Source of the DNA: Candidatus Enterousia sp.
GTDB taxonomy: Bacteria > Pseudomonadota > Alphaproteobacteria > Rs-D84
NCBI GenBank assembly: GCA_045546195.1
Contig: JAZQCH010000001.1
Span: 231,489 to 295,488 of the forward strand
Length of the DNA stretch: 64,000 bases
Reading direction: 5' to 3'
The notes beneath the pieces were generated by a model, which saw nothing but the letters and a program-made list of their open reading frames with translations, was not told the DNA's origin and ran no database searches. Shown here piece by piece: positions 1-64,000 of the stretch; position 1 is the stretch's first letter, and each line of letters begins with the position of its first letter. A program made the translations under genes and the position numbers.

Positions 1-13
1 CAAGGGACAATAA

Positions 14-889
14 ATGTCATCAATTTTTGTATTCCCAGGCCAGGGCGCGCAAAGCGTTGGCATGGGACATGAACTGTATGAATCAAATTCGGACGCACGC
101 GCGGTGTTTGACGCGGTGGATGCGGCATTGGGCGAAAAACTGTCGGACGTAATCTTTAATGGTCCGGTCGATACTTTAACATTGACCGCAAATGTTCAGC
201 CGGCAATTATGGCGACCTCTATTGCTATGATGCGTGCGGCGGGGTGTGCACTGCCCGAATATGTGGCGGGACATTCCCTGGGGGAATATACTGCGCTGTG
301 TGCGGCGGGTGCGTTATCGGTTGGCGACGCGGCAAAATTATTGCGTGTGCGTGGCAATGCGATGCAGGCTGCTGTACCTGTGGGTGACGGTCTGACGGCG
401 GTGATTCTGGGGTTGGATATTGATGCGGTGCGTGAAATTTGCGCGCAAACAGATTGCGATGTTGCCAACGACAATTCCCCGGGCCAGGTTGTAATTTCGG
501 GCCTGCGTGAAACGGTTGAAAAAACAATGGAATTGGCAAAATCCAGTGGGGCCAAGCGTGCCATGCCATTGGCATTGTCTGTGCCGGTTCATTGTCGTGT
601 ACAATCACCTGCGGCGGATGCGATGCGTGCGGCATTGGATTCGGTTGAATTTAAAAAGCCAATTGTTCCAATTATATTGAATAAAACGTGCACGCCAACA
701 ACGGACATTGATGAAATCAAAGATGCGCTGGTCTATCAAATGACGCATGGCGTTCGTTGGCGCGAAAGTGTTTTGAACATGGCGAACCTGGGCATTACAG
801 AAATGATAGAGGTTGGACCCGGTTCTGTTTTAACGGGCCTGTGTTCACGCATTACTGATAAAATAACCGCAAAGAAATTGGAGATATAA
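14..889 (+). CDS. fabD: malonyl CoA-ACP transacylase
   Basis: 291-aa ORF with N-terminal 'FVFPGQGAQSVGMG' and active-site 'GHSLGEY' motif typical of FabD; followed immediately by fabG. Confidence 0.9.
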   Translation: MSSIFVFPGQGAQSVGMGHELYESNSDARAVFDAVDAALGEKLSDVIFNGPVDTLTLTANVQPAIMATSIAMMRAAGCALPEYVAGHSLGEYTALCAAGALSVGDAAKLLRVRGNAMQAAVPVGDGLTAVILGLDIDAVREICAQTDCDVANDNSPGQVVISGLRETVEKTMELAKSSGAKRAMPLALSVPVHCRVQSPAADAMRAALDSVEFKKPIVPIILNKTCTPTTDIDEIKDALVYQMTHGVRWRESVLNMANLGITEMIEVGPGSVLTGLCSRITDKITAKKLEI

Positions 890-891
890 CT

Positions 892-1620
892 ATGTTTGAT
901 TTAACTGGCAAAGTTGCTTTGATCACAGGCGCAACCGGCGGTATCGGTGGCGCAATTGCGCGTAAAATGCGCGAAGCGGGCGCGACCGTTGTTGTATCGG
1001 GCCGTAATGTCGCCAAAATGGACGCAGAATTCGGCGATGAATATATCAAAATTCCATGCGACCTGGCGGCGGATGGCGGGGCGGTTGAATTGGTTATGAA
1101 TACGATTGAACGGGCGGGCAAAATCGATATCTTGATTAACAACGCGGGCATCACACGCGACACATTGTTAATGCGCATGACCGACGATCAGTTTGACGAA
1201 GTCATCAACACCAACCTGCGTTCATGTTTCAAGATGTGCCGTGCGGCAATCATGCCAATGATGAAGAATCGCTTTGGCCGTATTATCAACATGGCGTCAA
1301 TCATCGGCACCATCGGTGGCCCAGGCCAGGCAAACTATGCCGCATCCAAGGGTGGCATGATTGCCATGACAAAATCCATCGCTGCCGAGGTTGCGTCCCG
1401 TGGCATCACCGCCAACGCGATTGCGCCGGGCTTTATCAAAACCCCAATGACGGATGTTCTGCCCGACGAACTGAAAAAAACATATCTGGCGCAAATTCCG
1501 GCGGGTCGTTTTGGCGAACCAGACGATATTGCGAACGCGTGTGTGTTCTTGGCATCCGACGAAGCGTCATACATCAACGGCCAAACCCTGCATGTAAATG
1601 GTGGTATGGGGCGTTTCTAA
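892..1620 (+). CDS. fabG: 3-oxoacyl-ACP reductase (SDR family)
   Basis: 242 aa; Rossmann motif 'ITGATGGIGGAIA', 'NNAGITRD', catalytic 'YAASKGG' pattern; 3 bp after fabD stop. Confidence 0.9.
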   Translation: MFDLTGKVALITGATGGIGGAIARKMREAGATVVVSGRNVAKMDAEFGDEYIKIPCDLAADGGAVELVMNTIERAGKIDILINNAGITRDTLLMRMTDDQFDEVINTNLRSCFKMCRAAIMPMMKNRFGRIINMASIIGTIGGPGQANYAASKGGMIAMTKSIAAEVASRGITANAIAPGFIKTPMTDVLPDELKKTYLAQIPAGRFGEPDDIANACVFLASDEASYINGQTLHVNGGMGRF

Positions 1621-1623
1621 TCA

Positions 1624-3267
1624 ATGAAACATTATGATGTAATCATTATTGGTGGCGGACATGCGGGCACGGAATCGGCCGCCGCGTCCGCCCGTCGTGG
1701 TGCGAAAACATTGTTGTTAACCATGGCGCAATCCGACCTGGGGGCGTTATCGTGTAACCCCAGTATTGGTGGTCCCGGCAAATCCCAGATGGTTGCCGAA
1801 ATGGATGCGTTTGGTGGCGTTATGCCGCGTGCCGCCGACCGTGCGGGGATTCATTGGCGCACATTGAATGCGACACATGGCGCGGCGACACGCGCCCTGC
1901 GTGCGCAAATCGACCGTGATTTATATCATAATGCGATTGTTGATATTTTGTCGGAATATAAAAATCTGGATGTTGTTTTTGAACCGGTTGAATCTGTGGA
2001 TTTAGAAAACGCAATCGTTAACAACAAATATCATGCGCGCGCAATTGTTTTAACGACGGGAACATTTTTGAACGGCACGGTCACCCGTGGTGCGGAAAAA
2101 ATCCCGTCGGGACGTTTAATGGACGACGGCACATACCAAGACCGCGACCAAAATATATCAAATATTTTACAGAACGCGGGCTTTCGCATGTTGCGCCTGA
2201 AAACGGGCACGCCTGCGCGCATAAAACGCGATTCGATTGATTTTTCCGTCTGTGAAATTCAACCCGGCGACACGCCCCACGATTGGTTTTCCGACGGCGA
2301 TGAAAACAATAATTATGACGCGGTCTGCTATATCACACATACAACCGAAACTACGCACCAGATTATTCGTGATAACATCAAAAACGCGCCAATGTACAAC
2401 GGCGACATTCGTGGCACCGGCCCGCGCTATTGCCCCAGTCTGGAAGACAAGGTTATGCGTTTCCCCGAACATACATCACACCATGTGTTCCTTGAACCTG
2501 AGGGCTATGCCAGCGACCTTATCTATCCCAACGGCATTTCCACCAGTTTTGGCGCCGACATCCAGGACATCTGGATTCGTTCAATCCCGGGTCTGGAAAA
2601 CTGCGAAATTGCGCGCTATGGCTATGCGATTGAATACGATGCGATTGATGCGCGCGCCCTGAACGATAAATTACAATCCACGGACCGGCCACACCTGTTC
2701 TTTGCGGGTCAAATCAACGGCACATCCGGGTACGAAGAAGCGGCGGCCCAGGGCCTGGTTGCGGGGGCAAATGCTGCGGCGTATGCGCTGAATCTGCCGT
2801 ATTTGGAAATTGACCGCACAAATTCAATGATTGGGGTACTGATTGACGACATAACAACATTGGGTGTGGATGAACCATATCGTATGTTCACATCGCGCGC
2901 GGAATACCGCCTGAAACTGCGGGCGGACAATGCGATTGCACGCCTGGGAAAAATCGGTGTGGATTTGGGGTTAATTGACGCGGCGGCATACGAACGGAAA
3001 TTGGCGGCGCGCGCCGACCAAATTGCCGAAAATGATAAATTTTATGCGGGATATATCGCGCGTAATGAACGCGAAATTGCCGCCTATAAACGCGACGCAG
3101 AATTAAAGATTCCGTCTGATTTTGTGTATTCGGGCCTGCCGGGGCTGACCAATGAATTGGTTGAAAAATTAACGGCAACGCGCCCGGAAAACATTGCCGA
3201 CCTGACGCGTATACCGGGCATGACCCCCGCCGGCATCATGGTCGTGCTAAGAAAAATCAAGGCATAA
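1624..3267 (+). CDS. mnmG: tRNA uridine 5-carboxymethylaminomethyl modification enzyme MnmG (GidA); 3' end rebuilt by an adjacent insertion
   Basis: 547 aa; FAD motif 'DVIIIGGGHAGTE', 'GPRYCPS', 'FLEPEG', 'GYAIEYD', 'FAGQINGTSGYEEAAAQGL', 'EPYRMFTSRAEYRL' aligning along MnmG rather than the shorter TrmFO; C-terminal 17 codons are duplicated downstream at 4558-4609. Confidence 0.85.
   Translation: MKHYDVIIIGGGHAGTESAAASARRGAKTLLLTMAQSDLGALSCNPSIGGPGKSQMVAEMDAFGGVMPRAADRAGIHWRTLNATHGAATRALRAQIDRDLYHNAIVDILSEYKNLDVVFEPVESVDLENAIVNNKYHARAIVLTTGTFLNGTVTRGAEKIPSGRLMDDGTYQDRDQNISNILQNAGFRMLRLKTGTPARIKRDSIDFSVCEIQPGDTPHDWFSDGDENNNYDAVCYITHTTETTHQIIRDNIKNAPMYNGDIRGTGPRYCPSLEDKVMRFPEHTSHHVFLEPEGYASDLIYPNGISTSFGADIQDIWIRSIPGLENCEIARYGYAIEYDAIDARALNDKLQSTDRPHLFFAGQINGTSGYEEAAAQGLVAGANAAAYALNLPYLEIDRTNSMIGVLIDDITTLGVDEPYRMFTSRAEYRLKLRADNAIARLGKIGVDLGLIDAAAYERKLAARADQIAENDKFYAGYIARNEREIAAYKRDAELKIPSDFVYSGLPGLTNELVEKLTATRPENIADLTRIPGMTPAGIMVVLRKIKA
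3217..3267 (+). repeat. direct repeat copy 1 of mnmG 3' terminus (within the functional ORF)
   Basis: 'gggcatgacccccgccggcatcatggtcgtgctaagaaaaatcaaggcataa' repeated at 4558-4609 with 8 mismatches in 52 nt; first 21 nt identical. Confidence 0.8.
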
Positions 3268-3284
3268 AAATCACAGCCCTTTTT

Positions 3285-3312
3285 GTCATTCCCGCGCAGG
3301 CGGGAATAGGGG
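3285..3312 (+). repeat. hairpin repeat copy A (attcccgc-gcag-gcgggaat; 8-bp stem, 4-nt loop)
   Basis: 'gtcattcccgcgcaggcgggaataggg' also at 4130-4158 (+) and 4523-4551 (-); followed by 'cttgaaaa' -35-like box. Confidence 0.8.
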
Positions 3313-3320
3313 CTTGAAAA

Positions 3321-3650
3321 TTACTGTCCTTGTTTGAATCCATCAACAATATATTCAATAATTTTCGCAAGTATAAATGGTGTACAAAAAGCCAATATTA
3401 AATACAAAATAATAAACATATCGCCATCTAAAAAGTCATCCCAATCCGCCATAATGGCCATAATACAACACAGCACAATAGCTACAACTAGGCATAGGCG
3501 ACGAACTCCCGTATTGTTCGGAACCGCAACTAATCTAATCATTTGTAAGATTTTATTGATGTTGTTATGAAAATCATCAATAAACCAAATGATTATACCC
3601 CAAACAATACAAAATAACATAATACCTAAAATTTCTATTAACAGTTCCAT
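3321..3650 (-). CDS. small hydrophobic membrane protein (~109 aa, 2-3 predicted TM)
   Basis: ORF track 3321..3785 trimmed to internal Met 'MELLIEILGIMLFCIVWGIIIWF' whose ATG (3650) lies 4 nt after the stop of the upstream gene; strongly hydrophobic segments; AT-rich codon usage unlike neighbours. Confidence 0.45.
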   Translation of the reverse strand: MELLIEILGIMLFCIVWGIIIWFIDDFHNNINKILQMIRLVAVPNNTGVRRLCLVVAIVLCCIMAIMADWDDFLDGDMFIILYLILAFCTPFILAKIIEYIVDGFKQGQ

Positions 3651-3654
3651 CTTT

Positions 3655-4017
3655 TTATTCCTTTTTGCCGATAATTGCCCAAATGAGTGCGCTGATTGTA
3701 AAGAAAAGCCAGCCACCAAAAATACCACCCAAAGCAGAGAGTTGGTACACTGTATATTTTCTCTTAATATTTCGTTTCCAAGCAATAAACATTGGAGTAT
3801 ATGTCATGATTATTATAATTGGCACAAATATCAAAGAACGGACAAAAGATACTTTAAGGGCAATTTCTTGTGCGCTAGAATAAGCATATTCGGCATTTAA
3901 GGCGGTTTGTCTAATATCGTCATAAGTCATCGCAAATGTAAATATTATACCAATGGTGATTGCCCAAAGAAACATCCTTAATGGAAACTTATTGTTATTA
4001 AGTTGGTTTGTTTCCAT
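3655..4017 (-). CDS. small hydrophobic membrane protein (~120 aa, ~3 predicted TM)
   Basis: ORF track 3655..4134 trimmed to 'METNQLNNNKFPLRMFLWAITIGIIFTF' start preceded by AGGAGAG Shine-Dalgarno (revcomp of 4024-4030); hydrophobic stretches; forms tight operon with 3321..3650. Confidence 0.5.
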   Translation of the reverse strand: METNQLNNNKFPLRMFLWAITIGIIFTFAMTYDDIRQTALNAEYAYSSAQEIALKVSFVRSLIFVPIIIIMTYTPMFIAWKRNIKRKYTVYQLSALGGIFGGWLFFTISALIWAIIGKKE

Positions 4018-4129
4018 AATATTTTCTCTCCTTATACAAAAATAACCGCCATAATTCCCATCGGATTCATGTCTAATTATATCAGGAAAATATACAAATG
4101 TAAAATTGTGTGTATTGGATAAAAACCTT

Positions 4130-4158
4130 GTCATTCCCGCGCAGGCGGGAATAGGGTC
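4130..4158 (+). repeat. hairpin repeat copy B / left terminal inverted repeat of GIY-YIG cassette
   Basis: 'gtcattcccgcgcaggcgggaatagggtc' is the exact reverse complement of 4523-4551. Confidence 0.85.
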
Positions 4159-4187
4159 TTGAAAAAATTTGTGTGCCCTTGTACAAT
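4159..4187 (+). promoter_or_regulatory. sigma70-like promoter (TTGAAA-17 bp-TACAAT) reading into GIY-YIG gene
   Basis: -35 TTGAAA at 4159-4164, 17-bp spacer, -10 TACAAT at 4182-4187; the -35 is part of the repeat-associated 'cttgaaaa' motif also seen at 3313-3320. Confidence 0.5.
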
Positions 4188-4193
4188 TTTGAT

Positions 4194-4523
4194 ATGAAAG
4201 ATTATCACTTCTGGGTTTATATATTGTTTGATGAACGCGCCAAGGGCACTTATATTGGTGTGACGAATAATCTTGAACGGCGTATGTATGAACACAAAAT
4301 GGGATTGGACGACGGTTATACCAAAGAACATAATATTCATAAATTGGGATATTTTGAATACTACAAATATGTTAATAATGCGATTGCGCGTGAAAAACAA
4401 TTAAAGAAATGGAAACGTGCATGGAAATATCGTCTGATTGAAACCATGAATCCAAATTGGCTTGATTTGGCCGACGATTTAGAGAAAAACATAGCGTTTT
4501 GGAAAAACAAAGAAACAGAATAG
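4194..4523 (+). CDS. GIY-YIG nuclease family protein (UPF0213/YhbQ-like, stand-alone)
   Basis: 'HFWVYILFDERAKGTYIGVTNNLERRMYEHK' = GIY...YIG motif pair with the conserved Arg and Glu; ORF track gives 4173 (GTG) but ATG 4194 sits just downstream of the predicted -10; ~109 aa. Confidence 0.8.
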   Translation: MKDYHFWVYILFDERAKGTYIGVTNNLERRMYEHKMGLDDGYTKEHNIHKLGYFEYYKYVNNAIAREKQLKKWKRAWKYRLIETMNPNWLDLADDLEKNIAFWKNKETE

Positions 4524-4551
4524 ACCCTATTCCCGCCTGCGCGGGAATGAC
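4523..4551 (-). repeat. hairpin repeat copy C / right terminal inverted repeat of GIY-YIG cassette
   Basis: 'gaccctattcccgcctgcgcgggaatgac' = reverse complement of copy B; begins at the GIY-YIG stop codon. Confidence 0.85.
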
Positions 4552-4557
4552 AAAATG

Positions 4558-4609
4558 GGGCATGACCCCCGCCGGCATTATGGTGGTGCTGCGAAAGATT
4601 AAATCATAA
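4558..4609 (+). pseudogene. displaced orphan copy of mnmG 3' terminus (encodes ...GMTPAGIMVVLRKIKS*)
   Basis: 52-nt segment 85% identical to 3217-3267, in frame ending with TAA, no upstream ORF body. Confidence 0.75.
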
Positions 4610-4616
4610 AAACATC

Positions 4617-4645
4617 TTGCCAAAATTGGCGGTGTGCGGTATAAT
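4617..4645 (+). promoter_or_regulatory. sigma70-like promoter (TTGCCA-17-TATAAT) for Cys-rich protein gene
   Basis: TTGCCA 4617-4622, 17-bp spacer, TATAAT 4640-4645. Confidence 0.55.
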
Positions 4646-4672
4646 TCCAAGGAAAAATACAGGAAAAACACT

Positions 4673-4702
4673 GCCTAATCCAAAGGGACGATTAGATTAG
4701 GC
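4673..4702. promoter_or_regulatory. 30-nt palindromic element 'gcctaatc-N14-gattaggc' between promoter and start codon
   Basis: perfect 8-bp inverted arms; same 30-mer family (25/30 identical) found twice at 62009-62123 upstream of paralogous gene. Confidence 0.6.
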
Positions 4703-4755
4703 ATAATTTCCAAAAACAATTTCCCAGATTTACGCATGTTTTATCCCCCTTTGTT

Positions 4756-5793
4756 GTGCCTAAAAAAAACGTCGGTTTATTTGCGGTATTTTTGACGGCA
4801 ATAATCGGTGTTCGTGACGCGAACGCATACACCAGTTATATATGTAACGAGATTGGCTCCTGTTCAACTTACTATGTCGCCGGTGGATTCTCCACCACCG
4901 TATCATCCGTGCCAGATGTATATAGTTATGCAGAAGGTTGTGCCCAAGCTGTATGGGTCCGAACCAGTGCCGACTCAACCAGTTCTGGCGGATGCGTGTT
5001 GATTCCAACGTGTCTGTCCTGTGATGACGGGTATGAATTAACAGATAGCGCGTTGCCAATCCTGTTTAACAACAGCAATTCTGCATGTACCAGTGTCAAC
5101 AGTCAATACGACATAAAATACTGTGCCAAAAAATCTGACAGTGGGGACAGCGGCAGTACAACAACCTGCACATCCAGCAATTGTGCATCGTCTGGTTGGT
5201 CGACACACAGTACAGGATACCTGGTGCAAACATTTCGCGAATGTGTAAATGACCAATGTGTTGAAACAGTGCGATATGGTTGTGCCCAGGGTTATTTTGG
5301 ATCAGATGATGGCATAAATCCATATCTAAGTTCGGCATATGGTTGCGTTAAATGTCCGGGCTATTATGTGAGTGGCAACAGCTATGCGACAACAACCAAT
5401 ACCACGCTTGTGCCCACGGTTGCGGGCTGTTATGTTGTGGCAACCGGCGACGAAACAGAATTCTCAGACGGAACAGGAACCTATGTTTTTACCCCGTATT
5501 CCAACGCAACCGAATACTGTTATTATGATTTTGGCAGTTGTACCGGCGTTACACCGGCTTGTGCCACGTCGTCCGGCACAGCATTTGCTGTGGTTTCTGG
5601 CACCAAGGCACACGATGAAACGGGAACTCATTGCTGGTGCAATGTCAATGGCAAAAGTTTCTATTTTTCTTCGCAAAGCACTGCATCTGCTTGTGCAGCA
5701 AACTGTGATGACATGTGTTCAAATGCCGTTTTTGGATTTGGCGCAAATGGCGGTCAACCAATGGTTTCGCTAGACGACCTTGGGTGCTATTAA
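4756..5793 (+). CDS. secreted Cys/Gly/Ser/Thr/Tyr-rich protein, no recognisable domain (paralog P1)
   Basis: 345 aa, GTG start, signal peptide 'MPKKNVGLFAVFLTAIIGVRDANA', >30 Cys, low-complexity S/T/G/Y composition; compositionally similar to 62159..63316 and 30416..32557. Confidence 0.6.
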   Translation: MPKKNVGLFAVFLTAIIGVRDANAYTSYICNEIGSCSTYYVAGGFSTTVSSVPDVYSYAEGCAQAVWVRTSADSTSSGGCVLIPTCLSCDDGYELTDSALPILFNNSNSACTSVNSQYDIKYCAKKSDSGDSGSTTTCTSSNCASSGWSTHSTGYLVQTFRECVNDQCVETVRYGCAQGYFGSDDGINPYLSSAYGCVKCPGYYVSGNSYATTTNTTLVPTVAGCYVVATGDETEFSDGTGTYVFTPYSNATEYCYYDFGSCTGVTPACATSSGTAFAVVSGTKAHDETGTHCWCNVNGKSFYFSSQSTASACAANCDDMCSNAVFGFGANGGQPMVSLDDLGCY

Positions 5794-5851
5794 AATAGAT
5801 AAAAAAACCACTGGAAATTATTCTGGGGATAGATTATAGTCATTTGCGCAC

Positions 5852-5927
5852 GCCGGTGTAGCTCAGCTGGTAGAGCATCTCATTCGTAATGAGGGGGTCG
5901 TAGGTTCAAGTCCTATCACCGGCACCA
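5852..5927 (+). tRNA. tRNA-Thr (anticodon CGU)
   Basis: cloverleaf: acceptor gccggtg/caccggc, D-arm gctcagctggtagagc, anticodon loop ttCGTaa, T-arm ggttcaagtcc, encoded CCA. Confidence 0.85.
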
Positions 5928-5935
5928 CTTATCAA

Positions 5936-5958
5936 TCCCGCCTGCGCGGGATTTTTTA
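5936..5958 (+). terminator. rho-independent terminator after tRNA-Thr
   Basis: 'atcccgcctgcgcgggatttttt' hairpin plus T-run; core is the same cccgc-NNNN-gcggg hairpin as repeats A/B/C. Confidence 0.7.
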
Positions 5959-6013
5959 ATAAAAAACACCCCTGATTTATGGTATAATTACCAAAAATAT
6001 ATGGGGGAATTAC

Positions 6014-7351
6014 ATGATTCAATATAAATTTGGCAAAAGTTATTATATACAAAGCACAGGCAATGTTTTCCATGAACGCGAACTAATCGTTGTTCACGCT
6101 GAATCCAGCCGTGGTCGCCATGCGTACAGTTATGACCAGTCGCGTGGCACCGCCCGTGATTATCAAAACAGGGCCAATGATTTGGGCCTGGCCGAAGAAT
6201 ATATTGCGGAAAAACTGGCCCAGGTATCATTTCGTGCGGACGAAACACCAGTTGCGGCACATGAAAAAATAAGTAAATTTATCGATTCTAAAAATCAGTA
6301 CGCTGAATTTGATGCCTCAATCGCCGCGGATATAAACGCCCGCGAAGATTATCATGTGCGTCTGGAAAACGCCGAATACTATAAACAGGCACTGTTGGCA
6401 TTGACAAAATTTGAACCTGCGGGCGTCCAGGCTATTCTGACTGGCACAAAATATCCATTTTCCATGGCGGCGCATGATTTTGCCCGTGGCATTTCGCATC
6501 GTCAAATTAAACAAGATATTGCCAAATTGTCATCCCCGGTTAAGAAACGCCTGCGTGAATTTGCGGCGCAACGCAATTATATCCTGTCGGACGAAGCATG
6601 TAATACCGAAGCGCGCGACTATATCGACACTGTCAGGCGCAGTTATCCGCTGATTAACCATTCGCCCGAGCGCGTAGAATACATCATCGCCCGTGCGGTT
6701 GATGATATGTTGCGTGATGCGTTGGAATACAAATACTACAAACGCACTGGCAATATGGCGATATTTGTCGGTCCATATGGTCAACGCACCGCAGATTCTT
6801 TATCTGATACAGAATTGCTGGATGTTGTTGGTTGGAACGCGATGCAAAATTATGGCAATGCATTACAGGTCATCCGTCGCATGAATCAAATTATCGCCGC
6901 TGAACGCGACATAACGCCATTTATGACCGAATTGAACAAGACCCTGGGCGACGGCTATGCCAACCAAGAAATAATTCGTATGATGTTTGAAACATTGTCG
7001 CCACACTATAATAAATTCAAGCACAATAAAAAGGTCACAGAATTTATCGGTCGTCTGCGCTTTTATGTCAAAGACGCGCGCCTGGCACAGCACATGGCGG
7101 AAACATTTGGCCTAAAAGAAGCCCCAAAACCAAACAAGGACAAGGCGCGCGCCAAACTGTTGGCCGCCGCCGACCGTATTGTGTCGGGCGACAATGTGTC
7201 GGGTGTTGTCGTTATTGACCGTGAATTACAGTTGGTACGTGATTTTGCGGTCGAACCCACCCCGGAAACATTTGGTCGGATTAAGAAATCTATAAAACCA
7301 ACCGCGGTCCAGGCTGAAATCCTGCGCAAATATGGTCCGCGCCAAAAATAA
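6014..7351 (+). CDS. hypothetical cytoplasmic protein (445 aa), no recognisable domain
   Basis: ORF with extended -10 'tggtataat' and GGGGGAA SD upstream; no signal peptide or TM; adjacent to tRNA-Thr. Confidence 0.55.
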   Translation: MIQYKFGKSYYIQSTGNVFHERELIVVHAESSRGRHAYSYDQSRGTARDYQNRANDLGLAEEYIAEKLAQVSFRADETPVAAHEKISKFIDSKNQYAEFDASIAADINAREDYHVRLENAEYYKQALLALTKFEPAGVQAILTGTKYPFSMAAHDFARGISHRQIKQDIAKLSSPVKKRLREFAAQRNYILSDEACNTEARDYIDTVRRSYPLINHSPERVEYIIARAVDDMLRDALEYKYYKRTGNMAIFVGPYGQRTADSLSDTELLDVVGWNAMQNYGNALQVIRRMNQIIAAERDITPFMTELNKTLGDGYANQEIIRMMFETLSPHYNKFKHNKKVTEFIGRLRFYVKDARLAQHMAETFGLKEAPKPNKDKARAKLLAAADRIVSGDNVSGVVVIDRELQLVRDFAVEPTPETFGRIKKSIKPTAVQAEILRKYGPRQK

Positions 7352-7541
7352 AAGACATCCCGCCAACCGGCGTTATTTTTTGTTATCTGGACTTGCAATT
7401 TGTATAAATCCATTGTAATCTGTGTTGCGATGAAACAAACAACAATAATTATTATTAAATAAAACGGCAACTGCGCTTCTGCGGTGGCTGGGGCGCATAC
7501 GCGCCTTTTTTTAATATAAAAACGAAACAGGACTAAAAAAC

Positions 7542-10500
7542 ATGGCATACAAAAAAACAGACCCACGTCCAGACTTTACAGCAACTGAAAAACAGATGCT
7601 GTCCAAATGGGCAAATGAAAATACATTTCATAAATCACTGGAAAACACCAAATCCGGTCGTCCATTTTCATTTTATGATGGCCCGCCGTTTGCCAATGGT
7701 TTGCCACACTGGGGGCATTTGGGTGTATCGGTTGTCAAAGATATGGTTGCCCGTTTCCAGACAATGTCTGGCCGTTATGTGTCGCGTGAATTGGGGTGGG
7801 ACTGTCATGGATTGCCGGCGGAAAATTCAGTTGAAAAAAAGCAATCCCGCCCCGCCAAAGATATTGTTGCCACCGACGGGATTGATGCGTTTTGTGACAT
7901 GTGTCGCACGGACGTTATGACATATACAAACGAATGGAATCGCTTTATCACCCGCATGGGTCGTTGGGTTGATATTGGTGATGGCTATGGTTATAAAACC
8001 ATGGATAAAAACTATATGGAATCTATGCTGTGGACGTTAAAGTCATTATATGACAAGGGTCTGTTGTACAAAGATTACAGTGTTAACCCATACGACTGGG
8101 TCAATGGCACGGTTGTGTCTAATTCCGAAGCGTCCCAGGACTATCGTGAAATAGTTGATGATGCGGTGACGGTTTGGTTTGAATTGGAAAATGGTGATCG
8201 TGCGATTGCCTGGACAACAACGCCATGGACATTGCCGGCAAATTCTGCGTTGGCTGTAAATCCAAACATGACATATCTGCGTATGCGTGACGCCGATGGC
8301 GCGGTCTATGTCATCGCAGAAAGCCGCCTGCGCGCATATGAAAAACAGTTCGCCAACGCAACCGAATTTGGCCGTGTGACGGGGGCAGATTTGGTTGGCA
8401 TGCATTATGCGCCGCTGTTCCCATACTATGCGGGCACGTCTGATTTGCTGTATCAAATCATCCCGGCCGACTATGTATCAGACGGTGACGGTACGGGCAT
8501 TGTTCATATTGCGCCGGCCTATGGTGCGGACGACTTCTGGGCGGCAAAAAATATCGACCCAAAATTCCCAGTTTTGTTAAATGTTGACGCCTATGGCAAC
8601 TTTACAGACGAAGTTGTGGACTTTGCCGGTCAAAATATCTTTGCGGCAACCCCTGCGATAATGGAATGGCTGAAAACAAATGGCCGCCTGGTTAAAAAAG
8701 AACAGTATAAACACAGTTATCCATTTGGCGACCGGTCCAAGGAAAAGTTAATCTATCGTGCGACTGATTCTTGGTATATCGATGTGCCAAAAATCAAAGA
8801 TAAATTGTTGGCAAACAACGCAAAGGTTAATTGGACGTCCGCCGGTGAACGTTTCCGTATGTGGATTGAAAACGCGCGCCCTTGGTCAATTTCACGCAAC
8901 CGCTTCTGGGGCATGCCACTGCCAATCTGGGAACGCGACGGGGAATATAAAGTATTTGGTTCAATCGCCGAACTGGAAGAATTCTTTGGTGTAAAAATTG
9001 ATGACCTGCACCGTCCAACATTGGACAAATTAACCAAAGACGGTTGGACACGCATCCCAGATGTATTGGATTGCTGGGTTGAATCTGGTTCTATGCCATG
9101 GGCGTCATTACACTATCCGTTTGAAAATGTGGATAAATTCAATGCGACGTTCCCTGCCGACTATATTATCGAAGGCCAAGACCAAACCCGTGGTTGGTTC
9201 TATGCGTTGATGGTACTGGCGACGGCATTATTTGATAAACCTGCGTTTATGGCGGTATCTGCCAACGGTATGGTTGTGGACGAAAATAAAAAGAAATTCT
9301 CAAAATCCCTGCGCAACTTTGTGAACCCAGAACAACAGATTGAACAGTACGGCGCGGACGCGGTGCGTTTGTATATCCTGGGGTCTAATTTTATGAAGGC
9401 CGAACCCGTCCCCGTTGACAAAGAAGGCAAGGTCTTTGTTGAATCAACAAAGACAATCCAAACCCCATTGTGGAACGCGTATCACTTCTTTACATTGTAC
9501 GCGAACGCGGGCAACGTCACCGCGCACGAAATGACCAACCCAACAAATCCGTTGGATAAATATATCCTGGCGGAATTGAATATGTTGACCGACATTGTGC
9601 GTGATGCATTGACCGAATATAAACCAGACGTCGCCGTCAAAGAATTTGTACGATTCTTGGATATCTTGAACAACTGGTACATCCGTCGTGGTCGTGCGCG
9701 CTTCTGGGACGAAGAACAAGACGCGTTTGACACGCTGTACACAGTATTGACGCGTTTCTGTCGCGTATTGGCACCGTTCGCGCCGTTTGTATCTGAATAT
9801 ATCTATACGAATCTGACGGGTGATGAATCGGTACATTTAACATCGTTCCCAGAAACGGTCGCCACCGACACAAAAATCGTGGACGATATGCGTCGTGTTC
9901 AATCGATTGTATCAACCGGCAAGCAATTGCGCGAAGCGTACAAGTTGCGCAACCGTCTGCCGTTAAATTCATTGACGGTTGCGGGTGCGAATATGCCCGA
10001 ATACGCCGATATTATCCAAGACGAACTGAACGTCAAATCGGTTGTGTTCCGTGAAACATTTGATGATGTTGCGGATTCATTTGTGTACCTGATTACACCA
10101 AAAATCGGTGCGCGCCTGGGTGGTGCGTTAAAAGACATAATCCCATCGGTCAAACGTGGCGATTATGAATTGGTGGGCGATAAATTATTGACCGCGGGCC
10201 ATGAATTGAACGCGGACGAATTTGAAATGCGTCTGACCATGCGTGATGGCGTGACGGGTGCCGCACTGCCCGATAATACGGCGGTTGTTGTACTGGACAC
10301 AGATGTTAATTCAGAATTGGTCGCCGAAGGGTTGGCGAACGATGCCCTGCGCTTTATCCAAGACACGCGCAAGGCAGCAAATCTGGACGTATCTGACCGT
10401 ATCATTTTGACATATTCTGCGGATCCGGCCCTGGCAAACGCGCTGGAAATCCATAAAAAACACATCATGCACGAAGCGCTGATTGTCGAAATGGTTGCGG

Positions 10501-10565
10501 GCGATGGCGAATACAAAACCGAAATCGAAGGCTACAACCTGGCGATTTCTGTAAAACGGGCTTAA
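7542..10565 (+). CDS. ileS: isoleucyl-tRNA synthetase, eukaryote-like type 2
   Basis: 1007 aa; 'PPFANGLPHWGHL' HIGH-region variant and 'KFSKSL' KMSKS motif; N-terminus resembles type-2 IleRS of Rickettsiales and eukaryotes. Confidence 0.95.
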   Translation: MAYKKTDPRPDFTATEKQMLSKWANENTFHKSLENTKSGRPFSFYDGPPFANGLPHWGHLGVSVVKDMVARFQTMSGRYVSRELGWDCHGLPAENSVEKKQSRPAKDIVATDGIDAFCDMCRTDVMTYTNEWNRFITRMGRWVDIGDGYGYKTMDKNYMESMLWTLKSLYDKGLLYKDYSVNPYDWVNGTVVSNSEASQDYREIVDDAVTVWFELENGDRAIAWTTTPWTLPANSALAVNPNMTYLRMRDADGAVYVIAESRLRAYEKQFANATEFGRVTGADLVGMHYAPLFPYYAGTSDLLYQIIPADYVSDGDGTGIVHIAPAYGADDFWAAKNIDPKFPVLLNVDAYGNFTDEVVDFAGQNIFAATPAIMEWLKTNGRLVKKEQYKHSYPFGDRSKEKLIYRATDSWYIDVPKIKDKLLANNAKVNWTSAGERFRMWIENARPWSISRNRFWGMPLPIWERDGEYKVFGSIAELEEFFGVKIDDLHRPTLDKLTKDGWTRIPDVLDCWVESGSMPWASLHYPFENVDKFNATFPADYIIEGQDQTRGWFYALMVLATALFDKPAFMAVSANGMVVDENKKKFSKSLRNFVNPEQQIEQYGADAVRLYILGSNFMKAEPVPVDKEGKVFVESTKTIQTPLWNAYHFFTLYANAGNVTAHEMTNPTNPLDKYILAELNMLTDIVRDALTEYKPDVAVKEFVRFLDILNNWYIRRGRARFWDEEQDAFDTLYTVLTRFCRVLAPFAPFVSEYIYTNLTGDESVHLTSFPETVATDTKIVDDMRRVQSIVSTGKQLREAYKLRNRLPLNSLTVAGANMPEYADIIQDELNVKSVVFRETFDDVADSFVYLITPKIGARLGGALKDIIPSVKRGDYELVGDKLLTAGHELNADEFEMRLTMRDGVTGAALPDNTAVVVLDTDVNSELVAEGLANDALRFIQDTRKAANLDVSDRIILTYSADPALANALEIHKKHIMHEALIVEMVAGDGEYKTEIEGYNLAISVKRA

Positions 10566-10580
10566 TAAAAAGGATAAGTT

Positions 10581-10838
10581 ATGGCAAAATCTTATTGTGA
10601 AAAATATTTTTACCCAGAAAAATATAACACATATAAATGCGAACAAAACGAGCAACGGGTATGTCCGTGTGAATGCTATGCTGCTAATTGGTGTTCACAC
10701 AAATTGTCTTTGGATAATAAAGAGTTTGTAATGCTGGACAGTTTGCGTGCTGTAAAGGCGCAAAATCTAAAAATCTTGGAACAAAACAAACAGATTATAG
10801 CAGAGTTGGCATTACAACAATTACATAAATTAAAATAA
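10581..10838 (+). CDS. small Cys-rich protein (85 aa) with C-terminal coiled coil
   Basis: AGGATAA SD 7 nt upstream; stop overlaps nth start (TAATG); AT-rich relative to flanks; Cys pattern C-x13-C-x7-CPCEC-x6-C. Confidence 0.4.
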   Translation: MAKSYCEKYFYPEKYNTYKCEQNEQRVCPCECYAANWCSHKLSLDNKEFVMLDSLRAVKAQNLKILEQNKQIIAELALQQLHKLK

Positions 10839-11476
10839 TGACACCGGCACAATATTTTGAATTGGTACCCCCGACCGTTGATATGACAATACGGTCGGAA
10901 CTGTACCATACAAATGAATTTAACTTTGCGGTGGCGGTGATTTTATCGGCCCAGGCAACTGATAAAAAGGTGAACGAGGTTACCCCATCCCTGTTCCGCG
11001 TTGCGCCAACGCCACAAAAAATGTTGGAATTGGGTATTGACGGGCTAAAAGAACATATCAAAGTAATATCGTTCTTTAATAACAAGGCGAAAAACATAAT
11101 CGCCCTGGCGGAACGTCTGGTGGCGGAAAATATGACTGACACATTTCCAGACAAATACCACAACCGCGATGAATTGATGAAATTACCCGGTATTGGCCAG
11201 AAAACCGCAAACGTTGTATGTAATGTTTTGTGGCACGCGCCAAACATTGGTGTTGATACGCATGTATTTCGTAATGCGCACCGATATGGATGGGTGGATG
11301 ACGCGGACAATACGCCCGAAAAAGTGGAATCAAAGTTAATTAAAATAATCCCAAAAAAATACCATCCAATTGTAAATCATGTGATGGTTCTGCATGGTCG
11401 ATATACTTGTAAGGCGCTGCGCCCCGCGTGTGATAAATGCCCGGTTGCCAAATGGTGCCCAGCGGCAAAAAAATAA
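10838..11476 (+). CDS. nth: endonuclease III
   Basis: 212 aa; 'VILSAQATDKKVN', HhH 'LPGIGQKTANVV', C-terminal [4Fe-4S] 'CKALRPACDKCPVAKWC'. Confidence 0.9.
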   Translation: MTPAQYFELVPPTVDMTIRSELYHTNEFNFAVAVILSAQATDKKVNEVTPSLFRVAPTPQKMLELGIDGLKEHIKVISFFNNKAKNIIALAERLVAENMTDTFPDKYHNRDELMKLPGIGQKTANVVCNVLWHAPNIGVDTHVFRNAHRYGWVDDADNTPEKVESKLIKIIPKKYHPIVNHVMVLHGRYTCKALRPACDKCPVAKWCPAAKK

Positions 11477-11500
11477 ACCGCCATTTGGCGGTTTTTTTAT
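11477..11500 (+). terminator. rho-independent terminator (bidirectional) between nth and fabZ
   Basis: 'aaccgccatttggcggttttttt'. Confidence 0.7.
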
Positions 11501-11943
11501 TGTTCTTCTTTTACCTTCTGCAGGACGGCGGTAAATGTTGATTCTGCGACCTTTTTCCCACCAACCAACGCGATACCGTGGAATTTATACAAACTCATCT
11601 TGGTCAGCAACAATTCCACATGTAATTCCAGTTTGTCGCCTGGGCGCACCATATGCGAAAACTTAATCTTTTCCATTGTGGTAAAGTACCCCAGCATGTT
11701 TTCGCGTTCCGCATCTGATAATCTGCTGAACGCGACAAAGCATGCGGTTTGTGCCAATGCTTCGACCTGTAAAACGCCGGGCATAATCGGATTGCCTGGG
11801 AAATGCCCGTCGCACCAGAATTCATCATCGCGAACATATTTCACACCAACTGCGCTGGTATCGCTGTATTCACGAATTTCATCAACCAATCGCATATTGC
11901 CGCGATGTGGAATAATTTGTTCAATTTCTTTTGCGTCAATCAT
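11497..11943 (-). CDS. fabZ: 3-hydroxyacyl-ACP dehydratase
   Basis: 148 aa; 'IIPHRGNMRLVDEI', 'HFPGNPIMPGVLQVEALAQ' hot-dog motif. Confidence 0.9.
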   Translation of the reverse strand: MIDAKEIEQIIPHRGNMRLVDEIREYSDTSAVGVKYVRDDEFWCDGHFPGNPIMPGVLQVEALAQTACFVAFSRLSDAERENMLGYFTTMEKIKFSHMVRPGDKLELHVELLLTKMSLYKFHGIALVGGKKVAESTFTAVLQKVKEEQ

Positions 11944-11958
11944 TTTTTGTTCCCCCTC

Positions 11959-13002
11959 TTAATTCTTCATCTGTTTTCTCAGCCATGCATAATGACGCAT
12001 AAATTCAGTCCCTGGCCCCGCCGGGTATCCCATATACGATTCACCGTCTGGAATATTGCGGAAAACGCCACTGTTTGCGCCAACGGACGCATCGTTTCCA
12101 ATCTTTACGCCGTTTGCCACACCAACATGTCCCCCCAGCAGCACGCGGTCACCAACAACCACACCGCCGGCCAATCCAACCCCGCTGGCCAAGAAACATT
12201 CGCACCCAACAACAACCCCATGCGCAATCTGGCACAGATTGTCGATTTTTGTGCCATCACCGATGCGTGTATCTGTCATTGCGCCACGGTCAATACATGT
12301 GTTTGCCCCAACTGATACGCGGTCACCAATCACCACGCGTCCAACATGTGGGATAAATATATTTTTGCCGTTTTGCCGTGTGTATCCAAACCCATCTTTG
12401 CCAATAACCGCGTTTGCGTTAATCACGCAATCTGCGCCAATGGTTGCGTTTTCGATATGTGCGCCGGTCTGGACAACTGTCCCGCGTCCCAACACAACCC
12501 CGCGCCCGATATACGCGCCCGGATAAATCTTGACCCCTGGTTCAATCACCGCCCCGCGTTCAATGGTCACGAATTGCCCAACATATGTCGTGCGTTTTTT
12601 TCTGAAAAAGACACCGCGTTCGATAAAGGCATGCTTGCTGATGCCAAATCGTGGTTTTTCGCGATAAATTTCCCCCAGAATTTTAACAATATTCCCACGC
12701 GGACTGTCTGTGATTAACAGTGTCGCCCCCTTTGGCGCGTGTTTTGCCATTTCAGGTTGTACCAAAATCACAGTTGCGCGCGTATTTTCCAGCACACTGA
12801 TGGGCAGGATTTTAAACGCATTACTGTTTTGTTCTGTTGAATAGAACGCCAATTGACCCGCGCGTGCATCTGCGATTGGTGCGACGCCCCGCACCGGCGC
12901 ATTTGCGTCCCCGCGCAATTCCAGACCAAACATAGTCGCCAATGCGCCGGCTGTTGTTTTATTTGCCGCCGGCATAAACAAAGATTTTATTGCTTTCATC
13001 AT
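11959..13002 (-). CDS. lpxD: UDP-3-O-(3-hydroxyacyl)glucosamine N-acyltransferase
   Basis: left-handed beta-helix hexapeptide repeats; N-terminal '[30 protein letters not shown]'; start trimmed to MMKAIK from ORF track 13101. Confidence 0.85.
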
Positions 13003-13186
13003 AGTGAACCGATTATAGATAAAAAAAATTCCACATTCCACATTTTTATAAAAGATTATAATTTTACTTGCGTTTTCAGATTCTGTCTTTATAATAAGCA
13101 TTGTTCTTAAATAATAATTTAAGGGCGGGGTCGAAAAAACCCCGCCCTTCTACTAAGACATGTAATAACGCAAAGGAGTGTAGAAG

Positions 13187-14725
13187 ATGTCTTTTGTATC
13201 GATGCCTCGTCAGGATTTATTGCTTGCGATTGATTCGTTGGCCCAGGAAAAGCAGATTGACCGTGAAATTGTTTTTGAATCGCTGGAAATTGCTGTTGCC
13301 AAGATTGCCAAACACAAATACGGCGAAGAATTTAATATTGTCGCCGATATTGATCGCAAGAACGGTGCGATACATGTAAAACGTTTGTTTGATGTTATCG
13401 AATCCCCAGAATCTGTGGGCGAAGAATACGATCCAAACACTATGTTGACGGTATCCCAGGCAAAAAAGTATGCCAAGAATCCGGTTGTCGGTGATGTGGT
13501 CGCAGATGCGCTGCCTGAACCTGAATTTGGTCGTATGGCATTTCAGACTGCGAAACAGATTATGACAACGCGCGTTCGCGACGCGGAAAAGGGTCGTCAG
13601 TTCGAAGAATTCAAAGACAACATCGGCGACATCGTCAGCGGTATTGTAAAGCGCATCGAATTCGGCAGTGTTTATGTCGATATCAACGGCAAAGCCGAAG
13701 GTTATATCAAAGGCACCGAATTGATCCCAGGCGAACGCCTGAATGTTGGCGACCGTGTCCGCGCCTTGATTATGGATGTTGCGCGTTCAAATACGGGCCC
13801 TCAGATTTTCCTGACGCGTACACATCCGATGTTCATGGAAAAACTGTTTGTCCAGGAAGTGCCTGAAATCTACGAAGGTATTATTAAAATCAAATCCGTT
13901 GCGCGTGCGCCGGGTTCACATGCGAAGATTGCGGTTGAAACGGCGGACCCATCTATTGACGCCGTTGGTATGACTGTTGGGATTAAGGGTACCCGTATCC
14001 AGCCTGTTATCAACGAATGTCATGGTGAAAAGATTGACGTTATTCTGTATTCCGAAGACCCAGCCGTATTCATTGTTAACGCGATGCAACCGGCCAAGGT
14101 CGCAAAAATCATCGTTGACGAAGATACACGCAGCGCGGCCGTCGTTGTTAACGAAGACCAGCAATCATTGGCGATTGGTCGCCGTGGCCAGAACGTTCGC
14201 CTGGCGTCCCAGTTGACCGGCTGGAACATCGATGTTATGAACGAAGCCGAAGAACAAGAACGCCGTGCCAAGGAATTCAAGGAAAAAACAGAACTGTTTA
14301 TCGGCGGGTTGGATGTTGATGAAATGATTGCCCAACTGCTGATTACCGAAGGGTTCCGCACAATCGAAGAAATCGCATTTGTTGACATTTCCGAACTGGA
14401 AAGCATCGAAGGCTTTAATCCAGAATTGGCGGCTGAATTACAGAAACGTGCCAAAGACTATCTGGAACGCGTTGAACGCGACTATATTGATGCGGGTCAC
14501 AAATTGGGCATGTCCGACGACCTGTTGACATTTGACTTTATTAAACGTCCAACAATCATGAAACTGGGCGAATCTGGCATTAAATCATTGGATGATTTGG
14601 CGGATTTGGCGACCGATGAATTGGTTGAAATCCTGGGCGAAGATACAATGTCATCCCGTTTGGCGGGCCGCGTTATTATGAAGGCGCGTGAACTGGCATA
14701 CGGCATAACAAAAGATAACGAATAA
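13187..14725 (+). CDS. nusA: transcription termination/antitermination factor NusA
   Basis: 512 aa; N-terminal NusA domain, S1 and KH regions, C-terminal acidic repeats. Confidence 0.95.
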   Translation: MSFVSMPRQDLLLAIDSLAQEKQIDREIVFESLEIAVAKIAKHKYGEEFNIVADIDRKNGAIHVKRLFDVIESPESVGEEYDPNTMLTVSQAKKYAKNPVVGDVVADALPEPEFGRMAFQTAKQIMTTRVRDAEKGRQFEEFKDNIGDIVSGIVKRIEFGSVYVDINGKAEGYIKGTELIPGERLNVGDRVRALIMDVARSNTGPQIFLTRTHPMFMEKLFVQEVPEIYEGIIKIKSVARAPGSHAKIAVETADPSIDAVGMTVGIKGTRIQPVINECHGEKIDVILYSEDPAVFIVNAMQPAKVAKIIVDEDTRSAAVVVNEDQQSLAIGRRGQNVRLASQLTGWNIDVMNEAEEQERRAKEFKEKTELFIGGLDVDEMIAQLLITEGFRTIEEIAFVDISELESIEGFNPELAAELQKRAKDYLERVERDYIDAGHKLGMSDDLLTFDFIKRPTIMKLGESGIKSLDDLADLATDELVEILGEDTMSSRLAGRVIMKARELAYGITKDNE

Positions 14726-14755
14726 ACCACACAAAACAGACGGAGTTGTTAAAAC

Positions 14756-17170
14756 ATGGCAACATTGACACTTGGAAAATCTGTAACAACTGATGCGGTG
14801 CGCAGCAAAAAGGGCGACGCGGTCTTTGTCGAACGTCGTCGTCGCGTCGTCGCCCCCGGCAGCAAGGAATTGCGTGACGAACCGGTTGCACCATCTGCGC
14901 CAAAAAATGCGGCCGACGAAAAGTTGCGTGCCGTCTTGGCTGCGGCCAAGGCGCGCGAAGAAGAACGCAAACAACGCGCCGCCGAAGAGGCCGCCGCCCG
15001 CGCCGCCCGCGATGCGGAAATTGAACGCGAAAATCGCGAATACGAACAGGTTCGCGAACAGTTGGCTGCGCGTGAAAACGCGACCGTTGCGGATACATCT
15101 GATGTTGCCGAAGATGCGCCCGCCGCGCCCCAGCCGAAATCTGCCCCCGCCCCCAAGGTGTTCACAAATAACGCTGTTGCGGGGACATCGCGCCGTGGTC
15201 GTAATGCGGACGACGAAGACATGCGTCCAACCAAATTTAACAACTCTAAAAAAGATTTCAAAAAATCTGGCAAAATTCACCTGAACGACATTGTTATGGG
15301 TGGTGGCGATGATGACGATGATGAAATCGGAATCCGCGGTGCAAATCGTCGCCGTTCCGAAGCGTCCCTGAAACGATTCCGTGAAAAGGCGCGCGCCGTA
15401 TTTGCCGCCCCGCAAAAGGTGGAACATGTTGTAAGCCTGGGTGACACAATCACGGTCAAAGACCTGGCGGCGGCCATGGCTGAAAAGGCCGGCAATGTTA
15501 TCAAGAAACTGATGGAAATGGGTATGATGGTATCCGTGAACCAGTCTATTGATGCCGACACCGCTGAATTGATTGCGACTGAATTTGGTGCGACCGTTAA
15601 ACGCGTTGTTGTTAAACCATACGCAGAAATTCTGGAACGCGAACCGAACCCAGAACGTATGACACCGCGCGCGCCGGTTGTGACGGTTGTGGGCCACGTT
15701 GACCATGGTAAGACATCGCTGTTGGATGCGTTCCGTAATGCGAACGTTGCCGCCGGCGAAGCAGGTGGTATTACCCAGCACGTTTCATCATACGAAGTTA
15801 AAACCAAGTCTGGTGCCATGATAACTTTCCTGGACACGCCGGGTCACGAAACATTTACAGCCATGCGTGCGCGTGGTGCCCAGATGGCGGACATTGTGGT
15901 ATTGGTTGTTGCGGCAAATGATTCTATTATGCCCCAAACAATCGAAGCGATTAACCACATCCGCGCCGCAAACGTACCGTTTATCGTTGCGATTAACAAA
16001 ATCGATTTGCCAGAGGCAAACCCAACCCGCGTTAAAACCGACCTGTTACAACAGGAAGTCCAGGTCGAAGAAATGGGTGGCGATGTTCAATGTGTTGAAA
16101 TTTCTGCGACCAAGAAAATTGGTTTGGATAAACTGGAAGATGCGATATTGCTTCAGGCTGAAATGATGGAACTGACGGCGGATGCCGAAATGTCTGCGGT
16201 CGCCTATGTTGTCGAAGCCAAGATGGAAAAAGGTCTGGGCGCGGTCGCAACCGTTCTGATGCGCCAAGGCACATTGAAAATCGGTGATGTGTTCGTTGTT
16301 GGTGAAACATTTGGTCGTGTTCGTGGTCTGATTAACTCTGCGGGCGAACGCGTAAAGTCGGTTAAGCCGGGCCAGCCGGCTGTGGTATTGGGGCTGAACA
16401 GCGTCCCAGGTGCCGGTGACGAACTGCGCGTTATGGAAACCGAGGCACAAACCCGCGAAGTTGCCGCATATCGCGCGCAGTTGGCCAAGGACAAAGCAAA
16501 CGCAGTCAAACGTTCATCCCTGGAAGAATTGTTTGCCAAACGTGACGAGTCCAAGAAACTGATATTACCAATTATCCTGCGTGCCGACGTCCAGGGTTCG
16601 GTCGAAGCAATTTCCGACATGGTCAAAGAAATCGCAACCGACAAAGTTGGTGTTGAAATCTTGTCATCTGGCGTTGGTCAGATTACCGAAGGTGACATCC
16701 GCCTGGCGACGGCATCTGGCGCAGTTGTTATTGCCTTTAACGTTCGTGCGGATTCTGCGGTTCGTGACATGGCGCGCAACAACGGTGTTGATATTCGCTA
16801 TCACAGTGTTGTGTACCGCATCACAGACGAAATCAAAGAAATCCTGTCGGGTAAATTGGCGCCTGAAAAGCATGAAACATTTATCGGCTATGCGGACGTT
16901 ATCGCCCTGTTCACCGTGGGCAAAGGCATCCGCGTTGCGGGTTGTCGCATGACCGAAGGTACGATTAAGAAAGACGCGTTCGTACGCCTGTTGCGCAATA
17001 ACGTTGTTATCTATGACGGCAAAATTGGGCAACTGCGCCGTGAAAAGAACGAAGTCAAAGAAGTATCTGGTGGCGTTGAATTCGGTATGTCTTTTGACAA
17101 GTATAACGACCTGAAAGAAGGCGACCGTGTCGAATGCTACGAAGTCGAAGAAGTTCGCGCCCAGTTATAA
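14756..17170 (+). CDS. infB: translation initiation factor IF-2
   Basis: 804 aa; G-domain '[12 protein letters not shown]', 'DTPGHETF', 'NKIDL'; charged N-terminal region. Confidence 0.95.
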
Positions 17171-17196
17171 AAAATCCCCGCCACATGGCGGGATTT
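17171..17196 (+). terminator. rho-independent terminator after infB
   Basis: 'aaaatccccgccacatggcgggattttt'. Confidence 0.7.
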
Positions 17197-17291
17197 TTAA
17201 TTGTGGTCTTTTTTCTTAATATCTTGAAATTTGAATTTAATCTGGTACGATTTGAACCAGATTATTTTTTTATAACCGCAGGACGATAAAC

Positions 17292-19691
17292 ATGAACATA
17301 GAATTGGGCAAAAATATAAATCCGCGTGAAATCGAAACCAAGATTCAAGAATTTTGGGATAACAACACATTTTGGAATAACGATGTCACATCCAACAAAC
17401 CATCATTTTGTATTATGATGCCCCCACCAAATGTGACGGGTAATTTACACATGGGGCATGCGTTGGACAATGTGCTGACGGACATTGTTTGCCGTTACAA
17501 GCGTATGTGTGGTTTTGACGTTTTGTGGCAACCGGGAACCGACCACGCGTCCATCGCAACCCAATTATTGGTTGAACGCGATTTGTCCAAGCGTGGCATC
17601 AATCCACACACATTGTCACTGGATGAAAAATTAAATGCCGCCTGGACGTGGAAGGCTGACAAAGGCGGCCAGATTATGAACCAATTACATGTTCTGGGGG
17701 TGACACCTGTGTGGTCACGCGAACGCTTTACCATGGACGAAGGTTTATCGAACGCGGTCACAAAACTGTTCGTCAAAATGTATAACGAAGGCTTAATCTA
17801 CCGTGAAAAACGTCTTGTTAACTGGTGCCCAAAACAGCAGACATCTGTCTCGGATTTAGAGGTTGAAACCCGTGACGAGCATGGCAAATTCTATTACTTT
17901 AACTATCCATTGGTGGGCGGTGGCACAATTGAAATTGCGACAACGCGCCCTGAAACATTGTTCGGCGACCAGGCGATTGCCGTCCACCCAGAAAATGAAA
18001 AGTTAAAACACCTGATTGGCCGTCACGCCATTATTCCATTAACCGATATTGAAATTCCAATCATCGCGGACGTTCACGCCGACCCAGAAAAAGGTACCGG
18101 CGCGGTAAAGATTACCCCGGCCCACGACTTTGACGACTGGGAAGTTGGCATCCGTCACAATCTGACACCGGTGTGTATTTTGACGCCTGATGCGAAATTA
18201 AATGACAACCCAGTGGTTCCAGAAAAATATCGTGGCATGGACAGATATGTCGCCCGTGCGGCGGTCTTGGCGGACATTGAATCTGCCGGTCTGTTGGTCC
18301 GGGTCGAAGATAAAATTATTCCAACCCCATATTCCGAACGTGGTGGTGTGCCGGTTGAACCATACCTGACAGACCAGTGGTTTGTTGACGCTGAAAAATT
18401 GGCAATCCCTGCGATTGAGGCGGTGGAAGATGGCAAAATAAAATTCTTGCCGGAACATCGTTATAACCTGTTTATGTCATGGATGAAGAACATTCGTCCA
18501 TGGACAATTTCGCGTCAGTTATGGTGGGGTCATCACATCCCGGCCTGGTACGATGCAGATGGCAACGTCTATGTCGCCGAAACCGAAGCGGACGCCATCG
18601 CGCAATCAGGCGGCAAAACATTAACCCGTGACCCAGACGTTCTGGACACCTGGTTTTCATCTGGTTTGTGGCCATTTTCAACATTGGGTTGGCCTGATGA
18701 CACATTGGAATTGAAAAAGTATTATCCAACCGACCTGTTGTACACCGGCGCAGACATTATCTTTTTCTGGGTTGCGCGTATGATTATGATGGGCATATAT
18801 GTTATGGGCGATGTTCCGTTCCGGACTGTGAACTTTCACGGCCTGGTTCGTGATTCCAAGGGGCAAAAAATGTCCAAGACCAAGGGCAACGGCACCGACC
18901 CATTAACCGCAGTTGATAAATTCGGCGCAGACGCGTTGCGTTATTGGATTGCGACGGCACCAATTGGCACAGATTTGCGTTACAGCGATGACGAAGTGAA
19001 ACGTGGTTCAAAACTGCTGACGAAATTATGGAACGCGTCAAAATATACTTTGATGAACCTGTCTGATTTTGAACCGGCGTCGGCACCACAAATTCCTGTG
19101 TCCGACCGCTTTATCGAAGACCGCTGGGTATTGTCCGAATTGAACAAGACGATTGCCGAAACACGTCGACATTTGGAAAAATATGACAACTATAATTCCC
19201 GTGCGGCGATTGATACATTTTTCTGGGACATCTTCTGCGACCAGTATTTGGAATTCATCAAAGACCGTTTCTGGGCGCCTGAAAAATACAGTGCTGAATC
19301 CAAACTGTCGGCCCAGTGGACATTATACACCGTCCTGCGTGCGATAATCGGTCTGTATGCGCCGTTTATTCCATTTACCACCGAAGAACTGTGGCAAAAA
19401 ATCTATAAACCAACCGAAGGTGGTGAAACATTACACCTGACCGCGTATCCAGATGTGAACGCGGAATATGACACAGATGTATCAACCATGGATATTGCGC
19501 TGGAATTGTTGAAAAATATCCGCGGCCTGCGCACAGAACGTAAAATTGGCAACGGTGCGAAACTGGAAATGTTAACAATTCCGTCCGACACACCGGACGC
19601 ATTACATGGTCTGATTAAATCTGCGGCGCGCGCGAATAATATTGAAACGGGCGATGCGTTGGACTTTGTTGTAGCCGAACAAAAACAATAA
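17292..19691 (+). CDS. valS: valyl-tRNA synthetase (compact form)
   Basis: 799 aa; 'PPPNVTGNLHMGHAL' HIGH region, 'KMSKTKGN' KMSKS. Confidence 0.9.
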   Translation: MNIELGKNINPREIETKIQEFWDNNTFWNNDVTSNKPSFCIMMPPPNVTGNLHMGHALDNVLTDIVCRYKRMCGFDVLWQPGTDHASIATQLLVERDLSKRGINPHTLSLDEKLNAAWTWKADKGGQIMNQLHVLGVTPVWSRERFTMDEGLSNAVTKLFVKMYNEGLIYREKRLVNWCPKQQTSVSDLEVETRDEHGKFYYFNYPLVGGGTIEIATTRPETLFGDQAIAVHPENEKLKHLIGRHAIIPLTDIEIPIIADVHADPEKGTGAVKITPAHDFDDWEVGIRHNLTPVCILTPDAKLNDNPVVPEKYRGMDRYVARAAVLADIESAGLLVRVEDKIIPTPYSERGGVPVEPYLTDQWFVDAEKLAIPAIEAVEDGKIKFLPEHRYNLFMSWMKNIRPWTISRQLWWGHHIPAWYDADGNVYVAETEADAIAQSGGKTLTRDPDVLDTWFSSGLWPFSTLGWPDDTLELKKYYPTDLLYTGADIIFFWVARMIMMGIYVMGDVPFRTVNFHGLVRDSKGQKMSKTKGNGTDPLTAVDKFGADALRYWIATAPIGTDLRYSDDEVKRGSKLLTKLWNASKYTLMNLSDFEPASAPQIPVSDRFIEDRWVLSELNKTIAETRRHLEKYDNYNSRAAIDTFFWDIFCDQYLEFIKDRFWAPEKYSAESKLSAQWTLYTVLRAIIGLYAPFIPFTTEELWQKIYKPTEGGETLHLTAYPDVNAEYDTDVSTMDIALELLKNIRGLRTERKIGNGAKLEMLTIPSDTPDALHGLIKSAARANNIETGDALDFVVAEQKQ

Positions 19692-19696
19692 AATCA

Positions 19697-20437
19697 ATGG
19701 GGGATTTGATGTCTGAAAAGTTGATTGAAAAACGCGTCTTACAGGCATACCAGTGCGACCGTTTCAGCAATGTTCGTCCATTGATTTTGATGAACGAATT
19801 ACAATCGATTGCCGACCGCCATGCCGAAGTTTTGGGGTGCGGTCGCACATATTGTCTGGAAAACAATGTTGGCTGGGTTGTGATGTATTACCTGGTTGAT
19901 ATCATCGAATTACCAACCGAAGGCGAAGAATTAACATTTTCCACATGGCCATCATGCCAGGACGCCCTGCGTGCCACGCGTGATTTTGAAATCCACGGCG
20001 CAGACGGTCGCCTGATGGTACGCGCAACATCCCAGTGGATTTTGATTGATATGGCGACGCGTCGTCCGTTGCCGTTGGCAAATCATCTGTCGCCAGATGT
20101 GGTTGTGCCGCATCGCGCGTACGGTTGTGCGTTTGAAAAATTCCCAGACTTTGACACAAACAAAACGCATGTTATGAAATGTCGCTTTGACGATATTGAC
20201 GTGAACCAGCATATCAACAACGCGGTCTATGCGGTATGGGCAACAGAAAGTGTTGGCTATCAATATCGCACAAATCATAAGTTGCGCAAAATCGATATAA
20301 ACTTTAAAAAGGAAATCAACCCCGACACCCCTGAGATTCGTGTTGATGTCGCGATTGACGGGCTGACCACGCGTCACAAGATATGCGTTGGCGATACCGT
20401 TCATGCGGCGGTTATTTGCCAGTGGGATGAAATCTAA
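19697..20437 (+). CDS. acyl-ACP thioesterase family protein
   Basis: 246 aa; double hot-dog architecture resembling FatA/FatB-type acyl-ACP thioesterases. Confidence 0.6.
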   Translation: MGDLMSEKLIEKRVLQAYQCDRFSNVRPLILMNELQSIADRHAEVLGCGRTYCLENNVGWVVMYYLVDIIELPTEGEELTFSTWPSCQDALRATRDFEIHGADGRLMVRATSQWILIDMATRRPLPLANHLSPDVVVPHRAYGCAFEKFPDFDTNKTHVMKCRFDDIDVNQHINNAVYAVWATESVGYQYRTNHKLRKIDINFKKEINPDTPEIRVDVAIDGLTTRHKICVGDTVHAAVICQWDEI

Positions 20438-20475
20438 AAAAAACAGAACCGCCCGTACGGCGGTTTTTTGTTTGC

Positions 20476-21576
20476 CTAATGTTTTGCGTTATTTAATCGC
20501 AATTGTCCACACGCCGAACCAATGTCAGTCCCGCGTTCGCGTCTGATGCGTGTGTGAATACCGTTCTTAATCAGTATATCTTGGAAACGATGTACCGCAT
20601 TACCCGATGGCGACGCAAAGTCGCGTTCATCAACCGCGTTCCATGGAATTAAATTCACCATACAGTTTTTGCCCTGTAATAATTCAGACAACTTTTCTGC
20701 GTATTCTGGTGTCGCGTTGTATAAAACCGTTTCGCCGCTTTCATCGCGCCGTCCCAACAGGATATATTCAATCATCAACTGACGATTGTGATTATCTGTA
20801 AATCGCCATGCCGCATCCAGAACTTCACTTAATTTATATCGGTTGTTAATCGGCATAATCTGCGATCGCAATTCGTCTGTTGGTGCGTGTAAAGAAATCG
20901 CCAGGTTAATCGGTCGTCCCCACTCAATCAAACGGTCAATGCCCGGCACAATCCCGCATGTTGACACCGTGATGCGTCGCCATCCAATCCCCATATCGTG
21001 ATTTGCGCGTTCGATAAAGTCGATAACATTTTCGGTGTTTTGTAATGGTTCGCCCGTACCCATAATAACAATGTGCGACACATCACCATTGTTTGCGTCA
21101 CCATTTGGCCGAATTGGTTTGTCGGCAAATTTATCCGCACGCAGTTCCCATTGTGCGACCAAAATCTGGGCGAATATTTCGTTTGCGGTTAAATTGCGTT
21201 TTAATCCCAACAGCGTACTGGCACAGAATTTACATCCCATTGCGCATCCGGCCTGGGAACTGACACAGACGCTGTTGCCGTATGTTGTGCGCATTAACAC
21301 ACACTCAATCTGTTCGCCGTCGTTCAGTTCCAACAGGAATTTTGTTGTTTCCCCGTCACTTGATTCTAATTTGGTCACGATTTTTACGGGCAGTGTTTGC
21401 GCCACCGCATCTAATTCCCGCCGCAGATTTTCCGGTATGTTTTTCATAGACATAAAATCTGGCGCGCCCCGGTTCAGCCACTCGCGAATTTGCTTTGCGC
21501 GAAAACGCGGTTGCCCCATATCAACTATAAATTTTTCCAGTTCCCCGTCCGTCAGGTTAAATAGGATTTTTTTCAT
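20476..21576 (-). CDS. rlmN: 23S rRNA/tRNA m2A methyltransferase RlmN (radical SAM)
   Basis: 366 aa; 'CAMGCKFCAST' radical-SAM Cys motif, 'GEPL', C-terminal 'GSDIGSACGQL'. Confidence 0.9.
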   Translation of the reverse strand: MKKILFNLTDGELEKFIVDMGQPRFRAKQIREWLNRGAPDFMSMKNIPENLRRELDAVAQTLPVKIVTKLESSDGETTKFLLELNDGEQIECVLMRTTYGNSVCVSSQAGCAMGCKFCASTLLGLKRNLTANEIFAQILVAQWELRADKFADKPIRPNGDANNGDVSHIVIMGTGEPLQNTENVIDFIERANHDMGIGWRRITVSTCGIVPGIDRLIEWGRPINLAISLHAPTDELRSQIMPINNRYKLSEVLDAAWRFTDNHNRQLMIEYILLGRRDESGETVLYNATPEYAEKLSELLQGKNCMVNLIPWNAVDERDFASPSGNAVHRFQDILIKNGIHTRIRRERGTDIGSACGQLRLNNAKH

Positions 21577-22403
21577 AATTTATACCGTTCGTCATTGATA
21601 ACCACAACTGCCTTGCGTCGCAGTTGTTTTAACTGTTGGTCTGCCATAAACATCGCCTGTTTATACATCGTATTTTGTTCGATAACCTTGTCCAGGTTTT
21701 TATATTCATCTGTCTTTTTGGTCTTACACACCAACAGCACCGTTCCATCATCTGCGCGCTGTGACCATGTCATATTTGGCAGGGTCGCGACCCGTTCACG
21801 CAAATCTGCCGCCAATTCATATTGTAATGCGGTGAACTTCTGGGGCACCCCACCAAATGATTCTGCCATTTCCAGGGCATCGTCACACGATTTTGGTTTT
21901 GTTAATTTTTTTGCGATATCCGCCGGCACATCGGTCAGACGTACAATTGTCATTTCAATCGGCAATCCGTGTTCCCGCGCCAGGTTTGCCCGTTCATTTG
22001 CGATATCTTCGTCTGTCACATCAACGGTCGGCATAACGGTACGAGCAACAATAATTTGCCATGCGATTTCTGCGCGCATCGCATTCCGTGCCATTTCGCG
22101 TTCGGTTGCGCTTAAATCCCCCAGATTCATTTTTTTCAGTTCTGCGTCCACTGTTTTATCATCTGGAATCACATTAAAGTTCTGTGCGTATGCTAACTTG
22201 ACACTGTCGTCAATAATGCTTTGCAGTGCGACACGACGATTATCGGTTGATGTCTGTCCCTGGCGTGCCATCAGTTTTGTTCGCGCTGTGACATCTGTAT
22301 CTGTGATTGGTGTGCCGTTCACCGATGCGACGACCGTTGCCCCAAATGCCGGTGCCATCAAAAATACAGACAACAATGCGCAAATGCCTTTTGTTATTTT
22401 CAT
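21573..22403 (-). CDS. SurA N-terminal-domain periplasmic chaperone-like protein (no PPIase domain)
   Basis: 276 aa, signal peptide 'MKITKGICALLSVFLMAPAFG'; position downstream of lptD as surA is in other Proteobacteria. Confidence 0.55.
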   Translation of the reverse strand: MKITKGICALLSVFLMAPAFGATVVASVNGTPITDTDVTARTKLMARQGQTSTDNRRVALQSIIDDSVKLAYAQNFNVIPDDKTVDAELKKMNLGDLSATEREMARNAMRAEIAWQIIVARTVMPTVDVTDEDIANERANLAREHGLPIEMTIVRLTDVPADIAKKLTKPKSCDDALEMAESFGGVPQKFTALQYELAADLRERVATLPNMTWSQRADDGTVLLVCKTKKTDEYKNLDKVIEQNTMYKQAMFMADQQLKQLRRKAVVVINDERYKL

Positions 22404-22418
22404 CCTATTTTTCCTTTC

Positions 22419-24437
22419 TTAATATTGCTGGCCGTTAATTGCCATACCAAATCTGAATTGGAACGTAGTTGTTCCGACATAGTCTTCTTTAATCGCGTTA
22501 TCACGACGATATTCGATTGACATGTAATAGCATGGGTGGTTATAAAAGAACCCGCCTGTGTGTCGTTGAAATGCCTGGGCTTCGATATTATAGATTGCGT
22601 TCCAACGCGCCGACCAACGGTCTGTTAATTGTACACCTGCGCCAATGATTGCTTCGTTAATATCGATGTTTTCCCCCAGTTCTGTATTCCAGTGCTGTGA
22701 CCAAATATGCCCTATATTAAAGAAGTTTCGTGACGACCCAATATTTGCGGATGTTTCGATATGACGCAACGCCAAAGTATCCTGATTTAATCTGAATCGC
22801 GACGCCAGCCCCAGCCATTTCATATTATTATAACTGATGCGCCCGACATAGTCCGACAAACCATTACGGAATCCTGTGTCTAATGCGGTATCTGGTCGTT
22901 CGGTAAAATCGTACGATTGCCCCAAGAATACTTCGACATTAGTGCCTTCTTCGTTAAACGCCGCCCAACGCACACCATAGTCCGCATATGTACCATTTTC
23001 CCACAAATCAAGGCCCGCAAAACGATTGTCTGAAAACAGGGTTGAATCCGTCAAAATTGTACCGGCTGAATCATTGCTGTACGCAAATGTTTCCGCGTCC
23101 ATTTCACGCATAAAAGTAATACGTGCCCGCGGTTCCAGAATCTGGGTCCAGTTGCTGGTTGGTTTGAATAACGGCAATCCCCACTCTAAATACCCACTGG
23201 GCAAGAAACGGTTTTTAAAACCTGAAAATGTGGTAAGTTCATCCGCCATCAATGTATTATCGAAATGATACAGGTCATATCGTGCCGAAACACTGGCGGT
23301 TAATCGATTTCCGCCCCACAACGTCCACGGCGTGGTCAAACGCGCGTCCCCAATCATACGCTGGGCCGATGTTCCGTCCCCCGAAATTCCCAAAACATCC
23401 GCGCTAAATGTTGCGTATGTTTCACCAAACAGCGGTGCCGTCTGATGAACTGCGCGTATATTTGGCAAAATATCCCCGTCGGGTGGCGTGGTCTGAATAC
23501 CGGTACTGTCGCGCAGTTCTTGGAATATATGTGCGTCCGCCACGACATAACTGCTTTGTCCAAACAGTTCTAATTTTGCGCCTGAATCCAAATACGGCTG
23601 GTCGTCATAGAACCCATATTTCTGTAAATATGTTTTATCAGATGCGCGTTCTAAGAATATAGTTGCCCGCGCATATTCACCCAGTTCGATTACATCGTCG
23701 TTAAATATATGCCAACGATTTTCCCCTTCGCGGTTGTGTGTGAACGAACCCTGGGTGCGATATTCAGAATGGTCGGCGTTTAATCTGTGTTCGATTTGGA
23801 ATAACGGATTTTCTTGGGTCAGATATGAAAATGTCACCGTCATATCGTGCGTGTCAGACAAAGAAATATACACGGGCACATTTATCTGGGTTCCCATTTT
23901 ATTCGTCGATGCGAAATCAGGCATCAAAAATCCAGTCTTGTACTTAACCCCCGGGTCGGGCATTTCAAAGTACGGCCACCACAACACAGGTATATCGTAT
24001 GTGCGCAACACTGGGCTGTAAAATTTCAGCATGCGCGATTCCATATCATGGATGATTTTGTACGTTGAAATTACCCACGCATCCCCATATGCGTCACAAT
24101 CATCACACGCTGTAAATGTCGCGTGACGGGCGATTGTTAAATCACCGCGCCGCGTTATGTTGTCTGATTCGACATACACATGGTCGCCCAGCCACAGTTT
24201 TATATCATCCCCCGACAGTTCTTCGCCCTGTTGTGTGATGTATGAATCAGTCAGTGTCATACGCTGACCCGACTGGTTCACGATTTCTGTATCACCGATG
24301 GTTTTTATTGTTTCTGACTTAACATCATATTCAATTTTATCTGCGACAATTGTATGCGGTTCATCCATATTAACCGACATCGCACCTGCCGCCCCAGATG
24401 CCAAACACATCAATAAAAATGAACTAACTTTTTTCAT
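22419..24437 (-). CDS. lptD: LPS-assembly outer-membrane protein LptD
   Basis: 672 aa, signal peptide, OstA-like N-terminal domain and large beta-barrel ending ...RFGMAINGQQY; gene order lptD-surA-like. Confidence 0.85.
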   Translation of the reverse strand: MKKVSSFLLMCLASGAAGAMSVNMDEPHTIVADKIEYDVKSETIKTIGDTEIVNQSGQRMTLTDSYITQQGEELSGDDIKLWLGDHVYVESDNITRRGDLTIARHATFTACDDCDAYGDAWVISTYKIIHDMESRMLKFYSPVLRTYDIPVLWWPYFEMPDPGVKYKTGFLMPDFASTNKMGTQINVPVYISLSDTHDMTVTFSYLTQENPLFQIEHRLNADHSEYRTQGSFTHNREGENRWHIFNDDVIELGEYARATIFLERASDKTYLQKYGFYDDQPYLDSGAKLELFGQSSYVVADAHIFQELRDSTGIQTTPPDGDILPNIRAVHQTAPLFGETYATFSADVLGISGDGTSAQRMIGDARLTTPWTLWGGNRLTASVSARYDLYHFDNTLMADELTTFSGFKNRFLPSGYLEWGLPLFKPTSNWTQILEPRARITFMREMDAETFAYSNDSAGTILTDSTLFSDNRFAGLDLWENGTYADYGVRWAAFNEEGTNVEVFLGQSYDFTERPDTALDTGFRNGLSDYVGRISYNNMKWLGLASRFRLNQDTLALRHIETSANIGSSRNFFNIGHIWSQHWNTELGENIDINEAIIGAGVQLTDRWSARWNAIYNIEAQAFQRHTGGFFYNHPCYYMSIEYRRDNAIKEDYVGTTTFQFRFGMAINGQQY

Positions 24438-25532
24438 TTATTTCTTTGCCAGTATCGCCAATATCACAAACAATAAAATCCCCAGTCCGATTGTCAGCAA
24501 TCCGAAACCTGTTAAACTGGTCACCATATTTGACAGTGACATATACAATGCCATCACTGCTGCCATTGCCCCAACTGCAATCATCGGTGCAAAACTGGTA
24601 CGACGACGCAACAGCGACGAACGCAGCAATATCACCGCACACAACGCCGCCAGTATCAGATTCATAACCGGGCTTAAAAATCGATTACATAATTCAGACA
24701 ACACAATCTTGTGCTGTTTTTCTGTTTCGGCATCGAATGCGATGCGCATCAAATCTGGTGTGGAAATTCTGCGCACGCGGAACGAATTATTTCCATCCTT
24801 GTCCACCAGGTTCAAATCCATATCAAATGTTTCAAATGTACCCGTCACCATTGTGTTGCCCGATGCCTGTAAAGACCCATTTGTCATTACCAACGACAAC
24901 CCGCGTATTGTTGACACCAGCTTACCTTTTTCGGCAAAAATCATAGACGGTGATTCTTCGTCGCGCATATCAGACAACATAACGTGTGCCAAATCATGTC
25001 CGTTCACCCGGTCAACATAAACAACCAAACCATCCGATATTTCTGTAAATGCGCTTTCCTGTAATTTCATATGCGCCATACCGTATTGTAAATTCCACTG
25101 TGTGTCATAAAACAGTGCCTGGCTGCGTGGCACAATCCACAGATTCAGTATAAAATTCAGCACCATTAACACAGTACCCAAAATCAATGCCGGTCGTGCA
25201 ATCTGACTGTGTGACAATCCTGACGCCGCCATAACAGTAATTTCGTTATCGGCAATCATTTTGTTATACACAAAAATCACAGCAATAAAGCAAACAAACG
25301 GAACAATAATCGATGCGATAAACGGTATCATCAGCGCGGTCAGCCCTAAAAAACTGCCCACATCAATTCCATATTTCAACAGAAATTTCATCATGGACAT
25401 AATCTGCATCATCCATGCCAATCCTGTTAAAATCAGCAACAGCATAATGAAAATCGCAATCAGTTGTCGCAAAAAATACCGGTTTAAAATCTTCATGCCA
25501 ATCAGTATAAAGCATAAATTACCAGTTTTCAA
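24438..25532 (-). CDS. LptF/LptG-family LPS export permease
   Basis: 364 aa, YjgP/YjgQ-type 6-TM permease with periplasmic beta-jellyroll insert. Confidence 0.75.
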   Translation of the reverse strand: MKTGNLCFILIGMKILNRYFLRQLIAIFIMLLLILTGLAWMMQIMSMMKFLLKYGIDVGSFLGLTALMIPFIASIIVPFVCFIAVIFVYNKMIADNEITVMAASGLSHSQIARPALILGTVLMVLNFILNLWIVPRSQALFYDTQWNLQYGMAHMKLQESAFTEISDGLVVYVDRVNGHDLAHVMLSDMRDEESPSMIFAEKGKLVSTIRGLSLVMTNGSLQASGNTMVTGTFETFDMDLNLVDKDGNNSFRVRRISTPDLMRIAFDAETEKQHKIVLSELCNRFLSPVMNLILAALCAVILLRSSLLRRRTSFAPMIAVGAMAAVMALYMSLSNMVTSLTGFGLLTIGLGILLFVILAILAKK

Positions 25533-25561
25533 GGCATAGATATCTATTGCCCCATGCCAAA

Positions 25562-26779
25562 TTATTCATGTCGTAAACTGTCGATTGGGTTCAACTTTGC
25601 GGCCTTAATTGCCGGCATTACGCCCGACGACAATCCGACGACAACGGCAACAGATACCGACAAAACCACTGGCCAAATACTGAACGGCACATTATACCCC
25701 AGTATAAAGCGTCCGACCCCCTGGCTTAACCCAACACCAACAATCAATCCGACCATAGACCCAATAAATGAAATCAGCACTGATTCAGATAAAAATTGAA
25801 TAATAATCATGCGTTCGCGTGCGCCGATTGCCTTGCGAATACCGATTTCGCGTGTGCGTTCTGCGACCGATACCAGCATCATATTCATAATCCCAATTGC
25901 CCCCACCAGCAACGACACCGCTGCAATCGCAATCAACAGCAACTTCATATACCCTGTCACGGTTGTCATTGTTTCCATAACCTGTTTCATATCCATAATT
26001 TGGAAATCGTCCACCGCATCATCTTTCAGTCTGTGTCGTTGCCGCAACAGCGCGGTCATCTGTTCAATCGCCAGATTGTTATCCGCATCCGCAAATAATT
26101 TCAGCGCAATCATATTAACAGAATTTGGGAATCTTGACCCTTGGACACGTTTTTTCAGTGTTGTAATTGGCACAATAACCATATCGTCCTGGCTGCCCAT
26201 GGCGGAATCACCCTTGGCGCGTGTGACACCAATAACGACAAACGGCGTGTTTTGAATACGAATAACTTCGCCCACCGGATTTGCGGGCAATCCCAATTCC
26301 TCGGCGGTTTCCGGCCCGATAACAGCGTATGTAGATGCGTTGCGTACCGCGCTGTTATCAAAAAATGTTCCATGTTCCATTTCGATATTTTGAACGATTG
26401 TATAGTCTGGATAGACCCCCATCATAGATGTTCCCCAGTTTTTATTACCATAAATTACCTGGGCGGAACCTGGCTGAACCGGCGAAATCGCCATAACATC
26501 GGGCAATTTTCCAATAAATTCTGCGTCCTGGATGGTCAGTGTTTGTCGATTTCCCGTTCGCACGCCCGCCGATTGCGCCGCGCCTGCACGAATCATAATT
26601 GTATTTGTTCCCAGTGATGAAAATTGGTCTGTGATTTCTTTCTGGACGGTTTCGCCCACAGCAACCATAATCACCACCGCCATAACCCCGATGATAATCC
26701 CCAGCACCGTCAAAAAAGACCGGATTTTATTACCGCTGATGGATAACCAAGATTCTTTTAAAATATCATTAAATGTCAT
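25562..26779 (-). CDS. ABC transporter permease, FtsX/MacB/LolE family
   Basis: 405 aa; N-terminal TM, large periplasmic domain, C-terminal FtsX 3-TM with 'ERTREIGIRKAIGA'. Confidence 0.8.
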   Translation of the reverse strand: MTFNDILKESWLSISGNKIRSFLTVLGIIIGVMAVVIMVAVGETVQKEITDQFSSLGTNTIMIRAGAAQSAGVRTGNRQTLTIQDAEFIGKLPDVMAISPVQPGSAQVIYGNKNWGTSMMGVYPDYTIVQNIEMEHGTFFDNSAVRNASTYAVIGPETAEELGLPANPVGEVIRIQNTPFVVIGVTRAKGDSAMGSQDDMVIVPITTLKKRVQGSRFPNSVNMIALKLFADADNNLAIEQMTALLRQRHRLKDDAVDDFQIMDMKQVMETMTTVTGYMKLLLIAIAAVSLLVGAIGIMNMMLVSVAERTREIGIRKAIGARERMIIIQFLSESVLISFIGSMVGLIVGVGLSQGVGRFILGYNVPFSIWPVVLSVSVAVVVGLSSGVMPAIKAAKLNPIDSLRHE

Positions 26780-26803
26780 TTTTTTATTCCCCCACCGCCC
26801 GGT

Positions 26804-27532
26804 TTACAGTTTGTCATCATTGCGCGGCACGCGCCCGTCATAGTTGATTTTGCCGTCGCGAATATGAATCAATCGGTCGGCATACTTTGCGATATCAAAT
26901 TCGTGCGTAATCATCACGATTGTGATTCCCATTTCTTTGTTCAACTTTTTAAAGAACTGTAAAATTTCGTTTCCCATTTTGCTGTCCAGCGCGCCGGTTG
27001 GTTCGTCTGCTAAAATCAGTTTTGGTTCGCCCGCCAACGCGCGTGCGATTGCGACGCGTTGTTTCATCCCACCCGACAGTTGTGTTGGCAAATATGATTC
27101 AAAGTTTTCCAGTCCTACGCGTTTTAACATTTCTCGGGCGCGGCGCACGCGTTCATCCATGGGCATCCCGCGATACATCAACGGCAACATAACATTGTCC
27201 AATACGCTGCGCTTAGACAGCAGATTAAATTGCTGAAACACAAATCCGATATGTTCGTTTCTGACGGTGGCCAGTTCGTCTGGCGTCAATCCTGTCACAT
27301 CGCGTCCGTACAGTTCATATACGCCCGATGTTGGCGTATCCAGTGCCCCGATAATATTCATACACGTCGATTTGCCAGAACCCGACGGCCCCATCACCGC
27401 CACAAACTCGCCGTTTTTGACACTAAAATTTATATCAAACAAAACCTGTTGTTCGCCCCCCAGTTCCATTGGAAAACTTTTGTTAATATTTTTCAGCGAT
27501 ATAATGGTGTCTGGTGCGCTTTTCTTCTTCAT
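26804..27532 (-). CDS. ABC transporter ATP-binding protein, MacB/LolD family
   Basis: 242 aa; Walker A 'GPSGSGKST', signature 'LSGGMKQRVAIARAL', Walker B 'ILADEPTGALD'. Confidence 0.9.
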   Translation of the reverse strand: MKKKSAPDTIISLKNINKSFPMELGGEQQVLFDINFSVKNGEFVAVMGPSGSGKSTCMNIIGALDTPTSGVYELYGRDVTGLTPDELATVRNEHIGFVFQQFNLLSKRSVLDNVMLPLMYRGMPMDERVRRAREMLKRVGLENFESYLPTQLSGGMKQRVAIARALAGEPKLILADEPTGALDSKMGNEILQFFKKLNKEMGITIVMITHEFDIAKYADRLIHIRDGKINYDGRVPRNDDKL

Positions 27533-27636
27533 CGAACTTCTCTCTCTTTGAACATCCGATATTATAACACGCAGATTCTGATATTTTTATAAAAAATTGT
27601 ACCTAAAAAAAAGAACCGGCATAACGCCGGTTTTTC

Positions 27637-28233
27637 TTAAACCCCACACATCAGCGCGGCCTGGCTGTTTTTCAGCACCAACCACCCCGTCCGAAAATCT
27701 GTTATATAAAGCGTCACAATAAACAACGCTAAAATCCCAATAACCAATATAACATTTGCGCGTTTCCCCCGCAGACAATACAGTGAAATATTATAGAACA
27801 AGAACAACACATACGCGTCAATCAAAATACTGATAATCCACAGGGATGCGCAATTAAACGCCAACGAACTTAAAACCAACATCGCTGGATACACAAAGAA
27901 TACCGACGCCAATCCCTTGGTTGCGATTTCCCAATCGCGTTCCCCGCCGGTGATTTCGGCGACCATCATCAACAATCCGCCAAACACAAACAACAATGTC
28001 ACCGCCAACACAGGTACAATAATGATTGCGTTAAACACGGCCCCCAGTGTCAGTTCTGCTTTCCCAATCAGGCCGATTAACAACACCAAGCACCCGCCCA
28101 ACAACCCATACAGGTATGCCTTTAACATTGATTCTTCCATGTTGCCGTCTGCGACAATTTTTGTGAAATAGCGTTTTGGGTTAATAATCAGATTGCGAAC
28201 GCGTTTAAATGCGTTTTTAAATTTTTTCTTCAT
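27637..28233 (-). CDS. Yip1-family integral membrane protein
   Basis: 198 aa, 5 hydrophobic helices, Yip1-like topology; weak call. Confidence 0.45.
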   Translation of the reverse strand: MKKKFKNAFKRVRNLIINPKRYFTKIVADGNMEESMLKAYLYGLLGGCLVLLIGLIGKAELTLGAVFNAIIIVPVLAVTLLFVFGGLLMMVAEITGGERDWEIATKGLASVFFVYPAMLVLSSLAFNCASLWIISILIDAYVLFLFYNISLYCLRGKRANVILVIGILALFIVTLYITDFRTGWLVLKNSQAALMCGV

Positions 28234-28302
28234 AGTGGCACCCCTAATTTGATTATTTATATTTTTGCTTTATAATTACAAAAAATCAACGGAAAAAAAG
28301 CA

Positions 28303-29637
28303 ATGATAAAGATAACAATAGCTGGCCGCCCAAACACGGGCAAATCAACACTTTTTAACGCGCTGACTGGGACGCGCGACGCGCTGGTTCACGACCGTCC
28401 CGGTGTCACGCGTGACACAATTTCGGGCACATTTCGCGACCGTCCATACACGCTGTACGACACAGCGGGCCTGGAACGTGCGAATTCTGGGATTGCGTTG
28501 GATTCGACCAACATGGCGATTGATGCGGTTGCGACATCGGACGCGGTTTTATTTGTTGTTGATGGTCGTGTGGGGCTGACAAACGAAGACTTGGATTGGG
28601 CGAAATTGGTGCGTCGTAAAACCCGTGCGCCGGTACTGTTGTTGGTGAACAAAAGCGAATCGGAAAAGCGCCTATCCAACATCCATGACTTCTATAAGTT
28701 GGGCTTTGGCGAACCGGTTTTGGTATCTGCCGAACACAAACGCGGGTTCGAAGATATTTATGCGTTTTTGGACAAAATCGCAGGTTCTGCGGCGGATGCG
28801 CCTGTGCCTGAACGGCAATCTGATAATCGCATTAAAATTGCTATTCTGGGGCAACCCAATGTTGGTAAATCGACATTTGTAAATCGTGTGCTGGGGGAAC
28901 GGCGCCAAATTGTTATGGATGCGCCTGGCATTACCCGTGACACGGTAAAAATCCCGACCAAGTTCTATGGTCGTGATATTGTATTGATGGACACCGCCGG
29001 CCTGCGTCGCAAGGCGGGTGTCACCGACGATGTTGAAACATTATCTGCGTTAAAGTCCCTGGACGCGATTGACAAGGCGGACGTTGTAATCTTGATGGTT
29101 GATGCCACGCGCAATATTGAAAACCAGGCCCTGGGGATTGCGGCGCGTGTCTATAACGCGGGCAAGATTTTATGTGTTGCCCTGAACAAGTGGGATTTGG
29201 TTGAACCCGAAATTCGCGATGAAAAATTGCTGAAATTAAAGCATCAGTTTTCAAATTCGTTCCACCAGATTATCAAGCCTATGATTTTGGCGGTATCGGC
29301 TGAAACTGGCATGGGGGTTCAGAATATGTTTCGCCGTATTTATGAACAGTGGGATATTTCGTCGGCCCAGGCACCAACCAGTCTGGTAAATCGTATTGTT
29401 GAAAAACTGGTCGCCGACCGCCAGCCACCATTGTCACGCTTGAAACGCCCGATGAAGATTAAGTTTGCCCGTCAAACTGGTCGTCATCCAATGCGAATTA
29501 CAATAAATGTGGGTGGTGCGTCTGATATTCCGGAATCGTACACGCGGTATTTGCGTCGTGGTATTGCGACCGCGTTAAAGTGGGAACATCTGCCAATTGT
29601 GATTGAATACGAAAAATCCGACAATCCATACGATTAA
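28303..29637 (+). CDS. der: ribosome-biogenesis GTPase Der (EngA), tandem G domains
   Basis: 444 aa; two 'GxPNxGKST' P-loops (GRPNTGKST, GQPNVGKST), KH-like C-terminus. Confidence 0.9.
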   Translation: MIKITIAGRPNTGKSTLFNALTGTRDALVHDRPGVTRDTISGTFRDRPYTLYDTAGLERANSGIALDSTNMAIDAVATSDAVLFVVDGRVGLTNEDLDWAKLVRRKTRAPVLLLVNKSESEKRLSNIHDFYKLGFGEPVLVSAEHKRGFEDIYAFLDKIAGSAADAPVPERQSDNRIKIAILGQPNVGKSTFVNRVLGERRQIVMDAPGITRDTVKIPTKFYGRDIVLMDTAGLRRKAGVTDDVETLSALKSLDAIDKADVVILMVDATRNIENQALGIAARVYNAGKILCVALNKWDLVEPEIRDEKLLKLKHQFSNSFHQIIKPMILAVSAETGMGVQNMFRRIYEQWDISSAQAPTSLVNRIVEKLVADRQPPLSRLKRPMKIKFARQTGRHPMRITINVGGASDIPESYTRYLRRGIATALKWEHLPIVIEYEKSDNPYD

Positions 29638-29664
29638 GCAAACCGCCACATGGCGGTTTTTTTG
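29638..29664 (+). terminator. bidirectional rho-independent terminator
   Basis: 'aaaccgccacatggcggttttttt'. Confidence 0.7.
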
Positions 29665-29668
29665 TGTG

Positions 29669-30217
29669 TTAAAAACTGTAATTTATACCCAGTCCCAGAA
29701 AATTAAATCCGCGGTTCAGGTTTGTAAAATCGCCGTTTGAAAAGTGCTGGGTCAATATTTCTGCGCGTACGCGTTCGCCAATGTTTTTGCCGATGAACAC
29801 TCGTTCCCCGAATACCAGTCTGCTTTCCACATATTCATCCCCGCTGTCGCGCATGTACGGGCCGATTCCTGCGCCAATGTACCATCCACAAATTGATGCG
29901 AATACAACATCCCACGAAACGCCAATTGCGCCAAATGACGCGCCGTCATTGTGTCTGTATGCGAAATTTTGCAGCGCGTGAATATTCACGCGCCCTGGCA
30001 AACGCAGCAAGTTAATCGGCTGGCTGTATTGAATCATTGTGATTGTCATAGGATTTATTTCCCAATCCCACGGCCACACCAAATGCCCCAGGTCGCCGTG
30101 TCCAGTGCTTTGTGCTGCGTATATTCCAATGCTGTTGCGGGTTTCGTCCCCAAACATTGGGTTTGCGTTTATTGTCCAGGGCATCATAAACAAACAGAAA
30201 ATCATAATGCGCTTCAT
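29669..30217 (-). CDS. PagL-like lipid A deacylase / acyloxyacyl-hydrolase family outer-membrane protein
   Basis: 182 aa, signal peptide, C-terminal OMP signature ...GINYSF, 'HFSNG' His/Ser motif as in PagL. Confidence 0.5.
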   Translation of the reverse strand: MKRIMIFCLFMMPWTINANPMFGDETRNSIGIYAAQSTGHGDLGHLVWPWDWEINPMTITMIQYSQPINLLRLPGRVNIHALQNFAYRHNDGASFGAIGVSWDVVFASICGWYIGAGIGPYMRDSGDEYVESRLVFGERVFIGKNIGERVRAEILTQHFSNGDFTNLNRGFNFLGLGINYSF

Positions 30218-30415
30218 ATGGAAAATTATACCGTGTATTTGTCGTCGAATCTATTTGATAAAAATCTTAAAATAACGCCTTTTGTGCGCGACTAAACTAT
30301 TTACAGACCTAAAAAAAATTGATATAATCAAGATAAACATACATGCGTCATGCATGGTGTTTGTGTATAGAAAGGTTGGGTTTCTGGGCGTTCCAGAACA
30401 CAAGGAGAGTTTTTT

Positions 30416-32557
30416 ATGAAAAGTCAAAAAGTTGCGAATTCTGTCAAAAATGCGATAAGCACGGTCTTTTTGTTGGCTGGGGCGTTTTTTGTATGTTCGA
30501 CAATGTTATCAATTCGTGCGGTGTTTGCTGATCCGATTGCGCCGGTTGATTCTGTGGCGACGGCAAACGCATCGCGTGCGTCTGGCAATGCGCGAAATGC
30601 GCGCGCCAATCCGCGTGCCACGGCAAATGCTTCGCGCACATCTGGTAATGCGTCGCGTTCAACCGTGTCGCGCAGTACGGTCCAATCCCGTGCCGTCACA
30701 TCGCGTGCGAATGCTGCGCGTGCGAACGGTGCCACATCGCGTAATGTTGTGTCCCGTACAACGGCGGCGACATCGCGTGCCAATGCCAATCGTGTTCGCA
30801 CGGTTCGCGCCCGTACCGCCACAACCGATGCGGCGAACAATGCCCGCATCTCGTTACAGGGCAGTGCGATACGCGGGTCCAAGGCTTCTGCGACCACCCC
30901 AACATATTCTTATTTGACCAGCAAACTGTACACCGGCAACTATTCGAACATTATTGATTCCACAACTGGTTTGATTTCGGCTGACGCGTTCAGCAACTGT
31001 ATGGAATCATACTATACCTGTATGGACGAAATTTGTACCGCGCGTAATTCGGCCCAGCGTCGTTGTGCCTGTGCCGGCCGTGTCAAGGCATTTGCCGAGG
31101 CTGAAACCGCCCTGGAAACCGCAAACGAAGAATTGATTAAGGTATCTGGTGAATTGGCATTGTTAATCGCGAACAAGGGCAAAGATGTATCCGATGCGTT
31201 CCTGTTAACCGACGCTGAAAAGGTTATGAACTGTGTTTCCTGGCAGGATACGACCAACAAATATGGCCAAAGTTCCGAAGAAGCAATCGAATGGTGTTAT
31301 AACCACGGTATATACGGTGAAAATGGCGGCAAGGTGTCGACCTGTACAATGCCTTCTTACTGTTCGTCAACCGGGGATGGTGCAAACTCATTTGGATTTG
31401 ATGTCGATGCCCTGGACGGCAGTGGTTCCGACATCCTGGCATCACTTCAGGCGTGGGCCGATGCCAAGGAACAGACCATAACAATTCTGGACGACGATAA
31501 TGACGGCCTGTTGGCGTCATACAATAATCTGTCTGCGGCGGTCAGCGGTCTGGGCGGATTTGCCGGCGCGTTGGATTCGGCCGACGATTTAAAAGATTCC
31601 CTGGCGGAAACATGGGGGTATGAATTGTTCGAATATGCCCACAATAATGTATGTTCACGCGTTTTGGATTCCTGTTTTAACGGCATTTACGAAGCGTGCG
31701 GCACCCCACCATCTGGCACAAAATGTTCAAATGGCGCGGGCCAGTGTCCATATAATTACAACAGCCAGATTTCCGTGAACAATTCCGGCACATATGAATT
31801 GAACTTTGTCAAGGCGAACAGTGGTTATTCCGCATCGAATACCGCATCTTGCTTTGGTTATACATCAACATCGGGCGACCCGTATTCAAATCTGCGTGGC
31901 CCGGTTGCGGACGCGCGCCGCAGCATTATGCAAAAATATGCCCTGGACGCGAACGCCGACTGTGACGCCTATGGTGAACAGTTGCGCACCACCGCCCAGA
32001 ATATCGGTTATCAAAAGGTTGCCGCCCAACAGGCCCTGCAGCAAAAGCGTCTGGAATTCGCAACCGAAGAAACAGAAACAATCTTGTCGCGTGCGATTCA
32101 GGCTGGCACAAACTTTGATGCCTGTATCAGTGAACTGTACGAATGTTACGACGCGCAACTGGACGCGCACGGCCCTGGCAAAAACAGTGTCTGGACGGTA
32201 TCGCGTATCCGCACATATTGTTCCCAGGTTGCGAACGTCCCATCGTGCTACGAAGAAATGGTATGTAATCCATCAACATCCCAGTTCAAGGCTGTTATTG
32301 ACAAGGCGGACAGCACAACCTGTGCCAACACCCAGGATTACACAACGAACACATGTCGCAACATTGTGACATTGAACGAAATCCTGAACGGTACCGGCGC
32401 GGACGCGGCGTCCGACCCACGCACCAGCACCGATTCCGCGGCAATCCGCGAACAGTGTATGCAGGATGCGATTGGTATGGATGATGGTGATGTGGCTGTT
32501 CGTACCTGGCTGGAAACCGAGTGGAATAATATGAAAGGTGATAACACCCCCAAATAA
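30416..32557 (+). CDS. secreted Cys-rich protein with N-terminal Ala/Ser/Arg/Asn-rich tandem repeats (paralog P2)
   Basis: 713 aa; AAGGAGAG SD; TM/signal anchor 'ISTVFLLAGAFFVCSTMLSI'; residues ~50-150 are degenerate 'ANASR(A/T)SGNA' repeats; remainder Cys-rich with no recognisable domain. Confidence 0.6.
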   Translation: MKSQKVANSVKNAISTVFLLAGAFFVCSTMLSIRAVFADPIAPVDSVATANASRASGNARNARANPRATANASRTSGNASRSTVSRSTVQSRAVTSRANAARANGATSRNVVSRTTAATSRANANRVRTVRARTATTDAANNARISLQGSAIRGSKASATTPTYSYLTSKLYTGNYSNIIDSTTGLISADAFSNCMESYYTCMDEICTARNSAQRRCACAGRVKAFAEAETALETANEELIKVSGELALLIANKGKDVSDAFLLTDAEKVMNCVSWQDTTNKYGQSSEEAIEWCYNHGIYGENGGKVSTCTMPSYCSSTGDGANSFGFDVDALDGSGSDILASLQAWADAKEQTITILDDDNDGLLASYNNLSAAVSGLGGFAGALDSADDLKDSLAETWGYELFEYAHNNVCSRVLDSCFNGIYEACGTPPSGTKCSNGAGQCPYNYNSQISVNNSGTYELNFVKANSGYSASNTASCFGYTSTSGDPYSNLRGPVADARRSIMQKYALDANADCDAYGEQLRTTAQNIGYQKVAAQQALQQKRLEFATEETETILSRAIQAGTNFDACISELYECYDAQLDAHGPGKNSVWTVSRIRTYCSQVANVPSCYEEMVCNPSTSQFKAVIDKADSTTCANTQDYTTNTCRNIVTLNEILNGTGADAASDPRTSTDSAAIREQCMQDAIGMDDGDVAVRTWLETEWNNMKGDNTPK

Positions 32558-32588
32558 AAACACCCGCCAAATGGCGGGGTTTTTATTT
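32558..32588 (+). terminator. rho-independent terminator
   Basis: 'aaaaacacccgccaaatggcggggtttttattt'. Confidence 0.7.
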
Positions 32589-32727
32589 ATTCACAACTGG
32601 CTTCCACAAACCTGTGCCCAGGTTTTGGGTCCATGATTTTCCCGTCGCTGTATTCTTTGTCAGCTGAAAAATAAAATGCTAATCAACATTTCTTATATTT
32701 ATTGACAAATGCTGTTTCTGTGCTATT

Positions 32728-33087
32728 GTGTCAAGTATGAGTAATATGTTGGAACTTTCGCCAGAACTGCGTGAAATTGTCCGTCTGTCCATTGACAGTG
32801 GCTGGGTGTCTGTATATGTTGATCCCGATGGTGAATTTCATGAATATACGATTTTGGTTGGTGGATCGACGCTTTATCTGCGTCGTACCTATATTGACCA
32901 TGGTATTGAGTATATGATTGAATTTAACGACCGTGTTATCGCGCGCGTTGACATTTCTTCTGGTGCCAAGGCACGCACTGTTTCCGAATCAGAAATTTTA
33001 CAATTGTTCAATCTGTGTTCGGCGCGCATCATCGCCCAAGAAATGCGCACACGAATCCTGGACAGCAATCAAAAACAGTTTTCCTAG
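32728..33087 (+). CDS. hypothetical protein (119 aa)
   Basis: ORF only; GTG 32728 or ATG 32737 start; TTGACA box 32702-32707. Confidence 0.35.
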   Translation: MSSMSNMLELSPELREIVRLSIDSGWVSVYVDPDGEFHEYTILVGGSTLYLRRTYIDHGIEYMIEFNDRVIARVDISSGAKARTVSESEILQLFNLCSARIIAQEMRTRILDSNQKQFS

Positions 33088-33806
33088 ATTGCGCGCACAA
33101 CGCGACAAAATGTCACACCATAAACGGCCGCTGCGCCTGCCGCGATTAACACGCGACGCATTTCTGAAAATGTTGCGCCACTGGTCATAACATCGTCAAC
33201 CAATAAAATCTTCTTGCCGCGGATTCTGTCCGGTCGCACCACAGAAAACACGCCGCGAATATTTTCTGCGCGTTCACGCGCGTTCTTGTGTCCCATGTCG
33301 TCACGATATTTACGACGCACTGAATCTAAATCCATTTTAATCCCATACGCACGCGCGATTGGTCGCGCCAACAGGGTTGCCTGGTTATATCCGCGCTTGA
33401 ACAACCGTCGTGTTGCCAATGGTATGGGCAAAATAACATCCGCGTCCAAGTTAATATCGCGCAACGCCCAAATCATTGCGCGTGCCATAAATCCCGCGTA
33501 TTTAATTTTGCCGGCATGCTTGAACGGCAACATTGCCGCCCTGGATGCGTTGTCATATACACATGCCGAACGAATCCAATCTAATTCTGACTTGCCTGCG
33601 GCGCAAACTGGGCACAATGGCGTCCCGCCTAAATCTAAATCTGCGGGAAACGGATATCCGCACCGTGCGCATTTTGGATTTTCAATCCAGTTTATTTCTG
33701 TCCAACATGTGGCGCACAGTTCACCATGTGTTGACACCGGCGTATCACATAATGGACACGCCGGCGGAAACAGAAACTCTAATATTTTATTTATGAAATT
33801 TACCAC
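33084..33806 (-). CDS. ComF-family protein (double zinc ribbon + phosphoribosyltransferase domain)
   Basis: 240 aa; N-terminal 'CPLCDTP...CATCW...CARCGYPF...CPVC' and C-terminal PRTase 'ILLVDDVMTSGATF'. Confidence 0.7.
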   Translation of the reverse strand: MVNFINKILEFLFPPACPLCDTPVSTHGELCATCWTEINWIENPKCARCGYPFPADLDLGGTPLCPVCAAGKSELDWIRSACVYDNASRAAMLPFKHAGKIKYAGFMARAMIWALRDINLDADVILPIPLATRRLFKRGYNQATLLARPIARAYGIKMDLDSVRRKYRDDMGHKNARERAENIRGVFSVVRPDRIRGKKILLVDDVMTSGATFSEMRRVLIAAGAAAVYGVTFCRVVRAI

Positions 33807-35062
33807 GACATACTTTTATATGTTTTGCTGCCAACTGTATCGCCGAATATGTCGCGCTTTTGTTGTGTCAGTGTTTCGTATTGGTCGCTGGAAATAATGC
33901 GCAGAACGAATCCAGATTCATCACGATTGGACAAAACCGGCACAATTCGTTGCTGGGAAACACCGTTATCGGTCAGCACCTGTTCCACGATGGCCAATCT
34001 GCGTGCCGCCAACTTGCGTCCGTCTTTGGTTTTGGTCATGTGTTCTGGGATGGCCAACTGAATTGCGCGCGTTGGCTTGCTAACTACGATGCCGGCGTAT
34101 TCGGTCAACAGGTTATAGTTTTCGCGTGACAGTGCCGAATCTTCGTTGCGGAATTTGATTTTGATTTCCAGTGGTCGAATGCCACCACCTTCGGAAATAT
34201 CACGTTGTGCGGTAAATCCTTCGATTGACGATGACATATCACTGGCTACATCAAAACTGTCATCAATCGCATATGTTGACAGGTGTTTATTTTCAGACAG
34301 AAATGTTTTTCTGAACGCCTGGCGCAACTGTGCCGGTGTCATTTTTGTCATATCGTCGCGCACGGCAACAATTCGTGGCGAAGTATTTTTTTCAACGCTG
34401 CGTACAACCACATCATCTGTCATTGGCACGACCATACGACGCAGTGATACATTTTCTGTCTCGGCCTTTTTAGTGGCGGTTGCGACACGCACAGGCTCTT
34501 CTGTTTTTGTTTCTGTGATTGGCGCAGCGATAACGCGTGGTGAAACATATCGTACGCTTTCTTCGGCGCGCTTTTGTAATTCGGTTAATCGTGCGATTTG
34601 ATTATCGATTTCAGACAGTGGTGACGCTGTGCTGATGTTTTCAGTTTTTTGTGTTGCGATTGCGACCTTTTTGTCCAGGCTTTCTTCTGGCAACAAAGAA
34701 TCAGAACGAATCACAGAAAACTCACTTGCGCTTGGCATGCGTAATGCGAAATTGTCCGCCACCACCGGTGCGGTATTTTTTGCCCACAAATCATCACTGG
34801 GGCGACGCGGCGCCAACACATCATTGGATGCCAGCATTTGTTCGCCCATATCCACCGGCGCAGATTTTTTTGCGCTGCGCGCGACAACGGTTTTTGTGCG
34901 TGTTGCTGTGGGGGTGACCTTAGCCTTTTTTTCAATACCTTCGCCAAATGCGTTTCGTGCGGAAACCGCGCCCGACGCGATGTTCACGACCGGCAACCGT
35001 GCGGATGCAACCGTTGGCAGTATAACAAACATAGACAATACACTGATTGTAAAACGACGCAT
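33800..35062 (-). CDS. secreted hypothetical protein (~420 aa)
   Basis: start trimmed to 'MRRFTISVLSMFVILPTVASA' signal peptide with GAAGGGA SD; Thr/Lys/Ala-rich middle; C-terminal ~100 aa loosely OmpA/MotB-like. Confidence 0.45.
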   Translation of the reverse strand: MRRFTISVLSMFVILPTVASARLPVVNIASGAVSARNAFGEGIEKKAKVTPTATRTKTVVARSAKKSAPVDMGEQMLASNDVLAPRRPSDDLWAKNTAPVVADNFALRMPSASEFSVIRSDSLLPEESLDKKVAIATQKTENISTASPLSEIDNQIARLTELQKRAEESVRYVSPRVIAAPITETKTEEPVRVATATKKAETENVSLRRMVVPMTDDVVVRSVEKNTSPRIVAVRDDMTKMTPAQLRQAFRKTFLSENKHLSTYAIDDSFDVASDMSSSIEGFTAQRDISEGGGIRPLEIKIKFRNEDSALSRENYNLLTEYAGIVVSKPTRAIQLAIPEHMTKTKDGRKLAARRLAIVEQVLTDNGVSQQRIVPVLSNRDESGFVLRIISSDQYETLTQQKRDIFGDTVGSKTYKSMSW

Positions 35063-35204
35063 GATGTTCTTCCCTTCGTCACAATCATAGAACAAATGCC
35101 GAATCGCACGCAAGTGGAAAATATTGTTTTGACGACAATACCTTGCATAAAAATAAATGATTGTTATAATTCGCACTGAATAACGAAACAAAGGGTAAAT
35201 TTAT

Positions 35205-35801
35205 ATGCTAAAAAAAACAGAAGTTGTTTTATTTGATTTTGATGGAACTTTGTCTGGTCTGGATTCAAACGTTGCGTTTGCGCGTTATTGCTTTCGTCGC
35301 AGTATTCGTCCATGGTTGTTTTTGCCACTGATGGCCATCTGTGGTGTTGCGCGCTGGGTTCATCCAGACGGTGTTTGGTGGCGTGAAAACATCCGTCGTT
35401 TTTTAACGCCCAATATGGTGAAAAAATTCGCCCCTGGTTTTATTAAACAGCACAAGCGCGAACGTTTCGGCTGGGCCAAAGAAAAGGTTCAATCTGAACG
35501 TGACGCCGGTCGCAAAGTTTTAATGATTTCGGCCAGTCCTGATTATCTGTTGCCACAATTGGTGCGTGACATGAAATTTGACGCGGTATTTTGTTCCAAA
35601 ATGGACAAGAAAAAGCCATGGAAATATGAATTTCTGTGCTGGGGTAAAAACAAGGTTTTGGCAATGGATGAATGGGCGCGCGCGAACAAGATTATTCCGC
35701 ATGTCGTCCGTGCTTATTCAGACAGCAAATCTGATTTGCCAATGATGGAAATCGCCGAAGAACAGGTCTGGATTGATAAAAAGACCGGTCTGCGAAAATA
35801 A
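35205..35801 (+). CDS. HAD-superfamily hydrolase
   Basis: 198 aa; motif I 'VLFDFDGTL'. Confidence 0.65.
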   Translation: MLKKTEVVLFDFDGTLSGLDSNVAFARYCFRRSIRPWLFLPLMAICGVARWVHPDGVWWRENIRRFLTPNMVKKFAPGFIKQHKRERFGWAKEKVQSERDAGRKVLMISASPDYLLPQLVRDMKFDAVFCSKMDKKKPWKYEFLCWGKNKVLAMDEWARANKIIPHVVRAYSDSKSDLPMMEIAEEQVWIDKKTGLRK

Positions 35802-35841
35802 ACCCAGTGAATTTTTAATCCACAAATGTTAAAGTGTTTCC

Positions 35842-36114
35842 ATGGCTTTAATGGAAACACTTTTTGATTTAATCAGTGCATCTGCCGGCGCGATATGTGG
35901 TGCATTGTTTGCGTTCTTTTTGAATCGCAAACGCAACCAGAAAATGGCAACCCAATTGGTCGTCAGTCGCCAGGCCTTGGACAAAATCAAACTAGAAAAC
36001 GAAACATTGTTACAGCAAATTCATGACAAGGAAAATTTAATTATACAAATGCAGATGGAAATTCTGGGCAAAAAAGATGCCCCCAAACGCAAATCCAAAA
36101 CTAAACAGAACTAA
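35842..36114 (+). CDS. small membrane-anchored coiled-coil protein (90 aa)
   Basis: N-terminal TM 'LISASAGAICGALFAFFL' followed by heptad-like region; upstream of mrcA. Confidence 0.35.
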   Translation: MALMETLFDLISASAGAICGALFAFFLNRKRNQKMATQLVVSRQALDKIKLENETLLQQIHDKENLIIQMQMEILGKKDAPKRKSKTKQN

Positions 36115-36156
36115 ACATTTGCAAACGTCCCATTTTTGTCCTAGAATCTATTTATT

Positions 36157-38196
36157 ATGAAATTCAAGAAATTCTTGCGCATATTATTAAATATATTCTT
36201 TTGGGCGTTTGTCGCCGGTATTGCGTCGTTGGCGGCGTTGGTACTGGTGTATGGCAACGATTTGCCGGATTACAAAAAATTGGCAACCTATGCCCCGCCG
36301 GTTGCGACGCGCCTGTATGCGTCCGACGGTTCGTTATTACAAGAATACGCCGAAGAACGCCGTGTCTTTATTGATTACGCGGATATGCCGCCGATGTTGG
36401 TTAACGCGTTTATCGCCGCCGAAGATCAAAATTTCTGGACGCATCCCGGCATTGATGTCCAGGGTATAACCCGCGCATTGGCAAATAATGCCCTGCGTGC
36501 GATGGGGCGCGACACAACTCTGTCGGGGGCGTCAACCATCACACAACAGGTGGCCAAGAATTTCTTTTTAACATCTGAACGCACCCTCTCGCGCAAGATA
36601 AAAGAGGCTATACTTGCCCTGCGTCTGGAACGCAGTTTTTCTAAACAGCATATTTTGACCCTGTACATGAACCAAATATTCCTGGGGGCACGCGCGTACG
36701 GTGTTGGTTCGGCGGCATTGATGTATTTTAACAAACCTGTGTCTGAATTAAGCCTGGCGGAATGTGCGTTCCTGGCATCCTTGCCCAAGGCACCGAATAA
36801 TCGCACCCGTGCGGTCGAACGTCGTAATTATGTTCTGCGCCGCATGGTCGAAGAAGGATTTATATCCCAGGCTGATGCCGATGCCGCCGCCGCCGAAGAA
36901 TTAAATATCAACAGTGGCTTTACCGCCCAGATGGAAGCGGACTTTCAATATTTCGCCGAAGATGTCCGCCGTCAATTACTGGGTACACTTGGTCGCGAAA
37001 CATTGTACAACCAGGGCCTGTACATCAAGACAACAATTGTTCCTGAATTACAGCGTGCCGCCGCCGCCGCGTTAAACAAAGAATTGGATGTTTATAACAA
37101 TGGACGCACCGAACAACTCCAGGGGGCGATTATCGCGATGAATCCGCATACCGGTCGCATCGTTGCCATGACGGGCGGTCGTTCATTTCAGGACAGTTCG
37201 TTTAACCGCGCAACCCAGGCATACCGTCAAATCGGTTCAACAATCAAACCATTTGTGTATTTGGCGGCATTGGAACGCGGATACAGTCCACAAACAATGA
37301 TTCTGGATGCGCCGATTGTTGGTTGGCGTGAAAATGACACATTGTGGAAACCTGAAAATTACGATAAAAAATTCTTGGGCGATGTACCGCTTCGTCTGTC
37401 GCTGGAAACATCGCGAAATGTTCCAACGGTGCGTTTGGTTGAACAAATCGGAACCGAAAACGCGATTGAGGCCGCCCAGCGTTTCGGCGTCTATCCCGCC
37501 GATATGAAAAATATAAACCTGTCCATGGCGTTGGGGTCGGGCGAAACGACATTGGAAAAATTGGTTTTGGGGTATTCTGCGTTTATCAATGGTGGTCGCG
37601 TAATTCAGCCGAAATTGGTTGACTATATCGAAGACCGCTATGGTCGCCTGATTGATGGCACACAAACAGAAATTGTTGAATGGTCACCTGAATTAACCCC
37701 GCCGTCGGTCACGACCGATGACGAACCATTGTCCGACCCGCAAAGTCTGTACCAGATGGTGTCGATACTCCAGGGTGCGGTTGAACGCGGCACCGGGAAA
37801 CAGGCGCGCGTTCCCGGCCACACAATTGCTGGTAAAACCGGCACATCTAATGATGTCAAAGATGTCTGGTTTGTCGGATTTTCCAAGAATTTAATTGCCG
37901 GTGTCTATTTGGGGTTTGATACGCCAAAATCATTGGGGCGTGGTGCGGGTTCGCACATGGCGGCGCGTGTGTTTGCGGATTTTATGCGTGTTGCCCTGGC
38001 CGATGAAAAGAACCAGCCGTTTTCTGTCCCAGACGGTATGACATTTATGCGTGTTAACCGGCGCAGTGGTGCCGCTGCCACCGCCGACCCCGACGGCACG
38101 ATTATTACCGAAGTGTTCAAATCGGGCCAATCGCCAAACCCCGCCCCGCGTCAAACCGCGGCAAAATCCAGTGCGGTTGTTGGTGGCGTATTTTAA
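36157..38196 (+). CDS. mrcA: penicillin-binding protein 1A (bifunctional glycosyltransferase/transpeptidase)
   Basis: 679 aa; GT51 motifs 'EDQNFWTHPGID', 'GASTITQQ'; transpeptidase 'STIKP', 'SRN', 'KTGT'. Confidence 0.9.
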   Translation: MKFKKFLRILLNIFFWAFVAGIASLAALVLVYGNDLPDYKKLATYAPPVATRLYASDGSLLQEYAEERRVFIDYADMPPMLVNAFIAAEDQNFWTHPGIDVQGITRALANNALRAMGRDTTLSGASTITQQVAKNFFLTSERTLSRKIKEAILALRLERSFSKQHILTLYMNQIFLGARAYGVGSAALMYFNKPVSELSLAECAFLASLPKAPNNRTRAVERRNYVLRRMVEEGFISQADADAAAAEELNINSGFTAQMEADFQYFAEDVRRQLLGTLGRETLYNQGLYIKTTIVPELQRAAAAALNKELDVYNNGRTEQLQGAIIAMNPHTGRIVAMTGGRSFQDSSFNRATQAYRQIGSTIKPFVYLAALERGYSPQTMILDAPIVGWRENDTLWKPENYDKKFLGDVPLRLSLETSRNVPTVRLVEQIGTENAIEAAQRFGVYPADMKNINLSMALGSGETTLEKLVLGYSAFINGGRVIQPKLVDYIEDRYGRLIDGTQTEIVEWSPELTPPSVTTDDEPLSDPQSLYQMVSILQGAVERGTGKQARVPGHTIAGKTGTSNDVKDVWFVGFSKNLIAGVYLGFDTPKSLGRGAGSHMAARVFADFMRVALADEKNQPFSVPDGMTFMRVNRRSGAAATADPDGTIITEVFKSGQSPNPAPRQTAAKSSAVVGGVF

Positions 38197-38263
38197 TTCA
38201 TATAATAACATTTGTTTATCAAATCTTTTGTGATAAAATGTCAGCATAAGGAAAGGATTTTTT

Positions 38264-39352
38264 ATGCTGACAGACTATTTTTTGAATCATGGTTTTTCAT
38301 TTTTTGCCAGTGGCTGGACGCAATTCGCGGGTGGCTTTTTTGTTGCGTTCCTGGTGATGTTGTTGTTCGGTCGCCCATTTATTCGTGCCATGCGCACCTT
38401 CCAGGGCAAGGGGCAACCAATCAGTGAAAATGTCCCCCAGTCGCATTTACAAAAGGCTGGCACCCCAACCATGGGTGGTATTCTGGTCGTGATTGCGATT
38501 TTAATTGGTGCTACATTGTTTATGCCGATGTCGAATCCAACGGGCTGGATTGCGTTGGCATCACTTGTGATGTTCGGGATTTTGGGATTTATCGATGATT
38601 ATAAAAAGGTCACCAGTCAATCAAAGAAGGCGTCCAATGGTCTGTCGCCCTTAACACGCCTGGTTGTCGAAGGTGTCTTTGTCGTCATCCTGGCATATTT
38701 GATTAACAAGACCATGCCCCCATACATCCCTGAATATTCCCTGGCGATTGGGGCGGGCATCATCTTGCCGTTGGGTGCGTTTTATTATGTGTTTTCGTAT
38801 TTTGTAATTTGCGGTGGCGCGAACGCGACAAATATTACAGACGGTCTGGATGGTATGCTGGCAAAATTATATATGCCGGTATTGGTTGTGTTGGTTGTTG
38901 CGCTCTACGGTGCGACGCGCATTGGATTTATGGATACGGTTATGTTCCTGCCGATGGCAAGTGGTTTGTATGCGGTGCTGGGGGCGGCGTTTGGGGCTGT
39001 TCTGGGATTTTTGTGGTATAATTCCAAGCCTGCTTCCATATTTATGGGGGATGTTGGTTCCCTGGCGCTGGGTGGATTTATGGGTACGGTCGCGATGCTG
39101 TTAAAGTCTGAAATAATCATGGGCGTTGCGGCAGGTATGATGGTTTTGATATTGCTGTCATCGTTCATCCAAACAATGTATTTCAAAATCACGCGTAAAT
39201 TAACTGGGACTGGTCGTCGCGTATTTCTGCGCGCGCCCCTGCATCATCATTTCGAAGAATTGGGCTGGACCGAAACCAAGATTGTTGAACGTTTCTTTAT
39301 CATGTCGATTTTGTTTTCAGGTCTGGCATTGGTTCTGTTAAAGTTCGCATAA
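38264..39352 (+). CDS. mraY: phospho-N-acetylmuramoyl-pentapeptide transferase
   Basis: 362 aa; 'GTPTMGG', 'ATNITDGLDG', 'MGDVGSLALGG' MraY motifs. Confidence 0.9.
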   Translation: MLTDYFLNHGFSFFASGWTQFAGGFFVAFLVMLLFGRPFIRAMRTFQGKGQPISENVPQSHLQKAGTPTMGGILVVIAILIGATLFMPMSNPTGWIALASLVMFGILGFIDDYKKVTSQSKKASNGLSPLTRLVVEGVFVVILAYLINKTMPPYIPEYSLAIGAGIILPLGAFYYVFSYFVICGGANATNITDGLDGMLAKLYMPVLVVLVVALYGATRIGFMDTVMFLPMASGLYAVLGAAFGAVLGFLWYNSKPASIFMGDVGSLALGGFMGTVAMLLKSEIIMGVAAGMMVLILLSSFIQTMYFKITRKLTGTGRRVFLRAPLHHHFEELGWTETKIVERFFIMSILFSGLALVLLKFA

Positions 39353-39363
39353 GATGATGGGGT

Positions 39364-40524
39364 GTGGTGGCTATGTTCAAACTGACGCGAAACGATGACA
39401 GTAAATTAACCAGTTGGTATTTTGAAATTGATCGTCGCCTGTTGGGGTGTGTATTGTTGTTGATTGCGCTGTCGGCGATATTTGTTGTGTCGGCGGGGTC
39501 GGTTGCGGCGGAACGCATCGGCATGCCATGGTACTTTTATTTGGTCAAGGCTATCCCGTTTTATTGTGTCGGTCTGGTATTTTTATTCGCGTCCAGTTTT
39601 TTGAATACCAAATGGGTGTTGCGTGTTTCGGCGGCAAATTTGCTGTTTGGTCTGGCATTACTGCCATTAACGGTCGTTGCGCCGCATATTATTAACAATT
39701 CTGCGCGATTTGTATCATTTGGATTTTTCAATATTATGCCGGCCGATATTATGAAACCTGGCTTTATTATAATGACGGCGTATTTTTTATCCCGGATGAA
39801 GGAACGCTATGGCACGAACATATTCTTTAATCGCGAAGCGTGGCGTTTTGACACCTGGCTCAGTTGGGTATATTATCTGGCACTGTTTGGTTTGACGGTT
39901 TTGATTGTCTTTAACCACCCTGACTTTGGTACTGCGGTTTTATACTTGCTGGTATTCTGTGCGATGGTGTTTATTGCGGGATTGCCACTGGTGTTGATTC
40001 CGGTTTTTGCGGGTATTGGGGTACTGATGTTAACGGTTGCCTTCTTTACATTGGGGCACGTTCATCGTCGTATAATTGCGTTCTTTACCGGCACTGGTGA
40101 CACATACCAGGTTGACAATTCTGTTGATTCAATTCGTCACGGTGGATTGCTGGGGTCGGGCGACGACGCATTTGTAAAACAATACCTGCCCGACGTACAC
40201 ACAGACTTTATCTTTGCCGCCATTGCCGAAGATTTGGGTGCGATAATGGCGTGTGGACTGTTGTTGTTATTGTTCTTTGTATTTCGTCGTTTGATAAAAA
40301 ATGCGACCAATGCACGTGATTTGTTTGTGTTGTATGCGACGGGTGGCACGGCGGCATTATTTGGTACGCAAATCTGTTTTAATATGTTGACGACCTTAAA
40401 TCTGTTCGCGCCCAAGGGTATGACACTGCCGTTCATATCGTACGGGGGCAGTTCGCTGTTGGCATATTGCCTGTTGTTCGGTATGATATTGGCAATTATC
40501 CGCGAAGATAAGTGGAAGCAATAA
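39364..40524 (+). CDS. ftsW: SEDS-family peptidoglycan polymerase FtsW
   Basis: 386 aa, ~10 TM, conserved 'FIFAAIAEDLG' and 'LPFISYGGSS' motifs; between mraY and murG as in the dcw cluster. Confidence 0.85.
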   Translation: MVAMFKLTRNDDSKLTSWYFEIDRRLLGCVLLLIALSAIFVVSAGSVAAERIGMPWYFYLVKAIPFYCVGLVFLFASSFLNTKWVLRVSAANLLFGLALLPLTVVAPHIINNSARFVSFGFFNIMPADIMKPGFIIMTAYFLSRMKERYGTNIFFNREAWRFDTWLSWVYYLALFGLTVLIVFNHPDFGTAVLYLLVFCAMVFIAGLPLVLIPVFAGIGVLMLTVAFFTLGHVHRRIIAFFTGTGDTYQVDNSVDSIRHGGLLGSGDDAFVKQYLPDVHTDFIFAAIAEDLGAIMACGLLLLLFFVFRRLIKNATNARDLFVLYATGGTAALFGTQICFNMLTTLNLFAPKGMTLPFISYGGSSLLAYCLLFGMILAIIREDKWKQ

Positions 40525-40528
40525 GTAT

Positions 40529-41584
40529 ATGGGGGTATCTATGAAGATTTGGATTGCGACGGGCGGCACTGGTGGGCATGTTTATCCGGCATTAAGTGTT
40601 GCGGAATCATTGGCATCGCGTGGTCATAAAATAACAATTTCATGTGACGGTCGTGTGCGCGACATGGTGCGTCGTGGCGCGCCCGCCGGCGCGCGCTTTG
40701 CGCATATTTGGGCGTCGGGTGTTGGTGCAAAAAGCCGTATAAAACAAATCTGGGCGCTGTCCAAGATTGCTGTATCTGCATTTGCCTTGACGCTGCGTTT
40801 TATGATTTTTCGTCCCGACCGTGTGGTTGCGTTTGGTGGCTATGCGTCTGTGCCGGCGGTATTTGCGGCGCATGTATGGCATATTCCAACCTTTTTACAT
40901 GAACAGAACGCGGCGATTGGACGTGCGAATAAATTTGCGATGCGCTGGGTGAAAACATTGATGACCAGTTTTCCGTCTGTATCCGGTATTCCAAACTCTA
41001 CAACGCGCGTTGTTTATACTGGCCTGCCGGTGCGTCGTGATTTTATAAATCTGGCGGGCACTCCATTAAAGCACGATGGCAAATTGTTGGTGACGGGTGG
41101 TTCCCTGGGGGCGCAGATTTTAGACGAAGTTGTGCCCATCGCCATGGCGTCTATGAAAAATAAAAAGATTTTCGTCACCCATCAAACACGTCCTGAAAAT
41201 GTTGAAAAATTACAACGCTTTTATGCGGAAAATAAAATCCGCGCAAACGTGCTGTCGTTTATTCATGATATGTCATCGGCAATCGCGGGTGCAGACCTGA
41301 TTATCGGGCGCAGTGGTGCCAGTACCGTCGTTGAAATTCAAACGATTGGCCGTCCTGCGATTTTCGTTCCATTAAATATTAACCCAGACCAGGCCGCCAA
41401 TGCCGCATCCTTTGCCAAAACGGGTGGTGGTTTTGCGGTGGAACAGTCTAAGTTCACCCCGCGTTGGTTATCATCAACATTGTCTGAATTGTTTGATAAT
41501 CCATCGCGTCTGGATAAAATGGCGGCCAAATCGCGCGTTGAAAACAATGCGGTGAATTTAATCTGCGATGAAATAACGAAATAA
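40529..41584 (+). CDS. murG: UDP-GlcNAc:undecaprenyl-PP-MurNAc-pentapeptide GlcNAc transferase
   Basis: 351 aa; 'ATGGTGGHVYPAL' N-terminal G-loop, C-terminal 'GRSGASTVVEI'. Confidence 0.9.
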   Translation: MGVSMKIWIATGGTGGHVYPALSVAESLASRGHKITISCDGRVRDMVRRGAPAGARFAHIWASGVGAKSRIKQIWALSKIAVSAFALTLRFMIFRPDRVVAFGGYASVPAVFAAHVWHIPTFLHEQNAAIGRANKFAMRWVKTLMTSFPSVSGIPNSTTRVVYTGLPVRRDFINLAGTPLKHDGKLLVTGGSLGAQILDEVVPIAMASMKNKKIFVTHQTRPENVEKLQRFYAENKIRANVLSFIHDMSSAIAGADLIIGRSGASTVVEIQTIGRPAIFVPLNINPDQAANAASFAKTGGGFAVEQSKFTPRWLSSTLSELFDNPSRLDKMAAKSRVENNAVNLICDEITK

Positions 41585-41609
41585 AAAACCGCCATTTGGC
41601 GGTTCTTTT
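41585..41609 (+). terminator. bidirectional rho-independent terminator
   Basis: 'aaaaccgccatttggcggttctttt'. Confidence 0.65.
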
Positions 41610-42273
41610 ATTTTTGCCGACAACAAAACACAGTTCCTAATTCATTTTGTAATTTATCCTGTTCGCGTTCGAAATCAATCTGTTCGCGTGTTTTAATTTT
41701 GTTGCGAATTAAAAAAGAATCTTGTTCGTCGATATATCTGCGTTGTTCATCGCGACAAAATGCGGCGATTTCACGACCGCGTGCGGTATTAAAGAATTCC
41801 GGCCTGTATTCATATTCCCACGATAAACGGATTCTGTCTGCGTCCCATAAACATGCGGATATTCCATCTGGCGCGACGCGTCCAATTGTGTGGTTTCCCA
41901 CAGCGTACAATATTTGTCGGATTGTAGATTCTGACAGGTTTTTATAGTTTTTTGCTAAAAAATCCCGTCCCACCAGAACCGCCCGCGGACCGTGTTCTGT
42001 ACACCATGCGTCGTTTGTACGCGCGCAATCATGTAACCCCGCCGCCAGCATCACCGGCAACGCATCCTGATTGATACTGTGTGCCAAATCGATACCGAAT
42101 AATGCGACTTGGTTTGTATGGCTTAACCCATGATAGCCGAACCTGGATTGTGTTGTGATTTCTGCGATTTGCGGTAAAATTTGATTAAAATACATTTGAC
42201 AATAATACGCTTTGTTATATTTCATAGTACCCTTCCATAATTTTTTGCCGAACCAATGTGGCATATAAAACAA
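41608..42273 (-). CDS. HD-domain phosphohydrolase
   Basis: 221 aa; 'HGLSH...' and 'GLHDCAR' HD metal-binding motifs. Confidence 0.6.
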   Translation of the reverse strand: MFYMPHWFGKKLWKGTMKYNKAYYCQMYFNQILPQIAEITTQSRFGYHGLSHTNQVALFGIDLAHSINQDALPVMLAAGLHDCARTNDAWCTEHGPRAVLVGRDFLAKNYKNLSESTIRQILYAVGNHTIGRVAPDGISACLWDADRIRLSWEYEYRPEFFNTARGREIAAFCRDEQRRYIDEQDSFLIRNKIKTREQIDFEREQDKLQNELGTVFCCRQK

Positions 42274-42401
42274 AAATTATCAAATGAAAATATTTTTTTA
42301 GAATTTTTTTCAGAAAACACTTGAAATTAAATGATTAAAATATATAATAATTAAGATTTTTAATAAAAATCTAAATCAAACCTATTATACAGGGGATACA
42401 A

Positions 42402-42851
42402 ATGGCGCGCAAGGAATTTGTTCGTTTAATGGAAGAAAATATTTGGACGCTGGATAAAATCGCAGAAAAACTGCGCCTGGATCGTGTTGATACGACCGGC
42501 TATCCGCGTCAAATGATGTCAATTTTGGTGCGTCTGCACAATGGTGGTCGTGCGAAGTTAAAAGATATCGCGCGTCGCGAACATGTGTCGGCACCGAACC
42601 TGTGTGCTGCATTCAGAAAGTTAGAGGCCGACGGCCTGGTCGTTCGCACGATTGATGAAAACGACCGTCGTAACACATGGTATTGTGTGTCAGAACGTGG
42701 CGCGGAATTGGCGGTTGTTGCGATGAATTTGTTCCGTGCGGGTGTTGAACGTGTGTTTGCCAACATTTCCCGCGAAGACGAAGCGCGCCTGACCGAAGCG
42801 TTACGCACAATGCGCGATGTTATCAAGAAAGTGGAGTTGAATAATGCATAA
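42402..42851 (+). CDS. MarR-family transcriptional regulator
   Basis: 149 aa winged-helix; first gene of efflux operon, stop overlaps next gene. Confidence 0.8.
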   Translation: MARKEFVRLMEENIWTLDKIAEKLRLDRVDTTGYPRQMMSILVRLHNGGRAKLKDIARREHVSAPNLCAAFRKLEADGLVVRTIDENDRRNTWYCVSERGAELAVVAMNLFRAGVERVFANISREDEARLTEALRTMRDVIKKVELNNA

Positions 42852-44175
42852 ATACAAATCAATATCGATGGTCGCATGTTTATGCGCCGGCATTTGTTTT
42901 TCGCCGGCGTATTCTTTGGATTTGTCATTAAAAGATGCGGTTGCGAAAATCGAACATGAATCCCATGATTTGAAAAAGGCCCAGGCCAATGTATCCAAGG
43001 CCGAAGCATCCCTGGATGCGGCCAATGCCAACCGTTGGTTTTCGATTGACGGTACTGCGTCATACATGAATATGGTGAACGTTGAAAATCCGTCTGAGTC
43101 TATGGGGATTGAATTGCCACCTGAAATGGGCGGTCTGTTGTCTGAATCGTTAAAGGACCAGTCTGTATTCATCGAAATTCCAGATAATATTTTCCAGGCG
43201 GGTCTGACATTTACCCAGCCTATTTATACATTTGGTAAAATCGGCAACGCGGTCAAGTCGGTAAAATCTGCGATTAAAATGGCACAATCGTCCCAGGAAT
43301 TAACGCGTCGTGAAGTTCGCTATGCGGCAACCGACCTGTATTGGACGGCGAAAATGACTGATGAAATGGTGCTTTTGTCTGAAACAGATTTGAAAAACGC
43401 GCGCACCGCAAAAAGCAAACTGACATCTGCCGGTCGTGCCAATCGCAGCAACCTGTTAAAAATTGAATCAGACATTATTTCCAAAGAAGTAAATCTGGCC
43501 CAGGTAAAATTCAATCGTGACACCGCCCATCGTATGTTGAAAATTATGGCGGGCATTGATGTGAACGAAGAATTGGTTTTAACAGACAGTTTCCCATCTG
43601 AATTTGCCGCATTGAACGCGGGCGAATTAAAGTCAACGCCCCAGTGGGAAATTCTGGACGAACAGGTGAACATGTACGAACGCGCCGCGCGTTCAAAACG
43701 TGCGAACAATTATCCGACATTGGCGGCGACTGCGTCGTACACTTATTCGTCAATGGCGGGCGATATCGGCCACCTGTTTGATAAAAAGGGCAGTCAGTCT
43801 GCGTCCTGGGGGCTGGCATTACAGATGCCGATTTTCAACGGTGGGTTAAATCGCGCCAACGCAACGGTCGAAGCAATGAATGCCGAAGCGGCACGCGAAG
43901 ACCTGGCCCAGGCCAAGAAAATCACAACCGAAGAATATAACAACGCAATCAATCGCTATGACATGTTGCGCGACAATTTATCATCTTTGATTGATGCGCG
44001 TGATTTGGCGGCAAAAACATATGATTTGTCGCAAAAGCGTTTTGCCGCGGGTCAAACGTCTGCGGTTGAATTGGCGGATGTGTCGGCGGGTTTGTATTCG
44101 TTGGATATGTCGGTATTACAAATGAAGTACAATCTTTTAATGTCTGCGGAAACGGTAAAAAAGTTAGGTGAATAA
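42844..44175 (+). CDS. TolC-family outer membrane efflux protein
   Basis: 443 aa, signal peptide, two OEP repeats. Confidence 0.8.
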   Translation: MHKYKSISMVACLCAGICFSPAYSLDLSLKDAVAKIEHESHDLKKAQANVSKAEASLDAANANRWFSIDGTASYMNMVNVENPSESMGIELPPEMGGLLSESLKDQSVFIEIPDNIFQAGLTFTQPIYTFGKIGNAVKSVKSAIKMAQSSQELTRREVRYAATDLYWTAKMTDEMVLLSETDLKNARTAKSKLTSAGRANRSNLLKIESDIISKEVNLAQVKFNRDTAHRMLKIMAGIDVNEELVLTDSFPSEFAALNAGELKSTPQWEILDEQVNMYERAARSKRANNYPTLAATASYTYSSMAGDIGHLFDKKGSQSASWGLALQMPIFNGGLNRANATVEAMNAEAAREDLAQAKKITTEEYNNAINRYDMLRDNLSSLIDARDLAAKTYDLSQKRFAAGQTSAVELADVSAGLYSLDMSVLQMKYNLLMSAETVKKLGE

Positions 44176-44776
44176 AATGGAAAAAATACAAAGAACGATG
44201 GCGACTAAAAAGTTCAAAAAAATCGCCTATATCACATTGGTTGCGGTATTGGCGGGATGGGTGATATTCCGTTTTGCGGCGGTTGCGTCTGAAAATGCGC
44301 GTTTTGTGTTTAATACTGCGCGCGTGGCGGCGGACGCTGGTGCGCCGGTTATGGCGATGGAAATGTCAAACAAGTCCGGCACATTGTATGAACCGTTGTC
44401 AATCAAGAATAATCGCGCATATGTGTCTGCGGAACGTGCGAAAAAATTGCGTGCGGGTGCGCGTGTTGGCGATGGTAAAATCGTATCTGTGTCGTCAAAT
44501 ATTGATTATGACACCGGCATGTATGTTGTTCGTACATCTGGTGTATCGGATGGATTACAGATGGCTGAATTTACCGCGCGTGGATTTTTTGTGCCGTTGT
44601 ATGCGATTACAGATGGTACTGTATTCGTCGCCCAAGACGGCGTTGCTGTATCACGCGATGTTAACATTGTGCGCCAGGATTCTGAAAACGCATACATCAC
44701 ATCTGGTCTGCGCGATGGTGACATTGTAATTTTGTCATCGGTTCGTGCCGGCGACAAAGTTCAAATTAAAAAATAG
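44168..44776 (+). CDS. short periplasmic adaptor subunit (HlyD/RND MFP-like, 202 aa)
   Basis: N-terminal TM anchor, beta-barrel-like C-terminus; lacks the long alpha-hairpin of canonical adaptors; overlaps tolC-like stop and precedes acrB-like gene. Confidence 0.55.
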   Translation: MNKMEKIQRTMATKKFKKIAYITLVAVLAGWVIFRFAAVASENARFVFNTARVAADAGAPVMAMEMSNKSGTLYEPLSIKNNRAYVSAERAKKLRAGARVGDGKIVSVSSNIDYDTGMYVVRTSGVSDGLQMAEFTARGFFVPLYAITDGTVFVAQDGVAVSRDVNIVRQDSENAYITSGLRDGDIVILSSVRAGDKVQIKK

Positions 44777-44794
44777 GGCAGGGGGGGTTAAGAT

Positions 44795-47700
44795 ATGTTA
44801 AAGTTTTTTGTTCGCAGACCAATCACCACATTGATGTTTGTTCTGGTATGGGTTGTATTGGGTTTGGTTTCGTTTCCGAATATGAATATTGAACGCACGC
44901 CTGCGTTGGATTTTCCATTGGTTACGGCGACATTTGTGTATCCGGGCGCGTCCCCTGCGGAATTAGAATCCCAGGTTGTAAAGCGTGCCGAAGACGCAAT
45001 GAGTGAAGTTTCTGAATTAAAAAAGATTACATCCTATGTCTATGAAAACAGTGCCATGGTAATGGCGGAATTTAATCTGGGTGTAAATGTTAATGACAAA
45101 TCGTCTGAAATCAAAAATAAACTAGATTCTTTGATAACAGAATTCCCAGATGACATGGAACAACCAATGGTGGAAAAGTTAAACCCACTGCAAGAATCTG
45201 TGGTTGATATTGTAATCCGTGGTGCCGATGCGCGTGATGTCGAAGAATATGTTGACGATGTCTTGGCCACCAAGATTACAGGGATTAAGGGCGTGGCCAG
45301 TGTGTCTGTTTTTGGTGGTCGTGAACGTGCAATCCGTATTGCCTTGAATCCTGATTCTATGGCGGCGCACGGTGTGACGGTTATGGATGTTGTATCGGCG
45401 TTGGGGTCGCATAACTTGAACGTACCTGGTGGTAAAATTGAAACATCTGCTAATTCATCTAATGTGCGCTTTATTGGTGAATTTGCGTCTGTTGATGAAA
45501 TTGCGAATTTGCGTCTGACCACAGTCGAAGGCGACAACTTTAAATTATCTGATGTTGCCCAGATTTCAGACGCTGCCCGTGACATTGAAAACGGCGCGCG
45601 TTATAACGGCGAATCTGTTGTAATTGCATCTGTTGTCAAGGCATCTGACGGTAACGCCATTAACATTTCGAACGCGTTGCGCGAACGCATGCCTGAATTT
45701 CAGTCTGACCTGTCTGCGCGTTTTCCAAATGCGGAAATGTTGATTGCGGCGGATTCATCTGTCGCTGTATCTGATGAAACAGACAGTACAATCAACGGCA
45801 TCATCCTGGGGGTTGTCTTTACTGTATTGGTATTGTTGGCATTTACGCGCAACTGGCGTTCCACAGTTATCGCAGGTGTCGTTATTCCTGCGTCCTTGGT
45901 TGCTGGTTTCTTCTTTATGGATAACAGTGGTTTTACTGTTAACGCACTGACATTGTTGGCATATTCGTCTGCGCTGGGTACATTGGTGTCGAACGCGATT
46001 ATTTTGATTGAATCAGCCCTGCAGGAATTGCGTGCCGGCAAAAAAACCGAAGATGCCGCGATTGACGGAACCAAGAAGGTTGCCGTATCTGTTTTGGCGG
46101 GCGTTGGCACAAATGTTGTTGTGTTCTTGCCACTGGCGTTTATGGGCGGTATTGTGGGTCAGTTCATGGTACAATTTGGTATGACAGTTGTATATCTGAC
46201 ATTGTTGTCATTGATGTTCTCGTTCACATTAACACCAATGATGATTGCGAAATTTTTGCGCCTGACGGACAAAAATAATAAATCGGCCAAGAAAAAACAA
46301 ACCGAATACCCAAAGCCGACCAGCACTGGCTGGATGCGTCGCTGGTTTGAATTCCAGGGGCGTCATCCATGGCGTGTTATTGGTATGGCGTTTGTAATCT
46401 TTATTGGTTCGACGATGTTGATGAAGTTTGTTGGTAATGAATTCTCGCCATCGACGGATGCGAACGAAATCACGATTACAGCACGCGCGCCAATGGGTTC
46501 GACATTTGAAAAATCTGAATCGATTGCGAAACAGATTGAACAGCGTCTGACCGCGTTCCCCGAAGTTGCCGCCACAACCGTAAAAATCGGCGACCAGGGC
46601 TTACAGAACATCGATATTATTGTTGAATTGGTCGATGTGTCCGAACGCGATATATCGGACAAAATGTTGGCCCAGAAAATGTTGCCGGCAATCGCAGATA
46701 TTGCCGACGCAGAAATTCAGATTCGTGCCGGCGAAGCATCATCGGCGGGTGTGTCATCTGACCTGGTGTTAAATGTATTTGGCCCAGACGATGCTAAACG
46801 CGAAGCGTACGCGTCCCAGATTATCGACATCGTCAACCAGATACCCGAGGTTCAGTCTGCCGTCCGCGCACAACAGTTGCCGGCCATGGAAACGCAATTT
46901 ATCCCAGACCAAGAAAAAATGAATTTCTGGGGTGTCCAGAACGCATACGCAGGCACCACATTGCGTACCGCACTGTATGGGAACGACGACTATAAATACA
47001 AAGAAAATGGCGAAGAATATCCAATCATTTTGGAATTTGCCAAAGTGTTCAAAAACGCATCTTTGTTTGATAACGTCTATGTAAATTCGCAAAAGGGCAT
47101 GGTTGCCTTGTCCGAACTGGGCGATGTCAAGATGGCACGTGCGACACCTGATATTCGTCGTCTGGATAAAAACCGCCTGACTGAAATCGATATCAACATC
47201 GGTAAATCAACCATGGGTCCGGTCCAGGCCAAGATTCAGTCTGAATTAAACAAGATTGATTGGGAATATGGTTATTATACCGAATTTGGCGGCATGTCTG
47301 AACACCAGGCCGAAAGTGCCCGCGAAATCGGCAAGGCCTTCTTCCTGGCGACTGTTTTGACATTTATGTTGCTGGCTGCGATTTTGAATTCACTTGCGCA
47401 TCCATTTACGATTGCGACATCAATCTTGACCAGTTTTACAGGCGTATTTATTTTGATGTTCTTGTCTGGTGCGACAATGAATATCGGTGCGATGTTGGCG
47501 TTTGTTATGTTGGTGGGGTTGGTGGTTAACAATAACATTTTGGTGTTGGAACCAACAATCAATCGTGTGAACGCAGGCCAAGATATGTACACCGCCCTGT
47601 GGACTGAATTGATGGACAAACGGAACATGGTTCTGATGACATCAATCGCGGTTATCGCCGGTATGGTTCCCCAGTTATGGTCAATCGACGGTATGAAGGT

Positions 47701-47824
47701 CGCGATGGGTGCGGTTATGATTGGTGGTATGTTCGCCAGTCTGGTATTCACCTTTACATTGACACCGGCGATATTCTTCCTGGTGGAACGCGCCCGCCGT
47801 TGGAAACCAAAATGGCGCAAATAA
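44795..47824 (+). CDS. RND-superfamily efflux transporter (AcrB/HAE1-like)
   Basis: 1009 aa, 12 TM with two large periplasmic loops. Confidence 0.9.
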   Translation: MLKFFVRRPITTLMFVLVWVVLGLVSFPNMNIERTPALDFPLVTATFVYPGASPAELESQVVKRAEDAMSEVSELKKITSYVYENSAMVMAEFNLGVNVNDKSSEIKNKLDSLITEFPDDMEQPMVEKLNPLQESVVDIVIRGADARDVEEYVDDVLATKITGIKGVASVSVFGGRERAIRIALNPDSMAAHGVTVMDVVSALGSHNLNVPGGKIETSANSSNVRFIGEFASVDEIANLRLTTVEGDNFKLSDVAQISDAARDIENGARYNGESVVIASVVKASDGNAINISNALRERMPEFQSDLSARFPNAEMLIAADSSVAVSDETDSTINGIILGVVFTVLVLLAFTRNWRSTVIAGVVIPASLVAGFFFMDNSGFTVNALTLLAYSSALGTLVSNAIILIESALQELRAGKKTEDAAIDGTKKVAVSVLAGVGTNVVVFLPLAFMGGIVGQFMVQFGMTVVYLTLLSLMFSFTLTPMMIAKFLRLTDKNNKSAKKKQTEYPKPTSTGWMRRWFEFQGRHPWRVIGMAFVIFIGSTMLMKFVGNEFSPSTDANEITITARAPMGSTFEKSESIAKQIEQRLTAFPEVAATTVKIGDQGLQNIDIIVELVDVSERDISDKMLAQKMLPAIADIADAEIQIRAGEASSAGVSSDLVLNVFGPDDAKREAYASQIIDIVNQIPEVQSAVRAQQLPAMETQFIPDQEKMNFWGVQNAYAGTTLRTALYGNDDYKYKENGEEYPIILEFAKVFKNASLFDNVYVNSQKGMVALSELGDVKMARATPDIRRLDKNRLTEIDINIGKSTMGPVQAKIQSELNKIDWEYGYYTEFGGMSEHQAESAREIGKAFFLATVLTFMLLAAILNSLAHPFTIATSILTSFTGVFILMFLSGATMNIGAMLAFVMLVGLVVNNNILVLEPTINRVNAGQDMYTALWTELMDKRNMVLMTSIAVIAGMVPQLWSIDGMKVAMGAVMIGGMFASLVFTFTLTPAIFFLVERARRWKPKWRK

Positions 47825-47850
47825 AACAAATCCCGCAAACGCGGGATTTT
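47825..47850 (+). terminator. bidirectional rho-independent terminator
   Basis: 'aaatcccgcaaacgcgggatttttt'. Confidence 0.7.
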
Positions 47851-48165
47851 TTATTTTCCAAAGATAAACGAATTATTTTTTGATATTTCGATAATTGCGT
47901 CCATATTGTCATTGTCTGATGTTCGTTGACGTTTGACCTTGCCACAAATTTCGCATTTATGTGTAATGATAAATTTATCGCCGTCTGATTCAACGGTGAC
48001 CGGTGCCATCATCCCGCCACATGTCGCTGCGCGGTCGCCTGGGTTATTATCGACATGCCGCGACCACAGACAGTTTGGACAATGGTTTGTGTATCCATTA
48101 CCATGTACAACTGCGCCACAATGGGCGCAGTTAAAATCTTCGACTGTTTTTGTAAATCCCTTCAT
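47851..48165 (-). CDS. RNHCP-domain zinc-ribbon protein
   Basis: 104 aa; 'CAHCG...HCPNCLWSRH...C' arrangement; start overlaps stop of upstream gapR-like gene. Confidence 0.5.
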   Translation of the reverse strand: MKGFTKTVEDFNCAHCGAVVHGNGYTNHCPNCLWSRHVDNNPGDRAATCGGMMAPVTVESDGDKFIITHKCEICGKVKRQRTSDNDNMDAIIEISKNNSFIFGK

Positions 48166-48413
48166 TATATACCTAATGCGTTGCGGTACATCTGTGTTAA
48201 TTCGTCCGCTTCGTCCAGTTCATCTGGGTCCAACTTGCGCAGGCGTATCATCTGGCGAATATATTTTGGGTCGAATCCAGCGGATTTAGCCTCGGAATAA
48301 ATTTCTTTGATATCTGCTGCGATTGCGGCGGTATCCTCATTTAATTTTTCGATGCGTTCAATAATGCTTAACAATTGTTGGTTATCAATTGCGCCATGAT
48401 TTGCCTGTTTCAT
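48165..48413 (-). CDS. gapR: GapR/UPF0335 (DUF2312) nucleoid-associated protein
   Basis: 82 aa; 'LLSIIERIEKLNEDTAAIAADIKEIYSEAKSAGFDPKYIRQMIRLRK' strongly resembles the alphaproteobacterial UPF0335 family. Confidence 0.7.
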   Translation of the reverse strand: MKQANHGAIDNQQLLSIIERIEKLNEDTAAIAADIKEIYSEAKSAGFDPKYIRQMIRLRKLDPDELDEADELTQMYRNALGI

Positions 48414-48508
48414 TTCTGTTTTCCCCTTGTTTATTTATGGCTTTTATGATATATCATAAATCGTAAAAATCAAGAAAACAAATTTTTAGATATAGTTAAG
48501 GAATCCTA

Positions 48509-49879
48509 ATGAATAAATATACAAAAATCACGGCATCAATTGGTCCAAAGTGCGAAGATAAAGACACCCTGGCGCGTATGATATCGGCGGGGGTTAACAT
48601 GTGTCGCTTGAATTTTAGTCACGATACTGGCGACATCCAGGGTCACAAAATTGATATGATACGTGAAGTTTCATCTGAATTAAATATTCCTGTTGCGGTT
48701 ATGATTGATTTACAGGGGCCAAAACACCGTATTGGTAACTTTGAAACCGAAGATAAATATCCGCTGGAAATCGGCCAGAAATTCACATTTGATACCGACC
48801 CCGCGCCGGGCAACGCGACGCGTGTCCAATTGCCAGACACCGATGTTCTGGGGTCATTAAATGTTGGTGATCGTATTTTGTTGAACGATGGCAAGATTGA
48901 AATGCGTGTTGATGCGGCGACGCCTGAACGCGTGGACGCAACGGTTGTTCGTGGGACTGAAATTTGGTCGCGTCGTGGCTTTAATTTGCCGGACACAGAA
49001 ATCAACACATCTGTCTTGACGGCCAAAGATCGTGCGGACCTGGAATACGCAATCACAAAAAATCCAGACTATGTTGCGATTTCATTTGTTCAGCGTCCCG
49101 AAGATGTCGCCGAAGTTCGTGATTTTATTACCCAACGCACTGCGCATCCAATTAAAATCATCGCAAAAATCGAACGTCCAAACGCGGTTGAACGCATCAC
49201 AGATATCGCCGCCGCCGCCGATGGTATTATGATTGCGCGTGGCGATTTGGCGGTCGAAGTTCCATATGCCGAAGTACCCGCGATTTCCCGCCATATTATT
49301 CGCGAATGTCGCAAGATGAACAAACCTGTAATTGTCGCGACCCAAATGTTGGGTTCCATGGTCAACAGTGAATTTCCAACCCGTGCTGAAATCACCGACG
49401 TTGCGAACGCGGCGTACCTGCGCGCGGATTCGACCATGACATCCGAAGAAACCACAATCGGTATCAATCCAGTTAATGTAATTGAAACCATGTACAATAT
49501 CTTGGCGCATGCGGACGCAGACGCGATTGCCAATCCTTATGATTGGTCGCGTGTTGAAAACATCCCGGAAAATGATTGGTCGCGTTCGGTTGCGTCTATG
49601 GCGTATCTGAATCGTGCGTCTGCCATTGTTGTGTTCGCGCGTGACACGATTGCCGCAACCCAGATTTCGTGCCGAAAACCTGATATCCCGGTTATTGCGG
49701 TGTGTAATGAATCCGTTGTTGCGAACCAGTTGTGTCTGGCGCGTGGCGTGTTTCCGATTTATTGCCCGGAATTATTCGGTATGCGCGATGCGTTTAATTC
49801 TGCGCGTCGCTTTAATATCAATATGGGCAAATTGGTTATCGTGGACGAAGATAAAATCAGCCTGCGTACATTGGATTAA
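48509..49879 (+). CDS. pyk: pyruvate kinase
   Basis: 456 aa; 'TKITASIGP', 'NMCRLNFSHD', 'MIARGDLAVEVP', 'VIVATQMLGSM'. Confidence 0.9.
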   Translation: MNKYTKITASIGPKCEDKDTLARMISAGVNMCRLNFSHDTGDIQGHKIDMIREVSSELNIPVAVMIDLQGPKHRIGNFETEDKYPLEIGQKFTFDTDPAPGNATRVQLPDTDVLGSLNVGDRILLNDGKIEMRVDAATPERVDATVVRGTEIWSRRGFNLPDTEINTSVLTAKDRADLEYAITKNPDYVAISFVQRPEDVAEVRDFITQRTAHPIKIIAKIERPNAVERITDIAAAADGIMIARGDLAVEVPYAEVPAISRHIIRECRKMNKPVIVATQMLGSMVNSEFPTRAEITDVANAAYLRADSTMTSEETTIGINPVNVIETMYNILAHADADAIANPYDWSRVENIPENDWSRSVASMAYLNRASAIVVFARDTIAATQISCRKPDIPVIAVCNESVVANQLCLARGVFPIYCPELFGMRDAFNSARRFNINMGKLVIVDEDKISLRTLD

Positions 49880-49883
49880 AAAA

Positions 49884-49932
49884 TCCCCCAACTGGGGGAT
49901 TTTTATAAATAAAAACCGCCAATCGGCGGTTT
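49884..49932 (+). terminator. tandem bidirectional terminators between pyk and rpmH
   Basis: 'aaaatcccccaactgggggattttt' and 'aaaaccgccaatcggcggttt'. Confidence 0.65.
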
Positions 49933-49934
49933 AA

Positions 49935-50087
49935 TTAGTTTGCTGCGGTTGCGGCCAGTCTTTTGCGACCCGCTGCGCGACGACGATTCAGAACATCGCG
50001 ACCACCGGCTGTTGCCATACGTGCACGGAATCCGTGTGTACGAACACGGCGTGTTTTCGATGGTTGATATGTACGTTTTGTTGCCAT
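49935..50087 (-). CDS. rpmH: 50S ribosomal protein L34
   Basis: not in ORF track (<60 aa); revcomp translates to [50 protein letters not shown], matching the L34 consensus. Confidence 0.9.
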
Positions 50088-50639
50088 GACTTCAAACCCT
50101 TAGTTTTTTCTTTTGTTTCTTTGTGCTTCAAGTGTACCCGAGCAGCATCATCCGTACACCCGAAAAAATCCGTTTGTGCCCCTATTTAATCACACGTTTT
50201 ATAAAAACGCAACCTTTTTATTTAGATTTTATTAAACCGAACTTTGCCAACGCTTCCATCATCAAATAATATATGAATATTGCGACAAACAGTCTGTAAA
50301 ACGGTAAAAACAAGTGGTTCATTTTTTTTCGTTTCCTTATCGTTGTTTGCGGCACCACCGGTCGCGCAGGTGTTCAATTCCGTCAATAAATTTAATCATC
50401 TGCCCCAGATTCCAAATCTGGCACGAATATTGTGCGCGCGCCAGGCAGTTTTTTCCGGCGGCATCCTGCATTTCCTGTGCCCAATCGCGTGTTTCGATTA
50501 AAATGTCTTTGATTTGTCCCATGCTTTTTATGCTATCACTAATGTTGATTTTGTCAATTGAATTTTTGGGCTTTATTTCTTGACGAAAAGCCCAAAAATC
50601 TGCTATGTTTCTTGTGTTATAAACATAGGAAAGGTAAGT

Positions 50640-53366
50640 ATGTCAGAAAACATTAACGAAGTAATTGAAACGCGTGTTCCCCAGTCGTCTTTGGAACACG
50701 AAATGCGGACCAGTTTTTTGGACTATGCGATGTCGGTTATTGTTGATCGTGCGTTGCCGGATGTTCGCGACGGGTGCAAGCCTGTACACCGCAGAATTCT
50801 GTATGTTATGAACGATGTTGCGCCTGCGACTAAGCCGACTGTAAAATCTGCGCGTATTGTCGGTGATGTTATGGGTAAATATCACCCACATGGTGACAGT
50901 TCTATTTACGAAGCCATGGTTCGCATGGGCCAGGATTTTTCCATGGGCGAAATGTTGGTCCAGGGCCAGGGTAACTTTGGTTCGCGCGACGGGGACAAGG
51001 CTGCGGCCATGCGTTACACCGAAGCGCGCCTGTCAAAACTGGGTGCGTCCCTGATGGACGACATGGACAAAGATACTGTTGATTGGCAACCGAACTTTGA
51101 TGGTTCACTGCAAGAACCGGTTGTTTTGCCGACCAAGTTTCCAAATTTCTTGGTGAACGGTGGTTCTGGTATTGCGGTGGGTATGGCAACAAATGTTCCG
51201 ACATACAACCTGGGGGAAATTTGTAATGGTATTTTGGCGATATTGGACAATCGCGATTTGTCTGATGATGAATTATTCACGATTATCCCCGGGCCTGACT
51301 TTCCAACGGGTGCGATGATTATGGGGCGTGCCGGCGCGTACAAGGCACACACAACCGGTCGCGGTTCTATCATCATCCGTTCAAAAACACACATCGAAGA
51401 TTTTCGTGATCACCAGGCTATTATTGTTGATGAAATCCCGTACCAGGTCAACAAGGCGCAAATGATTATCAAAATCGCCGAATTGATTAAGGACAAGCGT
51501 ATCGAAGGCATCTCGGAAATTCGTGATGAATCATCCAAAGAAGGCTTGCGCATCGTTATTGAATTAAAGCGCGACGCAATTGCGGATGTTGTACTGAATC
51601 ATCTGTTCCAGTACACAGAAATGCAGACCAGTTTCCCTGTTAATATGATGGCGTTGAACCGTGGTCGTCCAATGTTGTTCAATGTTCGTGGCGTACTGGA
51701 TGCCTTTATTGAATTCAGGGCAGAGGTTATCCGCCGTCGTACAATCTTTGATTTGAACCGTGCGCGCAATCGTGCCCACACATTGTTGGGTCTGTCGGTT
51801 GCGGTTGGAAATCTGGACGAAGTTATCGAATTGATTAAATCCAGTCCAAACCCAGACGTCGCCCGCGAAGCATTGATTTCCCGCGGATGGCGTGCGTCTG
51901 ATATTGAATCGTATATTCAATTGATTGACGACCCGAACACAGAATACAAAGACGGCATGTTCTATATGTCCGAAGACCAGGCCCGCGCAATTCTGGAATT
52001 ACAATTACATCGTCTGACCGGTCTGGAACGCGATAAAATCCATAATGATTTGACGACATTGGGTGCGACGATTCGTGACCTGTTGGAAATTTTGGGCAGT
52101 CACGAAAGAATCATCCAAATCATCCGCGATGAAACCACATCTGTTCGCGACAATTGGGCGTCCCCACGTCGCACAGAAATTTCGGATGCTGAAATTGATA
52201 TTGATATCGAAGATTTGATTGCCCGCGAAGATATGGTTATTACTGTGTCTAACACCGGATACATCAAACGTGTTGCGCTGGATACATACCGTGCCCAGAA
52301 ACGCGGTGGCAAGGGGCGCAACGCCATGGCGACCAAGGATGATGACTATGTGGTCCAGGTATTCGTTGCGAACACCCACACGCCATTATTGTTCTTTAGT
52401 TCGCGCGGTATGTGTTATAAATTAAAAACATATAAATTACCCGAAGCGGCCGCCGCGGCCAAGGGACGTCCACTGGTCAACCTGTTGCCACTGGAAAATG
52501 GCGAAACGATTACTGCGATTTTGCCAGTTCCCGAAGAAGACGTTGCCCGCGTTGCCGAATCTGGGGTTGAACATTTCTTGATGTTTGCGACCGCATCTGG
52601 TACAGTGCGCCGCAATCGTATGTCTGATTTTGATTCAATCCGCGCGAACGGTAAAATCGCGATGAAATTGGACGAAGGTGACAGTTTGATTTCCGTACTG
52701 CCATGTAATGAATCCCAAGATGTGTTCTTGGCGACATATCGCGGTCGCGCGATTCGATTCCCTGTGCCGGAAATTCGTGTGTTCGCGGGCCGTAATTCAA
52801 CCGGTGTTCGCGGTATCACATTGGGGGCGGACGATAAAATTATTGGTATGGCGATGTTGAATCGTGGCGAATCTGATTCTGCGGTTCGTGCGGCATATAT
52901 CAAGCAATCGCGTGCCGCCCGTCGTGCCGCCACCGGCATCGAAGAAGAGGCGTCCACCGACGAAGAAGAAACAACAATCGTTCTGGACGATGCGAAAATG
53001 GCTGAAATGGCATCCCGCGAAGAATTTATCTTAACAATTTCTGAAAACGGATTCGGCAAACGCACCAGTTCGTATGAATATCGCCTGACACATCGCGGTG
53101 GTGGCGGATTTACAAACATCAAACTGGGGGGCAAGAATACCGCCGTTGCGGGTTCGTTCCCTGTTGTCGATGACCAAGATATCATCATGGTGACCGACGG
53201 TGGTAAAATCATCCGCACGCCTGTGTCTGATGTGCGTATTGCGGGCCGTTCAACGGCCGGTGTGACATTGTTCCGCACCGCCGATAATGAAAAGGTTGTG
53301 TCCGCCATTTCAATCGAACGCGCATCCGACGAAGACGCAAGCGAAGAATCTGTTGTATCTGAATAA
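50640..53366 (+). CDS. gyrA: DNA gyrase subunit A
   Basis: start trimmed to MSENINEV (AGGAAAGG SD); '[26 protein letters not shown]', active-site Tyr region, C-terminal beta-pinwheel repeats and acidic tail. Confidence 0.95.
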
Positions 53367-53380
53367 TCAGGGGTGCCGGC

Positions 53381-53767
53381 ATGGAAAATACAAATGAATA
53401 CTTTTCATCGATAAACGAAGTGTCCAAGCGATTGGATGTGCCGGCGCACACCCTGCGTTATTGGGAAAAGCAGTTTCCGGTTGCCATCCGTCCCACAACG
53501 GGTGCGGGTGGTCGCCGGTATTACCGTGCCGAAACGATTGAACGATTGATTGTTATTCGCGACCTGTTATATAAACATGGGTTGACAATCGCAGGGGTAA
53601 AAAAATTGATGCGTGACGGGAACCTGCCGACATGTGCGGATGAATTGTTGTCCGCCACCCCGGTCACCACGCCAAATGTGACTGTTGCGCCTGTGTCAAC
53701 GGGCAACAATAATGATTTGGATTTAGCAATCAGTTTGTTGGAATCTGCGAAACAAATACTACAATAA
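53381..53767 (+). CDS. MerR-family transcriptional regulator
   Basis: 128 aa; HTH 'INEVSKRLDVPAHTLRYWEKQF'. Confidence 0.7.
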   Translation: MENTNEYFSSINEVSKRLDVPAHTLRYWEKQFPVAIRPTTGAGGRRYYRAETIERLIVIRDLLYKHGLTIAGVKKLMRDGNLPTCADELLSATPVTTPNVTVAPVSTGNNNDLDLAISLLESAKQILQ

Positions 53768-53796
53768 AAATCCCGCCGATTGGCGGGATTTGTTTT
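53768..53796 (+). terminator. bidirectional rho-independent terminator
   Basis: 'aaaatcccgccgattggcgggatttgtttt'. Confidence 0.65.
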
Positions 53797-53798
53797 AA

Positions 53799-54140
53799 TT
53801 ACTTTACGAAAACATATTTTTTCGCGCCGCATTTTTTTGGGCAACCGCATGTCGCAGGTTTATTGGCCACTGGTGCCAACACCTGACGTTCTGTGCGCTG
53901 CGCGGCACCAAAATTATCGCGCAGATATAAATCGCGACATTTTGTATTGCGATATACAATCTTTTTATCTAAATCCAATGAACGGACATCTTCGGAATAG
54001 CGACGGCCACGTTCCGCAGAATAGAACACACAATCGTCCCCATCCTGGGTGTATCTTACGCCACCCTTGTAATAATCATAATATGACGAACAGCCCGCTA
54101 ATACCAGCAAACCGAACAACGCAAACAAAGTTTTTTTCAT
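53799..54140 (-). CDS. small lipoprotein (113 aa)
   Basis: lipobox 'LLVLAGCSS' after signal peptide. Confidence 0.5.
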   Translation of the reverse strand: MKKTLFALFGLLVLAGCSSYYDYYKGGVRYTQDGDDCVFYSAERGRRYSEDVRSLDLDKKIVYRNTKCRDLYLRDNFGAAQRTERQVLAPVANKPATCGCPKKCGAKKYVFVK

Positions 54141-54290
54141 TTTGTACCCTTTGTGTATAAAAACGGTTATCTCTGTCCGTCCCCCGATTCGTCATAATTG
54201 TGGCACAAATGTCGGCGTTGTCAATAAAAACCCAATAAAAAAATCCCACTAATTTTCACTAAAATATGTTATAATCGCCACATAAAGGGT

Positions 54291-55241
54291 TTGATTATGA
54301 AGTATTCTGAACTTGGTCTGGTTAATACCAAAGATATGTTTGCGGACGCGATTGCGCGCAAATATGCGGTGCCTGCGTTTAATTTTTATAATATGGAAAC
54401 ATTGATGGCGATACTGAACGCGTCGCGCATGACGCACAGCCCGGTTATCCTGGCGGTATCTGAATCCGCGTTAAAGTATATGGGCCCAGATATGTTAACC
54501 GGTATGATTATGGGGGCAAATTTGTCGCCCGATGATGGTGTTGCGTTACATTTGGACCACGGTTCAACTGTGGAATCGTGCGTGCGCGCGATTGAATTGG
54601 GTTTTTCATCCGTCATGATTGATGCCAGCAAACTGCCATTTGACGAAAATGTTGTGTCAACAAAACGTGTCGCAGAAATCGCACACAAACACAATGTCAC
54701 AGTCGAAGCGGAACTGGGCGTCCTGGCGGGAATCGAAGACGAAAATACATTTTCTGAAAATTCCAGTTATACAAATCCATCGGATGTCGAACGTTTTGTT
54801 CGTGCCACGGGCATTGATTCATTGGCAATTGCCATCGGCACCAGTCACGGCGCGTACAAGCGTCGCCGCGATGACGAAGAATTGCGTTTTGATATTTTGG
54901 CGGATGTGGCAACGCGCCTGCCGGGGTTTCCGTTGGTTTTACACGGTGCGTCAAACATCCCGCAAAAGTTGGTGACGCAAATCAACGAATTTGGTGGTAA
55001 ATTATCTGGTGCGCGTGGCATTGATGTTGCGCAACTGCGTCGTGCGACCCAGATGAATGTCTGTAAAATTAACGTGGACAGTGATTTGCGCCTGGGCTTT
55101 ATTGCGGCAACGCGTCGCACATTGGCTGAAAACCCCCAGGGTTTTAATCCGCGTGAATTTTTATCGTCTGCGATAACGACAATGACCCAGATATGTACCG
55201 ATGAAATTCGCGACATCATGGGGTCGGACAATAAATTATAA
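54291..55241 (+). CDS. fba: class II fructose-bisphosphate aldolase
   Basis: 316 aa; 'VPAFNF', 'LHLDHG', 'SVMIDAS', 'LHGASN' motifs. Confidence 0.85.
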   Translation: MIMKYSELGLVNTKDMFADAIARKYAVPAFNFYNMETLMAILNASRMTHSPVILAVSESALKYMGPDMLTGMIMGANLSPDDGVALHLDHGSTVESCVRAIELGFSSVMIDASKLPFDENVVSTKRVAEIAHKHNVTVEAELGVLAGIEDENTFSENSSYTNPSDVERFVRATGIDSLAIAIGTSHGAYKRRRDDEELRFDILADVATRLPGFPLVLHGASNIPQKLVTQINEFGGKLSGARGIDVAQLRRATQMNVCKINVDSDLRLGFIAATRRTLAENPQGFNPREFLSSAITTMTQICTDEIRDIMGSDNKL

Positions 55242-55274
55242 TCAAAAAAATCCCCGCGTTCTGCGGGGTTTTGT

Positions 55275-56489
55275 TTACATACGCGGACCGCGCATAGGGT
55301 TCATGCTTTTTTGCTTGTTATTGGTTGATGCCATCCCTATGCGTCCGACAATAACCTTGTCCCCCATTTGAATTTCGTCTGAAATGATTTCTGTTTCAGT
55401 CGCCGTGGACAGACCCTTGGAATACGGCACCATAACCACATCATCATCACGCAGTATTGCCAGATGTGACACAGGTGTTGCCCCATTAACAATTTCAGCA
55501 TCTAAAAAGTTGGCGAAACTGCGAACCAAGAACGCCGAATTTGCCGCACGCCATACATTTTCTTTTTCTGAAATTATAATCGTCACAAACGCGGTCATAC
55601 CCGGCATCAACCGCAGGTCTGTATTATCGACATCAATCACAACTGTGTACACAACAACGTTCGATGTTGTTGTTGGTGACAGTCGAATTTGCCGTACCAC
55701 GCCATCAAATGTTTCGGTTGGATATGCGTCAACGGTAAAGGTCACTGGTTGACCTTCTTGGATAACGCCAATATCGGCTTCGGACACAGCGGTTTCAATT
55801 TGCATCTTGGTTAAATCTTCGGCGATTTCAAACAGGTCTGGTGTCTGGAACGATGCGGCAACGGTCTGGCCTACGTCCACCTTGCGCGAAATAACGGTGC
55901 CGTCAACTGGCGATGTTATTGTCGCATACCCCAGGTTAGTCACCGCGCGGTCATATGTTGATTGTGCGCGTTTTACCGATTGTTCGGCCTGTTCGTATTG
56001 TGTTTGCGATTGTTCCATTTCTGCGCGTGCGATAAAGCCTTCGCTATACAACGATTTATTTCTTTCGTATTCGCTTTTTGCGAAATTTCGTTGGGACATC
56101 GCGCTGTCCAGTGATGCTTTGGACTCGTCAACAGTTGCCTGTAAAACAGACGGTTCAATCGTTAACAGGATGTCACCCTTTTTGACCTTGGTATTAAAGT
56201 CGACATACAGATTATCAATCGTCCCCGATACCTGGGAACCGACATTGACGGTGTTCACAGGCTGAATTTCGCCAGTTGCGGTCACCACCTGGCGCAGGTC
56301 GCCCCGTGTAATATTCATGGTGATAAACTCGCCGGGCTTTTTAGACGTGCCACCAAAAATCCACCATGCCCCAATTGCGACCGCCACCACCAATAAAATC
56401 CACCATTTTTTGCGCCACATCCACCCGAACACGCGACGGATAAATGATTTTTTTGGCTGCGCCTGCTTTGTTGTATTATTTTTCTTCAT
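55275..56489 (-). CDS. HlyD/MacA-family periplasmic adaptor subunit
   Basis: 404 aa; N-terminal TM, coiled-coil hairpin (QSQTQYEQAEQSVKRAQSTYDRA), beta-barrel and MP domains; overlaps tolC-like gene stop. Confidence 0.8.
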   Translation of the reverse strand: MKKNNTTKQAQPKKSFIRRVFGWMWRKKWWILLVVAVAIGAWWIFGGTSKKPGEFITMNITRGDLRQVVTATGEIQPVNTVNVGSQVSGTIDNLYVDFNTKVKKGDILLTIEPSVLQATVDESKASLDSAMSQRNFAKSEYERNKSLYSEGFIARAEMEQSQTQYEQAEQSVKRAQSTYDRAVTNLGYATITSPVDGTVISRKVDVGQTVAASFQTPDLFEIAEDLTKMQIETAVSEADIGVIQEGQPVTFTVDAYPTETFDGVVRQIRLSPTTTSNVVVYTVVIDVDNTDLRLMPGMTAFVTIIISEKENVWRAANSAFLVRSFANFLDAEIVNGATPVSHLAILRDDDVVMVPYSKGLSTATETEIISDEIQMGDKVIVGRIGMASTNNKQKSMNPMRGPRM

Positions 56490-57813
56490 CTTCCACTTCC
56501 TTGTCTAATTCTGTTTTTATTTCACCAACTGCCAATGCGACCGCCGCGCGTTTGGTAAACAGGTCGTATTTTGCGGCATTGTTTTGTTTTTCTGCGCTGA
56601 CTAATTCAGATTGCGCCGTTTGCCAATCCAACATAGTCGCGCGTCCAACCTTGTACATGCCGGCGGTCACGCGTTCCGATTCGGTCGCGGATTTCAATAA
56701 TGTTTCCGTTTGTTTTAATACGGTTTGGGCGGTTTTATAGTTATGATATGCCGTAAATATATCCAACGTTGCATTGTCATTTGTTTGTCGTTCGATTTCG
56801 ACTGCGCGGTCATAATTTGCCGCCGCTGCGCGCGCGTTATACAGATTGGCAAATCCTGCGAACAATGGCATAGACGCGCGTATGCCAATACTGCCACTGA
56901 CTTTGTCAGACCCTGCGCCAAATGTTTCGGACGGTGTGTCGTTCCACGACAGCGACCCCGACGCAGAAATCGACGGCAGGTTGCTTAAAAACACGCTGTT
57001 TCGTCTGTGCCATGCGGCATCTTTGTTCGCGGTTGCGCGCAACAAATCCGGACGTGTTTTTTGTGCCTGTTCGAATAATTCATCCAGACTTTTTGTTTCC
57101 TGGGGTGTGCCAATGGTTGATGGCAAATCTGCGATTTCAATTTCTTGGTCGGCTGGGAACGACAGTTTGCTAAGCAGTGTTCCCTTGGCGATTTCGCGAT
57201 TATTTTTTGCGCGTTCTAAATCCAGGTCGCGACTGGCCAATGTTGTGTCTGCCTTTAACACATCTGCCTTGGCAACGGAACCGGCTTTGAACTTTTTATT
57301 TGCTGTATCGCGTGCGGTCTGTGCGACGGTGCGCAACATTTCGGCTGATTTGACATCCGCATTTGCGTTCAATAACGCATAGTACGACCCGATAATGCTG
57401 TACACATAGTTTTGTACACTTTCGTCATAGTCAAACCCCGCCGCGCGCCACGCATAGATTGATTGTTTAACATCTGAAAAACGTTTTCCAAAATCGAATA
57501 TTAAATAAGATGCCGACAACGACGCCCCATACGACCAATCGCCCCATTGTTCATTACGATATGGCAACGACGCGTTTGCCGACGCATTAACACTGGGCAG
57601 ATAATCGGCATAACCTGCATTTTTAGAAAAACGCGCAGATTCATATGCCATATATGCCGCCGCCGTCTGTGGGTTGCGACACAGTCCCAATTCAATCACC
57701 TGGGGCAGGCTTAGTTTCCCCGCCGGCACATCCATGCGTGTCATACAGTTATCTGTGGTGGCAAACGCACACATTGGCATCAACCCAAACATAAAAAACG
57801 ACAGTTTTCTCAT
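56476..57813 (-). CDS. TolC-family outer membrane protein
   Basis: 445 aa; signal peptide 'MRKLSFFMFGLMPMCAFA', two OEP repeats. Confidence 0.8.
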   Translation of the reverse strand: MRKLSFFMFGLMPMCAFATTDNCMTRMDVPAGKLSLPQVIELGLCRNPQTAAAYMAYESARFSKNAGYADYLPSVNASANASLPYRNEQWGDWSYGASLSASYLIFDFGKRFSDVKQSIYAWRAAGFDYDESVQNYVYSIIGSYYALLNANADVKSAEMLRTVAQTARDTANKKFKAGSVAKADVLKADTTLASRDLDLERAKNNREIAKGTLLSKLSFPADQEIEIADLPSTIGTPQETKSLDELFEQAQKTRPDLLRATANKDAAWHRRNSVFLSNLPSISASGSLSWNDTPSETFGAGSDKVSGSIGIRASMPLFAGFANLYNARAAAANYDRAVEIERQTNDNATLDIFTAYHNYKTAQTVLKQTETLLKSATESERVTAGMYKVGRATMLDWQTAQSELVSAEKQNNAAKYDLFTKRAAVALAVGEIKTELDKEVEDEEK

Positions 57814-57907
57814 AAAAATTCTCTCTCGTGTTAATATTCTTTCAAATTATACAATTTTTCTATTGAATTACAATTTTTTTTTGCTTAATATGCTTTCACA
57901 AAGTTCA

Positions 57908-57981
57908 GGCCTGGTGGCAGAGTGGTTATGCAGAGGACTGCAAATCCTTGGATGCCGGTTCGATTCCGACCCAGGCCTCCA
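57908..57981 (+). tRNA. tRNA-Cys (anticodon GCA)
   Basis: acceptor ggcctgg/ccaggcc, anticodon loop ctGCAaa, T-arm ggttcgattcc, encoded CCA. Confidence 0.85.
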
Positions 57982-57985
57982 CAAA

Positions 57986-58013
57986 TAAAAAAGAGCCCCT
58001 GGGGGGCTTTTTT
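57986..58013 (+). terminator. rho-independent terminator after tRNA-Cys
   Basis: 'aaaaagagcccctggggggctttttt'. Confidence 0.7.
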
Positions 58014-58156
58014 GGTGCCTGGGGTGGAATTGAACCGGCCCGGTTCGCATGCGCGCCCAGGTTTGTCGCGGGGCATAACAAACCCGCCACGCGACAAACC
58101 ACCGCAAGCAGTGAGTCAAGTTGCGTTTAGCAACGGTCGCCAACGGCGATGCGAAC

Positions 58157-58186
58157 ATTCCGACCCAGGCCTCCACAAATAAAAAA
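58157..58186 (+). repeat. 30-bp direct repeat of tRNA-Cys 3' end (second copy)
   Basis: 'attccgacccaggcctccacaaataaaaaa' identical to 57963-57992; followed by its own terminator 'caccccatgtgggtgatttttt'. Confidence 0.8.
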
Positions 58187-58237
58187 ACACCCCATGTGGG
58201 TGATTTTTTATGTAAGTTTAAGGAAGGGAATATATTC

Positions 58238-59131
58238 ATGACATCCGAATTTGAAACATTGTTGGAATCTATGCGCCCCGCGTCCCCGCGCACAGTTGCC
58301 TTGGCGTGCGCCACCGACCCAAACGCATTGTCATCTGTGTGCGTTGCGCACAAAATGGGTTTTATAGATGCCGTTTTATACGGCGATGAAACCGATATAA
58401 AAAATGTCGCATCCAAACACAATCTGGATATATCTGATTTTAAAATCGTCCACTGTGATGATGAATTGTCGGCGGCAAATGCGGCGGTTTGTGCCGTGCG
58501 CGACGGTCGCGCCGATATTTTGATGAAGGGCCTTATCCACACCGCAGACATTTTGCGTGCGGTGCTTAATCGTGAAACGGGCATTCGTGGCGATGGTATT
58601 TTATCGCATGTGTCGGTGTTGTATTCCCCATCGCGCCATCAGCGGTTATTTCTAACTGATATCGCAATGGTTATGTACCCCAGTTTAGAACAAAAGGTTG
58701 ACTTGATAAATAACGCGGTATCTTTTGCGCGCCATATGGGGGTGGCCACGCCGCGTGTTGCGCCCCTGTGTGCGGTTGAAACATTAAATCCGAAAATGCC
58801 GGCAACCGTTGACGCGGATGCGCTGCGCCAACTGAACATGCGTGGCGAACTGGCAAATTGTATTGTGTCGGGGCCGATATCATTTGATATCGCAGTGTCA
58901 AAGTCCGCCGCCGCGACCAAGGGATATGCTGGCCCTATCCAGGGTGACGCAGACATATTGCTGTTCCATAATATCGAAGCAGGCAACAATACTATTAAGG
59001 CAATGGTACAATTCGGCGATTGGATATTTGGTGGTGTGATTGTTGGTGCACGCGCGCCGATTGTTATAAATTCGCGTTCTGATTCAGACACATCGAAACT
59101 GTTTTCAATTGCGTGCGCGTGTACAATGTAA
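58238..59131 (+). CDS. phosphate acetyl/butyryl-transferase family protein
   Basis: start trimmed to MTSEFETL with AGGAAGGG SD; ~297 aa PTA/PTB-fold. Confidence 0.65.
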   Translation: MTSEFETLLESMRPASPRTVALACATDPNALSSVCVAHKMGFIDAVLYGDETDIKNVASKHNLDISDFKIVHCDDELSAANAAVCAVRDGRADILMKGLIHTADILRAVLNRETGIRGDGILSHVSVLYSPSRHQRLFLTDIAMVMYPSLEQKVDLINNAVSFARHMGVATPRVAPLCAVETLNPKMPATVDADALRQLNMRGELANCIVSGPISFDIAVSKSAAATKGYAGPIQGDADILLFHNIEAGNNTIKAMVQFGDWIFGGVIVGARAPIVINSRSDSDTSKLFSIACACTM

Positions 59132-59225
59132 AAAAATCGGGTGTGTACCCGATTTTTTTCTTGCTTTTGTGTGGTTCATGCCCCACAATCCTTTGGCATT
59201 TTTAAATTAAACGCAAGGAGAAACC

Positions 59226-61886
59226 ATGAGTAATAAATGGGTATATACCTTTGGTAATGGCGCCGCCGAAGGTCAGGCAGATATGAAAAATCTGCTGGGT
59301 GGCAAGGGTGCGAATTTAGCAGAAATGAACTTGGTTGGTTTGCCTGTTCCTGCGGGCTTTACGGTGACGACCGATGTTTGTACATATTATTATGCGAACA
59401 ACCAGACATATCCGTCTGACTTGATGGACCAGGTGCGTTCTGGTATTGCGCATGTTGAATCCATTATGGGTAAAAAGTTTGCGGATTTGGAAAATCCATT
59501 GTTGGTATCTGTGCGCAGTGGTGCGCGCGTATCTATGCCGGGCATGATGGACACAGTTTTGAATTTAGGTTTGAACGACGAAACGGTAAAAGCGTTGGCG
59601 AAAATTTCTGGCAACGAACGTTTTGCGTATGATTCATATCGTCGCTTTATCATGATGTTCAGCGAAGTTGTTATGGGCGCAGACATTGACTTGTTTGAAC
59701 ACACACTGGAACGCATGAAGGAAGATAAAGGCTATAAACTGGACACAGAATTGACCGCCGAAGATTTGAAAGACTTGGTTGAAAAGTTCAAAGAAATCGG
59801 TGTTAAAATCGGCAAAGTATTCCCCCAGGATCCATGGAAGCAGTTGGAAATGGGTATCGGTGCCGTATTCGGTTCATGGATGTCTAAAAAGGCCATCACA
59901 TATCGTAAATTGAATAACATCCCAGCCGACTGGGGTACCGCTGTTAATGTTCAGGCGATGGTATTCGGTAATTCTGGCGATGACAGTGCGACCGGCGTAT
60001 GTTTCAGCCGTGACCCAGCAACCGGTGAAAACAAATACTATGGTGAATATCTGATTAACGCCCAGGGCGAAGACGTTGTTGCGGGTATTCGCACCCCCCA
60101 GCCTATGAGCAAGGATGATTCCGGCCGCCTGTCATTGGAAGAAGCAATGCCAGCAGTCTATAAAGAATTGTGTGATGTTCGTGAAAAACTGGAACGTCAT
60201 TACAAAGATATGCAGGATATGGAATTCACAATCGAACATGGAAAACTGTGGATGTTGCAGTGCCGTAATGGTAAACGTACCGCCGCCGCCGCTGTCCGTA
60301 TGGCGGTTGAAATGGTGGAAGAAGGCCTGTTGACCAAAGAAGAGGCAATCCTGCGCGTTGGTGCGGACCAACTGGACCACTTATTACACCCAATGTTGGA
60401 CCCCAAGGCTGAAAAGCGTGTTATCGCAACCGGTCTGCCTGCGTCCCCAGGTGCGGCTGTGGGTATGGCGGTCTTTAACGCCGAAGATGCCGAAAAATGG
60501 GCGGCTGCGGGTAAACAGGTTATGCTGATTCGTATCGAAACATCACCCGAAGACATCGCGGGTATGAACGCGGCCCAGGGTGTTATCACCGCCCGTGGTG
60601 GTATGACATCACACGCCGCGGTTGTGGCGCGTGGTATGGGAACACCATGCGTATCTGGTTCGCCTGACATTAAAATTGATTATGAATCCAAGACTTTAAA
60701 GACAACATCCGGTGTTGTTATTAACGAAGGCGACTGGATTTCAATTGACGGCGCCAAGGGTCAGATTATCGAAGGCAAAATCCCAACTGTATCTGTTGAA
60801 CTGACGGGTAATTTCGGCACATTGATGAAATGGGTTGATGAAATCAAAACATTAACGGTCAAGGCAAACGCCGAAACACCAAAAGACGCAAAACAAGCAC
60901 GCGACTTTGGTGCCGAAGGTATCGGTCTGGCGCGTACAGAACACATGTTCTTTGACCCATCCCGTATCCAGGATATGCGCGAAATGATTCTGGCCGAAGA
61001 CGAAGCCGGTCGCCGCGCGGCCTTGGCAAAATTGTTGCCATACCAGAAATCTGACTTCGTCGAACTGTTCAAGATTATGGATGGTCTGCCGGTTACAATC
61101 CGTTTGATTGACCCACCGCTACACGAATTCTTGCCACACACCGATGCGGAAATCGAAGAATTGGCGGCGCACATTGGCAAATCTGTTGAATTTATTAAAC
61201 AGCGTGCCGAACAATTACACGAACAGAACCCAATGTTGGGTCATCGTGGTTGCCGTTTGGCGATTACATACCCAGAAATCTGCGAAATGCAGACACGCGC
61301 GATTCTGTCGGCGGCATTGGAAGTTAAAAAGGCAGGCATCCGCGTATTCCCAGAAATCGAAGTTCCATTGGTTGGCTCGAAAAAAGAAGTGGATATCGTC
61401 AAGGCTGTTATCGATGCCACGGCCCAGTCGCTGTTCGCAGAAACGGGTGAATCTGTTGAATACACAGTTGGTTCTATGATTGAATTGCCACGCGCAGCCG
61501 TGCTGGCAAACGAAATCGCGGAATCTTGTGAATTCTTTGAATTCGGTACAAACGACCTGACCCAGACAACATTGGGTATGTCGCGTGACGACACAGCCAA
61601 GATTTTGGATGAATATCGTGCACGTGGTGTCTATGTTGCGGATCCGTTCGCATCTGTTGACCAGTTGGGCGTTGGTCTGTTGATTAAAGACGCGGTTAAC
61701 AAAGCGCGCGATACCAAGGGCGAACATATCCACCTGGGTGTATGTGGTGAACACGGTGGTGATCCAGAATCCATCATGTTCTTCCACCAGTGCGGATTTA
61801 ACTCGGTCTCATGCAGTCCGTTCCGCGTGCCAATCGCACGTTTGGCGGCGGCCCAGGCTGCGGTTAAATACCCACGCAAGAACTAA
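59226..61886 (+). CDS. ppdK: pyruvate, phosphate dikinase
   Basis: 886 aa; ATP-grasp N-terminus, phospho-His domain 'GGMTSHAAVVARGMG', C-terminal PEP-utilising TIM barrel. Confidence 0.95.
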   Translation: MSNKWVYTFGNGAAEGQADMKNLLGGKGANLAEMNLVGLPVPAGFTVTTDVCTYYYANNQTYPSDLMDQVRSGIAHVESIMGKKFADLENPLLVSVRSGARVSMPGMMDTVLNLGLNDETVKALAKISGNERFAYDSYRRFIMMFSEVVMGADIDLFEHTLERMKEDKGYKLDTELTAEDLKDLVEKFKEIGVKIGKVFPQDPWKQLEMGIGAVFGSWMSKKAITYRKLNNIPADWGTAVNVQAMVFGNSGDDSATGVCFSRDPATGENKYYGEYLINAQGEDVVAGIRTPQPMSKDDSGRLSLEEAMPAVYKELCDVREKLERHYKDMQDMEFTIEHGKLWMLQCRNGKRTAAAAVRMAVEMVEEGLLTKEEAILRVGADQLDHLLHPMLDPKAEKRVIATGLPASPGAAVGMAVFNAEDAEKWAAAGKQVMLIRIETSPEDIAGMNAAQGVITARGGMTSHAAVVARGMGTPCVSGSPDIKIDYESKTLKTTSGVVINEGDWISIDGAKGQIIEGKIPTVSVELTGNFGTLMKWVDEIKTLTVKANAETPKDAKQARDFGAEGIGLARTEHMFFDPSRIQDMREMILAEDEAGRRAALAKLLPYQKSDFVELFKIMDGLPVTIRLIDPPLHEFLPHTDAEIEELAAHIGKSVEFIKQRAEQLHEQNPMLGHRGCRLAITYPEICEMQTRAILSAALEVKKAGIRVFPEIEVPLVGSKKEVDIVKAVIDATAQSLFAETGESVEYTVGSMIELPRAAVLANEIAESCEFFEFGTNDLTQTTLGMSRDDTAKILDEYRARGVYVADPFASVDQLGVGLLIKDAVNKARDTKGEHIHLGVCGEHGGDPESIMFFHQCGFNSVSCSPFRVPIARLAAAQAAVKYPRKN

Positions 61887-61919
61887 AAAACAATCCCCCA
61901 TCTGGGGGATTTTTTTTTG
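61887..61919 (+). terminator. rho-independent terminator after ppdK
   Basis: 'aaaaacaatcccccatctgggggattttttttt'. Confidence 0.7.
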
Positions 61920-62008
61920 TTTCCCAACATGGTGGATTGATATAAATAAAATCGCAACAAAAAACGTCCAACGCCCCAGATTCCCTGGCGAATCGTCAAA
62001 AAAATTAT

Positions 62009-62123
62009 GCCTAATCCAAACGGTGGTTTAGATTAGACATCTTTTATACAGCAATTTTGTCCCAAAACCGGTAAAAAGTCAATCCTAATTTGTGCCTAAT
62101 CTAAACCACCGTTTGGATTAGGC
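62009..62123. repeat. pair of 30-nt 'gcctaatc...gattaggc' palindromic elements in inverted orientation (29/30 identical) flanking a 57-bp spacer, upstream of Cys-rich paralog P3
   Basis: left arm 62009-62038 'gcctaatccaaacggtggtttagattagac'; right arm 62094-62123 is its reverse complement; same family as 4673-4702. Confidence 0.75.
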
Positions 62124-62158
62124 AGCGTTATGTACAAAAACAAGGGGAGAAAACAACC

Positions 62159-63316
62159 ATGCATATTTTTGGCCAAGATATCGATATGTACAACCTGTTA
62201 CGTCGGGTTCGCCGTGTCGGGTTGCGTACTGCGGGTATGGTTGTTGCCCTGTTTGCGTCAAACCGTGCGTCGGCGGTGGCGATTACGGACGTCTGCCCCA
62301 GTTGCCGAATTGTCGGCAATTCAATTTGTAATATGGCAGCCAATCCACAGAGTGTAAATGAAAGTGGCGCGGTCGGCACCTGGGTTAATTGGTGTATACC
62401 ACAGCAGAATTTGGGAACAACTACGTATCCGTTGATAATTGATTCCAGCTGTGTGACGAAATTAAAGAATTGGGGCTTGTGTACAACCTATCCAAATGGG
62501 TGTGGATACATGTTGTATAACCCAAACCTGTCGTGTTCCAGTGGTAATGTGAACTATTCCGGTGTATATACTGTGTTTGCGCAAAATGGTATGACGACCG
62601 TGGGCAGTATGACATTGCCATGGACTTCGGTTGCGGGCTATCAATCTTCCAGCGGTCTGATTGTGGCGTTTCAAAACGGTGACATCAATGAAACGGCATG
62701 TTGTATGATTTCTGACACATCTGTCAACTATATCAGCGGTATTTGTATGATTACATCTGGCACAGATGAAAATTGCGCGATAATGGCGGCATGCGGATAT
62801 GTCCCAAATTCATACACATGCGGTTATATGGGGATTAGCAAGACTGGCACCATATCTGGTTCAAACGCATGTCCATCTGATTTTGAATCCTATTTCCGTA
62901 CCAGTCTGTCAACCGGCTGGTGTGATAATTATGGTTCTGGCATCTATGTCGAAGGGCTGGGTGCTATGCTGATTAGCAAGGCCTGTAATGGCACCCTGGA
63001 TACGACATATTGTAATGGCAGATTTTCAAGATGTACATGTGGTTTTGTACTTGATTCATGTAACACGGCATCTGGCTATGAACGTACTGGAAAAACCAAC
63101 GACCCGATTACATACATTGGTGCCGATGGTTATTGTCAGTGTACCAGTGATTCTGCGTCCGTGTTAAATCATGTTTCTGGCGTTACATATTCTGGCTATT
63201 ATTCCAGCGGTCTGTCCAAATGCGTCGCAACCCCCAGCCCCAGCACGGTATCTGGCCTGAGTGACACAACTGGTTCTTATACTGTTTTGTATGATGGGGA
63301 TTGCGAATGGGAATAA
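62159..63316 (+). CDS. secreted Cys/Gly/Ser/Thr/Tyr-rich protein, no recognisable domain (paralog P3)
   Basis: 385 aa; GGGGAGA SD; signal-like 'VGLRTAGMVVALFASNRASAVA'; ~35 Cys; composition like 4756..5793. Confidence 0.6.
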   Translation: MHIFGQDIDMYNLLRRVRRVGLRTAGMVVALFASNRASAVAITDVCPSCRIVGNSICNMAANPQSVNESGAVGTWVNWCIPQQNLGTTTYPLIIDSSCVTKLKNWGLCTTYPNGCGYMLYNPNLSCSSGNVNYSGVYTVFAQNGMTTVGSMTLPWTSVAGYQSSSGLIVAFQNGDINETACCMISDTSVNYISGICMITSGTDENCAIMAACGYVPNSYTCGYMGISKTGTISGSNACPSDFESYFRTSLSTGWCDNYGSGIYVEGLGAMLISKACNGTLDTTYCNGRFSRCTCGFVLDSCNTASGYERTGKTNDPITYIGADGYCQCTSDSASVLNHVSGVTYSGYYSSGLSKCVATPSPSTVSGLSDTTGSYTVLYDGDCEWE

Positions 63317-63327
63317 ACAGGTGAATA

Positions 63328-64000
63328 ATGAAAAAACAGCAACCGCAAATCAGTGTAATTGAAATAGATATTCGTGATGCGAATTACCAGACCGGTATCG
63401 GACGATATATTGATATCGTATCGCGTAATATGCCAGACTATGTTCATACATATCGCATAATTTTATATCGTACAGATGTCGAAGAATTACATATCACCAA
63501 AACCGATACAGAATTGTCTGTGTATTTACCAAAAAATTTCCCGCACAACATACTCAGTGGCATAATTCTTCAAATCTGGGGACAAAAAATTTCCCAGATG
63601 CCCAATTTGATTGTCAAGGTCAACTGTGTCGGTGCAGAATCTCTGGCATACACTATCCGCAATCAGTTCTATTGTAAAACCATCGGCGTCTTACATTTTT
63701 CGCCCCAGTGGATTCTGGACGGCAAACCGAAACGCGCCTATAATCCGTACTTTAACATGGACTATGTGATATCAGTATTCGCGGGCGGTCTGAACTATCT
63801 GCGCGAAATCGGTTATAATCGTGCGCACAGTGTTATTTTGAACGGTATTGAACCGCCACGGATTGGGGCGCGCCCGCGCGATGATGTTTTTCGCTTTATA
63901 TTCCCGAACGGCTGGACACCACGCAAAGGCCTGGTCAAGATTTTGCCTGCGTTTAAAAAGGTTGCTGAAAAACATAAAATCGAAGTTTTAATCCTAGGTG
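63328..64000 (+). CDS. putative family-1 glycosyltransferase, N-terminal part (runs off window end)
   Basis: open frame from ATG 63328 to window end with no stop; shape matches the N-terminal domain of GT4 enzymes; 'KVNCVGAESL..IGVLHFS' region; weak. Confidence 0.4.
   Translation, partial: MKKQQPQISVIEIDIRDANYQTGIGRYIDIVSRNMPDYVHTYRIILYRTDVEELHITKTDTELSVYLPKNFPHNILSGIILQIWGQKISQMPNLIVKVNCVGAESLAYTIRNQFYCKTIGVLHFSPQWILDGKPKRAYNPYFNMDYVISVFAGGLNYLREIGYNRAHSVILNGIEPPRIGARPRDDVFRFIFPNGWTPRKGLVKILPAFKKVAEKHKIEVLILG

Follow-up and report, generated by a model that had tools for sequence, protein, structure and literature searches.

The rtT repeats of Escherichia coli have been known since the late 1970s and, to our knowledge, treated as an enterobacterial oddity of obscure function. 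Works on these tyrT-distal repeats reportedly include those of Egan and Landy in 1978, Rossi et al. in 1981, and Bosl and Kersten in 1991. RtT is the unit of the 178-bp repeats that lie behind the E. coli tyrT-tyrV tRNA-Tyr genes, and one such unit gives the 171-nt rtT RNA, rttR (PMC3318445; bioRxiv 10.1101/2024.07.17.603846); both sources cite Bosl & Kersten 1991 for rtT.

In the K-12 region, we found the 19-mer AATCCTTCCCCCACCACCA, i.e., A58-A76 of the tRNA, 6 times, with spacings of 175, 119, 178, 178, and 178 nt. The region holds three distal units and one spacer unit, which score 133-137 bits against the Rfam RtT model (RF00391). Each unit is ordered as GGGGAAGGAT-GAGAA(C/G)CTTC (the inverted T-arm), a loop, AAGGTTCGA (a direct copy of positions 50-58), a 67-nt core, and the 19-mer, so that the layout around the core reads GAGAACCTTC-GACTA-AAGGTTCGA / core / AATCC. 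In the annotation, rttR begins 7 nt past tyrV and extends as far as the CCA of the first 19-mer.

Here, we describe a locus of comparable build in Candidatus Enterousia sp., an uncultured gut alphaproteobacterium. The DNA analyzed was one stretch of 64 kb (64,000 nucleotides), which we refer to as a whole as the window, and loci of relatives that were fetched for comparison carry numbers with the prefix L.

The tRNA-Cys gene and its duplicated 3′ end

The following features bound the locus.

57863-57891, + strand: putative tRNA-Cys promoter, TTGAAT, 17 nt, TAATAT (TATAAT-like), read from the sequence
57908-57981, + strand: tRNA-Cys (GCA) with encoded CCA (ARAGORN; Rfam tRNA, 60.1 bits)
57963-57992, + strand: repeat copy 1, A58-A76 of tRNA-Cys plus an 11-nt trailer (exact 30-mer)
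57989-58013, + strand: terminator-like hairpin T1, with an A-tract, a GAGCCCC/GGGGCUU stem, and a U run (-15.2 kcal/mol)
58157-58186, + strand: repeat copy 2, 19 nt equal to tRNA-Cys A58-A76 (the 3′ strand of helix P1 plus UCCA) and the same 11-nt trailer
58179-58211, + strand: terminator-like hairpin T2 (-12.3 kcal/mol; terminator scan)

The tRNA-Cys is 100% identical to that of loci L059, L002, and L041, where the putative promoter stretch is kept as well. This stretch scored slightly under the cut-off of a consensus scan, and we infer that read-through from it would also drive the element behind the tRNA.

The 30-mer ATTCCGACCCAGGCCTCCACAAATAAAAAA occurred exactly 2 times in the 64-kb window, both times on the + strand, for a chance expectation of 0 in shuffles even when 3 mismatches were tolerated. 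It is composed of the last 19 nt of tRNA-Cys, from A58 in the T-loop to A76 of the CCA, and 11 nt of A-rich trailer. The tRNA-derived 19-mer ATTCCGACCCAGGCCTCCA lies at 57963-57981 and 58157-58175 and has no further site in the 64 kb. With a start-to-start spacing of 194 nt, 164 nt separate the two copies. Behind both copies stands a G+C hairpin with a U run, namely T1 for copy 1 and T2 for copy 2. In the consensus terminator scan, T1 is listed for the - strand alone and T2 for both strands, and T2 resembles the lone terminator behind tRNA-Cys in the element-free locus L093. The tRNA 3′ end, T1 at the center, and the 5′ arm of the element together form a palindrome of 96 nt (57950-58045; -60.2 kcal/mol, z -7.3), which gave rise to spurious microRNA-like Rfam matches.

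These data bear out much of a first-pass annotation of the locus, which had reported the twofold tRNA-Cys end with its trailer and an own terminator for each copy. The short spacer that it described is present as well, with a true length of 164 nt in place of 165 bp. The pairing that it proposed between the 5′ and 3′ ends of the segment proved real and longer than claimed, spanning 14 positions (58017-58030 with 58157-58170). The distant attR partner of the 30-mer that it suggested looking for was found nowhere in the 64-kb window.

Anatomy of the element

Between T1 and the second CCA, the element is predicted to comprise the helical parts P1 to P6 and two junctions.

57982-58175, + strand: 194-nt unit
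58014-58175, + strand: whole element, ~160 nt
58017-58030, + strand: 5′ strand of P1 (the 5′ arm), an imperfect inverted copy of tRNA positions 58-71, i.e., the T-loop end, the T-stem 3′ strand, and the inner acceptor 3′ strand (repeat finder, RNAalifold)
58032-58046, + strand: P2 hairpin, GAACCGG-C-CCGGTTC, an inverted plus a direct copy of the T-stem 5′ strand and TTC
58047-58112, + strand: P3 helix (58047-58056 with 58104-58112) around the variable hairpin P4, with compensatory changes
58060-58100, + strand: P4, variable hairpin comprising two helices, the basal stem and the inner stem, the latter variable
58113-58119, + strand: single-stranded junction GAGUCAA, invariant in 9 variants
58120-58134, + strand: P5 hairpin, GUUGC-GUUUA-GCAAC
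58136-58150, + strand: P6 hairpin, GUCGCC-AAC-GGCGAU
58151-58156, + strand: junction GCGAAC, complementary to GUUCGC at 58044-58049 and thus a possible alternative pairing, read from the sequence

The element has a G+C content of 62% (59-63% in 100-nt windows), compared with 46.7% for the whole window. Its 5′ arm is continued at 58032-58038, where the inverted copy extends into the T-stem 5′ strand, and CCGGTTCG at 58040-58047 is a direct copy of tRNA positions 50-57. A structured core of 109 nt then intervenes between T-loop positions 57 and 58, and the tRNA sequence resumes at 58157, from A58 to the CCA. From the inverted T-arm copy, the direct CCGGTTCG, and the resumption at A58, the element is therefore a palindromic T-arm duplication with a core placed at 57/58.

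The layout of the element around its core can be written as GAACCGG-C-CCGGTTCG / core / ATTCC.

Occurrence and copy number in relatives

A query with the pta-like neighbor protein yielded 60 loci from metagenome-assembled genomes of Candidatus Enterousia-like gut Alphaproteobacteria and 2 distant loci of other lineages; an exact look-up of the window's own pta-like protein returned no record. Within this set, tRNA-Cys plus the element stood upstream of the pta-like gene only in L059, L002, L041, and L039. A further ~70 loci were obtained via the divergently transcribed TolC-family gene and pta variants. From nine distinct variants, all of them Enterousia-like copies, we built a covariance model (R1), which matched at 133-195 bits the copies in the window, L059, L074-79, L089, L002, L041, L039, L083, L094, and L109, all behind tRNA-Cys. 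An R1 search of the window and 89 fetched loci (706 kb in total) found no element elsewhere.

The genes that neighbor the element in carriers are TolC, pta-like, recF, or pheT genes, and downstream of it, three contexts occur: the pta-like gene, pheT, and recF. The element is present in the clade of the window and, as diverged copies, in L094 (TolC 85% identical; pheT downstream) and in L109 (TolC 83%; the element sits between tRNA-Cys and recF). Element-free loci, in which tRNA-Cys is followed by a single terminator, were L093, L096-L102, L106, and L112-L114. Loci L121-L138 also had no element, and their tRNA-Cys/TolC/MFP block was inverted with respect to the window. The window holds one unit. 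L039 holds at least 2 in tandem, of which one is full and one is truncated where the contig begins. Unequal crossing-over between the repeats would produce such copy numbers of 0, 1, and at least 2. L067-69 and L082 carried an internally deleted unit, and L073 and L084 had alternative junctions at the tRNA 3′ flank. The element is thus dispensable, being missing in many close relatives and internally deleted in one lineage, and the tRNA-Cys 3′ flank is a rearrangement hot spot, as the junctions of L073 and L084 and the inversion of L121-L138 attest.

Conservation, fold, and strand

Between the window and L002/L041, third-codon-position identity was 48-56% in tolC and pta and 73-78% in ppdk. 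For the same comparison, the element was 96-98% identical over 58101-58156 and 89% over 58015-58059, and dropped to 66% in the variable hairpin. Outside the variable hairpin, it was 89-100% identical to relatives whose third-codon identity was 48-78%.

RNAalifold predicted 49 pairs in 7 helices, 5 of which pairs were altered on both sides, and 96.1% of the cells were paired over the variants. The 5 double-changed pairs compare with 1.5 in column shuffles (0 of 500 reached 5) and with at most 2 in slid-partner controls, statistics that are thin in that they stem from ~4 independent sequence types. Within P1 (14 pairs), 90.5% of the cells were paired across variants, and where variants differ in its 5′ arm, a C-G pair has mostly become U.G, or an A-U pair G.U, as read on the + strand. 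P3 and the base of P4 showed compensatory changes from G-C to A-U, and the inner stem of P4 occurred as GCGGG/CCCGC, GCGAC/GUCGC, and GUGGC/GCCAC. In L094 and L109, the P2 stem was kept with a loop of variable length, and the P6 stem was longer in L109 (UCGCCC-AGU-GGGCGA). The outer, acceptor-like part of P1 was lost in L094, and the second 19-mer was altered to ATTCCGACGACATGCCTCCA in L109; a strict mimic of a tRNA acceptor is therefore not conserved.

The two strands were compared by their pairing across variants. On the + strand, 423 of 440 cells paired, 34 of them as G.U, compared with 390 of 440 and one would-be G.U on the - strand, a G.U count that is biased because the helix set was picked on the + strand. 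Read on the + strand, nearly all one-sided changes turned C-G into U.G or A-U into G.U. Taken by itself, the window copy folds equally well on both strands (-75.3 versus -75.5 kcal/mol). An RNA from the - strand is hence disfavored by the pairing count across variants, while single-sequence energies do not separate the strands. From these comparisons, we conclude that a fold of the + strand RNA, or less likely of single-stranded DNA, is under selection.

Comparison with the E. coli RtT units

At the level of its build, the element resembles RtT. Both lie directly 3′ of a tRNA gene on the same strand (tRNA-Cys at 57908-57981 in the window; tyrV and then rttR in E. coli), and in both, the unit ends with the exact last 19 nt of that tRNA (A58-A76, with CCA), followed by the repeated trailer. 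At its start, the unit bears the T-arm and inner acceptor strand as an inverted copy; in the Rfam consensus, this copy makes the closing helix, which corresponds to P1 here (weakened in L094 and L109). A direct copy of the T-stem 5′ strand plus TTCG then precedes a core at T-loop position 57/58. This core is G+C-rich and structured, with a GUUGC...GCAAC hairpin that has its counterpart in E. coli as GUUGCC-N3-GGCAAC at a place equivalent to P5, and the pairing of UUCG with CGAA in the Rfam RtT consensus is equivalent to the GUUCGC/GCGAAC option here. Lastly, the unit here may, like that of E. coli, be tandemly repeatable, with at least 2 units in L039 and a single one in the window, and in both the copy number varies between strains.

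The two also differ. The E. coli units belong to a Tyr tRNA in an enterobacterium, whereas here, the tRNA is Cys and the host an uncultured gut alphaproteobacterium. The core measures 67 nt in E. coli but 109 nt here, with an extra P3/P4 domain of ~60 nt. Each unit here has an intrinsic-terminator hairpin; such a hairpin is lacking from the E. coli units, whose leader is AT-rich and unstructured. Inspection by eye revealed no Tpr-like reading frame here.

Covariance-model searches in both directions gave low scores. The Rfam RtT model matched the L094 copy over its full length, in register and on the correct strand, at 23 bits (E 0.018 in a 241-nt search; E 2 in 26 kb), below the gathering score of 45 bits; it gave no match to the window copy up to E 10 and none to the L109 copy. 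Conversely, R1 gave 18.7 bits (E 1.5e-4) for the spacer unit of E. coli and aligned the three distal units in register at 3-6 bits. The universal T-arm consensus probably drives most of these cross-model scores. When cores were aligned to cores, the window core and the E. coli units scored 14-18, against shuffle means of 14.5-16.5, and 117 to 671 of 1000 shuffles scored as high. Beyond the tRNA-derived parts, only a GUUGC-N5-GCAAC-GG hairpin is common to the cores. As judged from sequence and predicted fold, then, the element is built like RtT and falls outside RF00391 by the family threshold, with common descent of the cores unproven.

Alternative explanations for the duplicated tRNA end

Duplicated tRNA 3′ ends also arise at integration sites, and the first-pass annotation had put forward an att-site scar, or the remnant of a collapsed island, as the first of its two readings. 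On this reading, it would be a miniature, non-autonomous (CIME-like) remnant of an integrative element that entered by a T-loop crossover in tRNA-Cys, with copy 1, the 3′ end brought in by the element, as attL and copy 2, the displaced original 3′ end, as attR, and any conservation would serve recombination in trans. We consider this unlikely and the weaker rival to an RtT-like module, although a number of observations fit it. The repeat opens inside the T-loop and extends beyond the 3′ end, as at tRNA-targeted integration sites; T1 is unlike T2 in the window, and T2 is like the resident terminator of the empty site in L093. Presence is patchy in close relatives, tandem copies occur in L039, and among strains with the same TolC protein, L073 and L084 show alternative junctions in which single bases of the acceptor 3′ strand differ. 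Furthermore, an attP-like site made of one half of an identical tRNA-Cys is carried by unrelated high-GC phage contigs. A direct repeat that covers the 3′ part of the tRNA from the T-loop on, presence/absence polymorphism, and tandem arrays at the same tRNA are indeed features shared with the att repeats of tRNA islands and with CIMEs.

The content between the repeats nevertheless argues against a scar. The insert here is 164 nt, gene-free, and of the same constrained content in all carriers, in difference to tRNA islands and CIMEs: in no carrier do the repeats enclose an integrase or any further gene, and the four sequence types do not differ in cargo. The larger island that the first-pass annotation suggested looking for at tRNA-Cys in related strains was absent among the carriers, all of which hold the same ~160-nt element alone, and this segment, free of mobility genes and variable cargo, is conserved near the level of the tRNA across species. 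The 5′ arm and core moreover show compensatory and wobble changes of the RNA type, which protein-binding att arms would not need. At an attR, the T-stem 5′ half would be expected directly left of copy 2, where another sequence stands. In L002, L094, and L109, the repeat spans the trailer and terminator and is homogenized within the genome while differing between genomes, which fits the concerted evolution of tandem repeats better than import. The element core is missing from the viral contigs, where core patterns gave 0 matches and the tRNA-Cys 3′ end was found only in the two unrelated high-GC phage contigs; a scan of JGI metagenomes with a core 19-mer gave four chance matches, in unrelated high-GC DNA. 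Finally, the same odd build at E. coli tyrT is a transcribed repeat and not an island.

Alternatively, the element could be a functionless by-product of replication or repair, in which template switching at the terminator palindrome and the T-arm would have made inverted and direct partial copies of the tRNA 3′ end; it would then persist via gene conversion with the tRNA gene and recent spread by homologous recombination. The long quasi-palindrome that is formed by the tRNA 3′ end, T1, and the 5′ arm, with P2 as a second palindrome, would suit such an origin, as would the dispensability of the element. There is also evidence of recombination across the locus: one and the same TolC protein is combined with distinct downstream haplotypes in L083 and L089, and L002 and L041 show 97-100% identity over the stretch between the tRNA and the start codon of pta, with flanking genes at ~72-80%. 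What speaks against a mere by-product is that the best-conserved part is the 109-nt core, which is not tRNA-derived, that the diverged copies of L094 and L109 keep all helices in other contexts via compensatory changes, and that variation gathers in loops and one hairpin, as in structured RNAs. The same multi-part build in an independent lineage, at another tRNA (tRNA-Tyr of E. coli), points in the same direction, and we regard this reading as quite unlikely.

That the segment is a degenerate second tRNA or a tmRNA-like gene (be it a pseudo-tRNA-Cys or a tRNA into which a large segment was inserted) is highly improbable: it does end in A58-CCA, its 5′ strand pairs with the acceptor 3′ strand, and the direct CCGGTTCG and ATTCCGAC could make a T-arm interrupted at 57/58, but ARAGORN found no tRNA or tmRNA in the element on either strand (only two true tRNAs lie in the window), the Rfam tRNA and tmRNA models gave no match in 57985-58215 up to E 10, a D-arm and an anticodon arm are absent, no first acceptor pair is formed (U faces C72), and the 5′ arm duplicates the T-arm in inverted form and is not a tRNA 5′ half. 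The check with tRNA and tmRNA models that had been proposed for the segment thus came out negative, also with regard to the permuted alphaproteobacterial form of tmRNA. With the tRNA-like domain of tmRNA, the tRNA-like YrlA/Y-RNA module, and small RNAs processed out of tRNA operon spacers or trailers, such as 3′ETS-leuZ, the element does share an acceptor/T-stem-like helix with an NCCA tail and a likely biogenesis by tRNA processing from a tRNA operon transcript; it differs from them in that it has no T-loop hairpin and no covariance-model match, and is a repeat-bounded structured unit, not a plain spacer.

Other candidates were set aside as well. Further Rfam families matched at chance level only (miRNA-like matches stemming from the palindrome, and CrfA at 17 bits). 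Hammerhead and other small ribozymes, a group II intron remnant located after a terminator, a retron msr/msd, and IS200/IS605-type or MITE ends were weighed on the basis of the sequence and rejected, as Rfam gave no match, neither a reverse transcriptase nor a transposase is encoded nearby, and the segment is single-copy in the window and in 89 of the fetched loci.

Discussion

With moderate confidence, we read the 194-nt unit at 57982-58175 as a distal, RtT-like module that belongs to the transcription unit of tRNA-Cys. If the E. coli tyrT operon is a guide, transcription from the promoter of tRNA-Cys would in part continue past T1. The enzymes of tRNA 3′ maturation, which cut in the A/U-rich trailer and then trim to the CCA, may then act at both sites, because the tRNA and the element bear the same 30-nt cassette of 3′ end plus trailer, and this would free the segment between the two CCAs. 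The freed RNA, closed by P1, would present a minihelix resembling an acceptor/T-stem with a free NCCA tail. Counting against this scheme, T1, an apparently efficient intrinsic terminator, stands right before the element; a separate promoter for the element was not visible in the consensus scan.

As to function, the most likely kind of role may be that of a tRNA 3′-end mimic or decoy acting on tRNA-handling or starvation-sensing factors, which we favor because it has been proposed for rtT. This role, our best guess, is weakened by the loss of the outer part of P1 in L094 and by the altered 19-mer in L109. The alternative to the scar in the first-pass annotation, a small RNA whose 3′ end resembles that of a tRNA and whose two ends pair in a closing helix, is the reading closest to the evidence: conserved structure, compensatory changes, strand-specific G.U pairs, and the same build in E. 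coli rtT speak for it. The outer acceptor-like part of the helix is not retained in L094 or L109. At the level of DNA, direct repeats of 30-65 nt let the unit gain copies, lose copies, or vanish through unequal crossing-over, and also make the tRNA 3′ flank a breakpoint for rearrangements. Metagenome assemblies of Enterousia-like genomes break at tRNA-Cys because of the repeat-bearing element there.

The locus provides a second, independent example of an rtT-like build, at another tRNA and in a distant uncultured gut lineage, with comparative support for a defined fold. It indicates that short tRNA-fragment repeats are not always the scars of islands. It also suggests that what recurs is the architecture and not a particular sequence, and that "tRNA-tail" RNAs are more widespread than known. 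One could go further and propose, as a rather doubtful generalization, that RtT-like modules are a general, unrecognized class of such "tRNA-tail" RNAs, in which the T-loop of a partial tRNA 3′ end, duplicated palindromically and always matching the neighboring tRNA (Tyr in enterobacteria, Cys here), houses a structured core. Such a class might derive from an ancient family whose ends are adapted through gene conversion, or from a directed process aimed at T-loops, and its members would be tRNA 3′-end mimics. If this is true, the mimics could act on starvation sensing, on CCA-adding or trimming enzymes, or on enzymes or toxins that are specific for the cognate tRNA. Overall, rtT becomes a comparative question, in which the same build can be sought across genomes and its ends compared with the adjacent tRNA.

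Probable recombination at tRNA-Cys

Comparison of gene sequences points to tRNA-Cys as a recombination breakpoint: among Enterousia-like MAGs, the pta-like protein (encoded at 58238-59131 in the window) shows 66-91% identity, versus 94-99% for the adjacent PPDK and 91-95% for TolC (three loci also carrying the TolC gene), and a single TolC protein (P0040), identical in L083 and L089, is linked to two different types of the element, the RtT-like unit behind tRNA-Cys, and to two different pta alleles.

In many close relatives (L121-L138), the block of tRNA-Cys, the TolC-family gene and the membrane-fusion protein (MFP) gene lies in the opposite orientation to that of the window:

Window (54291-58237 compared): fba ->, <- MFP, <- TolC, tRNA-Cys ->, element, pta ->
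L121-L138: fba ->, <- tRNA-Cys, TolC ->, MFP ->, pta ->

The element is absent from this inverted arrangement, and the pta-like protein is 89% identical between the window and these relatives.

Other junctions were found at two loci:

L073 1-320, reverse strand: alternative junction, upstream of TolC
L084 1-295, reverse strand: alternative junction, upstream of TolC

In these strains, which have the same TolC proteins, tRNA-Cys carries one altered base in the 3' strand of the acceptor (CCCAAGCC or CCCTGGCC) and then runs into unrelated DNA, namely an AT-rich sequence in L073 and, in L084, a recF-like ORF that begins 12 nt past the CCA of tRNA-Cys. These may be island or rearrangement junctions.

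Among short metagenome contigs with the TolC gene (L070-L072, L080-L082, L085-L092, L095, L103-L105, L107-L108, L110-L111 and L115-L118), most stop within tRNA-Cys or the repeat and a few just upstream of the tRNA, as expected if repeats and strain heterogeneity caused assembly breaks there.

Half of a tRNA-Cys, namely the 3' part beginning at the anticodon stem, is present in two viral contigs of high GC content, and its 3' end is identical to that in the window:

L119 about 6400-6520, minus strand: tRNA-Cys 3' half
L120 about 13980-14036, plus strand: tRNA-Cys 3' half

ARAGORN found no full tRNA in either contig, and the halves look like attP-type sites of phages with unrelated hosts.

Variation in the element and upstream of the pta-like gene

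Upstream of TolC on the reverse strand, L067-L069 and L082 carry an element with an internal deletion (...GAACCGGCCCGG joined to GCCCCCACTAAAA...), which removed the entire core and kept the 5' arm and half of the P2 hairpin. The core of the E. coli rtT repeat encloses a reading frame:

L139 1588-1677, minus strand: tpr ORF (protamine-like protein), inside the rtT core

Reading by eye revealed no obvious Tpr-like frame in the window's element; the frame opened by the ATG at 58049 is only very short.

Downstream of terminator 2, before the start codon of the pta-like gene, relatives have a stretch of ~38 nt (...TTGTTGCCATGGTATTGAAAATATTATATGCT...) that is missing from the window:

Window 58187-58237: region without the stretch
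L059, L002 and L041, about 3936-4000: region with the stretch

As read from the sequences, this stretch looks like a promoter of the gene's own; the window lacks it, so transcription of its pta-like gene might rely on read-through out of the tRNA unit.
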